Source: Methanobacteriota archaeon (GTDB taxonomy: Archaea > Thermoplasmatota > Thermoplasmata > RBG-16-68-12). Taken from it: a DNA stretch of 64,000 bases. This document shows, piece after piece, positions 1-64,000 of this stretch. Below the pieces are notes generated by a model. That model had not been told where the DNA came from. It ran no database searches and saw nothing but the letters and a program-made list of their open reading frames with translations. Each line of letters begins with the position of its first letter. The first letter of the stretch is position 1. The stretch covers positions 12,120-76,119 of the forward strand of contig VBMA01000075.1 in assembly GCA_005878985.1 (NCBI GenBank), given 5' to 3'. Made by a program: the position numbers and the translations under genes.

Positions 1-208
1 CGAGCGCCCATTCGGTCCGGTTCTGCGGCCACTTCGATCGGAAGACGACCGCGAGAAGCACGAGGACGATCGATGCGACCGCGAACCGCAGGGACGCGGA
101 CAAGAACGGCGGCGCGCCCTCGAGGCCGATTCGGATCGCGAGCCAGGTCGAGCCCCAGATGAGACACAGCATGGCGAATGCCGCGCTGCGCGTGGAACTC
201 GTAGCCAT
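1..208 (-). CDS. EamA/DMT-family transporter, N-terminal fragment; the gene runs off the window
   Basis: Reverse-strand translation from an ATG at ~208 gives MATSSTRSAAFAMLCLIWGSTWLAIRIGLEG..., a hydrophobic TM pattern like the two other EamA genes in this window. Confidence 0.4.
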   Translation of the reverse strand, partial: MATSSTRSAAFAMLCLIWGSTWLAIRIGLEGAPPFLSASLRFAVASIVLVLLAVVFRSKWPQNRTEWAL

Positions 209-300
209 CGGCCCGAGGATTGCGGCGGTCTGGTAAAGCGTTGGGGCCGTCCATGGCCATGTTTATAGGTGGCGCCGCACCTGTGCATCCGCCGGTTCCG

Positions 301-1557
301 ATGACGGGCCAGACGATGTCGGAGAAGGTCCTCGCGCGCGCCAGCCACGCCGAGTCCGTGCGCCCTGGCCAGATCATCGACGGGGACGTCGACCTGCTGT
401 ACATGCACGAGATGCTGGCCCTGGCCCTGCTGCCCTTCAACGAGATCGGCACGATGAAGGTCTGGGATCCCGAGAAGATCGTCGTCACGCTGGACCACTG
501 GGTCCCTCCGCCGACGCCGGAGATCGCGAAGATGCACCAGACGATCCGGGACTTCTGCCGGAAGCAAGGCATCCGGCGGTTCCACGACGTAGGCGACCAC
601 GGCATCGTTCACCAGCTGATCGCGGAACGCGGCTATGCGCATCCCTGGGACCTCGTCATCGGGAGCGACAGTCACACGAACATGGTCGGGGCGGTCGGGG
701 CGTTCGCGGCAGGGATCGGCGCGACGGACACGGCGGCCGTGATGGCGAAAGGCCAGCTCTGGCTCCGCGTACCCGAGACGATGCGCGTCGACATCCACGG
801 TACGCTCGGCGAACGCACGGGCGCGAAGGATGTCATCCTGAAGGTGATCGGCACGACGGGAGACGACGCGGCCCGGTACGCGGCCGTCGAGTTCACCGGT
901 CCGACCGTCGATGCGTTCCCGATGAACGAGCGGTTCGTGCTGTGCAACATGACGACCGAGATGGGGGCGAAGGTCGGGATGATCGCGGCGGACGACGTGA
1001 CGAAGGAGTACCTCGCCCACTCAGGTCACGAATTCGAGCCGATCCGGTCCGACGACGATGCGACGTTCCTGAGGACGTTCGCCTTCGATGTCGATGGGAT
1101 GGGCCCGCAGGTCGCATGTCCGTCGAATCCCGCGAATCTCAAGCCCGTCGAGGACGTCGCGGGGACGAAGATCGACGTCGCGTTCCTCGGCTCCTGTACG
1201 AACGCCCGGATCGAGGATCTTCGAATCGCCGCGGAGCTGCTGAGGGGCGAGAGGGTCGCCCCCGGCGTGCGCTTCCAGATTACGCCCGCATCGCAGATCA
1301 TCTACCGCCAGGCGCTCAAGGAGGGCCTCGTGGAAGTCTTCATGGACGCGGGGGCGACGTTCACCTCGTCCACGTGTGGCCCATGCTTTGGAGGCCACCT
1401 CGGCACCCTCGCGGGCGATGAGGTCTGCATCTCCTCGACGAATCGGAATTACCCCGGCCGAATGGGTTCGCCGACCGCGCAGGTGTATCTCGCGAGCCCG
1501 TGGACCGTGACCGCGTCGGCCATCCACGGGGAAATCACGGACCCGCGGAAGGTCTAG
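301..1557 (+). CDS. leuC: 3-isopropylmalate dehydratase large subunit (aconitase family)
   Basis: The track ORF 220..1557 carries aconitase-family motifs (SDSHT, CTNARIEDL, CGPCFG). A start at ATG 301 or 316 fits a ~418-aa LeuC. leuD follows immediately. Confidence 0.8.
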   Translation: MTGQTMSEKVLARASHAESVRPGQIIDGDVDLLYMHEMLALALLPFNEIGTMKVWDPEKIVVTLDHWVPPPTPEIAKMHQTIRDFCRKQGIRRFHDVGDHGIVHQLIAERGYAHPWDLVIGSDSHTNMVGAVGAFAAGIGATDTAAVMAKGQLWLRVPETMRVDIHGTLGERTGAKDVILKVIGTTGDDAARYAAVEFTGPTVDAFPMNERFVLCNMTTEMGAKVGMIAADDVTKEYLAHSGHEFEPIRSDDDATFLRTFAFDVDGMGPQVACPSNPANLKPVEDVAGTKIDVAFLGSCTNARIEDLRIAAELLRGERVAPGVRFQITPASQIIYRQALKEGLVEVFMDAGATFTSSTCGPCFGGHLGTLAGDEVCISSTNRNYPGRMGSPTAQVYLASPWTVTASAIHGEITDPRKV

Positions 1558-1562
1558 CCGTC

Positions 1563-2072
1563 ATGCAAACGCGATATCAGGGGCGCGCGTGGATATTCGG
1601 AGACGACATCTCGACGGATCACATCATCGCGGGCAAGTATCTTGGGACGACTGATTCGAGGGTGTTCGCGGAACACGCGTTCGAGGCCGTCGATCCGACA
1701 TGGGCGAAGAACGTCCGGCCCGGAGACCTGATCGTCGCGGGAGCGAACTTCGGCTGCGGTTCGAGCCGGGAGCAGGCACCGGTCGCCTTGAAGACCCTCG
1801 GCATCTCCGCGATCCTGGCGAACTCGTTCGCGCGCATCTTCTTCCGCAACGCGATTAACCTCGGCTTCCCGGTCGTCGAGTGCGCGGGCCTCCGCGACCG
1901 CGTGAAGTCCGGCGACGTCGTCGCGCTGGACCTCGCGGGCGGCGAGGTGCGGATTCCATCCGGTGAGACGTTCAAGTTCACGCCGCTCCCACCAAACGTG
2001 CTCGAGATCCTTGAGGCCGGCGGGCTCGTCCCGAAGTTACGGAAGGAACTCGGGACCAAATCGATGTCTTAG
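1563..2072 (+). CDS. leuD: 3-isopropylmalate dehydratase small subunit
   Basis: MQTRYQGRAWIFGDDISTDHIIAGKY..GCGSSREQAP is LeuD-like. ATG at 1563 lies in frame within track ORF 1500..2072. Confidence 0.8.
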   Translation: MQTRYQGRAWIFGDDISTDHIIAGKYLGTTDSRVFAEHAFEAVDPTWAKNVRPGDLIVAGANFGCGSSREQAPVALKTLGISAILANSFARIFFRNAINLGFPVVECAGLRDRVKSGDVVALDLAGGEVRIPSGETFKFTPLPPNVLEILEAGGLVPKLRKELGTKSMS

Positions 2073-2161
2073 AGTTCGTCGTCGAAGTCGGTCCACCAAG
2101 GATCCCGGCTGACTCGTCGCCGGAGAAACCTTAAGCCGCGCGCTCCGCATCGCTGCCCCGG

Positions 2162-3289
2162 ATGGCGTTCAAGATCGTCCTCCTCGCAGGGGACGGCGTC
2201 GGACCGGAGGTGATGCGGGAAGGCGTCAAGGTCCTCAAGGCCGTCGAGTCGGCATACGGCGTCTCGTTCGAACTCGTTCCGTTTCCGTGCGGTGGTCAGC
2301 ATTACCTCGACACCGGAGAGGAATGGCCCGACGGCGCATTCGAATCCTGCAAGGCCGCGGATGCGATTCTCCTCGGGGCGGTCGGGCTCCCCCAGGCGGT
2401 CCTGCCGAACGGAGACATTGCGGGCGTCGGCGTCGTGTTCGGATTACGGTTCGGCCTGGACCTGTACGCGAACGTGCGACCGACGAAACTCTACCCCAAC
2501 GTCCGGCACAAGATCCACGATGGGTTCAAGCTCGTGTGGGAACCGGGGAAAGTAGACTTCGTGATTGTCCGGGAGAACACGGAGGGGCTGTACACCCCGA
2601 CCCGCGGCTTCCTCGATCGGGGCGGGGTGAAGGAACTCGCGGTGGACAGCCGCGTCATCACGCGGAAGGGCGCCGAGCGGGTGATTCGATTCGCGTTCGA
2701 GCTGTCGAAGCTGCGCCGTGGCGCGCCGTCCGACGGGAAGCATCGCGTGACGTGCGTCGACAAGTCGAATGTTACCGCGGGATGCAAGCTCTTCCGCCAG
2801 GTGTACGACGAGGTCGCCACCCGGTACCCGACGGTCCTCAAGGACTATGCCTACATCGACGCGTTCCAGCAGTGGCTCATTCGCTCCCCGGAGGTCTACG
2901 ACGTTGCAGTCACGTCGAACGTGTTCGGCGACATCGCGACGGACTTAGCGGCGGTCCTGCAAGGGGGCATGGGCATGGCCGCCGGCGGGAACATCGGAGA
3001 CGAGCATGCGATGTTCGAGCCGATCCACGGGAGTGCGCCGAAGCACGCAGGCAAGGACGAAGTCAACCCGACCGCGATGATCCTGGCGGTCCAGATGATG
3101 CTCGACTGGCTCGGCCGACGGAAGGGAGAGAAGGCATTGCGGGAGGCAGCGACCGCGGTCGAACAAGCCGTTGAGTCCACGCTGAAAAAGGGCACGATTC
3201 TCACGTACGATCTCGGCGGTACCGCGAAGTGCAGCGAGGCGGGAACGGTCATCGCCTCCGCGGTCGCCAGACCGCGAAAGAAGTCATGA
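2162..3289 (+). CDS. leuB: 3-isopropylmalate dehydrogenase (beta-decarboxylating dehydrogenase family)
   Basis: MAFKIVLLAGDGVGPEV... with NLFGDI-like motifs; sits next to leuCD. Confidence 0.7.
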   Translation: MAFKIVLLAGDGVGPEVMREGVKVLKAVESAYGVSFELVPFPCGGQHYLDTGEEWPDGAFESCKAADAILLGAVGLPQAVLPNGDIAGVGVVFGLRFGLDLYANVRPTKLYPNVRHKIHDGFKLVWEPGKVDFVIVRENTEGLYTPTRGFLDRGGVKELAVDSRVITRKGAERVIRFAFELSKLRRGAPSDGKHRVTCVDKSNVTAGCKLFRQVYDEVATRYPTVLKDYAYIDAFQQWLIRSPEVYDVAVTSNVFGDIATDLAAVLQGGMGMAAGGNIGDEHAMFEPIHGSAPKHAGKDEVNPTAMILAVQMMLDWLGRRKGEKALREAATAVEQAVESTLKKGTILTYDLGGTAKCSEAGTVIASAVARPRKKS

Positions 3290-3306
3290 CGTGAGCGACG
3301 GGTTCG

Positions 3307-4068
3307 TCAACGCTCGCGCCACTGGTACAGCCACCACGCCAGGGCCAGCCCGATGGCCGTTGAGAGGATGAGCAGACCCGCATCGATCGCGAGACTCGTC
3401 GCGGTGGCCGGTTCGAGTCCCAGGCTCCCTTGGACGAGCAGCGCCGCGTAGGTCGCCGGAAGGAGCTGAGCCAGTTCCCGCCACACGGGCGGGAGTCGAG
3501 ATAGCGGGTAGTACAGGGGCGACAGAATCCCGAGGAGTGTGAAGATCAGGTTCCCGACCGGCCAAACCTCTCGCTGGCTGCGCAGCCGGCTGGACACCGC
3601 AATCCCAATTGCCGAGTAGAGGACCCAGATGATCAGGATGCATGCGACGATCACCAGCCACGCCGTCAAGGAAACCGACGTGACCATCGCGAGGATGATC
3701 CCGAGCGCCACGAGCGCGGGGAGGGCGGGGATGATGTTCGAGAATGCGACGCCGAACAAGTACCGGACCTTGTCGTGAGGAGACGCCACGAAAATGTCCT
3801 GAAGACGCAGTTCGATCCGGAAGACCGCGGAGTCGGAGAGGCACCAGCTTCCGATGTTCTGGGTCGAGAAGATCATCGCACCGGCCACCTGGAGAGGGAA
3901 GTACGAGGGGTCCGAGATCAGGTGCAGGAAGTAGAGGAAGAAGAACGGCTGTAGGAGCGGGACGATCGCGGCGGCCGGGCTCCGCCAGATCCACCGCCAG
4001 CCGATGAGGCCCCACGCCGCGAGCACGTGGCCTTTCTGCGGTTGCGCAGCCAAGTTGACTTCGACGGC
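3307..4068 (-). CDS. ABC-2 type exporter permease
   Basis: Multi-TM hydrophobic protein. The likely start is the internal Met (MAVEVNLAAQ...) just downstream of the upstream permease stop. Confidence 0.65.
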   Translation of the reverse strand, partial: AVEVNLAAQPQKGHVLAAWGLIGWRWIWRSPAAAIVPLLQPFFFLYFLHLISDPSYFPLQVAGAMIFSTQNIGSWCLSDSAVFRIELRLQDIFVASPHDKVRYLFGVAFSNIIPALPALVALGIILAMVTSVSLTAWLVIVACILIIWVLYSAIGIAVSSRLRSQREVWPVGNLIFTLLGILSPLYYPLSRLPPVWRELAQLLPATYAALLVQGSLGLEPATATSLAIDAGLLILSTAIGLALAWWLYQWRER

Positions 4069-4073
4069 CATGG

Positions 4074-4820
4074 TCAGCGCTCCCGGGCCATCCTCCGGGC
4101 CCAGTAGATTCCGAAGACGAACATCGCGACGGATTCCACCGCCAAAGCGGCCGCCGCGAGGATTGCCTCGTTGCCGCTGATCGTCTCGAGACCGGCCACA
4201 CTGTTGACGAGCACCGCGGCCCCGCTCGTCGGGAGGAGCAGGACGAGTGACCGCCACTCGGTCGGGACGAACCGGATTGGATAGAACACGGGTGGCACGA
4301 TGCCGAAGAGATTCGTCAGCAGGGCCGAGTACGGCCAGATCGTCTTCATGTCTTTGAAGAGCGTCGATACGACGTAGCCAATCGTCGACGACACGGCCCA
4401 CACCGCCAGGAGGCAGGCTGCGAGGACCAGCCACGCGACGAAGGACAGCGGATGAAGGATCTCCAGGATCGCCAGGACGAACAGGCTCGGAGGCAGGTAC
4501 GCGACGAGCATCCCTCCTGCGATGCCGACGAAATACGCCTCGGGCGAGAGCGGGCTCGCATGGTAGAGCTCGTTCAACTTGTGGTCGATCCGGATGTACG
4601 CGGCCTCATTCAGGACTCGTTGTCCGATGAGAAACATCGAGTAAACGAGCGAGCCGATGAGCGTCACCGCGATCAGTTCGGGCGCGAGGATCGCCACGAA
4701 GATCAACAAGGCGCCCGGCGTCAGCGTCCCTGTGACGATCGCGAGCCACTCATGGAACTGGACCCGGATCTCCGTCGCGAGGAAGACGCCGGTGCCGCCC
4801 CATCGGAGTCCGAAGGCCAT
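4074..4820 (-). CDS. ABC-2 type exporter permease
   Basis: Six predicted TM helices; tightly spaced with the adjacent ATPase and permease. Confidence 0.7.
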   Translation of the reverse strand: MAFGLRWGGTGVFLATEIRVQFHEWLAIVTGTLTPGALLIFVAILAPELIAVTLIGSLVYSMFLIGQRVLNEAAYIRIDHKLNELYHASPLSPEAYFVGIAGGMLVAYLPPSLFVLAILEILHPLSFVAWLVLAACLLAVWAVSSTIGYVVSTLFKDMKTIWPYSALLTNLFGIVPPVFYPIRFVPTEWRSLVLLLPTSGAAVLVNSVAGLETISGNEAILAAAALAVESVAMFVFGIYWARRMARER

Positions 4821-4824
4821 TCGA

Positions 4825-5763
4825 TCACTCCGCGTCGATCGAGCGACCGACGATCGTGAGGAACGCTTCCTCCAGCGTCACGGGCCCGACCGTGGCGGAC
4901 AGGTGTTCGCGCAGCGCGACGTCCATGATCTCGTGGATTCGCCCCGGTTCCGTGATCACGTGAAGTGCGTTCCCCTCTTCGACGCTCTGGCCGAACGAGG
5001 CGAATTGCTCCCGATGGTTTCCGCCGTTCTCGATCGAGACGCGCAACGTCCCGCCGATCTGCCGCTTCGCCCCTTCCGCGGTGCCTTCGAAAAGGATCGC
5101 GCCCTCCTCGACGATGTACAGCCGTTCAGAGAGCGCCTCGGCTTCGTCGAGGTAATGCGTCGTCAGGAGGACCGTGCACCCCTTTCGCGTGAGGTCCCGC
5201 AGGACGTCCCATACGGCGCGCCGGGCGAACGGGTCGAGTCCGATCGTCGGCTCGTCCAGGAACAGGAGGGGAGCCTCCGTCGCCATGACCGTGGCGACCA
5301 TCGCTCGCTGCTTCTGCCCGCCTGACAACGTCACCGAAAGCCGATCCGCCACCTCGTCAAGGCCCATTTTCTCCAGTGAGGCCTCGGTCCGCGCCTTCGC
5401 CTCTTCGCGCGGCAGCCCGCGTGCGCGAAGATAGCAGTACACCTGCTCCCGCGGCGTGAGGTGGAAGAACGGCTTCCCCTCCTGGGGCACGACGGCGATG
5501 AGGGGCCTGACCGCTTCCGGCGTGCTCACGACATCGTGGCCGAACACCTCGATCTGTCCGGACGTCGGAATGAGGAGGGTCGAAGCAATCCGAAGGAACG
5601 TCGTCTTGCCGGCACCGTTGCGACCGAGCAGTGCGACTCGTTCGCCCCGGCGAAGGGCGAGGGAGACGCCTCGCAAAGCCTCCACGTCGGGCGAGCCCCG
5701 ACCGCGGTACACCTTGCGCACATCGAGGGCGCGGAGCGCCTCCGGGGACACGAGCCGGAGCAA
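4825..5763 (-). CDS. ABC transporter ATP-binding protein
   Basis: Walker A GRNGAGKTT, the LSGGQKQR signature motif and Walker B LLFLDEPT. Confidence 0.85.
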   Translation of the reverse strand: MLRLVSPEALRALDVRKVYRGRGSPDVEALRGVSLALRRGERVALLGRNGAGKTTFLRIASTLLIPTSGQIEVFGHDVVSTPEAVRPLIAVVPQEGKPFFHLTPREQVYCYLRARGLPREEAKARTEASLEKMGLDEVADRLSVTLSGGQKQRAMVATVMATEAPLLFLDEPTIGLDPFARRAVWDVLRDLTRKGCTVLLTTHYLDEAEALSERLYIVEEGAILFEGTAEGAKRQIGGTLRVSIENGGNHREQFASFGQSVEEGNALHVITEPGRIHEIMDVALREHLSATVGPVTLEEAFLTIVGRSIDAE

Positions 5764-5793
5764 GCGGACGGTGCGTATAAAACTAGATTCCGC

Positions 5794-6264
5794 TCAGTTC
5801 GATTCCTCGAAGCCGGGATGCTCGCCCTTCTCGAACATCGCAAACGCGGCCTGGCGCTTGGCCTCTTTCTCGGCCTCGCTCATCTTGACGACCGTCGCAA
5901 CCGACCAGATATGACCGAACGGATCCTGGAGCTTCCCGTAGCGCTCCCCCCAGAACTGGTTCTCGAGCGGCATCGAGGCGGTCGCACCCGCGGCGATGGC
6001 CCGGTTCCAGAGCGTGTCGACGTCTTTCGTGTACACGTGCAGATTGAAGGTCGTCCCCCCGGCCGAGTTGGGCGACTTCGTGTCGCTACCCGGGAACTCG
6101 TCCGACATCATCACGAGCGAGTCGCCGATCTTGATCATCGCGTGCATCAGCGTGCCGTCCGGCATCCCTTGACGGGTGATCTCCTTCGCGCCGAACGCTT
6201 TCTTGTAGAACTCGATCGCCTTCGCGGCCCCTTTGATCACGAGGTACGGCGTGACGGTTCGCAT
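5794..6264 (-). CDS. VOC/glyoxalase-family protein (PhnB-like)
   Basis: MRTVTPYLVIKGAAKAIEFYKKAFGAKE... matches the PhnB/glyoxalase fold. The track ORF extends to 6357 with a K/R-rich 31-aa leader; the start is ambiguous. Confidence 0.55.
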   Translation of the reverse strand: MRTVTPYLVIKGAAKAIEFYKKAFGAKEITRQGMPDGTLMHAMIKIGDSLVMMSDEFPGSDTKSPNSAGGTTFNLHVYTKDVDTLWNRAIAAGATASMPLENQFWGERYGKLQDPFGHIWSVATVVKMSEAEKEAKRQAAFAMFEKGEHPGFEESN

Positions 6265-6423
6265 CCCCGGTGGGATCGGGGCGACCCGTGCCGTGGTCGT
6301 TCGAGTTCTCGCGGATGCCTTCTTGTTCTTCCTTGCTTTCGTTGCTTTGCGGGCCATGGGGATTCCCCCGCCGCGCTATCGCCCGCGGCCGGATAAGGCT
6401 GCTGTCTGAATTTCGATGGACTC

Positions 6424-6969
6424 CTAGCCCTGCAGCCAGAGACCCATGAGAACCTCGTCCTCGTAGCCGCCGCGAATAAGGAGGTGGCGGCGACTGATGC
6501 CCTCGCTCTCGAAGCCGAGGGATTCGTACAAGCGACGCGCCCTCCCGTTCGAGCCGAAGACCGAGAGTTCGGCCTTCTTAAAACCGCGAGCCCGCATCCA
6601 CTCGAGGATCCGCTCCATTAGGATGCGCCCGAGGCCGACCTCCCGCCACCCGTCGCGGATCGCGATTCCGATCCCTCCGACGTGACGGGTCTTCGCGTAC
6701 CGCCCGCCGTGGCAGTCCGCCGAGCCGATCGACTCTCCGTCCGCGTCGGCGACGAAGAGGACCGTCCGCACGCCGTCGAACGTCCCGAGCCACTGTCGCT
6801 CCTCGTCGAGGTTCGGGCCGACCTCGTCGATGAGGATGTAGACCTCCTCGCGCCCGATGAGATTCACGTTCCGCAGGAGCGACTCCGCGTCGCGGAGACG
6901 GGCCGGCCGCACGACGACCTTCCGACCGTCCTTGAGGGTGACCTTTTCGGCCCGCATCGGGTCGGCCAT
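6424..6969 (-). CDS. GNAT N-acetyltransferase
   Basis: GNAT motifs (FGSNGRARRLYESLGF); the start is probably MADPMRAEKV. Confidence 0.6.
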   Translation of the reverse strand: MADPMRAEKVTLKDGRKVVVRPARLRDAESLLRNVNLIGREEVYILIDEVGPNLDEERQWLGTFDGVRTVLFVADADGESIGSADCHGGRYAKTRHVGGIGIAIRDGWREVGLGRILMERILEWMRARGFKKAELSVFGSNGRARRLYESLGFESEGISRRHLLIRGGYEDEVLMGLWLQG

Positions 6970-6973
6970 GGCG

Positions 6974-8146
6974 TCACAGCGGGAACTTGTCGAGCGTCTC
7001 CGGTCGGCGGCGCTCGCCGCTCGCGAGGAAGGCATCCATCTGCTCCTTTAGCTGGGGCGTCAGCTCCGCGTAGACGTCGGTGAAGAGGGTCTCGATCGGA
7101 GGCGGCGGGCTTCGCTCGACCTCCTTGATCGTCGCCTGCAGGAGTTCTTCGAGCTCGACCCGGAGTTTGTCTTCGGAGTCCTTCGACCACAGTCCCTTGA
7201 GCTCGAGGTACTTCCGCACCCGTTCGATCGGATCGCGCTTCGCCCAGGTGTCGACTTCGTCCTTCGAGCGATAGCGCGTCGGATCATCGCTCGATGAGTG
7301 CGGCCCCATGCGGTATGTGACCGCCTCGATCATCGTCGGGCCGCCCCCGCTCCGGGCTTTGTCCGCGGCTGCCTTCGTGACCGCGTACACCGCGAGGAGA
7401 TCGTTGCCGTCGACGCGGACGCCGTCGAAGCCGTACGCAAAGGCCTTCTGTGCAAGGGTCTTCGAGGCCGTTTGCTTGGAGACTGGGACGGAGATCGCCC
7501 ACTGGTTGTTCTTGCAGAAGAAGATCGTCGGGGTCTTGAAGACCCCCGCGAAGTTCATCCCGGCGTGGAAGTCGCCCTCGCTCGTAGCGCCGTCGCCGAA
7601 GTACGTGAGCGTGACGATGTCCTCCTTGCGGATCTTCGCGGCCCACGCCACGCCGACCGCCTGCGGAATCTGCGTCCCCACCGGGCTGGAGACCGGCACA
7701 TAATTGATATCGCGGGCCCCGTAGTGGTTCGGCATCTGCCGGCCTTGCTGCGGATCCTTCGCGTTGCCGTACGCCTGGGCGATCAGCGTCGCCACGGAGA
7801 AGCCGCGCCACAGAGCGGCCCCCGGCTCTCGATACGCCGGGAACACCCAGTCCCGCTTCTCGAGGGCCATCGCGCTGCCCACCTGGGCCGCCTCCTCCCC
7901 GGTGCTTGGAACGTAGAATCCGATCCGCCCTTGGCGCTGGAGGGAGAGCATCCGGTTGTCCAGCGTGCGGACGAGGACGAGGTGTCGGTATGCGCGCTTC
8001 AGGAGGTCCGGGGCGACCCGCGGCTCGAGCTTTGAATCGTACGTGCCATCGGCGTCGATGATCCGGAGAAGTCCCTCTTCCGCCGTGCCATCACCCCGCC
8101 GGAACCCGCTTGGGCTCCCGAAGGACCTTCTCCAAGAAGAATTCAC
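6974..8146 (-). CDS. 2-oxoacid dehydrogenase E1 component alpha subunit (TPP-dependent), paralog 1
   Basis: RMLSLQRQGRIGFYVPSTGEEA... with the TPP motif GDGATSEGDFHAGMNFA; ~55% identical to the second E1-alpha at 19342..20415. GTG start overlaps the lipA 3' end. Confidence 0.75.
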   Translation of the reverse strand: MNSSWRRSFGSPSGFRRGDGTAEEGLLRIIDADGTYDSKLEPRVAPDLLKRAYRHLVLVRTLDNRMLSLQRQGRIGFYVPSTGEEAAQVGSAMALEKRDWVFPAYREPGAALWRGFSVATLIAQAYGNAKDPQQGRQMPNHYGARDINYVPVSSPVGTQIPQAVGVAWAAKIRKEDIVTLTYFGDGATSEGDFHAGMNFAGVFKTPTIFFCKNNQWAISVPVSKQTASKTLAQKAFAYGFDGVRVDGNDLLAVYAVTKAAADKARSGGGPTMIEAVTYRMGPHSSSDDPTRYRSKDEVDTWAKRDPIERVRKYLELKGLWSKDSEDKLRVELEELLQATIKEVERSPPPPIETLFTDVYAELTPQLKEQMDAFLASGERRRPETLDKFPL

Positions 8147-8987
8147 CGGCGCGATACGACGACCGCACGAGCGGTCCCGCGGCGACGTAGGCGAAGCCCA
8201 TCGATTCGCCGGCCAGGCGGAGCTCCTCGAACACCTCCGGGGGCACGTATTCCTGGACGGCGAGGTGCCAGTTGCTCGGGCGAAGGTACTGGCCCACGGT
8301 CACGATGTCCACCCCGTTCGTGCGGAGGTCTTGCATTGCCGCAATCACTTCACCTCGCGTTTCGCCGAGGCCGAGCATGATCGAGGACTTCGTGAACAGA
8401 TCGGGTCGCGTCTCCTTGGCGCCGCGCAGCACCTTCAGGCTCTGCGCGTAACCGGCGCGTCGGTCCCGGACCGTGCCTTGCAACCGCTCGACCGTCTCGA
8501 TGTTGTGATCGAGGACATCGACGCCAGAATCGACGACCATTCGGACCGCGTCGAGGTCGCCCTGAAAGTCGGGGATAAGGGCCTCGACGAGCATGTCCGG
8601 ACGTCGGGCCTTGATCTCGCGGACCGTCTTTGCGAAGTGTCCCGCGCCGCCGTCCGCGAGATCGTCGCGGTCCACGGAGGTCAGGACCACGTAGGTGAGG
8701 TCCATCTCGGCCAGGGCCATGGCGACCTTCTTCGGTTCATCGAGGTCGAGCACGCCGTGGGGGTTGCCGGACGTCACGGCGCAGAAACGGCAGCCTCGCG
8801 TACACGTGTCGCCCATCAGCATGATCGTCGCGGTGCCGCCGCCCCAGCACTCCCAGACGTTCGGGCAATGGGCCTCCTCGCACACGGTGTGAAGGTCCAG
8901 CGACCGGAACAAGGTCTTCAGGTGGGCGTAGTTCTCGCCGGACGGCGGGCGGACCCGGAGCCACTCCGGCTTGCGCTCCGCGAGCAT
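8091..8987 (-). CDS. lipA: lipoyl synthase
   Basis: CEEAHCPNVWECW and the radical-SAM CTRGCRFC motif. Confidence 0.85.
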   Translation of the reverse strand: MLAERKPEWLRVRPPSGENYAHLKTLFRSLDLHTVCEEAHCPNVWECWGGGTATIMLMGDTCTRGCRFCAVTSGNPHGVLDLDEPKKVAMALAEMDLTYVVLTSVDRDDLADGGAGHFAKTVREIKARRPDMLVEALIPDFQGDLDAVRMVVDSGVDVLDHNIETVERLQGTVRDRRAGYAQSLKVLRGAKETRPDLFTKSSIMLGLGETRGEVIAAMQDLRTNGVDIVTVGQYLRPSNWHLAVQEYVPPEVFEELRLAGESMGFAYVAAGPLVRSSYRAGEFFLEKVLREPKRVPAG

Positions 8988-9050
8988 TGTACGATTGCTA
9001 AGGTCGACCTCGTTTAAGAGCCTAACCCACGTCGGAGTGCGCGGGCGCGA

Positions 9051-9365
9051 TCATCCAAAACGGAACTCGACTCCGTAGGACCCTCGAGGGTAACTCCAAC
9101 GGATCGCGTCTTTCCCGAGGTGCTTGCACACGATGGCACACGCCCCGAGTTCGATGCATCCTTCCGTGTTGTAGACCAACTCGCTTTTCTCGAGGCGGTA
9201 GACCTTAGACGGGCAAACGTAGAGGCAGGGTTTCGTATCGCACGTTCGGCACACGTCTGTGTCGACCGTGATGAACGGTTCCTCGTCGAACTCGAACTTG
9301 TCCAGGCCGACCCGCTCGTCCACGCTGAGGGGTTTCGACGCGTCGGGCTTCGGCGGTTCGGGCAT
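9051..9365 (-). CDS. fixX: ferredoxin-like protein FixX
   Basis: Small 4Fe-4S ferredoxin-like protein (CRTCDTKPCLYVCP ... CIELGACAIVC) next to fixC/etfAB. The start is probably the internal Met MPEPPKPD. Confidence 0.65.
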   Translation of the reverse strand: MPEPPKPDASKPLSVDERVGLDKFEFDEEPFITVDTDVCRTCDTKPCLYVCPSKVYRLEKSELVYNTEGCIELGACAIVCKHLGKDAIRWSYPRGSYGVEFRFG

Positions 9366-9518
9366 CGCTCGGCATCGAGAACCGGGGACGGATAATAAAC
9401 CGTCGGTGACCATGCCACGTTATCAGGAGAGGCACTCAGGTGGAAACGTTCTATAGGAATTCTTCCGCATCGGTGGCCGTCCGCTGGCCTTGGGCCGGAG
9501 GACGCAGGGATAGCTTCG

Positions 9519-10118
9519 ATGCCCGCCCGCGATCGAAAAGCCTCCACGATCAGCCCTCAGATGGACCTCGCGGGAATGAACTCGGACGAGGCGCGCGAGC
9601 TCCTCGCCGCCGCCCTGACGCCGGATCCGCAATCCGGGATCCTCCGACTCTCGGATCAGCCATGCCTCATTCTTCGAGCCGAGGTCATCGTCAGCATCCA
9701 AAAACAGCTAGAACAGACGGTGGGCGGGTCCGCGAAAGGAATCCTGTATCTGTCCGGGGAGCGGAGTTCGGATGCCGGCCTGAAGTTCCTCGGAGCCTTG
9801 ACGAATGGGATTTCACTGCCCTTGACGCTGGAGGGAGCGAAGCGGATCATCGACGCGTCCGCGCTCACCGGTTGGGGGCGGACCGAAATCGTCCACTTCG
9901 AGCCGGACCGAGGTCGCTTCATGGTCGCGAGACACAACAGCCCGATCGCCCAGGCGTACGGGCCCTCCAAGAAACCCGTGTGCCACTTCCTCGCCGGATG
10001 GATGGCGGGGATCGGCCGTCTGCTCGTGGGCAAGGAGCTCCTCTGCGAGGAGATCTCGTGCATGGCACAAGGGCACGATCGGTGCGAGTTCGAGCTGCAA
10101 CCGATGCCGATGGCCTGA
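9519..10118 (+). CDS. V4R-domain protein (putative hydrocarbon/ligand-binding)
   Basis: C-terminal CHFLAGWMAGIG...EEISCMAQGHDRCEF is the V4R Cys pattern (COG1719-like). Confidence 0.6.
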   Translation: MPARDRKASTISPQMDLAGMNSDEARELLAAALTPDPQSGILRLSDQPCLILRAEVIVSIQKQLEQTVGGSAKGILYLSGERSSDAGLKFLGALTNGISLPLTLEGAKRIIDASALTGWGRTEIVHFEPDRGRFMVARHNSPIAQAYGPSKKPVCHFLAGWMAGIGRLLVGKELLCEEISCMAQGHDRCEFELQPMPMA

Positions 10119-10173
10119 GTCGGCGGAAAGCCTTTTACCCGTCTCGCTTTTCCACAGCGGGGCCCGGGAGAAC

Positions 10174-11466
10174 GTGGAGCGTTTCGATGCTATCGTGGTC
10201 GGGGCCGGGCCCGCGGGCTCCTCCGCGGCGTTGACGCTCGCCCGCAAGGGCTTCTCGACCCTTCTGGTGGAACGGGGACGGGCTCCTGGCGTGAAGGGGA
10301 TGTTTGGCGGGCGTATCTATGCCTGGCCTCTCGCCGATCTGGTTCCGGAGTGGGCGAAGGACTGCCCGATCGAGCGGCTCGTGATTCGCGAGAATCTCGC
10401 CTTCCTCACCGAGGACGCGTCCCTCACCGTCTCGTTTGATTCCCCGAAGCTCGCCCAGGGCCGCGGGACGAGCTTCACCGCGGTCCGCGCGAAGTTCGAC
10501 GCATGGCTGGCGAAAAAAGCCCAGGACGCCGGCGCGATGCTCGTCACCGGGATCCGCGTGGACGACCTCTGGCGGGAGGGCGGTCGCGTGCGAGGCGTTT
10601 CCGTCGCCCCGAACGATCATGTGGCATCCGATCTGGTCGTCATCGCGGAGGGTGCGGCGTCGACGTTGGTCCGAGAGGCGGGCTTGAAGGCAGACCTGGA
10701 GCCGCGAGAAGTGTCCGTCGGGATCAAGGAGACCGTCGAACTTCCAGCGGAGACGATCCAAGAACGATTCGGTCTGGGCGAGAAAGAAGGGGCCGCCTAC
10801 GTGTACGCGGGTCATGCGTCGATGGGCCTCCGTGGAGGCGGATTCCTGTACACGAACAAGGCATCCGTATCCATCGGACTCGTCGTCTCATCGGAGGACC
10901 TGTCTCGGAAGAAGGTCGAGGTCCAGGACCTCCAGACGAAGTTCCGAATGCATCCTGCGGTCCAACGTCTCCTTCGCGGCGGGAAGGTCGTCGAGTACAG
11001 TGCCCATCTCGTCCCGGAACTCGGGGCCGGGATGATGCCCCAGCTATCGACCGACGGCGTGCTCGTGGTGGGGGACGCCGCGGGCTTCCTCATCAACAAC
11101 GGCTACACATTCCGCGGGGTGGACCTCGCGATCGCGTCCGGCATCGCCGCGGGGGAAGCCGCCGAGGCCGCGCGGTCGGCCGGCGGCATGTCGAAGGTGA
11201 ATCTCGCGGTGTATGAGAAATTCTTGCGGGCTCGAAACGTGCTCACGGACCTCGAGCGGTTCCGACGAGCGCCCTTGTACATGAAGAACGAACGGCTCTT
11301 CGACGTCTATCCGCGGATGCTCATGGAGATCGCCGAGCGCATGTACACCGTGGACGGCAGCGGCAAGGAGCGCCTGTTCGACGTCGTCCTCGACGAGGCG
11401 TCCGCCGCCAAGGTGCCGAAGCTCAAGATGCTCCTCGATCTCCTTCACGGAGCCGGATCGATGTGA
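10174..11466 (+). CDS. fixC: FAD-dependent oxidoreductase FixC (ETF:quinone oxidoreductase-like)
   Basis: N-terminal FAD fold IVVGAGPAGSSAA; FixC-like over its length. Confidence 0.8.
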   Translation: MERFDAIVVGAGPAGSSAALTLARKGFSTLLVERGRAPGVKGMFGGRIYAWPLADLVPEWAKDCPIERLVIRENLAFLTEDASLTVSFDSPKLAQGRGTSFTAVRAKFDAWLAKKAQDAGAMLVTGIRVDDLWREGGRVRGVSVAPNDHVASDLVVIAEGAASTLVREAGLKADLEPREVSVGIKETVELPAETIQERFGLGEKEGAAYVYAGHASMGLRGGGFLYTNKASVSIGLVVSSEDLSRKKVEVQDLQTKFRMHPAVQRLLRGGKVVEYSAHLVPELGAGMMPQLSTDGVLVVGDAAGFLINNGYTFRGVDLAIASGIAAGEAAEAARSAGGMSKVNLAVYEKFLRARNVLTDLERFRRAPLYMKNERLFDVYPRMLMEIAERMYTVDGSGKERLFDVVLDEASAAKVPKLKMLLDLLHGAGSM

Positions 11467-11492
11467 CGGACCGCGGGCCGACGGCGCGTCCG

Positions 11493-12287
11493 ATGCGCGT
11501 CATCGTGTGCATCAAACAGGTCCCGCGGGCGCAGGAGCTCCAGGTCGACCCGGTCACGCAGACACTCAAACGGGTCGGCGTACCGAGCGAAATCAACCCG
11601 CCGGATGCGAACGCCCTCGAGATGGCGCTACGCCTGAAGGACCAGCACGCGGCCGAGGTCGTCGTCCTCTCGATGGGCCCGACGTCGTTCGACGAAAGTC
11701 TGGAACGCGCGGTCGCGATGGGCGCGGACCGGTCCGTGCTCCTGACCGACCGGATCCTCGGCGGCTCTGACACCGTGCCGACGGCGTACGCGCTGAGCGA
11801 GACGATCCAGAAAATCGGCGGGTACGATCTCCTCCTCTGCGGCGAGGAGACCACCGACGCATCCACGGGCCACGTCGGTCCCGGGATTGCGGGCCACTTG
11901 GACCTCCCGCAGATCACCTACGCGTCCGAGATTCGAATCGAGGACGGCAAGGTCCGCGCGCGACGAACGGCGGAGGACGGCACCGAGTGGTGGGAAACGA
12001 CGTTGCCCTGTTTGTGCACGGTCAATTTCGGCTGCAACAGGCCCCGGGAGCCGACCCTGACGGGGAAGATCCGCGTCGAGCGGGGTGGCGTGGTCACCCA
12101 CTGGTCCTGCGCGGACGTCGGGATTGATCCGAAAAAGGTCGGGCTGTTTAACTCACCGACAATCGTCGCGAAGGTCGACACCGTGAGGCTCCCGACGCGG
12201 GCCGGCCGAATCTTCTCCGGGGAACCGAAGGAGACCGTGCGTCAGCTCCTCGACTCCCTGATTGCGGACGGGGTGATCTCGCCGTGA
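11493..12287 (+). CDS. etfB: electron transfer flavoprotein beta subunit (FixA)
   Basis: MRVIVCIKQVPR... ETF-beta signature; ATG 11493 is in frame within the track ORF. Confidence 0.8.
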   Translation: MRVIVCIKQVPRAQELQVDPVTQTLKRVGVPSEINPPDANALEMALRLKDQHAAEVVVLSMGPTSFDESLERAVAMGADRSVLLTDRILGGSDTVPTAYALSETIQKIGGYDLLLCGEETTDASTGHVGPGIAGHLDLPQITYASEIRIEDGKVRARRTAEDGTEWWETTLPCLCTVNFGCNRPREPTLTGKIRVERGGVVTHWSCADVGIDPKKVGLFNSPTIVAKVDTVRLPTRAGRIFSGEPKETVRQLLDSLIADGVISP

Positions 12288-13351
12288 CGGACGTCCATGT
12301 CCTCGAAGACAAGTCCCATTTCCATGGGGTGTGGGTGTTCCTCGAACACCGGAGGCAGGGCCTTCGGGACGTCAGCGTTCAGCTGATTGGCGAGGGGCGC
12401 CGCATCTCGGACCTACGGAACACGGTGCTCACCGGCGTCCTCCTCGGGAATCGGGTCGACGTTCTTGCAACGTATGCACTCGGCTATGGATTGGACCGCG
12501 TGATCGTCGTCGACGATCCGCTCCTCGAGATTTACCGGTCCCGACCATACGCGCAGGTCATGGCGCAGCTGATCCGGCGGCACAAGCCCGAGATCGTCCT
12601 CTACGGTGCCTCGAAGAACGGACGGGACCTGGGGGGCCGCCTCCACGCGATCCTCGAGACCGGCCTGGCGGCGGATTGCGTGAAGTTCGACATCGACGCG
12701 GAGGGGAACCTCGACATGATCCGGCCGAGTTTCGGCGGGAAGAGCCTGGCCCACATCCTCTGCAAGAAGCATCGGCCCCAGATGGCCTCGGTGCGCCGCA
12801 ACGTGTTCATAGCCCCACCGCACGATCCGAGCCGGACGGGCGAGGTCGTCCACGAATCCGTCGAACTCGGGCCATCGGACGTCGACGCGACGCTCGTGGA
12901 CTTCCAGGAATTCGTCCGAGAGGGCGGCCTCCGTCCGGAAGAGGCCGACGTGGTCGTCAGCGGCGGCTACGGCCTCCGAGACCCGAAGGCGTTCGCGATG
13001 CTCCAGGAGCTCGCCGACTTGTTGGGCGGTGCGATCGCGGCCTCCCGCAAGGCGGTGGACAGCGGCTGGGTGCCGAAGATGCTGCAGGTCGGCCAGACCG
13101 GGATGACCGTCCGGCCGAAGCTCTATCTGGCCGTCGGCATCAGCGGCGCGGTGCAGCATCTTGCAGGGATGCAGGAATCCAAGAAGATCGTCGTCATCAA
13201 CATCGATCCGAAGGCGCCCCTGTTCGAAATCGCGGATTACGGGATCGTCGGCGATCTGTTCGAGGTCGTCCCCGAGATGATCGGTCAGTTGAAGGTCCTC
13301 AAGGCCGGCGCGTCCGGTGCCCGGACGGCGGTTCCGGCAGCAGCTCACTGA
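12284..13351 (+). CDS. etfA: electron transfer flavoprotein alpha subunit (FixB)
   Basis: ETF-alpha C-terminal FAD-binding region (PKLYLAVGISGAVQHLAGM); GTG start overlaps the etfB stop. Confidence 0.8.
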   Translation: MTDVHVLEDKSHFHGVWVFLEHRRQGLRDVSVQLIGEGRRISDLRNTVLTGVLLGNRVDVLATYALGYGLDRVIVVDDPLLEIYRSRPYAQVMAQLIRRHKPEIVLYGASKNGRDLGGRLHAILETGLAADCVKFDIDAEGNLDMIRPSFGGKSLAHILCKKHRPQMASVRRNVFIAPPHDPSRTGEVVHESVELGPSDVDATLVDFQEFVREGGLRPEEADVVVSGGYGLRDPKAFAMLQELADLLGGAIAASRKAVDSGWVPKMLQVGQTGMTVRPKLYLAVGISGAVQHLAGMQESKKIVVINIDPKAPLFEIADYGIVGDLFEVVPEMIGQLKVLKAGASGARTAVPAAAH

Positions 13352-14021
13352 GGTTCACGCGACGGAACGTCACGCCGAACACCGCCTGGAAATGGGCGAT
13401 CACGGACGCTTTCACGTCTTCGAGGTCGATGGCGTGCCCGAGGACCTTCTCCATGGAGGTCATGATCCCGCCGTCGTGGCCGCACGGCCGGATCTTAAGG
13501 AACTCCCGCAGGTCCGTCGTCACGTTGTGGGCGAAGCCGTGGAATGTCACGTTCCGATGGACCGCGAGCCCGATCGAAGCGATCTTCTTGCCGCCGACCC
13601 AGACGCCGCGCTCGGGGCCCTCCCGCGTCGCGTCGATTCCGAAGTCCGCGCACGTCCGGAGGAGGACCTCCTCGAGGTCCGTCACGAGCCGCTTCACCTC
13701 GAGCCGGTCTGGGAGCTTCAGGATCGGATAGCCGACGAGCTGGCCGGGTCCATGATAGGTCGCCTCGCCGCCCCGTTCGACCTCGAAGATCTCGAGCCCG
13801 GGGTCGAGGACGTCCTCGCGCGTCCCGCGTCGGCCGAGCGTCGCGACCGGATCGTGCTCGACGAGGATCAGGCCGTCCGGGATCTTGTCCTCCGCCCGAC
13901 GGTCGACGAGCGCCTTCTGGAGCTCCCACACCCCGCGGTACGGCTTGCGGCCGAGGTCCAGGAGCCACGCGTCCCGGACGATGAGGATCGGCGTTGATTC
14001 TCCTTCCGTCGTCGTGAGCAT
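13299..14021 (-). CDS. lipB: octanoyltransferase (lipoate-protein ligase B)
   Basis: RGGEATYHGPGQLVGYPIL and KKIASIGLAV motifs; its 3' end overlaps the etfA 3' end by ~50 nt (convergent). Confidence 0.75.
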   Translation of the reverse strand: MLTTTEGESTPILIVRDAWLLDLGRKPYRGVWELQKALVDRRAEDKIPDGLILVEHDPVATLGRRGTREDVLDPGLEIFEVERGGEATYHGPGQLVGYPILKLPDRLEVKRLVTDLEEVLLRTCADFGIDATREGPERGVWVGGKKIASIGLAVHRNVTFHGFAHNVTTDLREFLKIRPCGHDGGIMTSMEKVLGHAIDLEDVKASVIAHFQAVFGVTFRRVNLSELLPEPPSGHRTRRP

Positions 14022-14025
14022 GGGA

Positions 14026-15471
14026 TCAGCGGTTCAGCACGTGGATCGCCTGGCCGAGGGCGGCCTCCGCGCTCTCCATGACCGCCTCCGGCAACGTCGG
14101 GTGGGGATGGACGGTGAGGGCGATGTCGGCGAGGGTCGCGCCCATCTCGATCGCCAGGGTGAGCTCGCTGATCAGGTCGCTTGCATCCGGGCCGACGATC
14201 GTCGCCCCCAGGAGGACTTTCGAGTCGGCGTCGGCAATGAGTTTCACAAAGCCATCGGACTCGCCCGTCGTCAGCGCCCGGCCGATCGCCGCGAACGGGA
14301 CCTTCCCGACCCGGGTGCGCCGGCCCTGCGCGATCGCCTCCGGTTCCTGCAAGCCGACCGTGGCGATCTCCGGGTCCGTGAAGATCGCGGCGGGCATCGC
14401 GTGCACGTCGAGCTCGACGGGATGACCCGCGATCACCTCGGCGGCGGTGACGCCTTCCTTGGTGGCCTTGTGCGCCAGGAACGGCGGGCCGATCACATCC
14501 CCGATCGCGAAGACGTGCGGGTTCGAGGTGCGGAGCTGGCGATCCACTTTGACGTATCCGCGAGGACCGAACTCCACGCCTGCGACTTCCGCATGGAGAT
14601 CGTCCGTGTTCGGTCGGCGGCCCACGGTGACGAGGATTGCGTCCGCCCGTCGCGCGATCAATCCCTCTGGCGTCACGATGTCCACGACGGTTTGGCCTTT
14701 GTCCTCGCGCCAGCCGCGGGCTTGGGACTTCACGTGGACTTCCACGCCGAGCTTCTGCAGGTTCCGCGCGACGACGCGGACCGCCTCCGGGTCGGTCCCC
14801 GGGAGGAGCTGCTCCATGATCTCCGTGACGACGACGCGACTGCCGAGCTTCGCGTAGAACATCCCGAGCTCGAGGCCGGAAACCCCGCCTCCGATGATCG
14901 CGAAGTTCTGCGGGAGGCGGGGGAGCTCGAGGGCCTCCTTCGTACTGAGGACCCGCTTGCCGTCGAACCGAAACGCCGGCAGGTCCGAAGGCCGGCCCCC
15001 GGTCGCGATGATCGCGTCCGTGAAGGTCACCCAATCGGATCCTTCGGCCTTTCGGATCTCGAGGTCGTTCGGTCCCATGAACGAGGCATGGCCCGCCAGG
15101 ACGTCGACGCCGTTACCTTTGCACAGTTGCCCGATCCCGTTCACGAGGCGCTGGACGACGGACGTCTTCCACTGTTGCAACCGGGCCAGGTCGACTTTCA
15201 CGGGACCCGTTTCAATGCCGCGCTCGCCCGCCCGCTCGATCGCGCGGACCAAGTTCCCGGTGTGGATGAGCGCCTTGCTCGGGATGCATCCGTAGTTCAG
15301 GCATTCGCCGCCGAGCCGGTCTCGCTCGACGAGGAGGACATGCTTCCCGAGCTGCGCCGCGCGGATCGCGGCCGGATAGCCGCCCGGTCCCGCTCCGATG
15401 ACCACGACATCCGCGTGCCGGTCCACCAACCGACCGAACAACTCCGCTCTCTTAATCTCTTTGCGGCTCAC
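14026..15471 (-). CDS. lpdA: dihydrolipoamide dehydrogenase (E3)
   Basis: GAGPGGYPAAIRAAQLG and the redox-active disulfide GGECLNYGCIPSK. Confidence 0.85.
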   Translation of the reverse strand: MSRKEIKRAELFGRLVDRHADVVVIGAGPGGYPAAIRAAQLGKHVLLVERDRLGGECLNYGCIPSKALIHTGNLVRAIERAGERGIETGPVKVDLARLQQWKTSVVQRLVNGIGQLCKGNGVDVLAGHASFMGPNDLEIRKAEGSDWVTFTDAIIATGGRPSDLPAFRFDGKRVLSTKEALELPRLPQNFAIIGGGVSGLELGMFYAKLGSRVVVTEIMEQLLPGTDPEAVRVVARNLQKLGVEVHVKSQARGWREDKGQTVVDIVTPEGLIARRADAILVTVGRRPNTDDLHAEVAGVEFGPRGYVKVDRQLRTSNPHVFAIGDVIGPPFLAHKATKEGVTAAEVIAGHPVELDVHAMPAAIFTDPEIATVGLQEPEAIAQGRRTRVGKVPFAAIGRALTTGESDGFVKLIADADSKVLLGATIVGPDASDLISELTLAIEMGATLADIALTVHPHPTLPEAVMESAEAALGQAIHVLNR

Positions 15472-15512
15472 ACCCGTCTGTTCTGGGATGGCCGAACAAA
15501 ACGAAAAGGGTC

Positions 15513-15878
15513 ATGTCGTATGACCTCGATTTCGAAGGTCGGGAGGGGCGGTCCGCGGCAATCGCGTCGAAGGTCGAAAAATCCAAAATCTTGTTCAACC
15601 TGTTCACCGCAATCGTCGCAGCCGGCCTGCTCGCGACGACGTCTTTCTCTCTTCGCCCGCTGAGCGTTCCCGTCTGCATCGAAGGCGGCGAGTATGCTGG
15701 ATACCCGGTGGCGTTTTACATCCGCTGCTACGGTCCATTGATGCCCGGCGGTGGTCAGGGCAAAGACGATCCAGAATTCCGAGCGCTTCTCCTCGTAGTG
15801 GATGCGTTTTTTTGGTACTTAGTTGCCTTCGTTGCGACGGCCGTTCTGCGTCTGGCTGTGCGAAATCTCCGGAAGTAG
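15513..15878 (+). CDS. hypothetical small membrane protein (2 predicted TM), opposite strand inside the 2-oxoacid dehydrogenase cluster
   Basis: 121-aa ORF filling the E3-E2 intergenic gap, with hydrophobic segments. No recognisable family. Confidence 0.35.
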   Translation: MSYDLDFEGREGRSAAIASKVEKSKILFNLFTAIVAAGLLATTSFSLRPLSVPVCIEGGEYAGYPVAFYIRCYGPLMPGGGQGKDDPEFRALLLVVDAFFWYLVAFVATAVLRLAVRNLRK

Positions 15879-15894
15879 CTCTCGGCGAGAGACG

Positions 15895-17169
15895 TTACCC
15901 GGTATCCACGAAGATCGTCGCGGGATGTTCGAGGTAGTTCCGGACCGACTGGACGAACGCCGCCCCCACGTGACCATCGATTACGCGGTGGTCGAAAGAG
16001 CACGACAGGTACATCATTTCTCGAATCGCGATCTGGTCATCCCGCACGACGGGCCGCTTCTCGATCCTGTGCACCCCGAGGATGGCGACCTCGGGCCAGT
16101 TGATGATTGGCGTCGCGAGGATGCCGCCTTCTTTGCCGAGCGAAGTGATCGTGAAGGTGGAGCCTTGGACGTCTTGCAGGGAGAGCTTCTTGTCCCGCGC
16201 CGCGGCCGCGAGCCGATCGATTTCCTTCGCGAGGTCCCAGAGGCTTTTCTTGTCGGCCTCGTGGACGACGGTGACCGTAAGGCCCTCGTCCGTGGCCGTC
16301 GCGATGCCGATGTTGTAGTATCGCTTGACGACGATCTCCCCTCGCTCGTCGTCGACGGAGGAGTTCAAGGTCGGGAATTCCACCAGCGCCGCGAGGACGG
16401 CCTTGACGAAGAACGGGAGGAAGGTGAGTTTGACTCCCTTGCGCTCCGCGGTGGGTTTCAGATGGTCGCGCAGGTGGACGAGCTGGGTCATGTCGACCTC
16501 TTCCACGTACGTGAAGTGAGCCGCGGTTGCGTTGGACTTCGCCATTTTCTCGAAGATCCGCTTCCGCAGCCCATGAATCGGGATCCGCTGTTCGCCGGCG
16601 GTGGGAGCGATCGGGGCTGCCGGGACGGCCACCGCGGCGGCGACTCTCGAGGGGCCTTGAGCCGCCTTGCGGACGTCATCTTCGGTGAGGCGACCTTGCG
16701 GGCCACTCCCTCGGACGGCCGCGAGATTCACGTTGAGTTCCTTCGCGAGGCGACGGACCGCGGGTGCCGCGAGGACCTCGCCGGAGGGACCGGGCGCCGG
16801 TGGCGCCACCGTCATGACCGGCGGCGGTGGAGCCGAGGCCGGCCGGGTGGTTTCCGGTCTGGGCGGGGCGATCTCGCCCGCCTCGCCGAACACGACGAGG
16901 GTGTTGCCGACCTTGACGACCTCACCTTCTTTCGCGCGAAGCTGGAGGATTTTCCCCGTGACGGGGGAAGGGATTTGGACCGTCACCTTGTCCGTCATGA
17001 CCTCGACGATCGGGTCGTTCTCCTTGACGGCGTCCCCTTCCTTCACGAACCACTTGACGACCTCACCTTCGTGGACGCCCTCCCCGATGTCGGGGAGCTT
17101 GAACTCGCGGGCCATCTTCTCTCGCTCGGCGACCGTCGCAAGCCCCGCGGCCGACTTAACATTTTGCAC
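15895..17169 (-). CDS. dihydrolipoamide acyltransferase (E2)
   Basis: Lipoyl domain (VMTDKVTVQIPSPVTG), a peripheral-subunit-binding domain, and the catalytic CSFDHRVIDG. GTG start. Confidence 0.85.
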   Translation of the reverse strand: MQNVKSAAGLATVAEREKMAREFKLPDIGEGVHEGEVVKWFVKEGDAVKENDPIVEVMTDKVTVQIPSPVTGKILQLRAKEGEVVKVGNTLVVFGEAGEIAPPRPETTRPASAPPPPVMTVAPPAPGPSGEVLAAPAVRRLAKELNVNLAAVRGSGPQGRLTEDDVRKAAQGPSRVAAAVAVPAAPIAPTAGEQRIPIHGLRKRIFEKMAKSNATAAHFTYVEEVDMTQLVHLRDHLKPTAERKGVKLTFLPFFVKAVLAALVEFPTLNSSVDDERGEIVVKRYYNIGIATATDEGLTVTVVHEADKKSLWDLAKEIDRLAAAARDKKLSLQDVQGSTFTITSLGKEGGILATPIINWPEVAILGVHRIEKRPVVRDDQIAIREMMYLSCSFDHRVIDGHVGAAFVQSVRNYLEHPATIFVDTG

Positions 17170-17355
17170 GTTGCGATGCCCGGGCGCGTACTCCCGATGC
17201 GAATCGTTTTATGGCCACCTGCCGATGTCCGTACGGGGAGGAGTGGGGTCGTGGAGGAGTGGCACAGACCGGTGGGCGTGATTTGTGCCCGGCGCTTCGC
17301 GCCGGAAAGAGTCCCGGCCTGCTCCTCCTTTCTGTGACATCGGAGGGGAGTGACA

Positions 17356-17778
17356 ATGAGACGTCCGGTCGGGATATCCGTTCTTGGTGGGCTCGTGCTC
17401 TTGGCGGCTGTGATCCTAGTTCTGATTTCGATCGCGAGCTTCATCGTCGGACTCGCTTTCCTGCTGCCGTTCCCGAACGGTGGGCCGACGTTACCGGGAA
17501 CGCAGCTCCTTCTCAACGCGGTCCTATATTTCGTGATCGGGGTCGTCCTCGCGATTGCGGGATCGGGGCTCCTGCGGATGCGCGTGTGGGCGTACGGGCT
17601 CGCGGTTCTCGCCACGCTCGTCACGCTCGTCTACGTGGGCTACACCGCGTACCAGCGCTCGAACTCGGGGGAGGCTCTCAGCCTTGCCGCGATCCTGACG
17701 CTCGGAATCGTCGGCGTGATTTTCGTGTACCTGCTCGCGGCGTCACGCGCGTTCCGTCGGCCCTTTGGAACCGCCTGA
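17356..17778 (+). CDS. hypothetical membrane protein (4 predicted TM), opposite strand inside the 2-oxoacid dehydrogenase cluster
   Basis: ATG at 17356 preceded by GGAGGGGAG. A strongly hydrophobic 4-TM profile fills the E1beta-E2 gap. Confidence 0.5.
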   Translation: MRRPVGISVLGGLVLLAAVILVLISIASFIVGLAFLLPFPNGGPTLPGTQLLLNAVLYFVIGVVLAIAGSGLLRMRVWAYGLAVLATLVTLVYVGYTAYQRSNSGEALSLAAILTLGIVGVIFVYLLAASRAFRRPFGTA

Positions 17779-17785
17779 GCGGTCG

Positions 17786-18757
17786 CTAGAACGCCATGAC
17801 TTTGTCGATTGCGGATAGCACGCGATCCGCGTTTGGCAAGTAGATGTCTTCCAGGGTGTACGGGAACGGCGTGTCGAATCCCGTGACCCGCATGATCGGC
17901 CCGCGGAGGTATTCGATGGCCTTCTCGGCGAGGATCGCACTGATTTCTGCACCGTAGCCGCCCGTGCGGGGTGCCTCGTACACGACGACCGCTCGGCCCG
18001 TCTTCTTCACGGACGACAGGATCGTCGGCTCGTCCAGGGGTACCAGCGTGCGCAGGTCGATGACCTCCGCCTCGACGCCCTTCTCCGCGGCCTTCGTCGC
18101 CGCGTCGAGGCACACCTGGGCCATGTAACCGTACGCTATTAGGGTGACATCCTTACCCGGGCGACGGACGGCGGCTTGACCCAGGGGAACGGTGACCTCA
18201 CCTTCCGGCACGTCCTCCCGGGAGGAACGGTAGAGTTTCTTCGGCTCGAGGAACAGGACCGGGTCGGGATCGCGGATCGAGGATGTCAGGAGGCCTTTCG
18301 CTTCTTTCGGCGTCGAGGGCACCACGACCTTCAACCCGGGCGTGTGGCAGAAGTACGCCTCCGTGGACTGGCTGTGATAATGGCCGCCCCGGATTCCGCC
18401 GCCGAAGGGCGTGCGGATCGTCATCGGCACGGAGAACTGGCCCCCGGATCGGTAGCGCATCTTCGCGGCCTCCGAGACGATCTGGTCGAATCCGGGATAG
18501 ATGAAGTCCATGAACTGGATCTCGGGCACGGGCCGCAGGCCATAGAGCGCCATCCCGATTGCGGTCCCGATGATCCCGCCTTCGGCGAGAGGGGTGTCGA
18601 ACACGCGGTCCGGGAACTCGTCAAGCAAGCCTTCCGTACATCGGAACACGCCGCCGTTGCGGCCGACGTCCTCCCCGAGCACGATGACCCGGTCGTCCCG
18701 GCGCATCTCCTCGCGCAGGGCGTTGTTGATCGCCTGGACCATCGTCATCGCGGGCAT
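17786..18757 (-). CDS. 2-oxoacid dehydrogenase E1 component beta subunit
   Basis: Transketolase-like E1-beta from MPAMTMVQAINNALREEM... The track ORF extends further upstream as an artefact; ATG placed at ~18757. Confidence 0.8.
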   Translation of the reverse strand: MPAMTMVQAINNALREEMRRDDRVIVLGEDVGRNGGVFRCTEGLLDEFPDRVFDTPLAEGGIIGTAIGMALYGLRPVPEIQFMDFIYPGFDQIVSEAAKMRYRSGGQFSVPMTIRTPFGGGIRGGHYHSQSTEAYFCHTPGLKVVVPSTPKEAKGLLTSSIRDPDPVLFLEPKKLYRSSREDVPEGEVTVPLGQAAVRRPGKDVTLIAYGYMAQVCLDAATKAAEKGVEAEVIDLRTLVPLDEPTILSSVKKTGRAVVVYEAPRTGGYGAEISAILAEKAIEYLRGPIMRVTGFDTPFPYTLEDIYLPNADRVLSAIDKVMAF

Positions 18758-18759
18758 GT

Positions 18760-19338
18760 TCACGACCTCGTCGCGTAATATTCCTGGTACGGGTCTTCGC
18801 CGGGCTTGCCGCCCGGGAGGCGACCGAGCATTTCCGGATCGTCCTTGAACGGAAGCAAATCCGGGTCCTCGTCGAGGCGCTCCTGATAGTCCGGCTGAAG
18901 TTCCACGGCCTTGGCGAAGTGCTCGATGACCTTGGACTTGTCGCCCGACCGCGCCGCGATTCGCGCCAAGTTGAAGTGCGCACTCGCCCGCGTGGGCTCG
19001 AGCTTCAACGCGCGGGAGAACGCCTCGGCTGCCCCCTCCAGGTCCCCGGCATGGAACAGGTCGTACCCGAGACTGTGCCATGCCTGCGGGTTGTTCGGCT
19101 GCGCGTCGCACAGCATCCGGTCGATGCGAGCGGCTTCCATGTAGTCGCCTTCCGCCCCGAGGCACGCGGCGGCGAGGGCGCAGACGTCTCCATCGACGGC
19201 GCCTTTGCGCTGCAGGAGCGGGCGCAGCAGTGCGAGGGCTTCCTTCGCGAGGCCCTGCTTGAACAGTTCATGCGCCCGTTGCACGCCGGACGAAGACGAG
19301 GGCGCGGGTGCGGGAGCGGCGGATCCTTTCTTCGCCAC
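18760..19338 (-). CDS. TPR-repeat protein
   Basis: About four TPR-like repeats (AWHSLGYDLFHAGDLEGAAEAFSRALKLEP ...). Sits between E1-alpha paralog 2 and E1-beta. Confidence 0.55.
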   Translation of the reverse strand: MAKKGSAAPAPAPSSSSGVQRAHELFKQGLAKEALALLRPLLQRKGAVDGDVCALAAACLGAEGDYMEAARIDRMLCDAQPNNPQAWHSLGYDLFHAGDLEGAAEAFSRALKLEPTRASAHFNLARIAARSGDKSKVIEHFAKAVELQPDYQERLDEDPDLLPFKDDPEMLGRLPGGKPGEDPYQEYYATRS

Positions 19339-19341
19339 GAC

Positions 19342-20415
19342 TCACCTCCGAGGAAGCGCCAGGAAGGCGTCTCTCTCCTGTTGGAGGTGGGGAGGCATCT
19401 CTGCGTACACATCGGCGAAGATCGTTTCGACGGCGGGGGGCGGGATCCGTTCCGCCTCCTGGACGGCGCGGGTGATCTCGTCCCCGATCTCCTGCTCGAG
19501 CCGCGCCTCTCGCGCGTCGTCCCACCATCCCGCGTGCTCGAGGTACCGCCGGAATCGCAGGAGCGGGTCGCGGGCCTGCCACGCGGCCACCTCGGCCTCG
19601 TCGCGGTACCGGGAAGGATCGTCGCTCGAGGAGTGAGGACCGATGCGATAGGTGACCGCCTCGACCATCATGGGCCCGAGGCCCTCGCGGGCCTTGCGCG
19701 CCGCATCCCGCGTCGCCCGGTAGACGGCCAGGGCATCCATCCCGTCCACGCGGATGCCGTCGAATCCGTACGCGTTCGCTTTCTCCGCGAGCGTCGCCGA
19801 CGCGGTCTGCTTCGCCACGGGGACGGAGATCGCCCACTGGTTGTTGTTGCACAGGAAGACGGTCGGCGTTCGGAAGACGCCGGCAAAGTTCATCGCCGCG
19901 TGGAAGTCCCCGGTGCTCGTCGCGCCGTCGCCGAAGAACACGAGGACCGCCTTCTTCTCACCGCGCAGTTTCATCGCCCATCCGATGCCGACCGCGTGCG
20001 GCAGCTGCGTGCCGACCGGCGACGAGATCGATAGATAGTTCCCTTTGCGGTAGACATAATGGCAGGGCATCTGGTGGCCTTTCACCGGATCCTCCGCGTT
20101 TCCCATGAGCTGGCACAGGAGTTCTTTCAGCGGCATGCCGCGGACGAGCGCCGCGCCCGGTTCGCGGTACTGCGGGACGATCCAGTCGTCGGGGCCCATC
20201 GCCATCGCCGCCCCGACGATTGCGGCCTCCTGGCCGAGCGAAGGACCGTAGAAGCCGATCCGCCCTTGCCGCTGCAGGGCGAGCATGCGGTTGTCGAGGA
20301 TCCGCTGGAGGCTCATCCCTCGATACATGGCGATGGCCTCGTCCTCCGAGAATTTCGGGTCGAGACGGGGGTCCGTCGAGCCGTCGTCCCGAATCACGCG
20401 CAGCGCATCGACCAC
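19342..20415 (-). CDS. 2-oxoacid dehydrogenase E1 component alpha subunit, paralog 2
   Basis: RMLALQRQGRIGFYGPSLGQEA and GDGATSTGDFHAAMNFA; E1-alpha. Confidence 0.8.
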   Translation of the reverse strand: MVDALRVIRDDGSTDPRLDPKFSEDEAIAMYRGMSLQRILDNRMLALQRQGRIGFYGPSLGQEAAIVGAAMAMGPDDWIVPQYREPGAALVRGMPLKELLCQLMGNAEDPVKGHQMPCHYVYRKGNYLSISSPVGTQLPHAVGIGWAMKLRGEKKAVLVFFGDGATSTGDFHAAMNFAGVFRTPTVFLCNNNQWAISVPVAKQTASATLAEKANAYGFDGIRVDGMDALAVYRATRDAARKAREGLGPMMVEAVTYRIGPHSSSDDPSRYRDEAEVAAWQARDPLLRFRRYLEHAGWWDDAREARLEQEIGDEITRAVQEAERIPPPAVETIFADVYAEMPPHLQQERDAFLALPRR

Positions 20416-20528
20416 GGAGTTCCTCGCACCCCCTGAGGCCCGGGGAAAACAAAACGCCCGGTGCGGCCTTAAGCCTTGCGACCTGAGGAATCTCTAAATC
20501 ATTCGCACCGTTTTCCGTGCGGTGACTG

Positions 20529-21467
20529 GTGGTCCTTCCGGAGCGGACGCGGGGCTATCTCGCCATCATCTCCGCGGCGGTCCTCTTCGGGATCTGGCCC
20601 ACCCTTTCGAAACTGGTTCTCAACTCGGTCTCTCCGCTCGCCATCGCGTTTCTGATTCAGGTAATTCCAGGAGCCGCGCTCTTGCCGTTCGTACGGCGTG
20701 TTCGGATTCAACGCTCCGATTGGAAGCTCGTCGCTCTATCCGGCGTCGTGGGAGCAGTTGTCGGACCGTTGATCTATTTCTACGGTCTCGAACGGACGAC
20801 CGCCGCGAACTCCGTTCTGTTATCGAATAGCGAATCGCTCTTCACGATGCTCCTTGCCTACGCGTTCCTGCGGGAACGGGCGACGCGGCGTGAGTACGTC
20901 GCTTTGGCAGGTATCGCCGTCGGTGCATTTCTCGTGACCACGCAGCTCCGGTTTGGAGACGTGCGGTTTCTCGAATTCCTGGTCGGCAACATCATGCTGG
21001 TCACCGCCGCGGCATGCTGGGGTTCGAGCAACACGATGAGTGCCGTCCTCCTCCGCCGAATCCCGATCGTGACCCTCCTGGAGGTCCAGCTCCTGATCGG
21101 CGCCGCGGTGTTCGCCGGGATCGTCGTCTTCACCGGCACCTCTCTCGCGGTCCCGCTCGATGTCCTGCCGGCGCTGATCCTGCTCTCCCTCAGCGCGGTG
21201 GGAATCTTCTCGGTTCTCTTCTTCTACGCATTCCGGACGATCGGGGCAATGCGAACGGGTGCCGTCCTCCCCTCGTCGGCTTTGTGGGGAATCCTCGTGG
21301 CCCTCTACGTCTTTCCGACAGAGACCCTGAGTCCGGTCCAAGTGCTCGGCGGGGTCCTCATGGTCGGTTCGCTGATCGCGTTCTACATTCTCCGCGGCCC
21401 GGCGGAGGCGAAGTCCGCCGGCGAAACCTTGAAACCCGCCGCGTCGGATGGTCCCGATTCACCGTGA
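20529..21467 (+). CDS. EamA/DMT-family transporter
   Basis: Ten hydrophobic segments with a duplicated EamA-like organisation. Confidence 0.6.
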   Translation: MVLPERTRGYLAIISAAVLFGIWPTLSKLVLNSVSPLAIAFLIQVIPGAALLPFVRRVRIQRSDWKLVALSGVVGAVVGPLIYFYGLERTTAANSVLLSNSESLFTMLLAYAFLRERATRREYVALAGIAVGAFLVTTQLRFGDVRFLEFLVGNIMLVTAAACWGSSNTMSAVLLRRIPIVTLLEVQLLIGAAVFAGIVVFTGTSLAVPLDVLPALILLSLSAVGIFSVLFFYAFRTIGAMRTGAVLPSSALWGILVALYVFPTETLSPVQVLGGVLMVGSLIAFYILRGPAEAKSAGETLKPAASDGPDSP

Positions 21468-23077
21468 CGCCGACGACCGCGGACGAGACGTCCTTTGCGC
21501 GACTCGCGGAGCTGACGCGGCAGCTCGAGGCTACGACGAAGCGACTCGAGAAGCGCGCACTCCTCGCGGCGTTCCTGCGCTCCCTCCGGAGGGACGAGGT
21601 CGCGCCCGCGGTCCACCTGATCGTCGGCCGGATCTTCGCCGAGTCAGACGCGCGCGCCTTGAACGTCGGGTGGGCGACGCTACAGAAGGCGCTCGGTCGG
21701 ACGAAGCAAGCCAGCCTCGTCCCGAGCGCCCTCAGCATCCTGGAGGTGTCGAAGTCATTCGCGCAGATCGCGGAAACCCACGGCCCCGACTCGACGAGAG
21801 TGCGTCGACGGCTCCTCGAGAGCCTCCTCGGACGGGCGTCCGAAGACGAGCGGGACGTGCTCTTGAAAAACGTCTTCGGGGAAATGCGGATCGGCGTGAA
21901 CGAGGGCGTGATGCTCGAAGGGATCGCGGATGCGTCGGGCGTGGACCTGGATTCCGTGAGGACCGCCCACATGTTCCTCGGGGACCTGGGGATGATCGCC
22001 GAGATCGCGCTCTCCGAAGGAGCGGACGGCCTCCGCTCTCGGGGCCTGCGTCTCCTCGCTCCGATGAAACCGATGCTCGCGGAGATGTCGGAGGACCTGG
22101 ACGAGGTCCTCGCGGTGCACGGCGGCATGACGGCCATCGAATACAAGCTGGATGGGGCACGGATTCAGATCCATCGAAAGGGGGAGGCGCTGAAGATCTT
22201 CAGTCGGCGGTTGAGCGATGTCACGGCCAGCCTTCCGGAGATCGTCGCGATCGCGAAATCGCTGCCCGCGTCCGAATTCCTGCTCGAAGGCGAGGTCGTC
22301 GCGGTGGACCGGGACGGAAAGCCGCTCCCGTTCCAAGACCTGATGCGCCGCTTCCGACGCGTGCACGGGATCGAATCCGCCGCGGAAGAGATTCCGCTCA
22401 AGCTGTACCTCTTCGACATCCTCCACCTCGATGGCCGAACGCTGATCGACGCGCCGTACCGGGAGCGATGGGAGATCCTCGAACGGCTCGTGCCCGCGGA
22501 GTTGCTGACGGCACGCCGGATTGTCCAGCGGAAGGCGGAGATCGAGTCCTTCCTCCAGGAGGCCCTTGTCGCGGGACACGAAGGGCTGATGGCGAAGCAG
22601 CTCGAATCGACGTACTCCGTCGGGAAGCGAGGCAAGAAGTGGTTCAAGATCAAGCCTGCGGACCACCTCGACCTCGCGATCACCGCGGCCGAATGGGGAA
22701 GCGGCCGCCGGGAAGGCTGGCTCTCGAACTACTGGCTCGCCGTGCGGGACGACAAGGGCGGCGGATTCCAGATGATCGGCAAGACGTTCAAGGGCCTCAC
22801 GGATGCCGAGTTCCAGGCGATGACGGAGCGGTTGCGCGGGCTCGCGACGTCCGAGGAGCGCTGGGGATTCCACGTGCGACCTGAGACCGTGGTCGAGGTC
22901 GCGTACAATGAGATCCAGCGAAGCCCGCATTACCCCAGCGGATTCGCGCTTCGGTTCGCGCGGATTGTGCGGATTCGAGACGACAAAGGGCCGCGGGACG
23001 TCGACACCTACGAACGGCTCAAGGAACTCTACGCGAAGCAGTTTGAACGGAAGGGCCGCGGCCCGGACGATCTGTGA
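21464..23077 (+). CDS. lig: ATP-dependent DNA ligase
   Basis: KxDG active site (EYKLDGARIQIHRK) plus the conserved ligase motifs EGLMAK and KIKP. The likely GTG start overlaps the EamA stop; the upstream part of track ORF 21014 is not coding. Confidence 0.8.
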   Translation: MTPTTADETSFARLAELTRQLEATTKRLEKRALLAAFLRSLRRDEVAPAVHLIVGRIFAESDARALNVGWATLQKALGRTKQASLVPSALSILEVSKSFAQIAETHGPDSTRVRRRLLESLLGRASEDERDVLLKNVFGEMRIGVNEGVMLEGIADASGVDLDSVRTAHMFLGDLGMIAEIALSEGADGLRSRGLRLLAPMKPMLAEMSEDLDEVLAVHGGMTAIEYKLDGARIQIHRKGEALKIFSRRLSDVTASLPEIVAIAKSLPASEFLLEGEVVAVDRDGKPLPFQDLMRRFRRVHGIESAAEEIPLKLYLFDILHLDGRTLIDAPYRERWEILERLVPAELLTARRIVQRKAEIESFLQEALVAGHEGLMAKQLESTYSVGKRGKKWFKIKPADHLDLAITAAEWGSGRREGWLSNYWLAVRDDKGGGFQMIGKTFKGLTDAEFQAMTERLRGLATSEERWGFHVRPETVVEVAYNEIQRSPHYPSGFALRFARIVRIRDDKGPRDVDTYERLKELYAKQFERKGRGPDDL

Positions 23078-23121
23078 CTCGGTTGGTGGCTGGCGCAACG
23101 AGTGCCCGAGGGGGTCGGGTC

Positions 23122-23141
23122 ATACCTCTAAGTAGAGGTAT
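23122..23141. terminator. hairpin ATACCTCTA-ag-TAGAGGTAT between convergent lig and EamA genes
   Basis: 9-bp perfect stem between two convergent stop codons; flanked by TATATT. Confidence 0.3.
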
Positions 23142-23174
23142 ATTCCGCGTCGCCTCCCGAGGTCGCGAAAGGGC

Positions 23175-24101
23175 TCACTCCACGTCCCTCGTGGCCAGAA
23201 TTTCGGGAGCGCGGCTGCTCTGGCCGAAGGCCGTCAGGTAGATGCCGAGGAGGGCCAGACCCGCGCCGACCGCCACCCCGACGGTCGGCACCTGGGTGAG
23301 GAGGACCCAGGCCAGGAGACTCGATCCGACCGGCTCTCCGACGAGGCTCAGGCTCACGACGGGGGCGGTCACCCACCGCAGCGACCAGTTGTACAGGGTG
23401 TGTCCGCCGATCTGCGGGACGACCGCCAAGGCCGCGAACAGGAGGAGTTCCCGGGGCACGTCCCCCACAGGCGCGAGGCTCGAGCCGAAAGCGAGCGCGT
23501 ACACGAAGAGGACGGCCGTGGCGCTCGCGTAGACGACGAACGCATAATCCAACAGGGCGACGCGCTGACGCACCCGCCGGCCCAGCAGGAAGTAAAACCC
23601 GGCCATCACGCCGCCGCTGAAGGCGAGGATGTCTGCATAGAGGAGGCTCCCCGCGAATCCGTAGTCGGCGAGAGCGATCGACACGACGCCCGCGAAGCCG
23701 AGGACGATCCCGACGGCCATCCACCGGTTCAGGCGCTCGCGCAGGACGTAGTGCGAGAGGAGGCCGACCATCAGCGGATGGGACGTGACGAGCACGACCG
23801 ACGACGCGATGGACTCCCCCTCGACCTTCAGCGAGGAGATCCACAACGCGAAGTGGGTCGCGAGGATCCCGCCGATCAGCCCCATGATGGCCGCGTCGCG
23901 CCGCGGAATCCGGAGGAGCGTATTCGTGCGGCGAAGGACGCCGCTGCGCACGAAGATCGCCGCCCCGATGATCAACGTGGCGATGGCGAGACGGTACAGG
24001 GCGATCGTGATGGGCGGCGAGGTGCTCCAGGTGATGAAGATCGAGGCGAACGAGACGGAGACGACCGCCAGGGCGATCGCCGCGTACGGCGCTCCCCGCA
24101 T
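23175..24101 (-). CDS. EamA/DMT-family transporter
   Basis: Ten TM segments; EamA-like. Confidence 0.6.
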   Translation of the reverse strand: MRGAPYAAIALAVVSVSFASIFITWSTSPPITIALYRLAIATLIIGAAIFVRSGVLRRTNTLLRIPRRDAAIMGLIGGILATHFALWISSLKVEGESIASSVVLVTSHPLMVGLLSHYVLRERLNRWMAVGIVLGFAGVVSIALADYGFAGSLLYADILAFSGGVMAGFYFLLGRRVRQRVALLDYAFVVYASATAVLFVYALAFGSSLAPVGDVPRELLLFAALAVVPQIGGHTLYNWSLRWVTAPVVSLSLVGEPVGSSLLAWVLLTQVPTVGVAVGAGLALLGIYLTAFGQSSRAPEILATRDVE

Positions 24102-24220
24102 CGACTCGGGACCGGACCGCCGCTATCTAACCCCTGTGGCGTGGAGTCCTCGATGCGCGTCTCCTCAACCGGCGCAAGGTCTTTCGCCCTTCCGAGCATA
24201 CCACGCGATCGAGGGAATCC

Positions 24221-25090
24221 ATGCAGTTGAGCGACATCAAGAAGATCGCCGTCATCGGCGCCGGCACGATGGGGGCGGGCATCGCCCAGGCCTGCGCGGC
24301 CGCCGGCTTTCAGGTGACGATGCGGGACATCGAGCAGCGCTTCGTCGACGGCGGCTTCCGCCGGATCCGGGAGCCGCTCCAGAAGCGGGTGGAGCGGGGC
24401 AAGATGGCGCAGGCCGAGGTCGACGCGATCCTGTCCAAGATCCGCGGGGTCGTCCCACTCAAGGAAGCGGTGGACGGCGCACAGGTCGTCATCGAGGCGG
24501 TCTTCGAGAAGATGGAGATCAAGAAGGAGCTCTACGCGGAACTGGATCGTCTCTGCCCGCCCTCGGTCGTGTTCGCCTCGAACACGTCATCGCTGAGCAT
24601 CACGGAGATGGCGACCGCGACGAAACGAGCGGACCGCGTCGTCGGCATGCACTTCTTCAACCCCGCGCCGGTCATGAAGCTCGTCGAGGTGATCCGCGGC
24701 TCGGAGACCTCCGACGAGACGGTGCGCCTGATCAAGGACCTGTGCGTGAAGCTCGGGAAGGAGGCCGTGGAAGTGAAAGAGTCGCCCGGGTTCGTCGTGA
24801 ACCGACTGCTCGTGCCGATGATGAACGAGGCGTTCAACCTCCTCCAGGAAGGCGTCGCGAGCCCGGAGGACATCGACAAGGCGATGAAGCTCGGCACGAA
24901 CATGCCGATGGGGCCGCTCGAACTCGCGGACTACACCGGCCTCGACATCGGCCTCGACGTGATGGAGGTGCTGTTCCGGGAGACTGGAGACCCGAAGTTC
25001 CGTCCGTCGACGCTCCTCCGAAAATACGTTCGGGCGGGGCGGCTCGGGAAGAAGGCCGGCCGAGGAGTGTACGTTTACCCAAGGACCTGA
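24221..25090 (+). CDS. hbd: 3-hydroxyacyl-CoA (3-hydroxybutyryl-CoA) dehydrogenase
   Basis: IAVIGAGTMGAGIAQ NAD fold and HFFNPAPVMKLVEV motif. Confidence 0.8.
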   Translation: MQLSDIKKIAVIGAGTMGAGIAQACAAAGFQVTMRDIEQRFVDGGFRRIREPLQKRVERGKMAQAEVDAILSKIRGVVPLKEAVDGAQVVIEAVFEKMEIKKELYAELDRLCPPSVVFASNTSSLSITEMATATKRADRVVGMHFFNPAPVMKLVEVIRGSETSDETVRLIKDLCVKLGKEAVEVKESPGFVVNRLLVPMMNEAFNLLQEGVASPEDIDKAMKLGTNMPMGPLELADYTGLDIGLDVMEVLFRETGDPKFRPSTLLRKYVRAGRLGKKAGRGVYVYPRT

Positions 25091-25548
25091 CTCGTATAGT
25101 CCCGCAGGCCGGGGACCACGAGACGGTCGGGTGAGAAACGGCCTCCGAAGGAAAGCCCTCCCGCCAACGGTCGGTACAGTTCGATTGCGATCTGGGAGAT
25201 CGGCAAGGAAACGCCCTCGGCGGGCGCTCGCTCCGTGAGCGTGAGGGATGCGATGACGAGGATTGGACCGACATCCTCCGGTACGTCCTTGAGAGGCCCC
25301 CGCGGTTCGAAGTCGGGGAACGCACCCCGCATCGTCCGCTGATGGATCTGCGAGTGGTACCAGCGAAGGACCGCTTGTTTGTCCTCGAACCAGGCGAAGA
25401 TGACTTCTTTCCCGCTCTCGGTCCTCGCCGCCTCGGTGCCGAGGCAACCGGGAATCGCGTTCAGCGCGGCGCGTAGGTCGGGCAGCCCTCCGGTCGCTTC
25501 GCCATCAGAATCGGAACGTCCGCTCACGCCGGCCTCGGGCTCCGCCAA
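25075..25548 (-). CDS. hypothetical protein
   Basis: The only long ORF in this gap on the same strand as the downstream surface protein; no family recognised. The start may be the internal Met. Confidence 0.35.
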   Translation of the reverse strand: MAEPEAGVSGRSDSDGEATGGLPDLRAALNAIPGCLGTEAARTESGKEVIFAWFEDKQAVLRWYHSQIHQRTMRGAFPDFEPRGPLKDVPEDVGPILVIASLTLTERAPAEGVSLPISQIAIELYRPLAGGLSFGGRFSPDRLVVPGLRDYTSQVLG

Positions 25549-25597
25549 CCCACCGACCGCGACAGGTCCTTTGCGACCTTAGACTTGGCGCCTCGGA

Positions 25598-26533
25598 TTA
25601 CGGGGGAGGAGGGCCCTCGGGGCCCATCGGCTCCTGTGGCGGCATTTGCGGGGGCGAAGGCGGCATCGCTCGGGTGGGCGGCCTCCGTCGGCGGACCGCG
25701 AACACCCCGACAATCGCGACGAGGATGACGATCAAGAGGACGAGCCAGATCCACACCGGCAGGCCGTACAAGATCGACGTGAAGAAGCTGCCACCACCCT
25801 GGTAGCTTTTCGATGTCAGGTTGAAGTTGTCCGTATTTCGGCCGGTGCTGTCGTAGTCCCCCACGCGCACCCAGTTGCCGACGTCCGCCGACCAGTAGTT
25901 CATCGTGTAGGACAGGTTCGCGGTATTCGTCTCTTTGATCGGGGTGGTCGTAAAGGTCCCTGCGGGAACTGTGATGGTGGCGTCGGCCTGGACGTCAAAC
26001 CTCGTCGACAACGGCGCATGCGACCAGATCGTGGCGCTCGCGTTCGCCGACGAGGTCCACACGACGGTCGAGTCGGTCCACGAGGCGCCCGCGGTCAGCG
26101 GCCAATGGATCGTCTGGGGCGGACTCCCTGCAATGGTAACCGTGGTCTGGGTCGTCAGGCTCCCGATCGGAGCCACCACCGCGCGGATCTTCACGATGGC
26201 CAGCGTGTCCGTGCTGAACCAGATGTCCGGAGTCGCCTCGTAGCTGAGCCCGCCGCCGAAGGGAACCTTGAGGTCCGCCGCCACATGGTATGACGGATAG
26301 TCTGTCCCGTTCAGCGTTACCGTCTCCGTCCCGGTGACGTCCAGGCGGAGGGTCCCGTTGATGGTCAAGCCGCTCGAACCCGATACGAAAGAGTATACCC
26401 AAAAGTTACCGGCGGCCCACGTGGGCTTGTCCATGTTGGCTCTCGCGGTCCCCGGCACGATTGCGAAGGCCGTGACCAGCATCAGGGCGAACGCGGCGAC
26501 CAGGACCCGGGCAGACGTGTGCATCCGACCCAC
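25598..26533 (-). CDS. surface-anchored protein (signal peptide, C-terminal TM anchor, Pro-rich cytoplasmic tail), probably N-glycosylated
   Basis: N-terminal signal-like segment, many N-x-S/T sequons (NGT, NAS, NLS), a C-terminal TM (LPVWIWLVLLIVILVAIVGVFAV) followed by RRRRPP...PPPP. Confidence 0.55.
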   Translation of the reverse strand: MGRMHTSARVLVAAFALMLVTAFAIVPGTARANMDKPTWAAGNFWVYSFVSGSSGLTINGTLRLDVTGTETVTLNGTDYPSYHVAADLKVPFGGGLSYEATPDIWFSTDTLAIVKIRAVVAPIGSLTTQTTVTIAGSPPQTIHWPLTAGASWTDSTVVWTSSANASATIWSHAPLSTRFDVQADATITVPAGTFTTTPIKETNTANLSYTMNYWSADVGNWVRVGDYDSTGRNTDNFNLTSKSYQGGGSFFTSILYGLPVWIWLVLLIVILVAIVGVFAVRRRRPPTRAMPPSPPQMPPQEPMGPEGPPPP

Positions 26534-26629
26534 CTTGCCGCCCGGCAGAGAGGGCCGGGTCTATGAGCTTACCGGTGCTCCGCGAGCAACCTTCATCCTC
26601 ATTTCAGCGATTCCACGCGGGAGGAGACC

Positions 26630-27409
26630 ATGCCCGGCTTCGTCAAGATGGAGATCGAGGACCGCCTTGCGATCGTCACCGTGAACCGCCCGGATGCCCT
26701 GAACGCGCTCAACTCGACCGTCCTGCGAGAACTGTCGATGGCGATCGAGCATCTCTCGATGGCCGCGGACGTGGGGGCGATCATCCTGACCGGGGCCGGC
26801 GACCGGGCGTTCGTGGCCGGCGCCGACATCAAGGAGATGGCGAATCTCTCGGGCCTCGAGATGCAGCGCTTCTCGGAGATGGGCCGACGGCTCGGGGACG
26901 CGATGGCGTCGTGCAACAAGCCGATCATCGCCGCGATCAACGGGTTCGCCTTGGGCGGCGGCTGTGAACTCGCCCTGGCCTGCGACATCCGGATCGCGTC
27001 GGTCCGCGCGGAACTGGGCCAGCCGGAGGTCAACATCGGCATCATCCCCGGATTCGGAGGGAGCCAGCGCCTGCCGCGTCTCGTCGGCCCGGGCTGGGCC
27101 GCGGAGATGATCTACACCGGGGACCGGATCGACGCCGCGACGGCGGAACGGATCGGCCTGGTGAATCGCGTCGTCCCGGCGGACCGCCTCCTGGCCGAGG
27201 CCAAGGCCCTCGCCCACAAGATCCTGGAGAAGGGCCCCGCCGCGATCGCCCTGGCGAAGGCGTGTCTCCGGGCGGCGTGGGACATGCCGCTCTCCGCCGG
27301 GTTGGACTTCGAGACGGCGGCGTTCGGGATCGTTGGCTCGACCCAGGACAAGGCGGAAGGGATGCGCGCCTTCATCGAGAAACGGAAGCCGGCGTGGACG
27401 GGCGCCTGA
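26630..27409 (+). CDS. enoyl-CoA hydratase (crotonase)
   Basis: Crotonase-fold motifs ([30 protein letters not shown]). Confidence 0.8.
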
Positions 27410-27410
27410 A

Positions 27411-27581
27411 TCAGTACGACTCGAACTCCTCTTGCAAGTCGATCACGACCTGCTCCAGGACTTCCTCGAACGAGGAGCTCCGGTACTCGCGCATCCCGCC
27501 GAGTTCGCTCTGGATGCGGGCGATGAAATTGTTTGAGCTCTTCAGGAATTCGACGTTCACGAGGGATTCTTCCATCGTCAT
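27411..27581 (-). CDS. hypothetical small acidic protein (56 aa), absent from the ORF track
   Basis: Manual translation gives MTMEESLVNVEFLKSSNNFIARIQSELGGMREYRSSSFEEVLEQVVIDLQEEFESY with high GC3 like the genomic coding bias. A TATA-like CTTAAATA lies upstream on the minus strand. Confidence 0.4.
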   Translation of the reverse strand: MTMEESLVNVEFLKSSNNFIARIQSELGGMREYRSSSFEEVLEQVVIDLQEEFESY

Positions 27582-27781
27582 CCGCTCCTGGGGGACGGTG
27601 CGGCGCGGGGTCCCAATCGGGCGTATCCGAGGTCCCTATTTAAGAGTTGCCCGCAGAATAGCGCGGACGCGAACGGCGCGACGTTCGCGGCGTGAAACGA
27701 GTTCGTGTCGCGGTTCTCCTCCGAACCTTTATTTAGCACACGTCCTTTGGAGCGCTTCCTCGTACTGAGCGGAGTGAATCG

Positions 27782-27973
27782 TTGGGTAATATCCGGCCGA
27801 CGTACATCAAGCGCGTCGCGATCGAACTCGCAAAGCTCTATCCGAACGAGTTCACGGATGACTTCGACCACAACAAGGCGAAGGTCTCGGAGCTTTCCGA
27901 CGTGCAGAGCATCCTGATGCGCAACCGGATCGCCGGGTACATCACCCGATACCGGCAGCGACTGGCCGTGTAG
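27782..27973 (+). CDS. rps17e: 30S ribosomal protein S17e
   Basis: [35 protein letters not shown]... is S17e; TTG start. Confidence 0.85.
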
Positions 27974-28021
27974 GCCCTCCGACCGTCCGCGCGGTCCGAG
28001 GAGAATCGGAATCGATCCCAA

Positions 28022-29032
28022 ATGCCTTATGCGGTCGAGACGCGCGACCTCACTCGAGTGTTCGCCGGGAAAAAGAAGCATTGGTGGCGCAAGCCCAAGC
28101 CGAACGAGGAAGAGTCCCGCGGCCCAGTCACCGCGTTGGACGGCGTGTCTCTGCAGATCCACGAGGGCGAGCTCTTCGGCCTTCTCGGCCCGAACGGAGC
28201 GGGGAAGACGACGCTCATCAAGATCCTCGCGACGCTTCTCCTCCCCACGTCCGGAATGGCCTTCGTCGCAGGCAACGATGTCACGAAAGACCCGTTCCCG
28301 ATTCGCCAGCGGATCAACATGGTCTCCGGCGGAGAAACGTCGGGCTACGGCCTCCTGACGACGCGCGAGAACATCTGGATGTTCTCCCAGTTCTACGGGG
28401 TGCCGAGCAAGGTTTCGAAGGCCCGGATCGACGAGCTCATGCATGCGTTCGGGCTGTGGGACAAGCGGGATGCAAAAGTGCGGCTGATCTCGTCCGGGCA
28501 GCGGCAGAAGATGAACATGATCCGCGGTTTCGTCACGGAGCCGGACATCCTCTTCCTCGACGAGCCGACGCTCGGCTTGGACGTGAATGCCGCGCGGACG
28601 ATCCGCGAATACGTCATGAACTGGGTGCGTGGGCAGTCGGGCAAGACGGTCCTCCTCACGACGCACTACATGGCGGAGGCCGACGAGATGTGTGACCGGA
28701 TCGCCATCATCGACAAAGGGAAGATCCTCGCGTGCGACACGCCTGAAAATCTGAAGCGGATGATCCACACGCAGACCACGTTCCGTCTCGAAGTGGACCC
28801 CCTTCAGGACACGTCGACCTTCCAGCGGATGGACGGAGTCGTGAATTTCTCCCTCCGGGACGATGCCTCGAAGAATCGGACCGAGTTGACGTTCATCCTG
28901 GAGAACGAGGCCCCGGTCGCGGAAATCCTGAGCGCGATCACGGCTCAAGGGGCCAAGGTCCACGCCCTGCGCAAGACGGAACCGACCCTGGAGGACGTCT
29001 TCATCAGCATGGTAGGCCGGGGGTTCGAATGA
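28022..29032 (+). CDS. ABC transporter ATP-binding protein (ABC-2 subfamily)
   Basis: Walker A GPNGAGKTT, the signature SSGQRQK and Walker B LFLDEPT. Confidence 0.8.
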   Translation: MPYAVETRDLTRVFAGKKKHWWRKPKPNEEESRGPVTALDGVSLQIHEGELFGLLGPNGAGKTTLIKILATLLLPTSGMAFVAGNDVTKDPFPIRQRINMVSGGETSGYGLLTTRENIWMFSQFYGVPSKVSKARIDELMHAFGLWDKRDAKVRLISSGQRQKMNMIRGFVTEPDILFLDEPTLGLDVNAARTIREYVMNWVRGQSGKTVLLTTHYMAEADEMCDRIAIIDKGKILACDTPENLKRMIHTQTTFRLEVDPLQDTSTFQRMDGVVNFSLRDDASKNRTELTFILENEAPVAEILSAITAQGAKVHALRKTEPTLEDVFISMVGRGFE

Positions 29033-29952
29033 CCGCGGCCGTGGCCCGCCGGTCCGATCTCCGGTTCCGGATCGGACTCAACCTGCGCTCGATTGTCGGC
29101 CGCGCCTACCCGAGGGTCATCGGTGCGAATCGTGAGCCCTCGTGGATCTTCTTTGAGGCGGTCCTCCCTTTGTTGTCGATCGCGGCGTACGTGTTCATCT
29201 ACCGCACCATCGCACTGAATCAGGTCGCGGCGAATCCGGTCGACGCGCCCCGCATCCTGGCCAACATGAATGCGCTGGTGGCCAGCGTCGTGCTCGGGGG
29301 GGCGATGGTCGCGTTCTGGTTGAACGTGCTGTGGTCGATGGCAAGCCAACTGTACTGGGAGAAGGAGATCGGAAACCTCCAATTGTACATGATGGCGCCG
29401 ATGAACCGGATGGCCTTGCTCGGCGGCATGGCCGTCGGCGGGATGTTCATGACCTCGGTGCGGGCGGTCTCCACGCTGGTCGCCGGCGTCGTGGTGTTCG
29501 GCGTGGTCTTCCAGGTTGCGAATCCATTGATGTTGCTGGCCGTCTTTTTCGTGACCCTTGTCGCGCTCTACGGACTGGGGATGTTCTTCGCGTCCCTGTA
29601 CCTGCTCTGGGGCCGCGAAGCGTGGAACCTGTCCGCCCTCATGGAGGAGCCGATCTTCTTCTCGAGCGGCTTCTACTTCCCTCTCGGTGGCCTCTACCAG
29701 TCCGGCGGATGGGGTTCCGCGGTCGCCGTCTTGGGCTCTATCATCCCGGCGGGTCTCGGCCTCGACGCACTCCGCCAGCTCACCCTCGGAGAGACGGCGT
29801 TCGGGGGAAAGTTCTGGGTCCTCAGCGCGCCCGTGGAACTCGAGATCCTTGTGGTCCTCGCGGTCGGATTCTTGATCCTCGCAAGGTATGCCCTCGCGTA
29901 CCTAGAGACGCTCGCGAAGCGCGAGGGGAAGCTGACCTCACGGCATCAATGA
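29029..29952 (+). CDS. ABC-2 type exporter permease
   Basis: Six TM segments; ATGA overlaps with its neighbours. Confidence 0.7.
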   Translation: MTAAVARRSDLRFRIGLNLRSIVGRAYPRVIGANREPSWIFFEAVLPLLSIAAYVFIYRTIALNQVAANPVDAPRILANMNALVASVVLGGAMVAFWLNVLWSMASQLYWEKEIGNLQLYMMAPMNRMALLGGMAVGGMFMTSVRAVSTLVAGVVVFGVVFQVANPLMLLAVFFVTLVALYGLGMFFASLYLLWGREAWNLSALMEEPIFFSSGFYFPLGGLYQSGGWGSAVAVLGSIIPAGLGLDALRQLTLGETAFGGKFWVLSAPVELEILVVLAVGFLILARYALAYLETLAKREGKLTSRHQ

Positions 29953-30806
29953 GCACATACTGGCGGACCTTCAAGACGGCCGCCTGGCTCGGCTGGCAAA
30001 TGGACTCGAACTGGACGGAGCCCTGGCTGTTCGTCATCTACTCGATCGTCAAGCCCGTGGCGGGAGCGTTCATCCTCATCTTCATGTACGTCGTGATCTG
30101 GTCGATCAACGGGATTCCGGACCCTCACTCCTTCGCCTTCCTCTACATCGGGAACGCCTTCTTCATCTTCGTCGGCTCGACCCTCCTCGGGACGTTCCAG
30201 GTCATCCAGTCCGACCGGGAGTGGTACCAGACGATCCGATACGTGTACATCTCCCCGATCTCCTACTACGTGTACATCCTCGGGCGTGCGTTCTCGAAGA
30301 TCGTCGTATCGGTCTTCGCCGTCCTGATCACGTTGGCCTTCGGCGTATTCCTCCTCGGTTCCTACGGGGTCCAGATGCAGCTCTCTCTCGACCGACTGCC
30401 TCTGTTCTTCGTCAGCCTCGCCCTCGGCCTGTTTGTCCTCTTGGCAATCGGCATCACCCTCGGTGCCGCGACGTTCCTGATGGCCCGACATTCGCAGACC
30501 CTCGCGGAGGCGGTCCCGGGGGTGTTCTACGTCTTCTGCGGCGTACTATTCCCGCTCACGATTCTCCCGTCGTGGGGGCAGGCGATCGGAGAAGCAATTC
30601 CACTCACGTATTGGTTCGAGATCACCCGGCGTATCCTCTTGCCGTTCCAACTCAATACGGGCCTCGCCGGGTTCGACGACCTCGAGATTCTCGCCTTCCT
30701 CCTGGTGTCCACCGTCATTTTCTTCGGTCTCAGCATCGGCGTATTCAAGTTGGGCGAGTACCTGGCCCGCAGGGCCGGCAAAATCGACATGACGACCTCC
30801 TATTGA
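29949..30806 (+). CDS. ABC-2 type exporter permease
   Basis: MSTYWRTFKTAAWLGW...; six TM segments. ATG 29949 is in frame in track ORF 29331..30806. Confidence 0.7.
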   Translation: MSTYWRTFKTAAWLGWQMDSNWTEPWLFVIYSIVKPVAGAFILIFMYVVIWSINGIPDPHSFAFLYIGNAFFIFVGSTLLGTFQVIQSDREWYQTIRYVYISPISYYVYILGRAFSKIVVSVFAVLITLAFGVFLLGSYGVQMQLSLDRLPLFFVSLALGLFVLLAIGITLGAATFLMARHSQTLAEAVPGVFYVFCGVLFPLTILPSWGQAIGEAIPLTYWFEITRRILLPFQLNTGLAGFDDLEILAFLLVSTVIFFGLSIGVFKLGEYLARRAGKIDMTTSY

Positions 30807-31150
30807 GGTCGGGGTCGCGACGCTCTACGCGCCGACTGCTCCCGACGGTACGGATATCGTTGGACGGTGCCGCACGTAGTGCACGTCACGACGACCCGGC
30901 CCCGTCCCACGCGGACCCGAGCGCTCACGGATGGCAGAAGAAACGCGAGGCACTTCTTGCAGAACGACCGCTTGAACGGCGCGGGCACGCGGACGTTATA
31001 ACGCATCCCGATCCGACGCGCGAGCTCCACGTACCGTCGCGCCCGGCCAGCATGGCGCTGGAGCGCTTCGCCTTCGGCCAAGCGGAAGAGCGTCGTCATC
31101 CGCTCCAGGGCGATCCGCCGCTCCATGCCGCGGTGGCGTCGCTTCGCCAT
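30800..31150 (-). CDS. rnp4: ribonuclease P protein component 4 (Rpp21/Rpr2 family)
   Basis: RERIALERMTTLFRLAE...FCKKCLAFLLPSVSARVRV..VVVTCTTCGTVQRYPY is the Rpp21 zinc ribbon. Confidence 0.7.
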   Translation of the reverse strand: MAKRRHRGMERRIALERMTTLFRLAEGEALQRHAGRARRYVELARRIGMRYNVRVPAPFKRSFCKKCLAFLLPSVSARVRVGRGRVVVTCTTCGTVQRYPYRREQSARRASRPRPQ

Positions 31151-31236
31151 CGGGTTGCGCAGCCGGTCCAAAGGATAAAACCTTCCCGGGCGACGAAGCT
31201 TTAACTAGAGTCGCTCGGTTATGCGCGGGGATTCTC

Positions 31237-32328
31237 GTGCACGACCGCGTGCGCCGCATTTTCCGCAACGTGAACGACGGCCTGGACCTGATCGTCTTCC
31301 TGAACTCGACGGAGCCGCACATCGACCGCTCGTTCTTCTATGCGACCGGCTTGACGGATGGACTGTTCGAGGGCTGCGGCGCCTGGCTCATGCCGGACGG
31401 CGGCTGCGAGATCACGACGTCGGCGCTGGAGGAGGAAGCCGCGAAGAAGAGCGCCCTCCCGCTCCACGTGTTCCAGACCCGCGACGAGTCGACCCGCCGC
31501 ATGAAGGCCGCGCTCAAGGACCATCGGAAAGTCGGGATCAACGCCTCCGAGCTGACCCAGGCCGCGTTCGAACGACTCAAGAAACAGGCGTCCAAGTCGA
31601 CGCGGTTCGTGGACGTCTCCGAGGCGGTCATGAAGACCCGGCTCGTGAAGGACCCACAAGAAATCGAGCGGATCCAGAAGGCCTGCGACATCGCGACGAA
31701 AGCCTTCGAGGAAACGTTGCCGTTCGTCCGATCCGGCGTCACGGAGGCCGAAGTGGCCTCCGAGCTCGTGTACCGGATGCAAAAGAACGGCGCCACGGGT
31801 CCCTCCTTCCATACGATTGTCGGCTCCGGGCCGAACGGGGCGGAGCCGCATTACACGGCGGGCGAGCGGAAGATCGAGCGCGGGGACATGATCGTGATCG
31901 ACTTCGGCGCGATGTACCACATGTACTGCTCCGACGTCACACGGACCGTGGTCGTGGGCTCGGCGTCCGAGGAGCAGCGCCGGATGCACGGCATCGTTGC
32001 CCGGGCCCAGGCGGCGGCGCTCGCGCGGATGAGACCCGGTTCGAAGGCGAAGTCGGTCGATGCAGCCGCGAGGGATCTGATCGACCGGACCAAATACAAG
32101 GGGCGGTTCATCCATGGACTCGGGCATTCAATCGGCCTTGCGGTCCACGACGGGGGTGCGCTGAACGCGTCGAGCGACCTCGTGCTCCGTCCGAACATGG
32201 TCTTCACGGACGAGCCGGGAGTGTACGTCCCCGGATTCGGAGGCGTACGGATCGAGGACGACGTCCTCATCACGAAGGGTGGTCCGCGATACATGAGCAC
32301 CGCGCCGCGGGATCTGTTGGAGCTCTGA
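31237..32328 (+). CDS. M24-family Xaa-Pro aminopeptidase/dipeptidase
   Basis: HGLGHSIGLAVHDG and the pita-bread fold motifs. Confidence 0.7.
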   Translation: MHDRVRRIFRNVNDGLDLIVFLNSTEPHIDRSFFYATGLTDGLFEGCGAWLMPDGGCEITTSALEEEAAKKSALPLHVFQTRDESTRRMKAALKDHRKVGINASELTQAAFERLKKQASKSTRFVDVSEAVMKTRLVKDPQEIERIQKACDIATKAFEETLPFVRSGVTEAEVASELVYRMQKNGATGPSFHTIVGSGPNGAEPHYTAGERKIERGDMIVIDFGAMYHMYCSDVTRTVVVGSASEEQRRMHGIVARAQAAALARMRPGSKAKSVDAAARDLIDRTKYKGRFIHGLGHSIGLAVHDGGALNASSDLVLRPNMVFTDEPGVYVPGFGGVRIEDDVLITKGGPRYMSTAPRDLLEL

Positions 32329-32332
32329 TGAG

Positions 32333-32881
32333 TTAGGCGGCCGGTCCTTCCCGAAGTTCGCGCGCCAGGATGCTCATCCGCATGACGTTCACGAAACGTC
32401 CGTCCTTGTAGATGTCCTCGCGGTGCACGCCCTCCCGCTGGAACCCGAGGCGCTCGTAGGTCCGGAGGGCCCTCGTATTGTACTCGAGCACGTCGAGCGA
32501 GATCTTGTTGAGGCCCAGCACGTCGAAGCCGTACCGCAGGACGACGCGCATCGCCTCGGTGCCGTACCCGTGCGACCAGAACGACGGCTCGCCGATCACG
32601 ATCCCGACTTCCGCTTTGCGGTGGACGCGGTCGATCTTGTGCAGCCCGAGGTTCCCGACATGCTGCCCTTCGACCTCGATCGCGAAGATCTGTTCGTCCG
32701 TCCGCCGTTCGTAATCGCGGAACCACCGCTCTTCCTCCGCGAGCGTCACCGGGGCGTCCCGCCCGAGGAAGCGAATGATCTGCGGATCCGAGAACCATTT
32801 CACGCAGCGCCGAAGATCCGTCGAGGCGAGTGGCCGGAGGAGGACCCGTTCTCCGCGCAAAACCCGGCGGGCTTCCAGCAC
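32333..32881 (-). CDS. GNAT N-acetyltransferase (RimJ/RimL-like)
   Basis: GNAT fold with HGYGTEAMRVVLRYGF. Confidence 0.6.
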   Translation of the reverse strand: MLEARRVLRGERVLLRPLASTDLRRCVKWFSDPQIIRFLGRDAPVTLAEEERWFRDYERRTDEQIFAIEVEGQHVGNLGLHKIDRVHRKAEVGIVIGEPSFWSHGYGTEAMRVVLRYGFDVLGLNKISLDVLEYNTRALRTYERLGFQREGVHREDIYKDGRFVNVMRMSILARELREGPAA

Positions 32882-32921
32882 GCCCTCGGCACGCGGGCGA
32901 GGCGCTAAAGACCTTTGCCCG

Positions 32922-34898
32922 TCACGGATCCGATAGGGAGAGCGTAGCTTGCGTGGCCCCGCCGTCGTCGTCGCGGACGGTCAGCGTGACGGTGGACGAA
33001 CCAACCAGCGAATGTCCGTGCACGACGATCGCGTTGACATCGAACGGCGCGGTCCCTCCTTGGCTCTGAGGCGGATCCGGACTCACGCCGTTGTTCCAGA
33101 ACGTCTGCTCGACCGTCGTCCCGTCCCCGAAGTCCCACGTCGCGATGAAATCATCGCTGCCCGCGTCGTGAAGCGTTGCGCGGAACGTGATGCCGGCCTT
33201 GGCAACGAGCTGGACGAGGTCCGCCACGGTCCACGTCCACGTCGACGGATGCCGGACGTTGAAGTTGTGGAACATCCGCTGCTCCCGGCCATCCGGGAAC
33301 ACGACGACGATCCAGGCCGGGTTATCTCCACCGAGAGGACCGTTCACACGGTCGTTCAACGGGGTGTACGCGAGCATCGCACTGACGTGTTCCCGAAGGG
33401 AGAAGTTCAGGACGTCCGTGGTCGCGGCTTGTTTCGCCGGGCTTCCCGGTCTCCGAACGAGATCCAGGGCCGCCAGGACCCCGGTGTCCGAGTCGACGGT
33501 GAAGGAGACATCGTGCCACTTCTCGCCCGCGATTTCGATTCGGAACGACACCTGAGCGACCGAGTCGAGCTGCTCGATCTCGGGCGGGCGGTTGGCGATT
33601 ATCACGGTCGCAGCAGCCGAGGCAACGTGCGTTCCGTCGGAGACTTCGACGACCGCGGTCCTAGAGAAGTCGTCCGTGTAACGCGCCTCCGCCGTCGGAG
33701 ACGAAGACCATGGCGTATCGAACGTCCCGTCGCCCGTGAAGTCCCACCGGAACTGGAGTGGATCGCGGTCCGGGTCCGTCGAACCGGCCGCGGTGAGGAG
33801 GATCGTGTCCCCCTCCCGCCCGGCGTACGGGCCGCCCGCGTCCGCCTGGGGGGTGCCGACCGGGACGACGTCCACCAGGGAAGGTGCGGAGGCGGCATCC
33901 GCGATCCCGTTCCGGTCGATGTCGGATTGGGCTCGCGGCAGCTCCACCCGTCCCGCGGCGAGGGCCGGCGCAACGAGCGTGTACGAACGAATGAGGGGCT
34001 CGTACGCCGACGGATATTGCGGGTCCTCCGAGTTGCTCTCCAACGCCGCAGGCAGGTCGACGTACCACCGCAACGTTCGCGAGCCATCGTCGTGGCTCAC
34101 GATCTCGTCGGGCGGGACGGAAAAACTCCCCTCCTCCACACTCCAACCCGCAGGCACGGTGTCCTCCAGCGCTCCGTGGCTCACGTTCACGTCGTTCGTG
34201 ATCGTGTCCTCGAACGTGTACACCGCGATGTTCGTCGCATCGATCGTCAAATGAATCTGCTGGCCTGACGTCCCATCGACCAGGGTCCACAACGGCTCCT
34301 TGCCGACGACGACCGTCGGGTTCGTGCGCAAATACGTCCAGAAGTCGTCCTGGGTGTTCGAACCGGACCCTTCGTGGTGTTCGTTCGCGAGGATGGGACG
34401 CAAGGCGAAGGGCAACGTCTCTCCGCCGATCCGGTACGGGATCGCGGCCTGGGTGAATTGGAACTCCTCGGAACACCACCAGACGGGATGGGCGAGGAAG
34501 CCTTGCACGACCAGGTCTCCGTACGAATAGGTGAGCGAACCGTGCGCCGGCACCGTCTCCACGGTCAGGACCGCGTCTTGCGTGGTGCGAAGGGGATCCG
34601 GCGCCGGAGTCTGGAGCGGATGCGGGCTCATCAGCACGGCCTCCTCGGAGATAGCGACCGGCGTGTCGGCCGCGTTGTCGAGCCGGATGCCGACCGGCGA
34701 GGTGACCGTCTCTCCATTGCGGACGTAGGTGTCGTTGACGACCGTGGCCGTCACAAGGCCGCGTCCTGCCGCCTCCCAGAAGCTCATCGCGTCCGATTCG
34801 ACGCGAGACGAAGGTCGTCCGAGTTGCAACGATCCGACGGCGACGAGAGCCCCGACCAGGAGAATTACGACTATACCTCTCGGCGAAAAAACTCTCAT
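32922..34898 (-). CDS. large secreted protein with two C-terminal PKD domains
   Basis: Start at the internal Met MRVFSPRGIVVILLVGALVAVG (signal-peptide-like). Two PKD signatures (WDFTGDGTFD; WDFGDGTT). The upstream part of the track ORF is antisense to the HDAC gene. Confidence 0.6.
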   Translation of the reverse strand: MRVFSPRGIVVILLVGALVAVGSLQLGRPSSRVESDAMSFWEAAGRGLVTATVVNDTYVRNGETVTSPVGIRLDNAADTPVAISEEAVLMSPHPLQTPAPDPLRTTQDAVLTVETVPAHGSLTYSYGDLVVQGFLAHPVWWCSEEFQFTQAAIPYRIGGETLPFALRPILANEHHEGSGSNTQDDFWTYLRTNPTVVVGKEPLWTLVDGTSGQQIHLTIDATNIAVYTFEDTITNDVNVSHGALEDTVPAGWSVEEGSFSVPPDEIVSHDDGSRTLRWYVDLPAALESNSEDPQYPSAYEPLIRSYTLVAPALAAGRVELPRAQSDIDRNGIADAASAPSLVDVVPVGTPQADAGGPYAGREGDTILLTAAGSTDPDRDPLQFRWDFTGDGTFDTPWSSSPTAEARYTDDFSRTAVVEVSDGTHVASAAATVIIANRPPEIEQLDSVAQVSFRIEIAGEKWHDVSFTVDSDTGVLAALDLVRRPGSPAKQAATTDVLNFSLREHVSAMLAYTPLNDRVNGPLGGDNPAWIVVVFPDGREQRMFHNFNVRHPSTWTWTVADLVQLVAKAGITFRATLHDAGSDDFIATWDFGDGTTVEQTFWNNGVSPDPPQSQGGTAPFDVNAIVVHGHSLVGSSTVTLTVRDDDGGATQATLSLSDP

Positions 34899-34970
34899 CC
34901 CGCCCCGGTCCGCTCTCTGAATCGAACATATGAAATCGAGTTCGCTTAAGCGTGCCGACATAATTCTCAC
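34899..34970. promoter_or_regulatory. AT-rich divergent promoter region between the PKD-domain secreted protein and the HDAC gene
   Basis: A locally AT-rich 70-nt spacer containing ACATATGAAAT and CATAATTCTC TATA-like elements. Confidence 0.3.
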
Positions 34971-36077
34971 ATGTTTCGCGGCGTGATTTTCAATCGTGAT
35001 AAGCTCGTTCGACGCGGTCTCGACGGCCCTCGGCGATGGCTTGAAGTCGGCCCCGGCGCTCCCTCGGCCGTGCTCGTCTACGATCCGCGGTTCCTCGATC
35101 ACGTCGCCTCGCCCTTCCATGTGGAGCGGCCGGACCGGCTGCGATCGATCGTCTCGCACCTGGAAACGGCCGGCCTCTTCACGGACGTCGAGCAGGCGCC
35201 CCCCGCGACACGTCCCGAGGTGAAGCGGGTCCATCGGGATTCGTACCTCGAATCTTTCGAGAATCTGGGCGAAGGGCTCCTCGACCCTGAGACGGCCGTG
35301 CATCCGGGGACCTTCGACCTCGCGCTTCTCGCGGCGGGGGCGGTCCTCCACGGGACGCGCTCCGCGGCGCGGACCGGCCGTCCGACCGTCTCTCTCGTGC
35401 GACCGCCGGGGCATCACGCAGGCCCCGACTACGGAGGGGGCTTCTGCTATCTCAACAACGTCGCGATCGCTGCGGCGGATCAGGTCGCGGAGGGACGTCG
35501 GGTCGCGATCCTGGACTACGACGCGCACCACGGGAATGGGACCCGAGATATCTTCGCCGACTCCGCGTCCGTCCTATACGTGTCGACCCACGAGTACGGG
35601 ATCTTCCCGGGGACGGGTCCGGCCGAAGACATCGGCACGGGCGAGGGCCGCGGATTCACCGTCAACATCCCTTTTTCCGCGGGGTGCGGGGACACCTCGT
35701 ACCGCGCGGCCTACGACCGGGCCGTCGAGCCGATTGTCGAGCAGTTCCGACCGGACGTGGTACTCGTCAGCCTCGGGATCGACGCGCATTACCGCGACCC
35801 GATCACGTCGCTCGTCCTCTCCTCGCCGGGGTATGTCGACCTTGTGACCCGAAGCACGGCCTTGGCCGCTCGGTTGTGCGGCAACCGGCTGGCCCTGGCC
35901 TTGGAAGGCGGATATCATCTCGACGCGCTGGGCGAGGTCATCACCGCCGTGGTGGGGCGCCTTCGCGGTCGAACGACGCGGCTCGTCCTTTCCGAGAACC
36001 TGGACGACAACGTCCGCGGTCGACCCGCGATCGAGGCGACGATCCGGGCCCACCGACCGTTCTGGAACCTACGTTGA
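34971..36077 (+). CDS. histone deacetylase-family protein (AcuC/HDAC-like)
   Basis: GFCYLNNVAIAA and DYDAHHGNGT class I/II HDAC motifs. Confidence 0.75.
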   Translation: MFRGVIFNRDKLVRRGLDGPRRWLEVGPGAPSAVLVYDPRFLDHVASPFHVERPDRLRSIVSHLETAGLFTDVEQAPPATRPEVKRVHRDSYLESFENLGEGLLDPETAVHPGTFDLALLAAGAVLHGTRSAARTGRPTVSLVRPPGHHAGPDYGGGFCYLNNVAIAAADQVAEGRRVAILDYDAHHGNGTRDIFADSASVLYVSTHEYGIFPGTGPAEDIGTGEGRGFTVNIPFSAGCGDTSYRAAYDRAVEPIVEQFRPDVVLVSLGIDAHYRDPITSLVLSSPGYVDLVTRSTALAARLCGNRLALALEGGYHLDALGEVITAVVGRLRGRTTRLVLSENLDDNVRGRPAIEATIRAHRPFWNLR

Positions 36078-37220
36078 CGCGTGGTGCCGCTTCCGCTCCG
36101 TGACCTTGCGTTCCTTCTCCTTGACGATCCGCTTGTAGAGCGTGTCCAGGAGCTTGGTCAAGGCGACCCGGAGGTCCCAATCGAATTCGTGCGCATAGTA
36201 GATCCGGTGGCTCGTCGTGAAACGCGCGCGGAGCGAGTACTTCCAGCGGTCGCCTTCCGGCTTGTATTTCTGGAAGTGGATCGCGAGGGTCCGCGGTTGG
36301 ACGAGCGGCGCGATCCGACGCATCTCTTTCTGGATGACCTCGTAGATCTCATCGTACGTGTCCTTCGGCTCGTCCTCGAGACCGCCGACCTCGACGAAGA
36401 GTTGCTCGCGCTCCCGGAGGCCCGCCAGGAACGCCATCAAGTCCTGGCTCGTGATGATCCCCACGGGCTCGTCGTTCTCCGTGACGATGACCGACGAGAC
36501 GTGGTTCTTCGCCATCAGCTCCGCCGCACGCTGGACATCGGCCTCGGGGCCGACCGTGAGCGGCGGGTAGCGCATGACGCTCTTCACCTCCAGGGCGATC
36601 TTCTCCTCGCGGCCCGCACGGTCCCCGTACTGCTCGCGGACCTTCGGCTGGGCGAACAAGTCGACGATGTCCTTCAGGCCGACGACGCCTCTCAGGTGTC
36701 GGTTCTTGTCCACGACCGGGACGGATCGTTCGCCGAGGGACCGCATGATCTGGACCGCATGATCGACCGTGTCGTCCTCGGCGACAGCCTGAGGGTTCGG
36801 GGTCATGAATTCCGAGACGCGGACGCCCTCCAAGGCCCGATTCTCGACAAGCGCGCGGACGATGTCCGAGCGGGAGATGATTCCGAGGAGGCCCTTCCCC
36901 TTCATGACCGGGATCGCACGGAACCCGGCGGAGATCATCTTCTCCGCCGCCTCGGGAAGCGGCGTCTCCGGCGTAATTTCCGGCGGGTTTTCAAGTATCG
37001 TCGAGACCTTCGTGTTGGGCGGGAGGTTGCGTCGGCGCATGAGCTCGCGCATCGTCACGACGCCAACGAGTCTCTTGCGATCGAGGACCGGAAGCTCGTG
37101 GATGTCGTTCGACTTCATCTTGCCGAGGACATCGCCGAGGGTCTCGTCCGAGCTCGCGGTGACGAGCTCCGTGGACATGAAGTCGGACACCCGGAGGTCC
37201 TGGACCTTGTTCCGCTTCAT
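36069..37220 (-). CDS. CBS-domain protein (4 CBS) fused to a C-terminal RaiA/HPF-like (ribosomal S30AE fold) domain
   Basis: Four CBS repeats (e.g. VGIITSQDLM). The C-terminal ~100 aa (LFVEVGG..DTYDEIYEVIQKEMRRIAPLVQ..RTLAIHFQKYK..KYSLRARFTTSHRIYYAHEFDWDLRVALTKLLDTLYKRIVKEKER) align by eye to E. coli HPF/YfiA. Confidence 0.6.
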   Translation of the reverse strand: MKRNKVQDLRVSDFMSTELVTASSDETLGDVLGKMKSNDIHELPVLDRKRLVGVVTMRELMRRRNLPPNTKVSTILENPPEITPETPLPEAAEKMISAGFRAIPVMKGKGLLGIISRSDIVRALVENRALEGVRVSEFMTPNPQAVAEDDTVDHAVQIMRSLGERSVPVVDKNRHLRGVVGLKDIVDLFAQPKVREQYGDRAGREEKIALEVKSVMRYPPLTVGPEADVQRAAELMAKNHVSSVIVTENDEPVGIITSQDLMAFLAGLREREQLFVEVGGLEDEPKDTYDEIYEVIQKEMRRIAPLVQPRTLAIHFQKYKPEGDRWKYSLRARFTTSHRIYYAHEFDWDLRVALTKLLDTLYKRIVKEKERKVTERKRHHAST

Positions 37221-37301
37221 GAAGAACCCGCCCCGGGGAGAGAGCGATAGCGGGCGCGCGTATAAGAAAAGTACGGCCCGGTGGAGATGCGCCCGAGCCG
37301 G

Positions 37302-37916
37302 CTAGGTCGTCTTGCGAGCCTCGATGATGAAACGGCTTTCGGTGAGAATGAGGCCCCGTCGGGCGGCGAGCCGGTCCTCGGCATGGAGAAGGGCCGCGAG
37401 GTCCTTCCCCAACGGATCGGAGTCGGGGATTGTCCATGGCGAGATGCAAAGCAGATACACGAGCTCGCCGAGTCCGCGGTACGCCGACCGAATGTCGTGC
37501 GTCTTCGCGACGCGGACGGTCATCCCCCTCTGCCGCAAGCCGGAGACGTACCGATCGAGCAGAAGGCCGAAGTCTTGCATCCGGGGGAAGAAGGGTCGCA
37601 ATTCCTCCCACTCGTTCTGTCCGATCTGCTGCGTGAGGAGGGATCCGCCGCGTCGGAGGACTCGGTGGACTTCGTCGGGGTCTAGTTCTTCATGTCGATC
37701 GAGGACGAGGTCGAAAGCTCCGCTTTGGAACGGGAGACGGAGGCTGTGGGCGCGGACCACTTCGACCTCCAGCCGGGATAGTCGCCGCTTCGCGATCGGT
37801 GCGTTCACGGCCCACGGCTCCGACGCGATGGCCCGTCCATGATATCCCGCACAGAGTTCCGCGAAGAGCTCCCCAGCACCTGTCCCCAGGTCGAGCACAG
37901 ACCGGGCCTGGGCCAA
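37302..37916 (-). CDS. class I SAM-dependent methyltransferase
   Basis: Motif I VLDLGTGAGE. Confidence 0.6.
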   Translation of the reverse strand: MAQARSVLDLGTGAGELFAELCAGYHGRAIASEPWAVNAPIAKRRLSRLEVEVVRAHSLRLPFQSGAFDLVLDRHEELDPDEVHRVLRRGGSLLTQQIGQNEWEELRPFFPRMQDFGLLLDRYVSGLRQRGMTVRVAKTHDIRSAYRGLGELVYLLCISPWTIPDSDPLGKDLAALLHAEDRLAARRGLILTESRFIIEARKTT

Positions 37917-38029
37917 GAGTTCCCGCGCGCGTCGCTCGTAATTCCACCGCAGTCCGGGCCCGATTCGTTTCGGCGCAATTCGGTCGAGATCCCATCCGGT
38001 GAATGTGAGTGCGCGTTCGACTTATGGTT

Positions 38030-38048
38030 GCAGACGTCTGACGTCTGC
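38030..38048. repeat. perfect 19-nt palindrome GCAGACGTC-T-GACGTCTGC in the methyltransferase/acylphosphatase divergent region
   Basis: 9-bp arms; contains a tandem GACGTCT motif. Confidence 0.35.
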
Positions 38049-38138
38049 CGAGTCGCCTGCTGCGGCCCTCCGCGGCATCCAGAGTGTGAATCGGCGATTG
38101 CCACGATAAAGTTCTTTGACTTCGTCTCGATTCGCTTC

Positions 38139-38417
38139 GTGGTGAAGGCCCGCGCGGTCGTCGTCTTCCTCGGGCGCGTGCAAGGGGTCAACTTCCGAGC
38201 GTATTGTGCCGAGAAGGCGGAAGCGATGGGACTCGACGGCTACGTCCAGAATCGATGGGACGGGAGCGTCGAAGCGGTGTTCGAAGGCGAACGATCCACA
38301 ATCGAGACCTGCATCGAGTGGAACAAGACGTCGCAACCCTACGCCCGAGTTGAATCGGTCGAGGTCTCCTGGTCCGAGCCGAACGGAGAATTCCAGGGTT
38401 TTCGCGCCCTTCGCTAG
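38139..38417 (+). CDS. acyP: acylphosphatase
   Basis: VVFLGRVQGVNFRAYCAEKA...GYVQNRWDGSVEAVFEG is the acylphosphatase signature. GTG start; the upstream part of the track ORF is not coding. Confidence 0.7.
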   Translation: MVKARAVVVFLGRVQGVNFRAYCAEKAEAMGLDGYVQNRWDGSVEAVFEGERSTIETCIEWNKTSQPYARVESVEVSWSEPNGEFQGFRALR

Positions 38418-38439
38418 CTGGGTGGAGCGGCCGTGCGAG

Positions 38440-39273
38440 TCAGTCCATTTGGATGCGGTACGTCTTCTCAGGCAAGTCGTGGTGGATGGACCACGCCTGC
38501 TCCGTGGTGAGAATTCCTTTCTCGAGCCACGCCCTCGTCTTCTTCGGCACCGTCGCGGGTCCGAGGACGGCGCCAGGCCGTAACGGGTCGTCGATGTAGT
38601 CCGTCTCGAGGAGGAACCGGGGTCCACCTTTCAAGGCTTCCACGACGAGTTCTTCCTTCGCCAGGATCGAGGGGACGAGTCCCGCGGTGTCCGCCAGTCG
38701 CGTGAACGGCGTCGAGTGATGCTTCACGACGTACTTGGGATCCAGCCCTGCCCGTCTGGCCATTGACGCGAACTCCGCGAACGTCGCGGGGGTAGGGTCC
38801 TCGGTGTGCAGGATGACCGCGCATTCGAGCTCTCTCGCCTGAGCCATCGCGTACGCGACGATGCCGTTGCACGCCCGTACGATGTCCGCGCCCACCGGAA
38901 AATGAGGTCGCCCGACTTCGCCGAAGGCGACGGCCTTCCCTTCGCGAATGTGCTTTGCGGCTAGGTCGATCGCTCGAGTCGTCGCGTCCACCGCAGCCGC
39001 GTCGCCGAGCGTCTCCCTCAGATGAATGAACTCGACCGGATACGGCCCGAGCGCGACAAACACCTTGAGGTGAGTGGCGGTGCGGACGGCGTCCGCCATC
39101 GAGAGCGTGAGTCCATACGCCGCTCGGTAGTCGTCAGCGCGGGTGATGGGCGCTTCGGGGTACGGGCTGTGCGTCAGCAAGATCGCCGTGCCGCCGGCCT
39201 TCTCGAACGCCTTCGCGGCCTCGACGCCTTTGAAGCTCGCACGCAGATGGATGTGGTTGTCGAAGACGGCCAC
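38440..39273 (-). CDS. TatD-family metal-dependent hydrolase
   Basis: FDNHIHL N-terminus and LLETD C-terminal motif. Confidence 0.55.
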   Translation of the reverse strand: MAVFDNHIHLRASFKGVEAAKAFEKAGGTAILLTHSPYPEAPITRADDYRAAYGLTLSMADAVRTATHLKVFVALGPYPVEFIHLRETLGDAAAVDATTRAIDLAAKHIREGKAVAFGEVGRPHFPVGADIVRACNGIVAYAMAQARELECAVILHTEDPTPATFAEFASMARRAGLDPKYVVKHHSTPFTRLADTAGLVPSILAKEELVVEALKGGPRFLLETDYIDDPLRPGAVLGPATVPKKTRAWLEKGILTTEQAWSIHHDLPEKTYRIQMD

Positions 39274-39297
39274 GCATCGCCAAACGAGGACGGTCTC

Positions 39298-39762
39298 TTA
39301 GGCTTTCCCGGTTGCCATGCGACTCTCGGTCGAAACGGCGACGCGTTCTCGAAGCGCGCGGTTCATCTCCTCGAAGCCGCGGCGGGCGTCGCGATTCAGG
39401 CTCCGGGCGAGCAGCGGGACGAACAGACCCCGGAAGCGTTCCCGTTGAACGAACCGGGAACGCATCGGCCCGAGCGCCTCAATCTGAAAGATGTGCTCGC
39501 CGTCGAAGAGGCGAGGGAGGCCGACCCGGCCGAGCCAGCGCAGCTCGCGATTCGGGACGACGGCCTTCACGGTGGGTCGAAATCGCATTGGGCGCGTACC
39601 CGACGCCCCGAGGAGCACATCGAGTCGGGAACCGACCAGCGCCTGGCCGCGAATCGATCGGATGAACGGGTTCCAATCCGAAAACCTCTCGAAATCGAGG
39701 AGGACGGCCCACACGCGTTCGGCGGGCGCGTCGATTTCGATTTCGGTCCGAAGTTCTAACAT
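39298..39762 (-). CDS. SRPBCC (Bet v1-like/cyclase-dehydrase) family protein
   Basis: IEIDAPAERVWAVLLDFERFSDWNPF is an SRPBCC signature. Confidence 0.55.
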   Translation of the reverse strand: MLELRTEIEIDAPAERVWAVLLDFERFSDWNPFIRSIRGQALVGSRLDVLLGASGTRPMRFRPTVKAVVPNRELRWLGRVGLPRLFDGEHIFQIEALGPMRSRFVQRERFRGLFVPLLARSLNRDARRGFEEMNRALRERVAVSTESRMATGKA

Positions 39763-39765
39763 CGT

Positions 39766-40320
39766 CTAGCGGAGCAAGCCAGCGGCTTTCAGCTCCTGCG
39801 TGATCTTCTCGACCGCCTCCTCGACGTCGGAAGGCTTGCGCGCCCCGGTGCAGACGAGCTTGCCGCTGCCGAACAGGAGGACGACGACTTTCGGTACGTC
39901 GATGCGGTACACGAGACCGGGGAATTGCTCCGGCTCGTACTCCACCTTCTCGAGGCCGAGCGAGATCGCGATTGCGTTCAGGTTGATTTCTGTCCCCAGG
40001 TCCGACGAGGCGACAATGTTCTGGACCTCGATTACTGGATTCTTCTTGATCGGGATGCCTGCGGCCTCGATCTGCTTCGCGACCATGTCGATCGCGGTCT
40101 TGACGTGCTCGAGGCTCTTCGCTCCCGTGCAGACGACCTTCCCGCTCCGGAACAGGAGCGTCGCGGTCTTCGGCTCCTTCAATCGGTAGATGAGTCCGGG
40201 GAATTGCTCCGGCTCGTATTCGGCCCCGCCGAGGGCGAGGGCGATCGCCTGGAGGTCGAGTTCCTCCCCGAGGGAGGTCGAGGCGACGACGTTCTCAATC
40301 TTGATTTTGGCCAAAGTCAC
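39766..40320 (-). CDS. tbp: TATA-box binding protein
   Basis: Two direct repeats with [22 protein letters not shown]-type motifs; GTG start. Confidence 0.9.
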
Positions 40321-40387
40321 ACCACCGTGTCGTTGCCATCTGGAGGCGCCGCAGCGGGTTTGGTACGGAGGGGAGTTAAATAGTGGT

Positions 40388-41350
40388 TTATAAGCTTTGA
40401 TGGCGAACGTTCGGGCCCGAAGCTTCGTGGTGGGCCGCTTCCCTCGCTCGCACGAGCGCGTACAGAGCTGCGTTCATAGGGACGAGAATCCGATCACGTT
40501 CTGCGGCCCGCACAATCGATCCGGTGATTGCGTCAATTTCCGTTCGATGGTGTCGGTCAAGATCCTGAAGCATGCTCGCCCGGTTCGAAGCGGTCCGCTT
40601 CGCGACGAGGAGCGTGCGGTGTCGCAACTCTTCATAATCGACGCGCGCCCCTTCGGCCTTCGCAACCTCGGTCGCCTCGCGGCACACCATCTCGACGAGG
40701 GCGAGAAGATGCTTGTCACGTACGATTCGTCCGTTCGCGAGTTCTGCGAGGGCTGCGATCGGGTTGATGGACGCGTTCACGACGAGCTTGGACCACAGCT
40801 CCGTTCGGATGTCGCTCGTGACACTCGCGACGATTCCCACGTCCGCAAGAAGATCCCGCAACCGGACGAGATCCGATTCACGCACTCCACCCCACGCACC
40901 GAGCACCGTTTCGCCAACGCCCGCATGACGGATCTCCCCGGGGCCGACGAACGTGACTCCGTGCGCCGTGGTTCCCGCGACGACGCGCCGCGCGGTCTTC
41001 GCAATTGTCTCCGCGTTCCCGAGGCCATTTTGAAGGGTGACGAAGATCGCTCGGTCGGCGAAACGACGTAACCCGAGCATCGCATTGGCGGTATCGTACG
41101 ACTTGGTTGTGATGAACACGAAATCCGGTCTCGCCTTCTGCGGCACACGGGTTGCCGCGTGAGGTTTCGCAATAATCGCCGTCTTTCCGCGAACGCGGAG
41201 GCCGTGGGATTTGATCGTCGAGATGTGCTCTGCCCTCCCGATAAGCGTCACATCGTGACGTTGAGAGAGAAGAGCCCCAAAGAAACTTCCGATCGCGCCG
41301 GCGCCGAAGACCAGAACTTCCACAATTTCTGTGATGCGGGCGCACTCCAA
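40388..41350 (-). CDS. panE: 2-dehydropantoate 2-reductase
   Basis: N-terminal Rossmann [14 protein letters not shown]; ApbA/PanE family; TTG start. Confidence 0.7.
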
Positions 41351-41383
41351 AACGGTTTCGATGTGCGTTTCGCATCTTCCCGT

Positions 41384-41395
41384 TTTTATATAAAT
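41384..41395 (-). promoter_or_regulatory. TATA box (TTTTATATAAAT), probable panE promoter
   Basis: AT-rich hexamer ~35-45 nt upstream of the panE TTG start, in an otherwise 65% GC genome. Confidence 0.35.
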
Positions 41396-41427
41396 CGCAA
41401 AATGGACGATTTTTTGTCGCTTCGCTA

Positions 41428-41436
41428 CTTTTAAGA
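41428..41436 (+). promoter_or_regulatory. TATA-like box (CTTTTAAGA) upstream of the micro-ORF
   Basis: Positioned ~25 nt before the GGGAGG/GTG unit. Confidence 0.3.
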
Positions 41437-41472
41437 CCCCTTTTGTCTATACAGAAAATAGGGAGGAAAGAA

Positions 41473-41511
41473 GTGGCCAAGAAAAAGAAGGGCAAGAAAA
41501 AGAAGAGATAG
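41473..41511 (+). other. 12-codon poly-lysine micro-ORF (VAKKKKGKKKKR) with its own Shine-Dalgarno and TATA box; could extend to 22 aa from TTG 41443
   Basis: GGGAGG sits 6 nt upstream of GTG; CTTTTAAGA TATA-like box ~40 nt upstream. Lies between panE and the ATL-EndoV gene. Confidence 0.25.
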
Positions 41512-41555
41512 GCGCTTGCCCGGCCAGCCCTCGCGATGAAATGTCGCTCGGCGAC

Positions 41556-42548
41556 TCACCGCGTCGCACCCTTTTCCCGTTTTTCATTCCTCTTATTCCT
41601 TTTCATCTCGCGGCCAATTCGATCGGCGAGCCTCAGCGGTTCCGGATACCCACGAAGAGTGGAACCTCGGACGACTTCGAGTGCGCGCCCGAGCGAGATG
41701 CGGTGACCGATGGAGACGTAGATGGGACGTTCGCGGCCCGGCGGAGTCCATGCATATCCGCGGACCTGACCGCGGAACTCGACCGGGGACGTTCTCGAGG
41801 GCGATCGGGTTCCCGGTCTCACCCGACCGACGAGCGGATGCTTCGCCACACCGATCGTCGGGATATTGAGTCGGACGCCGACATAACACGCGACGCCGAA
41901 GAGCGCCGGATGCAGACGGCCGTGGCCGTCGATCAAGAGGACGTCCGGTGGCCGCTTCAGGCGACGAATCGCCGCTTCAATCCCGGGAAATTCGCGATAC
42001 GCCAAATACGTCGGGATGTAGGGGAACTCAGCCTGACGTTTCACGGCGGTGATTTCGGTGAGCGCGAGGTCCTTCGCGTCGAGGGAGACCGCAACGATGC
42101 GCATCGCGTTTCCGTCGTAGCCGGCATCAACGCCGGCAACACGTTCGACCTGCAGTCCGCCGTCTCGTTCGATCACTCGGTCGCCCAACTTCCATTGTTC
42201 CTCGCGGAGTGTCGTGAGGAATCCGGTGGGCTCCAAGACATTCAAGATTCGATCGGCGGAGACGCGGCCTCGGAACAGGCGGGTGCCCTCCCGCGAGAAT
42301 TCCCGCGATGCGGACATGAGGACCGGTCGGCCGTCGGCGCGGACGACCCGGTGTCCTCCCAGCGTCTCCGGACGGGTCGCGATCCACGTGGCCACGGCTC
42401 GGGACGCCCGGATATCGCCCAATGCCCGGGCGATTGCTCCACACGTCGTGACCCGGCCGGGCCCGACTTGATCGAGGCACCGCTGCAGAGCCTTCGAGAA
42501 GTCGAGGTCCACGAACGCGCATCGGCTCGGACCGCAATACCCTTTCAC
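41556..42548 (-). CDS. nfi: alkyltransferase-like (ATL/AGT DNA-binding) domain fused to endonuclease V
   Basis: The C-terminal two thirds are EndoV (VAGVDAGYDG...EFPYIPTYLAYRE...LLIDGHGRLHP). The N-terminal ~90 aa resemble the MGMT/Atl helix-turn-helix, but the active-site PCHRV is replaced by GGHRVV. Confidence 0.7.
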   Translation of the reverse strand: MKGYCGPSRCAFVDLDFSKALQRCLDQVGPGRVTTCGAIARALGDIRASRAVATWIATRPETLGGHRVVRADGRPVLMSASREFSREGTRLFRGRVSADRILNVLEPTGFLTTLREEQWKLGDRVIERDGGLQVERVAGVDAGYDGNAMRIVAVSLDAKDLALTEITAVKRQAEFPYIPTYLAYREFPGIEAAIRRLKRPPDVLLIDGHGRLHPALFGVACYVGVRLNIPTIGVAKHPLVGRVRPGTRSPSRTSPVEFRGQVRGYAWTPPGRERPIYVSIGHRISLGRALEVVRGSTLRGYPEPLRLADRIGREMKRNKRNEKREKGATR

Positions 42549-42643
42549 ATCGCGAGATTCGCGAGAGCCGCCTCGTTCGCGTCTTCGGCCGATCGGAGAG
42601 CCACGAAAACCCTTTCTACGGCCCGCCCCATCGACGGCTCCCG

Positions 42644-43930
42644 ATGTCCCTTCTTCTCCGCGGTGGACTCGTCGTCACGCAGGACGAGAAACGTCGCGTG
42701 GTGAGTGGTGACGTCCTCCTGGACGACGAGCGGATTGTCGCGGTCGGCGACATCGATCGGTCTGCGGAGAACGTCATCGATTGCTCCGGTTGCGCGGTCC
42801 TTCCCGGTTTCATCAATCTCCACCAACATGTCGCAAACACGCTCCTTCGCGGTGTCGCCGACGATGTCCCGCTCGAAGAGATGCTTCCGAAGGCCTCGGC
42901 GATCGACGCGAAGCTGACGCGACGGGACGTGCAAATCGGCGCGCTCCTCGGATGCGTGGAGATGATCCGGTCCGGGACGACGAGCTTCCACGACCTGTTC
43001 TACTGGGAGGACGAGGTCGCACGGGCCGTGCGCGAATCGGGGATGCGCGGATTTCTGTCATGGGTCACGCTCGACGAGGCGTTCACGACGCAGCACGGGA
43101 GTCCTCTGAAGAACGCCGATGCATTCGTCGCGAAGCAGAAGGACGATCCGCTCGTTACCCCATCCGTCGGCGTCCAGGGGGTCTACGTCGCTTCGGAGGA
43201 AACCTACGCGAAGGCGAAGGAGATCGCCGATCGCCGCGACGTCCGGCTCCACACCCACCTGTCGGAGACGCGCGGCGAGGTCGAGGCCCACCGCAAAAAG
43301 ACCGGCCTCCGACCCGTGGAGTGGCTCGAGAAAATCGGATTCCTCGGAGAACGCGTCACCGCGGCGCACTGCACCTGGATCACGATGAACGAGGTGCGGG
43401 CCCTCGCCCGATGCGGCGTGAGCGTCGCCCACTGCCCCGTCTCCAACATGAAACTCGCGAGCGGCGGCGTCGCCCCGGTGCCGGAGATGCTCGAGGCCGG
43501 CGTCATCGTGGGCCTCGGGACCGACTCGCCGATCTCGAACAACGGCATGGACGTCTTTGCGGACATGAAGATTGCCGCGCTCCTGCACAAGTCAACGCGG
43601 TGGGACGCCCGGATCATGCCGGCGCAGACCGTCCTCGACCTCGCGACGATCCACGCGGCCCGCGCGTTACACGTCGAGCGGGAAATCGGTTCGATCGAGG
43701 TCGGGAAGCGCGCCGACCTCGCGGTCGTCTCGCTGAAAGGCGCCCACACAACTCCTTTTTATCCGGAGAGCGTCATCCGGCACCTCGTCTACAGCGGCCG
43801 GGGGAGCGATGTGCAGGCGACGATTGTCGATGGCAAGGTCCTCATGGCGGGCGGCGTCGTGCGAACCGTCGACGAGTCGGACGTCATCGCTCGAGCGCAA
43901 GAGACGGCTCGCGAGCTTTTCGAGGCGTGA
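42644..43930 (+). CDS. amidohydrolase, MtaD/SAH-deaminase-like
   Basis: Metal-binding HQH near the N-terminus, HTHLSET, and amidohydrolase superfamily features. Confidence 0.6.
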   Translation: MSLLLRGGLVVTQDEKRRVVSGDVLLDDERIVAVGDIDRSAENVIDCSGCAVLPGFINLHQHVANTLLRGVADDVPLEEMLPKASAIDAKLTRRDVQIGALLGCVEMIRSGTTSFHDLFYWEDEVARAVRESGMRGFLSWVTLDEAFTTQHGSPLKNADAFVAKQKDDPLVTPSVGVQGVYVASEETYAKAKEIADRRDVRLHTHLSETRGEVEAHRKKTGLRPVEWLEKIGFLGERVTAAHCTWITMNEVRALARCGVSVAHCPVSNMKLASGGVAPVPEMLEAGVIVGLGTDSPISNNGMDVFADMKIAALLHKSTRWDARIMPAQTVLDLATIHAARALHVEREIGSIEVGKRADLAVVSLKGAHTTPFYPESVIRHLVYSGRGSDVQATIVDGKVLMAGGVVRTVDESDVIARAQETARELFEA

Positions 43931-43933
43931 GCC

Positions 43934-44587
43934 GTGATCCTCGGCGTCGACGAAGCGGGGAGAGGCCCCGTCCTCGGTCCGCTCGTCGTAGCGGGCGTCG
44001 CGGTCGAGTCCGACGTCGCATTGAGGCACCTGAACGTCCGGGACTCGAAGAAACTCTCCCCGGAGAAGCGGGAGGCGCTAGCGCCCGAGATCGAGAAGTG
44101 TGCGACGTGGGACCTCCTCGTGATTCCCGCCGAAGAGATCGACATGATGCGCGCGGAGATGTCCCTGAACGACTTTGAGGCGAAGCTCTTCGCGCAGCTG
44201 ATCGAGCGGTTGCATCCGGAGACCGCCTACGTCGACGCGGCCGATGTGGACGAGATTGAGTTCAAACGCTGTGTCCAACGCGAGCTGCGTTTCGCCGTCG
44301 AGGTCGTCTCCCAGCACAACGCCGACGAGCTCTTCCCGGTCGTCAGCGCGGCGTCGATCTTGGCGAAAGTCCGCCGCGACCGCGAGATGCGCGTGATCGA
44401 GGAAGAGATCGGCGACACGATCGGCTCCGGCTACTCGTCCGATCCGGACACGATCGCGTTCCTGGAGAAGTGGATCAAGAAAAAAGGGACCCTGCCGCCG
44501 CACACACGGGCCTCCTGGGACACCGCGCGGCGGTTGCTCGCGGAGTCCCGGATCCGCAAGCTCGACGAATTTGGCGGTCGTTCGTGA
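43934..44587 (+). CDS. rnhB: ribonuclease HII
   Basis: MILGVDEAGRGPVLGPLVVAGV...DSKKL is the RNase HII active site. Confidence 0.85.
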   Translation: MILGVDEAGRGPVLGPLVVAGVAVESDVALRHLNVRDSKKLSPEKREALAPEIEKCATWDLLVIPAEEIDMMRAEMSLNDFEAKLFAQLIERLHPETAYVDAADVDEIEFKRCVQRELRFAVEVVSQHNADELFPVVSAASILAKVRRDREMRVIEEEIGDTIGSGYSSDPDTIAFLEKWIKKKGTLPPHTRASWDTARRLLAESRIRKLDEFGGRS

Positions 44588-44916
44588 TGCGGGAGATGCT
44601 CGAGGACCTGATTCGCAAGTTCAATGCGAAGGTCGCCTCCGACCCGGCGCTCCGCGGGGAGCTCGCGGGTCTCCAGAAGACGGTCCTGATCGAACTGAAG
44701 GACGGCACGAAATATCACTTCACGCTCGCGGACCAGAAGGTCGCGGGCCTCCTCGACGGCGGCGTCGACCCCGCAGACATCACGATCTCGACCGATGCGG
44801 ACACGTTGCGCGGGCTCATCCTCCGCGAGATCGGTCCGTTCAAGGCGTACGCGACGGGGAAAATCAAACTGAAAGGAAGTCTCGAGGATCTCGCCCGCTT
44901 CCGGAAATTCTTCTGA
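44587..44916 (+). CDS. SCP2 sterol-carrier-like domain protein
   Basis: ~110-aa SCP2-fold pattern (...AYATGKIKLKGSLEDL). The start overlaps the rnhB stop. Confidence 0.5.
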   Translation: MREMLEDLIRKFNAKVASDPALRGELAGLQKTVLIELKDGTKYHFTLADQKVAGLLDGGVDPADITISTDADTLRGLILREIGPFKAYATGKIKLKGSLEDLARFRKFF

Positions 44917-44994
44917 GCGGTCGCGCGATAGGTTTATCCGACACGTTCCAATGCGGACGGACGACCGCCGGCGCGCCGTGGCTCGATGTGCTGT

Positions 44995-45130
44995 AGCGGG
45001 GTGGGGTAGCCAGGATATCCCGTCGGGCTCATACCCCGGGACTCCCAGGTCCCCGGTGAGACACCCGGAGATCGATGGTTCAAAAGGGCCGTGAGGACGA
45101 CCTCAGGCCCGGAAAGTCCATCCCCCGCTA
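44995..45130 (+). tRNA. initiator-type tRNA-Met (CAU) carrying two putative introns (~29 nt at 37/38 and ~32 nt within the T-loop)
   Basis: Manual fold: acceptor AGCGGGG/CCCCGCU (A1:U72), anticodon stem UCGGG/CCCGG with three G:C pairs, loop CUCAUA[intron]A, variable loop AGAUC, T-stem GAUGG/CCAUC, T-loop UUCAAA[intron]U. Confidence 0.65.
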
Positions 45131-45200
45131 TCGAGTTCCGACGTCGACGGCGGTCCTCGTCTCGGGCGATCGCGGTGTTCCCGCCGGTTCTGGAAAAGTC

Positions 45201-45216
45201 AACCTTGTTTAAGGTT
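45201..45216. repeat. perfect inverted repeat AACCTT-GTTT-AAGGTT upstream of the KaiC-like genes
   Basis: 6-bp arms with a 4-nt spacer; embeds a TTTAAGG TATA-like core. Confidence 0.3.
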
Positions 45217-45270
45217 AACATCGGCCTTCTCCGGGGACCCAGTCTTATGGCCTGATTCTCAGGACGGAGC

Positions 45271-45278
45271 TTTTATGC
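45271..45278 (+). promoter_or_regulatory. TATA box (TTTTATGC) for the KaiC-like/ftsZ gene set
   Basis: ~40 nt upstream of ATG 45318; consistent with a leaderless transcript. Confidence 0.35.
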
Positions 45279-45317
45279 ATCATGGGCCGGGTGGTCCGCG
45301 CGCTCGGCAGGCTTTCA

Positions 45318-46403
45318 ATGGATCGCGTCAAGACGGGCGTCGCGGGTCTCGACACGATGCTGAACGGCGGCCTGCTGCCCGCGCGACCCTACGTCGTGTC
45401 AGGCCCGACCGGCAGCGGCAAGACGATTCTGGCTGTCCAGTTCCTCCTCGACGGGCTCCGCCAGCAGGAACCGTGCCTGCTCGTCACCCTCGACGAGCCC
45501 CCGATCGAGGTCAAGGCGAACATGGCCACGTTCACGTGGAACCTGGACCGCCTCAAGATCCTCGATGCGACTCCGGACATCCGGGCGCACAAACGCCAAC
45601 GATCCGTGATCGACGTCGGGACATCCCTCGACGTACGGGACATGGAAGACGTCACGGAGATCCGGCAGTCGTCCCAGATCCGGGCGCTCGAGGTCACGGT
45701 GCACAGCGTGCAGAAGATGATCAAACAAGAATTCTCCCATCATCTCGAGCGCACGAAGCAACGGTACAAGCGCGTCGTCATCGACTCGATGACCGCCCTC
45801 AAGATGTTCGCCATGCAGGGCCAGGACAGTCGGATCCTGATCCAGTCGTTCGTCCGGTTCCTCGCGGAACTCGAGGCGACGACCCTCATCATCTCGGAAC
45901 GGTTGAACAAGAAGATCCTCGAGACCGAGTTCTTCCTCGCCCGCGGCGAGATTCGGCTGAACAAGTGGATCGACGGAAGCGTCATTCGCCGCGCGATCTC
46001 GATCGAGAAGTTCCGCGGCTCGTCGTTCGACGATCGGATGCACCCCATTTCGATCGGGGACAACGGGATGGTCGTCTACCTCGATGCGCCGGCGCAGACG
46101 CGGGTGTCGACCCCGGCCCCGAAGCCCGGAGAATCGCTCCTCGAGACCCGACTGATCGATGAGGTTTCGAACGTGATCGAGTCGATCATGCGCCAGATTG
46201 AGGACGCTCACCGCCGCCAGGTCCCGATCCGGGACATCGAGGTGTCATTGTCTCGTGCGATGCTCGCGTTTCAACGCCGAAACTATCAAAAAGCGATAAA
46301 GCTCGCGCTCGCGTGCGACTCGGAGCTCAAAGAGCGTCTCGGGAAGGCTCCGCTCCCGCCCCCGATCTCGACGCCGCCACGGCCGCCGCAGGTGATTCGC
46401 TGA
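45318..46403 (+). CDS. KaiC-like RecA-superfamily ATPase (single KaiC domain)
   Basis: Walker A GPTGSGKT and Walker B VVIDSMTAL; KaiC/RAD55-like. Leaderless start inferred from a TATA box at ~45271; the track ORF begins at 45282. Confidence 0.65.
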   Translation: MDRVKTGVAGLDTMLNGGLLPARPYVVSGPTGSGKTILAVQFLLDGLRQQEPCLLVTLDEPPIEVKANMATFTWNLDRLKILDATPDIRAHKRQRSVIDVGTSLDVRDMEDVTEIRQSSQIRALEVTVHSVQKMIKQEFSHHLERTKQRYKRVVIDSMTALKMFAMQGQDSRILIQSFVRFLAELEATTLIISERLNKKILETEFFLARGEIRLNKWIDGSVIRRAISIEKFRGSSFDDRMHPISIGDNGMVVYLDAPAQTRVSTPAPKPGESLLETRLIDEVSNVIESIMRQIEDAHRRQVPIRDIEVSLSRAMLAFQRRNYQKAIKLALACDSELKERLGKAPLPPPISTPPRPPQVIR

Positions 46404-47182
46404 CGGCCGCGGCCAAGATCGGGACCGGCATCCCGGGTCTTGATAAGATGCTCCACGGCGGCTTCGTCCCCGGGCGGCCGTACATCGTCTCGGGCCCGCC
46501 GGGCGCGGGAAAGACGATCCTCGCGATGCAATTCCTGCGGGAAGGCCTGGAGGGCGGCGAGCGATGCCTGTTTGTCGCCTTGGAGGAGCCTCCGAACGAA
46601 CTGAAGATCAACATGCGCGGCTTCCGCTGGAACCTGGACGACCTTGACGTCCTCGACGCGAACTCGGACATCCGGCGCTTCGAGCCCACGCCGATCCTGG
46701 AGATCTCTACGGAGGAAGAGCCCGCGAAGATGCGTGCAATCGGCGAGCGCATCCGCAAGACCCCGGACTTCGAGAGCAAGGAAGTGAGCGTCCACTCGCT
46801 CCAGCAACTCCTGAAGAACCTGTTCCTGAAGCGGAACTACGAGCGCGTCGTGGTCGATTCGATGACGGCCCTGCGGTATTTCTGCATGCGCGAGTTCGAG
46901 GAGACCGTGACGACGCAATCGTTCATGCGCTACCTCGCGGAATCGAAGGTGACCTCGCTCCTGACCCTCGAACTCCCGGAGGAGGGCGAAGTCCCGCCCG
47001 AAGCGTTCCTCGCGCGCGGGGAGATCCGTCTCCACAAGCTCCGGGATGAGACCGGGATCAAGCGATTCCTCTCCGTCGAGAAGTACAAAGGCTCGTCCCA
47101 CGACGAGAACGTGTATCCGTTCGATATCACGAACGCCGGGATCGTCATCAACATGGCCCCGATGCTGGCGGTCGCCCACTGA
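46313..47182 (+). CDS. KaiC-like RecA-superfamily ATPase, second copy
   Basis: Walker A GPPGAGKT and Walker B VVVDSMTAL. The 5' end overlaps the 3' end of the first KaiC-like gene; the start is uncertain (GTG 46313 is the longest). Confidence 0.6.
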   Translation: MRLGAQRASREGSAPAPDLDAATAAAGDSLTAAAKIGTGIPGLDKMLHGGFVPGRPYIVSGPPGAGKTILAMQFLREGLEGGERCLFVALEEPPNELKINMRGFRWNLDDLDVLDANSDIRRFEPTPILEISTEEEPAKMRAIGERIRKTPDFESKEVSVHSLQQLLKNLFLKRNYERVVVDSMTALRYFCMREFEETVTTQSFMRYLAESKVTSLLTLELPEEGEVPPEAFLARGEIRLHKLRDETGIKRFLSVEKYKGSSHDENVYPFDITNAGIVINMAPMLAVAH

Positions 47183-47250
47183 GGCCTCGTTTTCGTGGCA
47201 GCCCGGCGGCGGATGTCAACCCGGCGTTTGTCTGACAGATGTATGACTAC

Positions 47251-47259
47251 TTTTAAATA
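47251..47259 (+). promoter_or_regulatory. TATA box (TTTTAAATA) upstream of ftsZ
   Basis: AT-rich box in the KaiC2-ftsZ spacer. Confidence 0.4.
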
Positions 47260-47311
47260 GGGTAAGATGGATTCGTCCGGCCGTCAGTCTCCATCGGGAT
47301 GGGATGGCACA

Positions 47312-48448
47312 ATGAAATCACTTCTCAACGAAGCCCTGGCTCGACACCAGGAAGCCGAGGCGAAGGAAGAACGGGAGTCCGAGAAGGCCAAGGTCGTCGA
47401 AAAGAAGAAGAACGGCGACGACGAGGAGATCGAGAAGATCGTTGAGTCGATCAACGTCTCGATCAAGATCGTCGGCTGCGGCGGTGGCGGGTCGAACACG
47501 ATCAACCGGTGCAGCGAGGCCGGCATCACGGGCGCCCAACTGGCCGCCGTGAACACGGACGCGAAACACCTCCTGTCCGTCCACGCGCCGAAGAAGATCC
47601 TCATCGGGAAGCGGCTCACGAAAGGCCTCGGGGCCGGAGCCCTCCCGGAGGTCGGCGAACAGGCCGCCCACGAGAACGAAGAGGAGATCCGCGACTTCCT
47701 CCGGGGCGCTCACGTCGTGTTCATCACCGCGGGCATGGGCGGCGGGACCGGGACCGGCTCCGCGCAGTACGTCGCCCGCGTGGCCAAGGAGGAAGGCGCC
47801 CTGACGATGGGCGTCGTCACGATGCCGTTCAAATCCGAAGGCCGCATCCGGATGGAGAACGCAGAGGCCGGACTCGACAAGCTCCGCAAGTTCAGCGACA
47901 CGACGATCGTGATTTACAACGACAAGCTCCTCGAGCTGGTGCCGCGCCTGCCGATCAACGCCGCGTTCAAAGTCGCGGACGAGATCCTCATGCAGTCCAT
48001 CAAAGGCATGACGGAGATCATCACGAAGCCCGGACTCGTCAACCTCGACTACGCCGACCTCATGACGATCATGAAGGGCGGCGGCGTCGCGATGATCGGG
48101 ATCGGCGAGAGCGAGGAAGAGCGGGACCGGATCGACTATGCGATCAACGAGGCGCTCGAATCCCCGCTGCTCGGCGAGGTCGACCTGACCCACGCCCGCG
48201 GCGCGCTCGTCCGCGTCGTCGGCGGGCCCGACCTGACCGTGTCCGAGGCGGAGAAGGCCGCGGAGATCGTGGGCCAGAAGATCAACCCGCAGGCGCGGAT
48301 CATCTGGGGCTGTTCCGTCGAGGACGACCTGCAGAACACGGTGCGCGTCCTGCTCGTGATCACCGGCGTCAAGTCGAAGTCCCTCCTGGGCAAGGAAATC
48401 TACACGGGTCCAGTGAAGACGTCCGCCGAAGTGGACGAAGTACGCTGA
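47312..48448 (+). CDS. ftsZ: cell division protein FtsZ
   Basis: GCGGGGSN, the tubulin signature GGGTGTG, and a charged N-terminal extension. ATG 47312 sits downstream of a TTTTAAATA box. Confidence 0.85.
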
Positions 48449-48480
48449 CCTCCTCCTCTTTTTACCCGAACCTTTTTCCA
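48449..48480 (+). terminator. T-rich tract after ftsZ (CTCCTCTTTTTACCCGAACCTTTTTCC)
   Basis: Oligo-T runs typical of archaeal termination, directly after the ftsZ stop. Confidence 0.3.
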
Positions 48481-48501
48481 TTTCTCTCCCATCGCGCGAG
48501 C

Positions 48502-48831
48502 GTGAGCACGCGACGCCCGCGGTATCGCTACATCGCGTTCCGGGTCGACGGTCCTCGGGCCTTCCGACGCGAGGAAGTGCTGGAAGCTCTGCGGACAATG
48601 CCGCTTCGACTGTGGCTCGTGGACTTCGCACGCTCATCGGGCCTCGTCCGGACAACCCATCTCGAAAAGGACGCCGCGATTCACGCGCTGAATGCAATCG
48701 GAACGCTCGGTGGAGAATCGGTCCGCGTGACGACGGTCGGGACCTCCGGGACGATTCGCGCGGCGACTCGCAAGTATCTGAGCCGAACGGACAGCGTGCG
48801 CCGACAGTCCGAAAAGAACCCTTATAAGTGA
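48502..48831 (+). CDS. rnp2: ribonuclease P protein component 2 (Pop5 family)
   Basis: RYIAFRVDG...LWLVDFARSSGLVRTTH...VTTVGTSGTIRAA is Pop5-like. GTG start inside the long spurious track ORF 47509..48831. The position before psmA matches the known archaeal superoperon. Confidence 0.65.
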   Translation: MSTRRPRYRYIAFRVDGPRAFRREEVLEALRTMPLRLWLVDFARSSGLVRTTHLEKDAAIHALNAIGTLGGESVRVTTVGTSGTIRAATRKYLSRTDSVRRQSEKNPYK

Positions 48832-48861
48832 CCGCTTGATTAGCGGCCCGAGGTTTATCAT

Positions 48862-49587
48862 ATGCAGCCGGGCCAGATGGCGTACGACCGCGCGATTACG
48901 GTCTTCAGCCCCGACGGCCGCCTGTTCCAGGTGGAATACGCTCGCGTGGCGGTCACGCGGGGAAACACCACCGTGGGCCTGAAGTTCAAGAACGGCATCG
49001 TGCTGATGGCCGACAAAAAGATCGGATCGCGGCTGGTCGAAACGTCATCGATCGAGAAGATCTTTCAGATTGACGAGCACGTCGGGGCGGCGACCTCCGG
49101 CCTCGTCGCCGATGCGCGGGTCCTCGTGGACTATGCCCGGCTCGTCGCGCAGATCAACAAGGTCACGTACAGCGAGAAGATCGGCGTCGACCTCCTCGTG
49201 AAGCGGATTTGCGATTACAAGCAGAACTACACCCAATACGGCGGCGTCCGTCCGTTCGGGACCGCGCTCCTCGTGGCGGGCGTGGACGACCTTGGGACCC
49301 ATCTGTTCGAGACGGACCCGAGCGGCGCCCTCGTGTCGTACAAGGCCGGCAGCATCGGACAGGGCCGCCAGGCGGTCATGGAACTCCTCGAGGAGAAGTA
49401 CAAGGACAACATGGCTCAGGACGACGCGATGATTCTCGGTCTTCAGGGCCTCCAGAAGGCCTCCGAGGGGGAGAAGCTCGATGCCCGCGCGATCGAGATC
49501 GGCTTGATCGTCGAAGGCGAGAAGTTCCGTCGGCTCTCGGAGTCCGAGGTCGGCCAGTATCTCACTCGCATCCCGACAGCGTCGTAG
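48862..49587 (+). CDS. psmA: proteasome subunit alpha
   Basis: MQPGQMAYDRAITVFSPDGRLFQVEYA is the proteasome-alpha N-terminus. Confidence 0.9.
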   Translation: MQPGQMAYDRAITVFSPDGRLFQVEYARVAVTRGNTTVGLKFKNGIVLMADKKIGSRLVETSSIEKIFQIDEHVGAATSGLVADARVLVDYARLVAQINKVTYSEKIGVDLLVKRICDYKQNYTQYGGVRPFGTALLVAGVDDLGTHLFETDPSGALVSYKAGSIGQGRQAVMELLEEKYKDNMAQDDAMILGLQGLQKASEGEKLDARAIEIGLIVEGEKFRRLSESEVGQYLTRIPTAS

Positions 49588-49599
49588 GCGAGCGAGGTC

Positions 49600-50340
49600 A
49601 TGCCTAAAGAGCTCCGATCGGACCGTCGCGACGATATCTTCAAGGAATACGTAATCGCCCGCGTCGAGAAGGCCGGCGAGAAGTTCGAAGTCCTCGTGAA
49701 GCCGGATGCGGTCCAGCGGATCCGGGACGGCAAAGAGGTCGACCTCCTTCGGGAACTCGCCATCGACGAGATTTTCAAGGATGCCCACAAAGGCTCGAAG
49801 GCGTCCGAAGAGAAGATGATGGATTTCTTCGGGACGACGGAGCCGCTGGCGGTCGCGAAGCAGATTGTCCAGCGCGGCGAGATTCAGCTGACGACGGAAC
49901 AACGCCGGCAGATGTTGGAGGCGAAGCGAAAGCAGATCGTGCAGTACATCGCCGCGAACGCGATCAACCCGCAGACCGGCGCGCCCCATCCGCCACAGCG
50001 GATCGAGAACGCGATGGAAGAGGCGAAAGTCCACGTCGATCCGTTCAAAAGCGTCGAGGAACAGGTCAAAGAGATCCTCGATGCGCTCCGGCCGCTCATC
50101 CCGATTCGCTTCGAGAAGGTCCGGATTGCGGTGAAGCTGAGCGCCGAGGACAGCGCGAAGGCGTACGGCGACCTCAAGTCGTTCGGAACGATCCTGAAAG
50201 AAGAATGGTCTCCGACGGGGGCTTGGCTCGGCGTCGTTGAGATGCCGGCCGGCTTGCAGACCGAGTTCCTCGAGCGTCTCAACGCGAAAACGAAGGGAAA
50301 CGTGGAGACCCGGATTCTGAAAGCCGACCAGCGGATTTGA
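49600..50340 (+). CDS. ribosome maturation protein SDO1/SBDS
   Basis: Near-canonical archaeal SBDS sequence (EVLVKPD...[40 protein letters not shown]). Confidence 0.85.
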
Positions 50341-50411
50341 GGGCGCCGCAAAGACCGGAAGCCTCAAGTAGCCGCCTCGGTTTCGACGCGGTGCGTGAGA
50401 GAGAGACACCT

Positions 50412-51110
50412 ATGCAGAGCAGTGGGGCGCTCCGCCCGATCGTCATTCCGGGCGAAGCCGTCGGCGGCCCCGGGCTGAAACCCGGGCCGGGCACATACAG
50501 CGAAGGCGGACGGGTTTTCGCGGCGCAATTGGGCATTCGGGACGAGCATGAGGGCCTCGTCAGCGTGATCCCGCTCAACGGGCGGTACATCCCGCAGCGG
50601 GGCGACGCCGTCATCGGCGAGGTGGTCGACCAAGGCCCCTCCCATTGGCTCGTCGACATCCATTCACCCTATCCCGCTCCCCTCCACGCGACGGAATCCC
50701 CCTGGCGCGTCGAGTTCGGCGACACCGCACGCTACCTGAAGGTCGGCGACGTGATCATGTGTCACGTCCTGAGCGTCGACGAGATCAAACGCGTCCAATT
50801 GACGATGCAGGAGCGCGAGGCGCGACGCCTGAACGGCGGCATGGTGATCGAGATCTCGCCGACGAAGGTGCCCCGGGTGATCGGCAAGCAGGGGAGCATG
50901 GTGTCCCTGATCATGGACCTGACCGGCTGCCGGATTTACGTCGGGCAGAACGGTCGGATCTGGCTGGATGGGGATGACCGCAGCGCCGCGGTGGCCGCGA
51001 TGGCGATCCGCCTGATCGACGAGCGGGCCCAGGCCGTGGGCCTCACGGAAGCCGTGCGCGAACGGATCGAGCGGGAGCAACCACGAGGACGAGGGCCGAG
51101 GCCCTCCTGA
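50412..51110 (+). CDS. rrp4: exosome complex RNA-binding protein Rrp4 (S1 + KH)
   Basis: S1 and KH domain features (VIGKQGSMVSLI). Confidence 0.8.
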   Translation: MQSSGALRPIVIPGEAVGGPGLKPGPGTYSEGGRVFAAQLGIRDEHEGLVSVIPLNGRYIPQRGDAVIGEVVDQGPSHWLVDIHSPYPAPLHATESPWRVEFGDTARYLKVGDVIMCHVLSVDEIKRVQLTMQEREARRLNGGMVIEISPTKVPRVIGKQGSMVSLIMDLTGCRIYVGQNGRIWLDGDDRSAAVAAMAIRLIDERAQAVGLTEAVRERIEREQPRGRGPRPS

Positions 51111-51122
51111 GGAAGGTTTTCC

Positions 51123-51959
51123 ATGGAAGACATCGAGCACATCGAGAAAGGGATGAAACTGATCAAATCCGACGGACGCCGCCTAGATGGCCGGAGGTTC
51201 GATGAGTTGCGACCGATCCGGGTCGAGGCGGGAGTCCTGCGCCGGGCGGACGGATCCGCGTACATCGAGTGGGGCGGGAACAAGGTCCTCGCGGCCGTCT
51301 ACGGCCCGCGCGAGGCGCACCCGAGGCACCTCCAGGATCCCGCCCGGGCCCTCGTCCAGTGCCGTTACAACATGGCTCCGTTCAGCGTCTCGGACCGGAA
51401 GCGGCCCGGACCCGATCGACGGTCCGTGGAGATCTCGAAGGTGATTTCCGAGGCGTTCGCCTCGGTCGTTTTCGTCGAGCAGTTCCCGCGCACGTCGGTC
51501 GACATCTTCATCGAGGTCCTCCAGGCGGACGCGGGCACGCGGTGCGCCGGGCTGACGGCGGCTAGCGTGGCCCTCGCCGATGCCGGCGTCCCGATGCGGG
51601 ACCTCGTCACCTCGTGCGCGTCGGGCAAGATCGACGGGGTCGTGTGCCTCGACCTCAACAAAGACGAGGACAACTTCGGAGACGCGGACTGCCCCATGGC
51701 GATCGTCCCGCGGACCGGCGATGTCGTCCTCCTGCAGATGGACGGCCACCTCACCTACGACGAGTTTCAGAAAGCGATGGGCCTGTCGATCGATGCCACG
51801 AAACGGATCTACGAGCTGCAGCGCGATGCGCTCCGACGCCGGTATTCGGTGACCCTCGAAGACATCCTGAAAGAGCCGCCTCCCGCGGCCCCGGCACCGG
51901 TCGAGTCGGACGAGCCGCCGATGCCACCCGAGGAAGACTTTGGCCCGGAGGGGATCTGA
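51123..51959 (+). CDS. rrp41: exosome complex exonuclease Rrp41 (RNase PH-like)
   Basis: [14 protein letters not shown]-terminus; RNase PH fold. Confidence 0.85.
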
Positions 51960-52738
51960 TGAGCGAGGAGATCGTCTCGGAGCTGATGCGCGCTCACGTG
52001 TATCGCCTCGCGTCGTCCGGGCAGCGAGTCGACGGCCGCAGCCTCGATCAGCCCCGCCCGGTCAAGGTCGACCGGTCGTTCGTCAAGACCGCGGAAGGGA
52101 GCGCCCGCGTGAAGCTGGGGAACACGGACGTTCTCATCGGCATCAAGATGACCGTGGGCGAGCCGTATCCCGACACCCCGAACACCGGCGTGCTGTCGAC
52201 GAGCGTCGAGTTGATCCCGATGGCCAGTCCGACGTTCGAGGCCGGCCCGCCGCGGCCCGATGCCATCGAGCTTGCGCGCGTCGTCGACCGAGGGATCCGC
52301 GAGTCGAAGATGGTGAATATGGAGAAGCTCTGCATCACGCCGAAAGAAAAGGTGTGGATCCTGTTCATCGACATCCATGTCCTCGATTTCGACGGGAATC
52401 TGTTCGACGCGTGCTCCTACGGCGCGGTCGCGGCCCTGTCCTCGACGATCGCTCCGGCGAAGGCCCAAGGCCTCGGCGACGACTTCCCGCTCCCGGTCGA
52501 GCACTGGCCCGTCAGCGTGACGACCGCGAAGATCAAGGACCTCTTGCTCGTCGATCCGAGCCTCGACGAGGAGCGCATGGCCGATGCGCGGCTCACCGTG
52601 ACGACGGACGAGAACGGCGACATCCGCGCGATGCAAAAAGGCTTAAGTGGAAGCTTTACTTACGAAGAAGTGAAGCGGATTATCGAGACGGCCCAGCGCG
52701 TCGGCCGCGACATCCGTCCGCTCCTTCAATCTTCCTGA
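51959..52738 (+). CDS. rrp42: exosome complex component Rrp42
   Basis: RNase PH-like second subunit; ATG overlaps the rrp41 stop. Confidence 0.85.
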   Translation: MSEEIVSELMRAHVYRLASSGQRVDGRSLDQPRPVKVDRSFVKTAEGSARVKLGNTDVLIGIKMTVGEPYPDTPNTGVLSTSVELIPMASPTFEAGPPRPDAIELARVVDRGIRESKMVNMEKLCITPKEKVWILFIDIHVLDFDGNLFDACSYGAVAALSSTIAPAKAQGLGDDFPLPVEHWPVSVTTAKIKDLLLVDPSLDEERMADARLTVTTDENGDIRAMQKGLSGSFTYEEVKRIIETAQRVGRDIRPLLQSS

Positions 52739-52746
52739 GGTCCTCC

Positions 52747-53034
52747 ATGGCCCGTCGCACGAGAAAGGCAGGCATCGTCGGCCGTTTCGGCCCCCGCTAC
52801 GGCGTACGCATTCGCCGCCGGGTGCAAGAGATCGAGGAGGGCCTGAAAGGGCGGCACACGTGTCCGCGATGCGCCGCGATCTCCGTCCGCCGGAGATCGA
52901 GCGGGGTCTGGGCGTGCCGCCGATGCGGCTACGTCTTCGCGGGCGGGGCCTACCGGCCGATCGTGACGACCTCATTCAAGCGAGAGGTCACGGAGACCAC
53001 GCCGAAGCCCGAAGCGAAGGCGGAGGAGGCCTGA
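52747..53034 (+). CDS. rpl37ae: 50S ribosomal protein L37Ae
   Basis: MARRTRKAGIVGRFGPRYGVRIRRRV...CPRC...CRRCG zinc ribbon. Confidence 0.85.
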   Translation: MARRTRKAGIVGRFGPRYGVRIRRRVQEIEEGLKGRHTCPRCAAISVRRRSSGVWACRRCGYVFAGGAYRPIVTTSFKREVTETTPKPEAKAEEA

Positions 53035-53035
53035 C

Positions 53036-53170
53036 ATGTACAAGTGCGCAAAGTGCCTGGAACCGATCCGGGCGAACATCAACACGGTCGGGATTCAGTG
53101 CGAGCGGTGCGGCTCGAAAATGTTCTACAAAGAGCGGCCGAACGTAAAGAAGGTCGTCAAGGCGCGATGA
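53036..53170 (+). CDS. rpoP: DNA-directed RNA polymerase subunit P (Rpo12)
   Basis: 44-aa ORF absent from the track: MYKCAKCLEPIRANINTVGIQCERCGSKMFYKERPNVKKVVKAR. CxxC...CxxC; canonical position after L37Ae. Confidence 0.7.
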   Translation: MYKCAKCLEPIRANINTVGIQCERCGSKMFYKERPNVKKVVKAR

Positions 53171-53406
53171 TCATGCGGCGCGCGACGATCGTGCTCTCCG
53201 GTCCCGACGCCGGCGTGGTCTATCGGTCGTTGCGGCCGGAGACCGGACGTGACGTCCCGAAGGCCCGGGTCTCGATGCGCTCGGAGCCGAATCGGCTGAC
53301 CCTCACGATCGACGCGGACGACACCGGGGCGCTGCGGGCTGCCGTGAACTCGTACCTCCGGTGGGCCGACGTCGCGGCCCGCGTACGACGCGAGGTGACG
53401 TCGTGA
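53167..53406 (+). CDS. pcc1: KEOPS complex subunit Pcc1
   Basis: ALRAAVNSYLRWADVAARV matches the Pcc1 C-terminal helix (cf. ALRGTVNSYLRWIKAAIDV, recalled from Pyrococcus). Confidence 0.6.
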   Translation: MIMRRATIVLSGPDAGVVYRSLRPETGRDVPKARVSMRSEPNRLTLTIDADDTGALRAAVNSYLRWADVAARVRREVTS

Positions 53407-53759
53407 AGGAGATTTCCCCGCAGCTCCAGAACCAGATCGCCCAGTATCAGCAGCTGCAGAACCAGCTCCAGGTGCTGGGCAGCCAGCGCGTGCAGCTCGA
53501 AGCGAAACTGCGCGAGATCGAAGGCACCTTAGAAGAGCTCGTGAAGATCAAGGACGATACGCCGGTGTACAAGAGCATCGGGATGCTCCTCGTCAAGCAG
53601 GACGATCGCGAGGGCTTGAAGAAAGAGCTCGAGGAGCACAAGGAGACCCTCACGATCCGGGTGAAGTCCCTCCAGAAGCAGGAGAAGGCCCTGACCGAGC
53701 GCTACGAGGATCTCGCGAACAAAATCCAGGCCGCGCTCGGGACGACGCCCACGGCGTAG
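53403..53759 (+). CDS. pfdB: prefoldin beta subunit
   Basis: Coiled-coil QIAQYQQLQNQLQVL...; GTG start overlaps the pcc1 stop. Confidence 0.8.
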   Translation: MKEISPQLQNQIAQYQQLQNQLQVLGSQRVQLEAKLREIEGTLEELVKIKDDTPVYKSIGMLLVKQDDREGLKKELEEHKETLTIRVKSLQKQEKALTERYEDLANKIQAALGTTPTA

Positions 53760-53795
53760 GACAGCGGTTGATTCCCTCCTGATGGAGTTGCAAAT

Positions 53796-53804
53796 CCTTA
53801 TATC
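53796..53804 (+). promoter_or_regulatory. TATA box (CCTTATATC) inside the superoperon, before the DUF106 gene
   Basis: ~25 nt upstream of GTG 53826, suggesting an internal promoter. Confidence 0.35.
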
Positions 53805-53825
53805 GGCAGGTCCATTGGCGAATCC

Positions 53826-54566
53826 GTGGCCGATGATTCCGGCTCCGCCGAGGTCGAGGAAAGCGCGGAAACGGCCCCGCCCGCCCGGCCTCCGACGCCC
53901 TTCAGCCGTCCGAGCCTGACCCGGTTCCTCATGATCTTCCTGTTCCTGCTGGCCCTCTACGCGATCATCGATCCCGCGGTGGGGACGGGGTTCGCGTCCT
54001 TCGCGAATCTGGCCCTGTTCCCGATGTTCGGCTTCGGCGGGACGCTCCCCGTCCTCACGATTCTCCTCGCCGGCCTGTTGACGACCACGATCGGCTCGAT
54101 CATCCGGGACCACTACACGAACTGGGTGAAGATGGCCCGCACCCAGAAGGTCATGTCCGCTTGGCGCAAGGAGCAGATGGAGGCGATGCGGAAAGGCCAG
54201 CAGACGCGGCTCGCGCAGCTCAAGGAGGCGCAGCAAGGCTTCATGAAAGACTCGATGGAGGTCCAGACCGCGCCGATGAAGTCGATGGCCTGGACGATGT
54301 TCATGTTCATCGTGATCTTCACATGGCTCCGGCTCTTCGTCGACGTCGTCCTCCAGGGCCTCGGGAACCAGTGGATCGCTGTGCCCTGGTCGACCCACGT
54401 GTTCGTGAACGCCGTCTACGTTTTCCCGTCGTGGGTCCTCCTCTATTCGCTGCTCGCGCTCCCGTTCGGGCAGATCGTCGTCCGGGTCCTCAAGTACTTC
54501 CGTTTCCGACGCCGGCTTCAGGCGATGGGCGTCCCGCTCCGCGCGGGACCGGATGAGACCGCCTGA
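53826..54566 (+). CDS. DUF106-family membrane protein (archaeal Oxa1/YidC-like)
   Basis: TM1, then a long coiled coil (KMARTQKVMSAWRKEQMEAMRKGQQ), then TM2-TM3; conserved superoperon position. Confidence 0.5.
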   Translation: MADDSGSAEVEESAETAPPARPPTPFSRPSLTRFLMIFLFLLALYAIIDPAVGTGFASFANLALFPMFGFGGTLPVLTILLAGLLTTTIGSIIRDHYTNWVKMARTQKVMSAWRKEQMEAMRKGQQTRLAQLKEAQQGFMKDSMEVQTAPMKSMAWTMFMFIVIFTWLRLFVDVVLQGLGNQWIAVPWSTHVFVNAVYVFPSWVLLYSLLALPFGQIVVRVLKYFRFRRRLQAMGVPLRAGPDETA

Positions 54567-54575
54567 GGGACGTCG

Positions 54576-55115
54576 ATGATCCTTGTGATCGGAGGCCCGC
54601 CCGGCAGCGGCAAGACGACGGTCGCCGAACGATGGGCCGAGGCTCGTGGCGCCGTCCTCGTCTCCGCGGGCACGCGATTCCGGGCCATGGCGAAAGAACG
54701 CGGGTTGAACCTCGAGGCGTTCGGCCGCGCCGCAGAACGCGATCCGAGCATCGATCGCGCCTTGGACAAGGCTGTCCTCTCGGAGATTCGAGCGCACGTG
54801 GCGAGGGGCCGGGACGTCGTGGTCGACGGGCGCATCCAGGCGTATTTGCTCGCGAAAGAGAAAATCCCGTGCCTGAAGGTGATGATCGACGCGCCCCTGC
54901 CGGTGCGCGCGAAGCGGATCGCGGGCCGCGAGCGCACGACCGTCGAGGAGGCGAAACGCGAGATCCTGACGCGCGAGCGGTCGGAGGGGATCCGGTACCG
55001 GTCGATCTATGGAATCGATCTCGGGGACACGGCGATCTTCGACCTCGTGATCGATTCTCGGGACCGGACCCCGGACGAGATTGTGACAATGATCGCCGCG
55101 CGGGTGGAGGGATGA
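54576..55115 (+). CDS. cmk: cytidylate kinase (archaeal type)
   Basis: MILVIGGPPGSGKTTVAE P-loop. Confidence 0.8.
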   Translation: MILVIGGPPGSGKTTVAERWAEARGAVLVSAGTRFRAMAKERGLNLEAFGRAAERDPSIDRALDKAVLSEIRAHVARGRDVVVDGRIQAYLLAKEKIPCLKVMIDAPLPVRAKRIAGRERTTVEEAKREILTRERSEGIRYRSIYGIDLGDTAIFDLVIDSRDRTPDEIVTMIAARVEG

Positions 55116-56068
55116 GCGACCTCGTCGTCCTCCACGAGGTGCCCGACTCGAAATGGGGGACGCGGCCTGAGGACCGGTCGATCACGGAACGGATCCGCCT
55201 CGGCGTTGCAATCGTGGACAAGCCGGCGGGCCCGACGTCGCACCAGGTGAGCGCATGGGTGCGGGACATGTTCGGCGTCCCGAAGGCGGGTCATTCAGGC
55301 ACCCTCGATCCGCGGGTGACCGGCGTCCTCCCGGTCGCGCTCGCGGATGCGACCCGCGCGGTCGAGGCCGTCCTCGCCGGGGACAAGGAATACGTCGGCG
55401 TGATGCAACTCCATCAGGACGTCGACGAGCGGCGCATTCGATCCATGATGGGTCGATTCGTCGGAGAGATCTTTCAAATTCCTCCGATCCGGTCGGCGGT
55501 CAAACGAGAGCAGCGGACCCGGCACGTGTACGAGCTCGAACCGCTCGAGGTCGACGGCCGGAACGTCCTCTTCCGCACTCGATGCGAATCCGGTACGTAT
55601 ATTCGCACGCTGTGCGCGGACATCGGTGATGCGCTGGGCGTCGGGGCGAACCTCGTCGATTTGCGACGCACCCGCGCCGCGACCTTCGGCGAGGCGGACG
55701 CCCATCCCCTCAACGCATTCCGGGATTCCATTGCATATTGGAAGGAAGATGGCGACGACACACCGGTCCGCGCGATCCTGCGCCCCGTGGAGGACCTCCT
55801 CCGGCATCTGCCGCGGATGATCGTCAAGGACACCGCCGTGGATGCGCTCTGCCATGGAGCGAACCTCGCAGTCCCCGGCGTCGCGAAGTTGTCCGATCAT
55901 ATTCGGGTCGGCGATCTCGTCGGCGTTTACACGGGAAAGGGGGAGGCGGTGGCGATTGCGAAGGCGCTCATGACCTCGGACCGCATTGTCATCGAGAAGT
56001 CCGGTGCCGCTGCAGACACGGACCGCGTGCTCATGGCCCCCGGGACCTACCCGCGCCTCTGGAAGTGA
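55112..56068 (+). CDS. cbf5: H/ACA RNP pseudouridine synthase Cbf5 (TruB family)
   Basis: TruB catalytic GTLD (AGHSGTLDPRVTGVLP) and a C-terminal PUA domain. ATG 55112 overlaps the cmk stop; the track ORF 54632 extension is not coding. Confidence 0.85.
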   Translation: MSDLVVLHEVPDSKWGTRPEDRSITERIRLGVAIVDKPAGPTSHQVSAWVRDMFGVPKAGHSGTLDPRVTGVLPVALADATRAVEAVLAGDKEYVGVMQLHQDVDERRIRSMMGRFVGEIFQIPPIRSAVKREQRTRHVYELEPLEVDGRNVLFRTRCESGTYIRTLCADIGDALGVGANLVDLRRTRAATFGEADAHPLNAFRDSIAYWKEDGDDTPVRAILRPVEDLLRHLPRMIVKDTAVDALCHGANLAVPGVAKLSDHIRVGDLVGVYTGKGEAVAIAKALMTSDRIVIEKSGAAADTDRVLMAPGTYPRLWK

Positions 56069-56072
56069 GGGT

Positions 56073-57209
56073 GTGTCGGTCGACGCCTGGGGTTTCGACG
56101 TCCAGCGTCAGGTGACCGCTCGCCGATTGCGCTCGCTGCGCATCCGATTGTCCGCAATCCGGATGGCGGTCGCGGCGGCGCTCACGTTGGTCCTCGTCCT
56201 CGGCGGGGCGGGCGCTTTGCGGGACCGCGTCCTCGCGTTGGCGTTCCCACCGTGGGCCGCGACGGTCACGTTCTTGGTCGTCCTGTTCGGCCTCGTGATG
56301 GCGGTGGACCTCCCGTTTCGTTACGTCGGCGGATATCGCTGGGAACGTGCCTTCGACCTATCGCCTCAGCGCTTCAGCGGCTGGATGAAGGATCTCGCGA
56401 AGTCTCTCGGTCTCGGATTGGGATTGACGGTCGCCGCCGGAATGGTGTTGCTGTGGCTTCTCGCGGCGTGGCCGACCTGGTGGTGGCTGATCGCGTGGTT
56501 GCTGGGCCTTGCGGTCTCGGTCATCCTCGCGTTCATCGCCCCGGTTGTTCTCGTGCCGATGTTCTATCGCCTTCGACCCCTCGACGATCCCGCCCTGCGG
56601 ACCCGGTTCGAATCGCTCGCGGTCCGGGCGAAGGTACCAATCGTGGGGGTCTTCGAACTCCGCGCATCCGAGAAGACCCGACGTTCGAACGCCGCGGTCA
56701 TGGGGCTCGGGCGGACGCGACGGGTTGTAGTTACCGATACGCTCCTTCACGACTTCCGGCCGGAGGAAGTGGAGACGGTGCTCGCCCACGAGCTCGCCCA
56801 CCAGAAGTTCCTCGACCCGCTTCGCGGCTTCGTGCTGGGGTCGGCGACGTCCCTCGTGACGCTGGCCGTCACCGGATTGCTGTACTCAATCCTGTACTCG
56901 TTACTTGGGATCCGTTCGATTGCCGACATGGCAGGCCTTCCTCTCTTGGCGGCGCTGCTCGGCCTCGTCTCCCTGCCTCTGCAGCCGCTCGAGTTGTCTT
57001 GGTCCCGCGCGCGGGAGGCACGGGCGGATCGATTCTCCCTCGGCCTCACGCAGGACGCGCCGAACTTCGCCAGCGCGATGGTGAAACTTCACGATCAGAA
57101 CCTCGGCGTGGCGGACCCGGGTCCCTGGGAGAAGTGGCTGTTTTACAGCCATCCATCTGGGCGGGAACGCGTCGAACTCGCGCGGACATTCCGAGGATTG
57201 CGCACGTGA
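56073..57209 (+). CDS. M48-family zinc metalloprotease (Ste24/HtpX-like)
   Basis: HELAHQ zinc motif plus a multi-TM N-terminal half; start uncertain. Confidence 0.65.
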   Translation: MSVDAWGFDVQRQVTARRLRSLRIRLSAIRMAVAAALTLVLVLGGAGALRDRVLALAFPPWAATVTFLVVLFGLVMAVDLPFRYVGGYRWERAFDLSPQRFSGWMKDLAKSLGLGLGLTVAAGMVLLWLLAAWPTWWWLIAWLLGLAVSVILAFIAPVVLVPMFYRLRPLDDPALRTRFESLAVRAKVPIVGVFELRASEKTRRSNAAVMGLGRTRRVVVTDTLLHDFRPEEVETVLAHELAHQKFLDPLRGFVLGSATSLVTLAVTGLLYSILYSLLGIRSIADMAGLPLLAALLGLVSLPLQPLELSWSRAREARADRFSLGLTQDAPNFASAMVKLHDQNLGVADPGPWEKWLFYSHPSGRERVELARTFRGLRT

Positions 57210-57280
57210 GAACCGAGGAATCTTTATTACGACGCAGCCGATGGTCGCGGGACTCGTTCCTTTTTTCGGGACGGTCACAG

Positions 57281-57387
57281 GCCGGGGTCGCCTAGCCCGG
57301 TAGGGCGCGGCGCTGGAATCGGCGGCAGGCCGTCGCCAGCCACGCCGTGGTTGAAAGACCTCGGGAGTTCAAATCTCCCCCCCGGCG
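57281..57387 (+). tRNA. tRNA-Ser (GGA) with a ~23-nt intron at the canonical 37/38 position
   Basis: Manual fold: acceptor GCCGGGG/CCCCGGC+G, D-arm, anticodon stem CGGCG/CGCCG with loop CUGGAA[intron]A, long variable arm UGGUUGAAAGACCUC, and T-arm GGGAG-UUCAAAU-CUCCC. Confidence 0.7.
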
Positions 57388-57510
57388 TTCAGCTCTTTCG
57401 TCGGCGAGACCGATTGACTCCCTCTGGGAATTACCCGGGCCGGTTCGGTCGGCGCTGCGTCGCAATGTTGATGGGGTGTGAGGAGTGTCGCGTCGACCGA
57501 AAGCTCTCCG

Positions 57511-57690
57511 ATGAAACGGCTTCGATTTCTCTGGTGGACCTACGCCGTGCGCGGGACGGACTTCGCCTACGTGGAGGTGGAGAGCCGGTTTGGGTTGACA
57601 AGGGTCTACTCCTTGGGTCGTTGGGTCCTGGCGAGCCTGTTCGGCCTCAGCGTCATGACCGGGTTGGTCCTATCCATGTTCATACGGTAG
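57511..57690 (+). CDS. hypothetical small protein (59 aa, C-terminal TM)
   Basis: An ORF downstream of the tRNA with a hydrophobic C-terminus; weak support. Confidence 0.2.
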   Translation: MKRLRFLWWTYAVRGTDFAYVEVESRFGLTRVYSLGRWVLASLFGLSVMTGLVLSMFIR

Positions 57691-57826
57691 ATAGGAACAG
57701 GGAGTCCGTCCCTCCTAGTTCTGGGGACGAACTTTACGACTCTCCTCGCCGCTGGAATCGCATTCTTCGTCTGGTCGATGACTCCTTCGGGCTAGGTCAG
57801 CTCGGCCCGAAATCTTCGGTCCGCGT

Positions 57827-58888
57827 TCAGCTCGTTCGGTGGGATTCGGCGAGTTTCGCCTTCAAAGCTTGGATCGGCTTCAGGACCAGCGGGTCGACGC
57901 GTCGCAGCACCGCAAGGTACAGGCTCACGTAGTCGCCGAGATACAGCGTCCCGAGGAGGCGGCTCAACAGCGTCGGGCCCTCATCCTGGATCTGCTCGAC
58001 CTTCACCTTCTGCTTCATCAGGGAAACCGTGATGTCGAGTTGCCGGCGCATTTCCGGGGCCTCGTCGCGGTCCCGGAGGAGGATGGGTCGGTGGGTTCGA
58101 CTGCGCGGATCCTCCATCCATCCGACGAGCTCGTTGTGGTCTGCTTCGGGGAAGGCGGAGGAGAAGGCGAGGACCTTGGAGTTCTCGTTCAGTTGCGTCT
58201 GCCAACGTCTCGCGATCGCCGAGAATGGAGGTGCCGCGTACATGATGGGCACCGTGGGCTTGATGCGGACGGCGAGCGATTTCGCTCGGTTCGAGCGCAT
58301 GCCGCTCTCCGGACGAAGCCGCGTGCGGAGCTCCTTCAGGTGGGCCACGGCCCCGGCGAGTTCGTCCCCGCCCTCCGTGACCGTCCACTCCCTGCTGATC
58401 GCGGCGAGGGTTCCGAAGAGATGGCCGAACGCCCCTCGGGGCGGCAATCCCGTCGGGATTCGAAACGTCGAGAAGTCATTCTTCCGCGCGAGCTCCGCCA
58501 GCGTCCCGCCGGACGTGATCGCAATCGCCCGGCACCCGAGCTTGATTCCCTGAGCCGTCGCGGCCAGCGTCTCTTCTGTGTTTCCGGAATACGACACTGC
58601 CACGAGGAGATCCTCCGATCGCGCGTACGACGGAAGACGGTAGTCACGGACGACCTGAATCGGAACCTTGGAGCGGTCGGCGGCCCACGCCGCGAACACA
58701 TCGCCCGCGATTGCGGAACCTCCCATTCCGACCAGGAAAATGCGCTGGGCTTCCTCCACGGGGAAGCGAGCCTTGGCGCTCGACCGTGTAGCCGCGGAGA
58801 TTTGGTCCGGGAGGGAGGCGATGATGTCCCGCATCCCACCCGGATCGACTTGCGCGACAGCTCGTGGTTCCAACATCGTGGGCCGCAT
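57827..58888 (-). CDS. pgi: bifunctional phosphoglucose/phosphomannose isomerase (SIS domains)
   Basis: Tandem SIS domains (FLVGMGGSAIAGDV; SYSGNTEETL), the archaeal PGI/PMI family. The start is probably an internal Met at 58876-58888. Confidence 0.7.
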   Translation of the reverse strand: MRPTMLEPRAVAQVDPGGMRDIIASLPDQISAATRSSAKARFPVEEAQRIFLVGMGGSAIAGDVFAAWAADRSKVPIQVVRDYRLPSYARSEDLLVAVSYSGNTEETLAATAQGIKLGCRAIAITSGGTLAELARKNDFSTFRIPTGLPPRGAFGHLFGTLAAISREWTVTEGGDELAGAVAHLKELRTRLRPESGMRSNRAKSLAVRIKPTVPIMYAAPPFSAIARRWQTQLNENSKVLAFSSAFPEADHNELVGWMEDPRSRTHRPILLRDRDEAPEMRRQLDITVSLMKQKVKVEQIQDEGPTLLSRLLGTLYLGDYVSLYLAVLRRVDPLVLKPIQALKAKLAESHRTS

Positions 58889-58928
58889 GGGACCGCTCAA
58901 AATAAGGCCTCCGTCCCTCCGAGTGAAA

Positions 58929-58942
58929 ACCAATAAATTGGT
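58929..58942. repeat. perfect palindrome ACCAATAAATTGGT in the pgi/ribB divergent intergenic region
   Basis: 6-bp arms with a 2-nt centre; AT-rich. Confidence 0.35.
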
Positions 58943-58955
58943 TCCTACAACAATC

Positions 58956-58963
58956 TTGATATA
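58956..58963 (+). promoter_or_regulatory. TATA box (TTGATATA), possibly bidirectional for ribB and pgi
   Basis: ~25 nt upstream of the ribB GTG; its reverse complement TATATCAA is also TATA-like for the divergent pgi. Confidence 0.4.
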
Positions 58964-58986
58964 CGCCGCCCAGCTCCTCAGAATTC

Positions 58987-59682
58987 GTGGAACTCGAACG
59001 CGCGCTCGCCGCCCTGCGGCGCGGGGAGTTCATCCTCGTGTACGACGGCGACGGCCGTGAAGAGGAGACGGACCTCACGATCGCCAGCGAGTTCGTGAAG
59101 CCCGGTTCGGTCCGTACCTTGCGAAAGGAAGCCGGCGGCCTGATTTGCACGACCCTCTCCGGGGAGGTCCGCGAGCGGATCGGCCTCCCATTCATGGCGG
59201 ACGTGCTCCGGCGGTCCGGATCCGCGTACCCGGTCCTCGACGCGATCTCGAAGGAGGACATGAAGTACGATCGGCACAGCGCTTTCTCGATCTCCGTCAA
59301 TCATCGAGACACGTTCACCGGCGTGACGGACGTGGACCGGGCGCAGACGATCTCGCGTTTCGCGGCGATCGCGAAGGAAGCGACGAAGCGGGAGAACGGA
59401 TGGGCGGCCCATGTCTTCGCGGACGAATTCCGGTCTCCGGGCCACGTGCCCCTCTTGAACGCCGTGGATCCGCTCCTCGTCGATCGACGGGGTCACACGG
59501 AGCTCACGACGGCCCTCGTGCTCATGGCCGGACTCGCGCCCACGGCGACCATCTGCGAAATGATGGCGGACGACGGACGAGCTCTCTCGAAGCAAGATGC
59601 AAAGGCATATGCTCGGGCGAGGAATCTCGTGTTCCTGGAAGGGCAGGACATCGTCCGAGCGTGGCGTTCGTGGTCCGTGTAA
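58987..59682 (+). CDS. ribB: 3,4-dihydroxy-2-butanone 4-phosphate synthase
   Basis: ILVYDGDGREEETDLTIASEFV is the RibB signature; GTG start. Confidence 0.85.
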   Translation: MELERALAALRRGEFILVYDGDGREEETDLTIASEFVKPGSVRTLRKEAGGLICTTLSGEVRERIGLPFMADVLRRSGSAYPVLDAISKEDMKYDRHSAFSISVNHRDTFTGVTDVDRAQTISRFAAIAKEATKRENGWAAHVFADEFRSPGHVPLLNAVDPLLVDRRGHTELTTALVLMAGLAPTATICEMMADDGRALSKQDAKAYARARNLVFLEGQDIVRAWRSWSV

Positions 59683-60173
59683 TGGCGACGGGGGTCTTCG
59701 ATCTCCTCCATCCCGGTCATGTGTATTTCCTCCGCGAGGCCCGAGCGCTCGGCGACGAGCTCTGGGTCGTCGTCGCGAGGGACAGCACCGCTCGTAAGTT
59801 CAAGCACGAGCCGATCATGCCGGAGGCGGCCCGGTTCCAGATGGTCGAGGCGCTCAAGCCGGTCGACCGCGCGGTCCTGGGCCACGAAGGCAACATCTAC
59901 GACATCCTCGACGAGATCCGGCCGGACATCATCGCGATCGGGTACGACCAGGTGCACAGCGAGGAACGGATCCTCGCGGAGTGCCGCAAGCGCGGCCTCG
60001 CGACGAAGGTGCTCCGGCTCCCGAAGTTCGAAGGCGACCTCGTCGGCACTCGGAAGATCGTGAGGAAGGTGGCGGAATGGCTCGCGCTTCAAGAACGACT
60101 CACCAAGGTCGAACGGGGAGCCGCCCGGCGCGCCGCGGACCCGCCTCCTCGGCGGCGAAAGCGAAACGCGTGA
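59682..60173 (+). CDS. ribL: FAD synthetase, archaeal CTP-dependent cytidylyltransferase type (RibL-like)
   Basis: MATGVFDLLHPGHVYFL is the nucleotidyltransferase H-x-G-H motif; sits inside the rib operon. Confidence 0.65.
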   Translation: MATGVFDLLHPGHVYFLREARALGDELWVVVARDSTARKFKHEPIMPEAARFQMVEALKPVDRAVLGHEGNIYDILDEIRPDIIAIGYDQVHSEERILAECRKRGLATKVLRLPKFEGDLVGTRKIVRKVAEWLALQERLTKVERGAARRAADPPPRRRKRNA

Positions 60174-60643
60174 AACGGATCGGGATCGTCGACACGTCGT
60201 TCTCCCGGTACGACATGGCGGCCGCGGCGATCGACGAACTCCGGAAGCAGGGCGGCGGCTTCGCGGTCGAGCGGTACACGGTCCCCGGCATCAAGGACCT
60301 CGCGGCCGGTGCGCGGATCCTGTTCGACCGCGGTTGCGATCTCGTCCTGGCGCTCGGCATGGTCGGACGACAACCGGTCGACAAGGACTGCGCCCTCGCG
60401 GCCGACTTCGGCCTCCAGGCGGTGCAGGCCCAGGTGGGCAAGCACATCCTCGGCGTCATGGTGCACGAGGAAGAGACCGCGGACGAGGCCGAGCTCGCGA
60501 CCCTGTTCGACCGACGAACCCGCGAGCACGCGGTCAACGCATACGACCTCCTTTTCCGACCGCACGCGATCCAGGCGCGGGCCGGGACGGGTCAGCGGGA
60601 AGGATTCGCCGACGCAGGCCCACTCAAGGTGACGCGGACGTGA
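60170..60643 (+). CDS. ribC: archaeal-type riboflavin synthase
   Basis: IGIVDTSFSRYDMAAAAI...VPGIKDLAAGA matches the M. jannaschii-type riboflavin synthase (recalled VGIVDTTFARVDMA). GTG start overlaps the ribL stop. Confidence 0.7.
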   Translation: MKRIGIVDTSFSRYDMAAAAIDELRKQGGGFAVERYTVPGIKDLAAGARILFDRGCDLVLALGMVGRQPVDKDCALAADFGLQAVQAQVGKHILGVMVHEEETADEAELATLFDRRTREHAVNAYDLLFRPHAIQARAGTGQREGFADAGPLKVTRT

Positions 60644-61047
60644 GACTCGCGATCGTCGCCGCGGAATTCAACGGCGAGGTCACGGACGTGATGGTGAAGC
60701 GAGCCCTGGCCCGGGCCGACGCGCGCGGCGTTCGCGTGACGTCAGTCGTGCGGGTGCCCGGCGTCTTCGAGATTCCGCCCGCCATCGAGCGGCTCCTCGA
60801 GCGTGCGGACGTCGATGCGGCCGTCGCGATCGGCGCGGTCATCAAAGGCGAGACGCTCCACGACGAGGCCCTCATGGCCGCGGTGCCGAAAGCGCTCCTC
60901 GATATCGAGCGGGCGACTCGCAAGCCGATCGGCCTCGGCATCACCGGTCCCGGCATGACGGACGATCAGGCGATGGCCCGCGTCGACAAGGGCGCCGAGG
61001 CCGTCGACGTGGCCCTCGCGATGTACGAGCTGCTTCGGGGCTTGTGA
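60640..61047 (+). CDS. ribH: 6,7-dimethyl-8-ribityllumazine synthase
   Basis: RLAIVAAEFNGEVTDVMV...VPGVFEIP is the lumazine synthase signature. Confidence 0.8.
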   Translation: MRLAIVAAEFNGEVTDVMVKRALARADARGVRVTSVVRVPGVFEIPPAIERLLERADVDAAVAIGAVIKGETLHDEALMAAVPKALLDIERATRKPIGLGITGPGMTDDQAMARVDKGAEAVDVALAMYELLRGL

Positions 61048-61125
61048 CGATTTTCCCCTTGAGAGCCAGGCCGGAAAGGTTTAATCCGGCAACCGTTCCA
61101 TCCGGACCGAACCGGAGCACACGCC

Positions 61126-61485
61126 ATGGTCGATACGACCGCCCTCGAGTCAATTCTTCACGAAATCGAACAGAACGAGGGCGTGCAAGAGGCGATGCTC
61201 GTTTCCTTGGCGGGCACGTATCTCGGGGGCAGCTTCCCTCGTGGCGTCCACGTCGACACCTTCGGATCGATGTTCGCGGTCCTCGTCGGCTCCGCTGAGA
61301 CGGTGACCGCGGAGGCCAGGGACTCGCTGGAGTCCGTCGTGATCCATTCGAAGTCGAACAAGTACCTCATCATCCACGCCGGCCGCAAGGCCCTGCTCGT
61401 GATGCGGCTTCCTCCAGCGGCGGATCCGCTCAAGACGAAAATGGCGGTCGAGAAGTACGTCCCGCGGATCGAGGAACATCTCTGA
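61126..61485 (+). CDS. Roadblock/LC7-domain protein (MglB-like)
   Basis: ~120 aa matching the Roadblock fold pattern (GVQEAMLVSLAGTYLGG...). Confidence 0.55.
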   Translation: MVDTTALESILHEIEQNEGVQEAMLVSLAGTYLGGSFPRGVHVDTFGSMFAVLVGSAETVTAEARDSLESVVIHSKSNKYLIIHAGRKALLVMRLPPAADPLKTKMAVEKYVPRIEEHL

Positions 61486-62148
61486 CTAGATCCGTCGCAT
61501 CCCGCGGAGCATCCACTCGCCGACCGCCTTCGTGACGTATCGTGCGGTCGCCGCGGGACCGCGATCGAGTCCCTGCGCCGATGTGCGACCCTGGGCGAGG
61601 AGCTGGAGCACGTCGTCCACGCCAACCGCGCCGGCATCGACGGCCGTCACGGCCTTTGCGACCTCATCGAGGAAGTGGCTGTCGCTCCCTCCTGTCTCAC
61701 CGAGCTTCCGTTCTCGGGCCCATGCGCGGGCGCGGACGTTCCCTCGTCGGAGGGTCCGGCCGTTGCACGTCTCGTAGGCCGGGAACGCGGCTTCGGCGAC
61801 CGCCGCCGGACCGAGCCCCGACCAGAATCGGAATGGGTGGGCCGCGACGGGGACGCCGCCCAGCGCGACGATTCGTTCCGCAGTCTCCGACACGGACAGG
61901 TCCCGTGGGACGATTTCGCGGATTCCGTACCCGAGCACATGGCCGGATTTCGTGGAGACTTCGATCGCCGGGATCACCAGGAATTCGCGGCCCGCCGCCT
62001 GCTCGGCCGCGGCGATGCCGCCGACGGAATTGTGATCCGTAATCGCGATCCCCACCAGCCGAATCTTCCGCGCGAGCTCCACGAGCGCCGCCGGATCCAC
62101 GCGGGAATCTGGGGAGTAGCGTGTGTGGTTGTGGAGGTCGAGGAGCAC
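61486..62148 (-). CDS. PHP-domain metal-dependent phosphoesterase
   Basis: MLLDLHNHTRYSPDS and AITDHN PHP motifs. Confidence 0.6.
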   Translation of the reverse strand: MLLDLHNHTRYSPDSRVDPAALVELARKIRLVGIAITDHNSVGGIAAAEQAAGREFLVIPAIEVSTKSGHVLGYGIREIVPRDLSVSETAERIVALGGVPVAAHPFRFWSGLGPAAVAEAAFPAYETCNGRTLRRGNVRARAWARERKLGETGGSDSHFLDEVAKAVTAVDAGAVGVDDVLQLLAQGRTSAQGLDRGPAATARYVTKAVGEWMLRGMRRI

Positions 62149-62213
62149 GGAGTTGGCCGCACGGGGGACCCTTCGCTTAAAGGCTTGCGCCCGGGCATTC
62201 CCGGCGAGCGCTT

Positions 62214-62669
62214 ATGCAGTCCGGCTCCGATGTCGAGAACGTGATCGTCGAGTCGAAGCTCGGAATCCTGCGGGACCGGGTCCTCGTCGACGGGCGCGAA
62301 TTCGCGGTTCAACGGGGCCGGCACGGGTGGCGCTCCGTCCCGGGCTCTCGGGAAGGAATCGGGCGCGTCCGCTACGACGGATGGCGGGATCGACTGTCGA
62401 TCCAATCGCCGATTGGCTCCATCGAGATTCGGTTCCGTTGGCGTCACACGACGTTCGCGTGGCGCGGGCGTGTCTACCGCGTCGGTTCGATGCTCGGCAA
62501 TCGCGTGACGCTCTTCCTCGGTGACCGGCCCGTCGCGGTCGGCAAGATCACGTGGAGCGGGGTTCGGTTCGAGATGATGGACCCGGAGCTCCGCGACATC
62601 GAACGCGAGCTTGCGGTGGGATTCGGCCTTCGGTCCCAAGCGATCGCGATGGCGGTCGCCATTCATTGA
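62214..62669 (+). CDS. hypothetical protein
   Basis: 151-aa ORF, beta-rich, no recognisable family. Confidence 0.35.
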   Translation: MQSGSDVENVIVESKLGILRDRVLVDGREFAVQRGRHGWRSVPGSREGIGRVRYDGWRDRLSIQSPIGSIEIRFRWRHTTFAWRGRVYRVGSMLGNRVTLFLGDRPVAVGKITWSGVRFEMMDPELRDIERELAVGFGLRSQAIAMAVAIH

Positions 62670-62673
62670 TCGC

Positions 62674-64000
62674 TTAGTGGACCCACGTTCCCTGTTTCAG
62701 TGCCTTGTCGACTCTCAGTGGGTTCCCGCCCACCGCCAGCTGGATTGGCGTTTCGGCGCCTCCGCGACCGAGGAACAGGACGCTGCCCCCGGGTCCGACC
62801 TGGAGTTGGTACTTCTGGAACTCGGAGAAGGGCAGGACCGGCGCCCCTTTTTCGCCCAGGACCTGCGACCCCACCGGGGATTGGTCGGGCGGCAGCACGA
62901 GGCCAACGTCCGCCTTGTCTTCACCGGCCAGGAGCATTCCGCGGCTCTCGATTCCGCGGAGCTTGGCGGGCTCCAAGTTTACGAGGACGACAATTTTCCG
63001 ACCACGAAGTTGGTCCTTCGAGTAGTTCTTCCGGATTCCCGCAACGATCTGTCGTGTCTCTCCCCCGAGGTCTACGTTGAGGACGTACAGATTGTCGGCG
63101 TTCGGGTGTTCTTGTACATCCACAATTTGCGCGACGCGAAGATCGAGGCGGTCCGCGGGGCTCTCCTTCGCCTCGCTGAGGTCAATCTTTGCGAACAGCG
63201 GCTTGCCGACCCGGAGCGTCTGGCCCGCGGGGACGTCCTCGAGGGCCTGATCCCAGCGTTCGGCATGGACGTCCGTGTCGTATCCGAGCGCCCGCCAGAG
63301 CCGCGTCGAGCTGAACGGAAGGAACGGAGCCATGAGGATGGCCAGGGAGCGGCTCACCCGCAAGGCGACGTGGAGCACGGTCCCGCAGGCCTCGCGGTCT
63401 TTCTTGATGAGATCCCAGGGCGCCTTCGCATCGAAATATTGGTTGCCCAACCGGGCGAGCTGGATCGTGTCTTTCATCCCGTCCTTCAGGTGGACGTACT
63501 CGAGGTTCTGGCCGACCTTCTTCCATTGTTGCTCGACCGCGCGGATCATCCGCTTGTCGGCGGCATCGAGGAAGCCCGCGGGCGGGACGGCATGGTTGAA
63601 ATTCTTGTCGGCGAAGGTCAGGGCGCGGTGCACGAAATTTCCGTACACCGCGAGGAGCTCGCTGTTGTTCCGCTGCGCGAAGTCCTCCCACTCGAACTCC
63701 GTGTCCTTGGTCTCCGGCATCGTGGCGACCCCGTAGTACCGGAGCTGGTCCGGATCGAACCGCTCGAGGAGGTCGGAGAGCCACACGCCCTTCCCGCGGC
63801 CCGCGCTCATCTTCTCGCCGGAGAAGTTCAGGTATTGTGTGGCCGGCACGTCGTAGGGCAGGTCGAGCTTCGCATCGTAGCCGAGCAGGATCGCCGGCCA
63901 GATGATCGTGTGGAACACGATGTTGTCCTTCCCGATGAAATAGTAGTGGCGGGCCTTCGGATCGAACCAGAAGTCCTTCCATCCGTCGGGCGTGTTGCGG
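62674..64000 (-). CDS. metG: methionyl-tRNA synthetase, C-terminal part (gene continues past the window end)
   Basis: Anticodon-binding region plus a C-terminal EMAP/Trbp111-like tRNA-binding domain (KIVVLVNLEPAKLRGIESRGMLLA). Confidence 0.8.
   Translation of the reverse strand, partial: RNTPDGWKDFWFDPKARHYYFIGKDNIVFHTIIWPAILLGYDAKLDLPYDVPATQYLNFSGEKMSAGRGKGVWLSDLLERFDPDQLRYYGVATMPETKDTEFEWEDFAQRNNSELLAVYGNFVHRALTFADKNFNHAVPPAGFLDAADKRMIRAVEQQWKKVGQNLEYVHLKDGMKDTIQLARLGNQYFDAKAPWDLIKKDREACGTVLHVALRVSRSLAILMAPFLPFSSTRLWRALGYDTDVHAERWDQALEDVPAGQTLRVGKPLFAKIDLSEAKESPADRLDLRVAQIVDVQEHPNADNLYVLNVDLGGETRQIVAGIRKNYSKDQLRGRKIVVLVNLEPAKLRGIESRGMLLAGEDKADVGLVLPPDQSPVGSQVLGEKGAPVLPFSEFQKYQLQVGPGGSVLFLGRGGAETPIQLAVGGNPLRVDKALKQGTWVH

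Follow-up and report, generated by a model that had tools for sequence, protein, structure and literature searches.

A gene for a very probable HibA/AHA-type ribosome hibernation factor in an uncultured soil Thermoplasmata archaeon

Archaeal ribosome hibernation factors that combine CBS domains with an HPF/RaiA domain have been described as HibA (P. abyssi PAB0961 / Q9UYR4, PDB 9SR9–9SRF, and T. barophilus hibA; Madru et al., Nat Commun 2026, PMC13324472) and as AHA, the Haloferax factor (bioRxiv 2026, PMC12934967); the same architecture was noted earlier for HVO_2384 (PMC12607858). HibA and AHA were both visualized on 70S ribosomes by cryo-EM, inhibition of translation in vitro is documented for the family, and the deletion mutants display delayed regrowth and ribosome loss (PMC13324472, PMC12934967); P. 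abyssi, T. barophilus and Hfx. volcanii are the species in which the hibernation function of the family is known. The CBS module binds the large ribosomal subunit, and the HPF domain, which carries two archaeal-specific insertions (β13–α11 and β14–β15), binds the small (30S) subunit in its mRNA/tRNA channel, i.e. the 30S site of the bacterial HPF/RaiA proteins. A loop of HibA, referred to as the PTC loop, inserts into the peptidyl-transferase centre (PMC13324472). AMP or ATP is bound at the CBS3–CBS4 junction in HibA and AHA; the affinity of HibA is highest for AMP, lower for ADP and lowest for ATP, and its binding to ribosomes in vitro shows no clear change with AMP or ATP (PMC13324472). The family is reported from about half (about 47%) of archaeal genomes, and 3,160 homologues of AHA have been reported in 17 phyla (PMC12934967).

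Each of the two modules also occurs without the other. Bacterial HPF/RaiA proteins lack the CBS module, in place of which long HPF has a dimerisation domain at its C-terminus, through which 100S ribosomes are made. SriA–D / ARC-P and ARC-A (Methanosarcina, Methanolobus) and Dri (Pyrobaculum), on the other hand, are ribosome-silencing factors built from CBS domains without an HPF domain. They bind the ribosome differently from HibA, the CBS module of Dri being oppositely oriented at the peptidyl-transferase centre, and their phyletic distribution and that of HibA are largely exclusive; ATP-triggered release has been reported for ARC, but not for HibA. Finally, AMPKγ, a eukaryotic energy sensor in the form of a four-CBS disc with adenine-nucleotide sites, regulates a kinase rather than the ribosome and is likewise devoid of an HPF domain.

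The window analysed here, a stretch of 64,000 nucleotides of contig VBMA01000075.1, contains on its minus strand a coding sequence of the HibA/AHA family (positions 36069–37220) that specifies a 383-aa protein with a pI of 8.8, starts with ATG and ends with a TAG stop codon at 36069–36071, as defined by the list of open reading frames and by the homologues. A TBP gene lies 2.5 kb from it and the contigs closest to the locus are Thermoplasmata MAGs, hence the host is an archaeon; it is a mesophilic, high-GC, uncultured soil member of the class Thermoplasmata. The region contains many long overlapping reading frames, including a 389-aa antisense one (36081–37250), as might be expected if the frame were a spurious or decaying one in a high-GC genome. 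The chance of this is negligible given its conservation. A protein database search yielded 391 homologues at E ≤ 1e-10, many of the same length and 73–94% identical, with invariant motifs spread along the whole protein, and syntenic orthologues were found on 27 genome contigs; these two results establish the frame as a real gene. Synteny and a promoter-like element (see below) are conserved as well, and the fold predicted by AF2 is a confident one. Neither a second CBS-tetrad or HPF gene nor any match in Rfam and tRNA scans was found within the 64-kb window.

The N-terminal part of the protein (residues 1–269; 36414–37220, minus strand) comprises four tandem CBS domains, i.e. two Bateman pairs. 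Pfam recognizes four PF00571 stretches (E 1.6e-57), and the AF2 model displays four β-α-β-β-α units, with pLDDT values mostly between 80 and 92; a reading of this DNA from sequence alone, which had assigned two CBS pairs to the first ~280 residues, was therefore right, the module spanning the first ~270. With the full-length model as query, Foldseek retrieved the CBS tetrads of SriA, Dri and AMPKγ at E 1e-21 to 1e-15. More specifically, the tetrads of SriA (9znf_4, E 6e-21) and Dri (9e6q_3, E 9e-17) are structurally similar to the module described here, and AMPKγ matches it with E values of ~1e-16 to 1e-14 and TM scores of ~0.52–0.68, at 14–18% sequence identity. The full-length model matched CBS tetrads only, HibA being absent among the matches listed; the CBS module dominates this comparison, and a separate model of the C-terminal part was therefore made. 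When the sequence of the CBS module alone was compared to the solved CBS tetrads, the best match was HibA (100 bits), with Sri at ~63 bits and every other chain at 70 bits or less.

Two elements of this module have counterparts in the characterized factors. The first is a long loop in CBS3 (residues 190–207, AQPKVREQYGDRAGREEK; 36600–36653, minus strand), the counterpart of the PTC loop of HibA and of loop 3 of AHA, the CBS3 loop that enters the peptidyl-transferase centre. It occupies the same residue range as the PTC loop of P. abyssi HibA, to which (KPRFKAQYGELAGEK) it aligns, and it is the only internal segment of the AF2 model with low confidence (pLDDT < 50). Of the two glycines of its G-x3-G motif, G199 is shared by 31 and G203 by 32 of 46 diverse family members. 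The second is the ribose-phosphate motif of CBS4, G254-I-I-T257-S-Q-D260 (36441–36461, minus strand), a putative adenine-nucleotide site at the CBS3/CBS4 interface. Conservation of the nucleotide-site residues was checked for the CBS4 G-I-I-T-x-x-D motif and for D184 of CBS3. Of the motifs of the four CBS domains, that of CBS4 shows the strongest conservation over 46 diverse homologues (G in 45, T or S in 43 and D in 41 sequences). This pattern matches the position of the AMP/ATP site at CBS3/CBS4 in HibA and AHA, and, by analogy with these factors, the soil protein is a putative adenylate-binding protein.

The C-terminal ~110 residues (36072–36413, minus strand) have a pI of 9.3 and are predicted to form an HPF/RaiA-type domain, with the succession β (275–279), α (286–303), β (309–322), β (325–336), β (340–347) and α (350–381). 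These elements coincide with those that had been aligned by eye to HPF/YfiA over the last ~100 residues. Detection of the domain from the single sequence failed. The match to Pfam Ribosomal_S30AE (PF02482, gathering cut-off 23.7 bits) scores 16.4 bits with the full protein and 19.7–20.2 bits with the C-terminus alone (E 1e-3 at 20.2 bits), so that of the two Pfam families anticipated from the sequence, CBS was recovered and Ribosomal_S30AE was not; phmmer with the C-terminal 113 residues against the PDB gave no HibA match, only a spurious one to a repeat protein, and BLASTP left the C-terminal domain of P. abyssi HibA unmatched. Its detection thus called for a profile of the family and a model of the structure. 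The profile, built from 58 diverse C-terminal domains, matched 26 PDB chains at E ≤ 10, all of them HibA-like or bacterial HPF/RaiA/YfiA: HibA itself (E 2e-6), two HibA-like chains (9l96_a and 9i5v_14) and 23 bacterial ones. PF02482 is matched by 50 of the 58 domains, the best E value being 2e-10, and the first 35 Foldseek matches of the C-terminal model in the PDB are all HPF, RaiA, pY, MPY or RafH structures (TM 0.53–0.82). Note that the AF2 models were computed from shallow alignments, of 32 and 16 sequences (≥68% identity), and that, of the five models of the C-terminal part, only one was confident (81.8, the others scoring ≤54.7).

If the C-terminus were instead an unrelated α/β domain, for instance a dsRBD-like or other small RNA-binding fold mimicking the HPF topology, the protein would be a generic CBS regulator. 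The sub-threshold Pfam scores and the silence of phmmer and BLAST would fit such a fold, as would the dsRBD structures found low in the Foldseek list (E 0.02–0.05), but we reject it as very improbable because the profile retrieves HPF/RaiA and HibA chains exclusively, because PF02482 recognizes most members of the family, because the top of the Foldseek list is uninterruptedly HPF-like and because the protein aligns collinearly with the solved HibA. Searching residues ~285–383 with profiles and structures, as the sequence-only reading had proposed, thus upheld its assignment. The similarity to HPF/RaiA is beyond chance, at the level of profiles or structures only; this, together with the sub-threshold Pfam scores, makes the domain a distant archaeal branch rather than a canonical Pfam member. 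Its homology to bacterial and plastid HPF, RaiA (YfiA, protein Y), long HPF and PSRP1 (PF02482) is likewise a profile-level one, with 9–19% identity to the bacterial HPF/RaiA structures in Foldseek alignments. Compared to these, the archaeal domain has a longer β2–β3 hairpin and a longer last helix; the β14–β15 hairpin (KYKPEGDRWKY) exceeds that of E. coli HPF, in which 7 residues are missing when it is aligned to the archaeal profile. The end of helix α2 and the tail (residues 362–383, YKRIVKEKERKVTERKRHHAST; 36072–36137, minus strand) are basic, with nine K+R against three D+E and a pI of 10.6, and contain the motifs KEKER and RK, which are invariant in the clade; a role of this tail in the soil protein is putative. 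In a word-indexed protein database, the matches of the C-terminal profile were for the most part fragments, next to a few HPF-like proteins standing alone, one of them from an Aenigmatarchaeota MAG; they gave no useful sample of diverse full-length HibA.

Whole-protein comparisons point to the same family. P. abyssi HibA (9sr9_H) was found by phmmer with E 2.2e-31 over residues 10–370, and it matches the family profile with E 1.7e-35 and a high posterior probability through the C-terminal domain. A full-length profile search of the protein database reached only other Thermoplasmata (35–57% identity), and close homologues are annotated by JGI as 'CBS domain-containing protein/ribosome-associated translation inhibitor RaiA'. 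HibA, with 392 residues against 383, shares with the soil protein the order of its parts, the HPF/RaiA domain coming C-terminally after the four CBS domains, its PTC loop is equal in position and length to the CBS3 loop described above, and the two proteins align collinearly throughout. They differ in that identity is only ~31% over the CBS module (31% over 283 residues by BLASTP), the HPF domain being undetectable pairwise, and in that the HibA hosts are hyperthermophilic whereas the host here is a mesophilic, high-GC soil archaeon. Hfx. volcanii AHA, likened here by description, has the same two-module architecture and presumably belongs to the same family; the motif corresponding to its AMP site at the CBS3/CBS4 junction is conserved in the soil protein. 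The two differ in that the Haloferax protein is acidic (pI 4.87), against a pI of 8.8 for the soil protein. The presence of an HPF domain rules out a stand-alone CBS-tetrad factor of the Sri/ARC or Dri type, and also an HhpR-type identity (NCBIfam HhpR, CM-3 regulator: 62 bits against a cut-off of 520).

Based on domain architecture, fold, family membership and the conserved loop and nucleotide motif, all computed here, we conclude that the gene very probably encodes the orthologue of HibA/AHA in this uncultured soil Thermoplasmata archaeon. The CBS–HPF fusion is an ordinary member of a family characterized in 2025–2026, and the earlier statement that no characterized example existed is out of date in view of HibA (PMC13324472), AHA (PMC12934967) and HVO_2384 (PMC12607858). 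Reading the raw sequence amounted to deriving anew the discovery made in those years of a bacterial HPF/RaiA module in Archaea, fused to an AMPKγ-like CBS energy sensor. The present case adds only an occurrence of the factor, with PTC loop, nucleotide motif and a conserved promoter-like element, among uncultured high-GC soil Thermoplasmata, consistent with the reported occurrence of the family in ~47% of archaeal genomes; taken alone, it raises no new question.

By analogy with the homologues, we infer that the soil protein binds ribosomes, silences translation and binds AMP. The CBS tetrad, tethered N-terminally, would occupy the vacant tRNA sites of the large subunit, where the long CBS3 loop could insert into the peptidyl-transferase centre; binding of both subunits would hold idle 70S ribosomes together and block translation, and the bound factor may protect rRNA from degradation during starvation or stress, allowing faster regrowth later. 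The CBS3/CBS4 pocket probably binds AMP and, less tightly, ADP or ATP, and might in this way report on the energy status of the cell. This sensor step is conjectural since AMP and ATP did not visibly change the binding of HibA itself to ribosomes. Thus, of the nucleotide-gated silencing that had been suggested for the fusion, the fusion is borne out by the profile and structure searches and silencing is implied by it, whereas gating is more than the published data support.

The only mildly new lead comes from the neighbourhood of the gene. Of 27 related genome loci, 26 show a convergent 9-nt overlap between the 3′ end of hibA and a gene for an HDAC-family deacetylase, with a GNAT gene one or two genes beyond it. 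Convergent overlapping transcription could couple the expression of hibA and the HDAC-family gene. These neighbours, and the co-purification of the Haloferax orthologue with a GNAT (see below), raise the possibility, an unlikely one, that reversible lysine acetylation controls the activity or abundance of HibA in this clade; if true, an archaeal hibernation factor would receive, besides AMP, a second input from acetyl-CoA/acetylation. The GNAT neighbour resembles SpeG/PseH, below the cut-off, and may therefore be a small-molecule acetyltransferase, so a pair acting in polyamine or small-molecule acetylation is an equally good reading of the two genes. A sister Thermoplasmata clade lacks both neighbours with the rest of the synteny kept, and the linkage, conserved in one clade, was accordingly rejected as a family-wide feature.

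The same neighbourhood bears on the possibility that the protein, although of the HibA family by descent, acts mainly elsewhere, as a regulator dependent on AMP that either acts on partners outside the ribosome or is sequestered by them, ribosome binding being secondary or lost. Such partners could be acetyltransferases and deacetylases or proteins of DNA replication and recombination: in Thermococcales, a pull-down linked HibA to recombination and replication-initiation proteins, a sequestering partner being proposed (PMC13324472), and the Haloferax orthologue HVO_2384 co-purified with Pat2, a catalytically dead GNAT. The HDAC-family overlap and the nearby GNAT gene would fit as well, but these neighbours are missing in the sister clade and the GNAT may act on small molecules. 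Retained ribosome binding is favoured by the strong conservation, within the clade and across the family, of the HPF domain, its basic tail and the PTC-type loop. We therefore consider a main role outside the ribosome quite improbable and retain the hibernation factor assignment.

Regulation of HibA by Phr has been described in Thermococcales, whereas the only upstream element identified for the soil Thermoplasmata gene is a clade-specific TATA-like block. This element, TTTTCTTATA (37261–37270, minus strand), lies 41–50 nt upstream of the ATG and is an AT-rich decamer within a region of 64–65% GC; from its sequence and position, it is a candidate hibA promoter. The sequence TTT(A/C)TTATA is found at equal spacing in nearly all related loci (L001–L031), often preceded by GAAAGAAC. 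A second block, CGCTATCG (37245–37252, minus strand), possibly an initiator or 5′-UTR element, stands between this TATA-like element and the start codon; in most of these loci it is either identical or differs by one or two changes.

The product of the minus-strand gene at 36069..37220 (hibA) is an ordinary member of the HibA/AHA family, which is already known and now well characterised. Over residues 10–370 it is collinear with chain H of PDB entry 9sr9 (E 2.2e-31), a 392-aa chain deposited as 'Dehydrogenase' which is HibA of Pyrococcus abyssi (PMC13324472); the family profile matches the same chain with E 1.7e-35, and a pairwise alignment of 283 aa shows 31% identity. The HibA family, carried by 47% of archaeal genomes, is defined by a four-CBS module (residues 1–269) followed by an HPF/RaiA-like C-terminal domain (residues 270–392) (PMC13324472). 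HVO_2384, the Haloferax volcanii orthologue, was named AHA in a preprint reporting 3,160 homologues in 17 phyla (PMC12934967), and its CBS plus hibernation-factor architecture had already been remarked upon in a 2025 mBio paper (PMC12607858). Close homologues bear the JGI label 'CBS domain-containing protein/ribosome-associated translation inhibitor RaiA'. The collinearity with HibA supports the sequence-only reading of a CBS module fused to an HPF-type domain in an archaeon, but the accompanying remark of knowing no characterised example has been overtaken, HibA and AHA having both been characterised in the literature. Two further PDB chains combine a CBS tetrad with an HPF domain: 9l96_a (406 aa) and 9i5v_14 (401 aa). 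Each is matched by the CBS module as well as by the C-terminal profile, and both are probably further archaeal ribosome–HibA-like complexes; our literature search found no paper mentioning 9L96.

The ORF list gives an ATG-started frame of 383 aa at exactly these minus-strand coordinates. Since the GC content is uniformly 60–67% across the window, chance long ORFs are plentiful; a 389-aa shadow ORF (36081-37250, plus strand) is antisense to the entire hibA gene. Despite such chance ORFs, the 36069..37220 frame is a genuine gene: the database holds 391 homologues at E ≤ 1e-10, the majority of those listed being 382–384 aa long and 73–94% identical to the window protein, invariant residues are spread over the full length of a 32-sequence family alignment, and hibA orthologues are syntenic in 27 genome contigs. 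A TATA-binding protein (TBP) gene lies 2.5 kb from hibA, and the closest contigs (VBLZ01000102.1 being 98% identical) belong to MAGs that bear the name Thermoplasmata or 'Methanobacteriota' archaeon, which makes the host an uncultured archaeal member of the Thermoplasmata. Depth tags such as '30cm' in isolate names suggest a soil origin.

The N-terminal part had been read as two CBS pairs, correctly so: Pfam matches CBS in four stretches (E 1.6e-57), four CBS units lie within residues ~10 to 267 of the AlphaFold2 model (mean pLDDT 80), and Foldseek matches this model to the CBS tetrads of SriA, Dri, MJ1225 and AMPK-gamma (E 6e-21 to 1e-14). Taken alone, the CBS module scores best with HibA (100 bits), followed by 9l96_a (70 bits) and the Sri proteins (about 63 bits). 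The sole internal disordered segment of the model, residues 190–207, spans the exact range of the HibA 'PTC loop' (PTC, peptidyl-transferase centre), with which it aligns (QYGDRAGRE versus QYGELAGEK). Conservation among 46 diverse family members is highest at the glycines of this loop and at the ribose-phosphate motif of CBS4, G-h-h-T-x-x-D, in keeping with the AMP/ATP site that HibA and AHA have where CBS3 meets CBS4. Thus, the window protein shares with the HibA family a CBS module nearest to that of HibA, the 190–207 loop, and the loop glycines together with the CBS4 motif.

As a single sequence, the C-terminal domain is nearly undetectable. Pfam Ribosomal_S30AE (PF02482) scores 16.4 bits with the whole window protein and 20.2 bits (E 1e-3) with the last 101 aa, both under the cut-off of 23.7 bits; NCBIfam gave no match with the C-terminal part, phmmer with the last 113 aa returned one spurious PDB match and otherwise none, and BLASTP against the C-terminus of the solved HibA gave no match. 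Because such searches are nearly blind, relatives of the C-terminal 113 aa were gathered for a profile from a representative library of 1.8 billion proteins. At E ≤ 1e-3, 212 were found, most of them 360–400 aa long with the match placed C-terminally, some of ~105–130 aa and stand-alone. A profile of 58 diverse C-terminal domains (alignment A2) matched 26 PDB chains at E ≤ 10, namely P. abyssi HibA (E 2e-6), 9l96_a, 9i5v_14 and 23 bacterial HPF/RaiA/YfiA/protein Y chains, and none outside the HibA, CBS-plus-HPF and bacterial HPF/RaiA types. Taken one by one, 50 of these 58 domains are recognised by PF02482 (best E 2e-10). With the C-terminal model, Foldseek ranks 1–35 are all HPF, RaiA, pY/PSRP1, MPY or RafH (TM 0.53–0.82), dsRBDs and other folds appearing only beyond E 0.01. 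The outcome named beforehand as speaking against an HPF/RaiA-like fold, no S30AE/HPF match by profile or structure search, did not occur; the A2 profile, the PF02482 matches and the Foldseek ranking all bear the fold out. The domain is basic (pI 9.3) and its terminal tail strongly so (pI 10.6). Note that stand-alone proteins of ~105–130 aa (P0159, P0196, P0208, P0210, P0239, P0255 and P0285) match the HibA C-terminal domain, one such protein coming from an Aenigmatarchaeota (DPANN) MAG; these matches are consistent with the CBS-less archaeal 'HPF/RaiA-like' proteins reported by Madru et al. (PMC13324472).

Beyond architecture, fold and motif conservation, what we say of the window protein is inferred from its characterised homologues. 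In HibA/AHA, the C-terminal domain occupies the 30S mRNA/tRNA channel, a site shared with bacterial HPF/RaiA, with contacts including h44, h18, h23, h24, h28 and uS12, while the CBS module takes the tRNA sites of the 50S subunit (PMC13324472, PMC12934967). The HibA CBS module adopts three positions (PTC, uL5 and L1 stalk); when it sits at the PTC, its CBS3 loop surrounds the universally conserved A2602-equivalent (PMC13324472). By analogy, the HPF domain of the window protein would lie in the 30S mRNA/tRNA channel and its CBS module in the 50S tRNA sites. When hibA/AHA is deleted, regrowth is delayed and stationary-phase cells lose 70S ribosomes or ribosomal proteins (PMC13324472, PMC12934967). 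The HibA CBS module prefers AMP (Kd 12 uM) to ADP or ATP (PMC13324472), and ribosome-bound AHA holds two AMP molecules (PMC12934967). The nucleotide-gated silencing proposed earlier is a reasonable idea but still unproven, because 5 mM AMP or ATP did not clearly change HibA ribosome binding (PMC13324472) and the ARC/Sri system, which has no HPF domain, is the only one with reported ATP-triggered release.

Across Thermoplasmata, hibA belongs to a syntenic block, EndoV/MGMT–ApbA (ketopantoate reductase)–TBP–(SRPBCC)–TatD–acylphosphatase–HibA, with HibA identities of 42–98% over the loci keeping it. In the window the block spans 38127-41350, with acylphosphatase on the opposite strand, and continues through HibA to a PKD protein. 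Downstream, an HDAC-family gene (34971-36077, plus strand; Pfam E 3e-81) is convergent with hibA, their stop regions overlapping by 9 nt, and a GNAT acetyltransferase (32339-32932, minus strand; SpeG/PseH-like, below cut-off) follows one or two genes further. This HDAC arrangement is shared by 26 of the 27 related genome loci (HibA identity 62–98%), but four loci from a sister clade more distant within Thermoplasmata (42–44%) lack it while keeping the rest of the synteny; the HDAC–hibA adjacency therefore looks like clade synteny, and a family-wide functional link is disfavoured by these four loci. The HDAC and GNAT genes could also form a polyamine acetylation pair. Acetylation control of HibA is conceivable but weak, its basis being that Haloferax HVO_2384 co-purifies with an inactive GNAT, Pat2 (PMC12607858).

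A 204-aa SAM-dependent methyltransferase gene (37302-37916, minus strand; Methyltransf_25/11) separates hibA from the acylphosphatase gene only in the window and in its nearest relatives (loci L005 and L007–L011); at this place the remaining clade members have either a 122-aa ORF that is unrelated to it or no ORF. The 64-kb window holds no second CBS-tetrad or HPF gene, no tRNA gene and nothing that reaches the gathering score of an Rfam family (1-64000). For the PKD-domain protein, the ORF of 869 aa (32922-35531, minus strand) extends antisense into the HDAC gene; judging from locus L003, the true gene is probably about 650 aa. One 693-aa database entry, P0319, contains both TatD and CBS domains, possibly a gene fusion or a gene-calling artefact, and locus L001 has a called gene of 128 aa upstream of HibA that appears to be an antisense shadow of the acylphosphatase gene.

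Finally, hibA appears to have its own promoter. In otherwise GC-rich DNA, a TTTTCTTATA element lies 41–50 nt upstream of the ATG and is conserved in related loci together with downstream CGCTATCG and CTCCCC...GGCGGGTT blocks. This promoter-like block (37221-37275, minus strand), found upstream of HibA in most of loci L001–L031, reads (GAAAGAAC)TTT(A/C)TTATAC, about 8 nt, CGCTATCG, then CTCCCC...GGCGGGTT directly ahead of the ATG; a hairpin in the 5'-UTR might arise from its CCCC/GGGG pair, or the pair might contain the ribosome-binding site.

Follow-up and report, generated by a model that had tools for sequence, protein, structure and literature searches.

The window, by which we mean the whole 64-kb stretch of DNA analysed, carries a gene for an initiator tRNA-Met, tRNA-iMet(CAU), in which three colinear exons are separated by two introns (Table 1). 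Exons and introns were delimited by hand and by script. The T-arm that houses the second intron reads GAUGGUUCAAA, intron 2, then UCCAUC. After excision of both inserts 75 nt remained, which ARAGORN called as tRNA-Met(CAT) with a normal cloverleaf. This spliced product has the features that define an archaeal initiator tRNA-Met: a CAU anticodon, A1:U72, three G:C pairs at G29-31:C39-41 and a complete cloverleaf, with the anticodon loop CUCAUAA and the T-loop UUCAAAU. Against uninterrupted iMet genes taken from five further MAGs of archaea, it is identical at 70/75 positions to those of Methanosarcinales and Methanomicrobiales and at 65-68/75 to those of Haloarculaceae, Archaeoglobales and Poseidoniales. 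The initiator identity proposed in the preliminary description, on the same hallmarks, is thus borne out, and the two introns that it placed at 37/38 (about 29 nt) and in the T-loop (about 32 nt) were exact in length and position. CCA is not encoded, the bases after A73 being UCG, and must therefore be added post-transcriptionally.

Table 1. Positions in the window of the tRNA-iMet gene, its splicing motifs and surrounding features.
Feature	Position	Strand	Sequence or remarks
Promoter-like box (BRE/TATA-like)	44926-44937	+	CGATAGGTTTAT; 58-69 nt before the start of the mature tRNA
tRNA-iMet(CAU) gene	44995-45130	+	136 nt
Exon 1	44995-45033	+	AGCGGGGUGGGGUAGCCAGGAUAUCCCGUCGGGCUCAUA; tRNA positions 1-37; acceptor 5' strand AGCGGGG, D-arm, anticodon-stem 5' strand UCGGG, ending in CUCAUA
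Intron 1	45034-45062	+	CCCCGGGACUCCCAGGUCCCCGGUGAGAC; 29 nt; canonical position 37/38
Intron 1, central helix	45028-45031 with 45057-45060	+	C32U33C34A35/UGAG
Intron 1, bulges	45032-45034 and 45061-45063	+	UA|C and AC|A
Intron 1, inner helix h'	45035-45056	+	CC.GGGAC/GUCCC.GG
Exon 2	45063-45084	+	ACCCGGAGAUCGAUGGUUCAAA; tRNA positions 38-59; A38, CCCGG, variable loop AGAUC, T-stem GAUGG, UUCAAA
Intron 2	45085-45116	+	AGGGCCGUGAGGACGACCUCAGGCCCGGAAAG; 32 nt; non-canonical position 59/60, inside the T-loop
Intron 2, central helix	45079-45082 with 45111-45114	+	U54U55C56(A57)/(G)GAA; base opposite A57 at 45111
Intron 2, bulges	45083-45085 and 45115-45117	+	AA|A and AG|U
Intron 2, inner helix h' (hairpin)	45086-45110	+	GGGCC-G-UGAGG-ACGA-CCUCA-GGCCC
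Intron 2, hairpin apex	45094-45104	+	(G)AGG...CCU(C)
Exon 3	45117-45130	+	UCCAUCCCCCGCUA; tRNA positions 60-73; U60, T-stem CCAUC, acceptor 3' strand CCCCGCU, discriminator A73
tRNA-Ser(GGA) gene	57281-57387	+	Class II; 23-nt intron at 37/38
Endonuclease V and DNA_binding_1 ORF	41556-42548	-	Alkyltransferase-like (ATL-EndoV)
RNA-processing genes	30800-31171; 48466-48831; 48862-53034; 62674-63918	-; +; +; -	

That the interrupted gene is real, and not a chance pattern, is confirmed, because the exon pattern with its two gaps matched once in the window and in none of 100 shuffles, and because it recurs in 45 distinct variants from independent assemblies. A permuted or split tRNA gene was ruled out, all three exons being colinear within 136 nt, as was a self-splicing group I or group II intron, given lengths of 29 and 32 nt and no match to an Rfam intron.

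Standard tools overlooked the gene. With the gene unspliced, ARAGORN reported no tRNA anywhere in the window; its intron mode (-i) missed the iMet region, and lowered thresholds produced nonsense calls only. Rfam returned no tRNA in the unspliced iMet region, either at gathering scores or at E<=10; a sub-threshold match to PyrR205 in this region (14.5 bits) was rejected. A tRNA-Gly(ccc) with a 434-nt intron, called by ARAGORN -i at 9991-10514, was discarded as a false positive, as it overlaps a protein-coding gene. A second hidden gene, tRNA-Ser(GGA), was missed by plain ARAGORN and Rfam and recovered by a T-arm/acceptor scan and by ARAGORN -i; its intron is canonical, with a perfect central helix CUGG/CCAG. 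Both tRNA genes of the window therefore contain introns.

We located the splice junctions by the BHB rule, under which two exon bases separate the 5' strand of the central helix from the intron, and two intron bases separate its 3' strand from the following exon. At intron 1, all four pairs of the central helix form, both bulges have 3 nt, the anticodon stem serves as the outer helix h, and an inner helix h' is present. This is the strict hBHBh' arrangement (two 3-nt bulges, a 4-bp helix, h and h'), and intron 1 is an ordinary canonical intron. It shares this structure, including a 4-bp helix that uses anticodon-loop bases, with other euryarchaeal introns at 37/38, that of the tRNA-Ser(GGA) gene among them. 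The repeated CCCGG would permit an alternative boundary with C38 in place of A38, which was rejected, as the BHB register sets the junction at 37/38.

Intron 2 differs from these euryarchaeal introns in its T-loop site and in one non-standard central pair. Its central helix consists of three standard pairs and an A57.G mismatch and so falls short of the strict hBHBh' definition; under the relaxed definition (at least one flanking helix, mature tRNA restored) it is a BHB motif, and both flanking helices are in fact present, the T stem as h and the intron's own hairpin as h'. A BHB-compatible fold at the T-loop junctions had been named beforehand as a test of the two-intron proposal, and the geometry of such a motif, both bulges included, is present there. 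The long hairpin predicted within the insert is likewise there. The expectation that both introns would depend on relaxed motifs needs correction: it holds, to a slight degree, for intron 2, whereas the motif of intron 1 is strict.

Relatives were sought by exact-protein look-up of the neighbouring RNase HII gene, which yielded six near-identical metagenome contigs with the gene order of the window: EndoV-ATL, amidohydrolase, RNase HII, SCP2, the tRNA, two KaiC-like genes and FtsZ. The tRNA is identical in all six except L005, where a U:A pair of the intron-2 hairpin has become C:G. The ATL-EndoV gene cited in the preliminary description was recognised as an ORF with endonuclease V and DNA_binding_1 domains, and the identical gene in L001 has PF04493 and PF01035 on record in Pfam. 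Among other neighbours are RNA-processing genes, encoding the RNase P subunits Rpr2 and Pop5 and the exosome superoperon (proteasome alpha, SBDS, Rrp4, Rrp41, L37ae), together with the C-terminal part of methionyl-tRNA synthetase.

Species-representative genomes were then scanned by pattern. The first pattern was loose and also matched numerous bacterial fMet genes that happen to be followed by CGCTA, but the scan gave at least 21 iMet genes of archaea in which UUCAAA is followed by an insertion. Three of them are close relatives with both introns, one labelled 'Methanobacteriota archaeon EA_12' and two 'Thermoplasmata archaeon'. The other matches listed come from MAGs labelled Thermoplasmata (L071), Methanosarcinales, Thaumarchaeota/Nitrosopumilales, Bathyarchaeia, Thor- and Promethearchaeota, Micrarchaeota and Aenigmatarchaeota. 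A stricter pattern applied to metagenomes gave at least 96 distinct iMet genes with a T-loop insertion; the taxonomic spread of such genes is a sample and not a census. BLASTN of the flanks showed a gene order common to the window and EA_12 at 88% nucleotide identity, and a locus between the SCP2 and KaiC-like genes that is kept down to about 69%. From this shared gene order, the host is assigned to a deep, soil-dwelling clade of Thermoplasmata, and the labels of the same-order contigs agree with the euryarchaeal host suspected earlier.

Other intron combinations were seen within this clade. Two genes in the same gene order, about 73% identical (L153, L161), have three introns, in the D-loop, at 37/38 and at 59/60, while three from related Thermoplasmata (L071, L183, L237) have D-loop and 59/60 insertions without the 37/38 intron; the D-loop insertion, of about 30 nt, is a putative intron. 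A T-loop intron was present in every related gene recovered, by scans able to find only genes having it. Four metagenome genes with Bathyarchaeia-like exons (L154, L219, L239, L245) combine the T-loop intron with an apparent insertion in the acceptor-stem region, very close to the start of the gene (GGCGGGGAAAAACCGTAGCGAGAG...CTACAAGGGTGGGGTAGCC).

The comparison with orthologous iMet genes, also envisaged in the preliminary description, came out in favour of two introns. In an alignment of 45 distinct variants of the window's own gene type (A1), only 4/75 exon columns vary, as against 18/29 in intron 1 and 26/32 in intron 2. Exon 1 is constant apart from two D-loop columns; in exon 2 a single T-stem column varies, jointly with its partner (A:U to G:C). 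When the cloverleaf and both BHB motifs were imposed on the 45 variants, 95% of cells were standard pairs, and compensatory changes were found at eight pairs: two in the intron-1 inner helix, five in the intron-2 hairpin and one in the T stem. None of 500 shuffles reached these pairing or covariation measures, and sliding the partners by 1-3 columns lowered pairing to 34-61%. The exon/intron architecture, the BHB geometry and the conservation with covariation are what the analysis itself shows.

These data bear on the possibility that the locus is a decaying pseudogene, an iMet disabled by insertions while a working initiator tRNA is encoded elsewhere in the genome. A second copy could lie beyond the visible 64 kb, and damaged copies or misassemblies do exist: in L167 (metagenome contig WNFE01002042.1) intron 1 has lost 5 nt, including the UGAG strand of the BHB 1 central helix, through damage to the allele or through faulty assembly. 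Decay is hard to reconcile, though, with exons that stay essentially invariant while the introns diverge, with compensatory changes in the helices, with a BHB register conserved across lineages, or with a conserved gene order and promoter-like box. In addition, a scan of the 64-kb window revealed no second iMet anticodon arm. We consider a pseudogene so improbable as to be nearly negligible.

A related question is whether the T-loop insert is an intron for EndA at all. The enzyme might remove only the 37/38 intron, a BHB with a 3-bp central helix being uncuttable by a euryarchaeal EndA of narrow specificity, so that the T-loop insert would be kept or removed in some other way. A 32-nt insertion in this position would destroy the conserved T-loop, which speaks against its retention. 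In the A1 alignment, U54 and U55 of the intron-2 central helix stand opposite A or G and C56 always opposite G, while A57 faces U in 14/45 variants, giving the full 4 bp, and G in 31/45, as in the window. The mismatch thus prevails among the relatives, and the alpha4 and alpha'2 enzymes have been assigned a narrow specificity (PMC3239211, PMC6379350). Against this, a single central pair deviates, both h (the T stem) and h' are present, and the variants with A57:U have the complete helix.

The register of the motif was assessed in 80 distinct genes from many lineages, requiring at least three of the four central-helix pairs. The predicted register held in 60/61 genes for intron 1 and in 77/80 for intron 2, and in far fewer when shifted. 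Intron 2 ends in [U/G]G[A/G][A/G]-NN, in exact BHB register, in 77/80 genes. A shift of BHB 2 by -1 still pairs in 48/80 genes but gives a 4-nt bulge, and was rejected in favour of register 0. These counts validate the cleavage rule on canonical introns and fix the second intron at 59/60. Removal of the 37/38 intron alone is, in our judgement, very unlikely.

The intron-2 hairpin has a conserved part of its own. Its apex (A1 columns 100-102 and 109-112) is nearly invariant in the 45 variants, whereas the lower stem shows free covariation and the loop sequence differs among them; this constancy may simply reflect shared ancestry. An extra function of the introns, as guide RNA, riboswitch-like hairpin or protection from integrating elements, would add to splicing and not exclude it. 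The near-invariant top of the hairpin (GAGG...CCUC) above a covarying lower stem would suit such a role, and there is a weak resemblance to Guanidine-II in Rfam (13.6 bits against a gathering score of 32). That match was rejected, since the ACGA loop behind it is not conserved (loops in relatives include AGGA, AACGG, CCCG and ACCGA), and no Rfam family reached its threshold. Introns of 29 and 32 nt are too short for a box C/D guide, and inspection revealed no C or D boxes; this candidate was rejected on both grounds. An additional role for the introns therefore appears unlikely.

We also considered folding energies. The MFE structure of the whole precursor (-69.3 kcal/mol) lies below the BHB structure (-59.3 kcal/mol); it retains the acceptor and T stems and the intron-2 hairpin, but joins the G-rich D region to the C-rich intron 1 and contains no central helices. 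RNAalifold misfolded the 5' half in the same way. When each arm was folded separately, each BHB fold came within 2-3 kcal/mol of the MFE of its own arm. Thermodynamics neither proves nor excludes the BHB motifs, and the case rests on geometry and comparison. In the alternative RNAalifold fold, A1 columns 17 (45011, D-loop) and 45 (45039, intron 1) are paired and change jointly from C:G to U:A in three sequences, which is probably co-inheritance within a lineage and not a real pair.

Upstream of the gene, the box CGATAGGTTTAT recurs 34-70 nt before the tRNA in same-order relatives of 69-88% nucleotide identity (L080, L109, L127, L153, L166, L172, L187, L191, L204). Its conservation and the known form of archaeal TATA boxes suggest that it is probably a BRE/TATA promoter element, and its position is consistent with an archaeal promoter followed by a short leader removed by RNase P.

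The above findings make it very probable that this is a functional iMet gene of an uncultured soil member of the Thermoplasmata, whose two independent BHB introns would be cut by EndA and whose exons would be joined by RtcB-type ligation. For cleavage, ligation and the acting enzymes, we infer the course of events from the established archaeal splicing pathway. The gene would be transcribed as a core precursor of about 136 nt with two BHB introns; EndA would cut in both 3-nt bulges of each motif, at four sites (37|i, i|38, 59|i and i|60), and an RtcB-type ligase would join the three exons. The ends would be trimmed by RNase P and RNase Z, with CCA addition afterwards. Since neither motif overlaps the other, either intron could be removed first. 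Archaeal EndAs recognise the BHB without reference to the body of the mature tRNA.

The window ORFs scanned against Pfam contained neither an EndA (tRNA_int_endo) nor an RtcB domain, and tblastn with M. jannaschii EndA (checked against PDB 1A79) gave no match in the window or in the relatives' loci examined. Two observations stand against the proposed pathway. BHB 2 is not strict hBHBh', neither in the window nor in the 31 relatives that share its mismatch; and the central helices are absent from the predicted whole-precursor MFE and RNAalifold folds. A preference for strict motifs is reported for the EndA types common in Euryarchaeota (PMC3239211, PMC6379350), and reviews attribute to this group alpha4 or alpha'2 EndA of narrow specificity, together with canonical introns that occur singly and no others (PMC4090602, PMC6379350). 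In favour of feasibility, minimal BHB substrates are cleaved by the homodimeric EndA of Ferroplasma, a member of the Thermoplasmatales (PMC8707768).

Published non-canonical sites include 59/60, known from the permuted iMet of Thermofilum pendens (PMC3218864) and from ARMAN-2 (PMC3239211). The T. pendens tRNA-iMet(CAU) is close in kind, being the same tRNA with a BHB junction at 59/60 and an intron at 37/38 (Chan et al. 2011, PMC3218864); that gene, however, is circularly permuted, its 3' half lying upstream of the 5' half, while ours is colinear, and T. pendens is a crenarchaeon with an (alpha-beta)2 EndA, while our host belongs to the Thermoplasmata. In ARMAN-2 (Ca. Micrarchaeum), pre-tRNA-Cys(GCA) and pre-tRNA-Pro(GGG) carry short T-loop BHB introns at 59/60 (Fujishima et al. 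2011, PMC3239211), and the ARMAN-2 EndA cleaves at 59/60 in vitro, the tRNA-Pro motif being strict hBHBh' (PMC3239211). These are other tRNA species, processed by a three-unit epsilon2 EndA with a specificity loop, and the tRNA-Cys motif is an hBH without h', whereas the motif described here has both h and h'.

Multi-intron tRNA genes, with as many as three BHB introns in one gene and at canonical as well as non-canonical sites, are known from Thermoproteales and Thaumarchaeota (Sugahara et al. 2008; PMC8450103), and they too are overlooked by ordinary tRNA finders (tRNAscan-SE 2.0, PMC8450103). Their hosts have an (alpha-beta)2 EndA with a Crenarchaea-specific loop, in contrast to the present host, from a group described in reviews as having single canonical introns only (PMC4090602). 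Ectopic introns and permuted junctions at 59/60 in Cyanidioschyzon merolae share the BHB-type junction and the T-loop position (PMC3728597, PMC3978253), but belong to a eukaryotic nuclear genome with another endonuclease complex. The association of such introns with Thermoproteales-type archaea, made in the preliminary description, needs widening: T-loop iMet introns are not confined to that group and occur in MAGs of many lineages, and 59/60 is a documented site (PMC3218864, PMC3239211).

Intron 2 therefore belongs to a known class, the non-canonical BHB introns, at a known position that is seldom reported from the Thermoplasmata branch, and the combination of 37/38 and 59/60 introns in iMet has its published counterpart in permuted form. 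Among the papers searched, none gave an account of such iMet introns in Thermoplasmata. New are the Thermoplasmata host, the depth of conservation within the clade, and the two- and three-intron iMet genes found there; on evidence that is still incomplete, so is the iMet 59/60 intron across many archaeal lineages, including Methanosarcinales MAGs.

The matches listed with this intron bear MAG labels of Thermoplasmata, Methanosarcinales, Thaumarchaeota, Bathyarchaeia, Asgard and DPANN. We offer, with considerable doubt, a wider reading: that the iMet 59/60 intron is a deeply conserved or repeatedly re-acquired archaeal intron, and that the presumably only initiator tRNA of this order-level soil Thermoplasmata clade needs two to three removals, in one of which a euryarchaeal-type EndA would cut a T-loop BHB whose central helix has 3 bp. 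If true, this would be an exception to the textbook rule of single canonical introns and narrow-specificity enzymes in Euryarchaeota. The recurrence of the iMet intron at the very site of the permuted junction in T. pendens is relevant to the question of ancient origin or repeated gain of such introns.

One practical consequence is that, as annotation tools overlook the iMet gene, genomes of a widespread soil Thermoplasmata clade would seem to be without an initiator tRNA. More broadly, with this gene a Thermoplasmata lineage joins the hosts of multi-intron tRNAs whose introns occupy non-canonical positions. Such introns are usually associated with (alpha-beta)2 or epsilon2 endonucleases, and the new host offers a further group in which the proposed co-evolution between EndA architecture and the position of introns can be tested directly.
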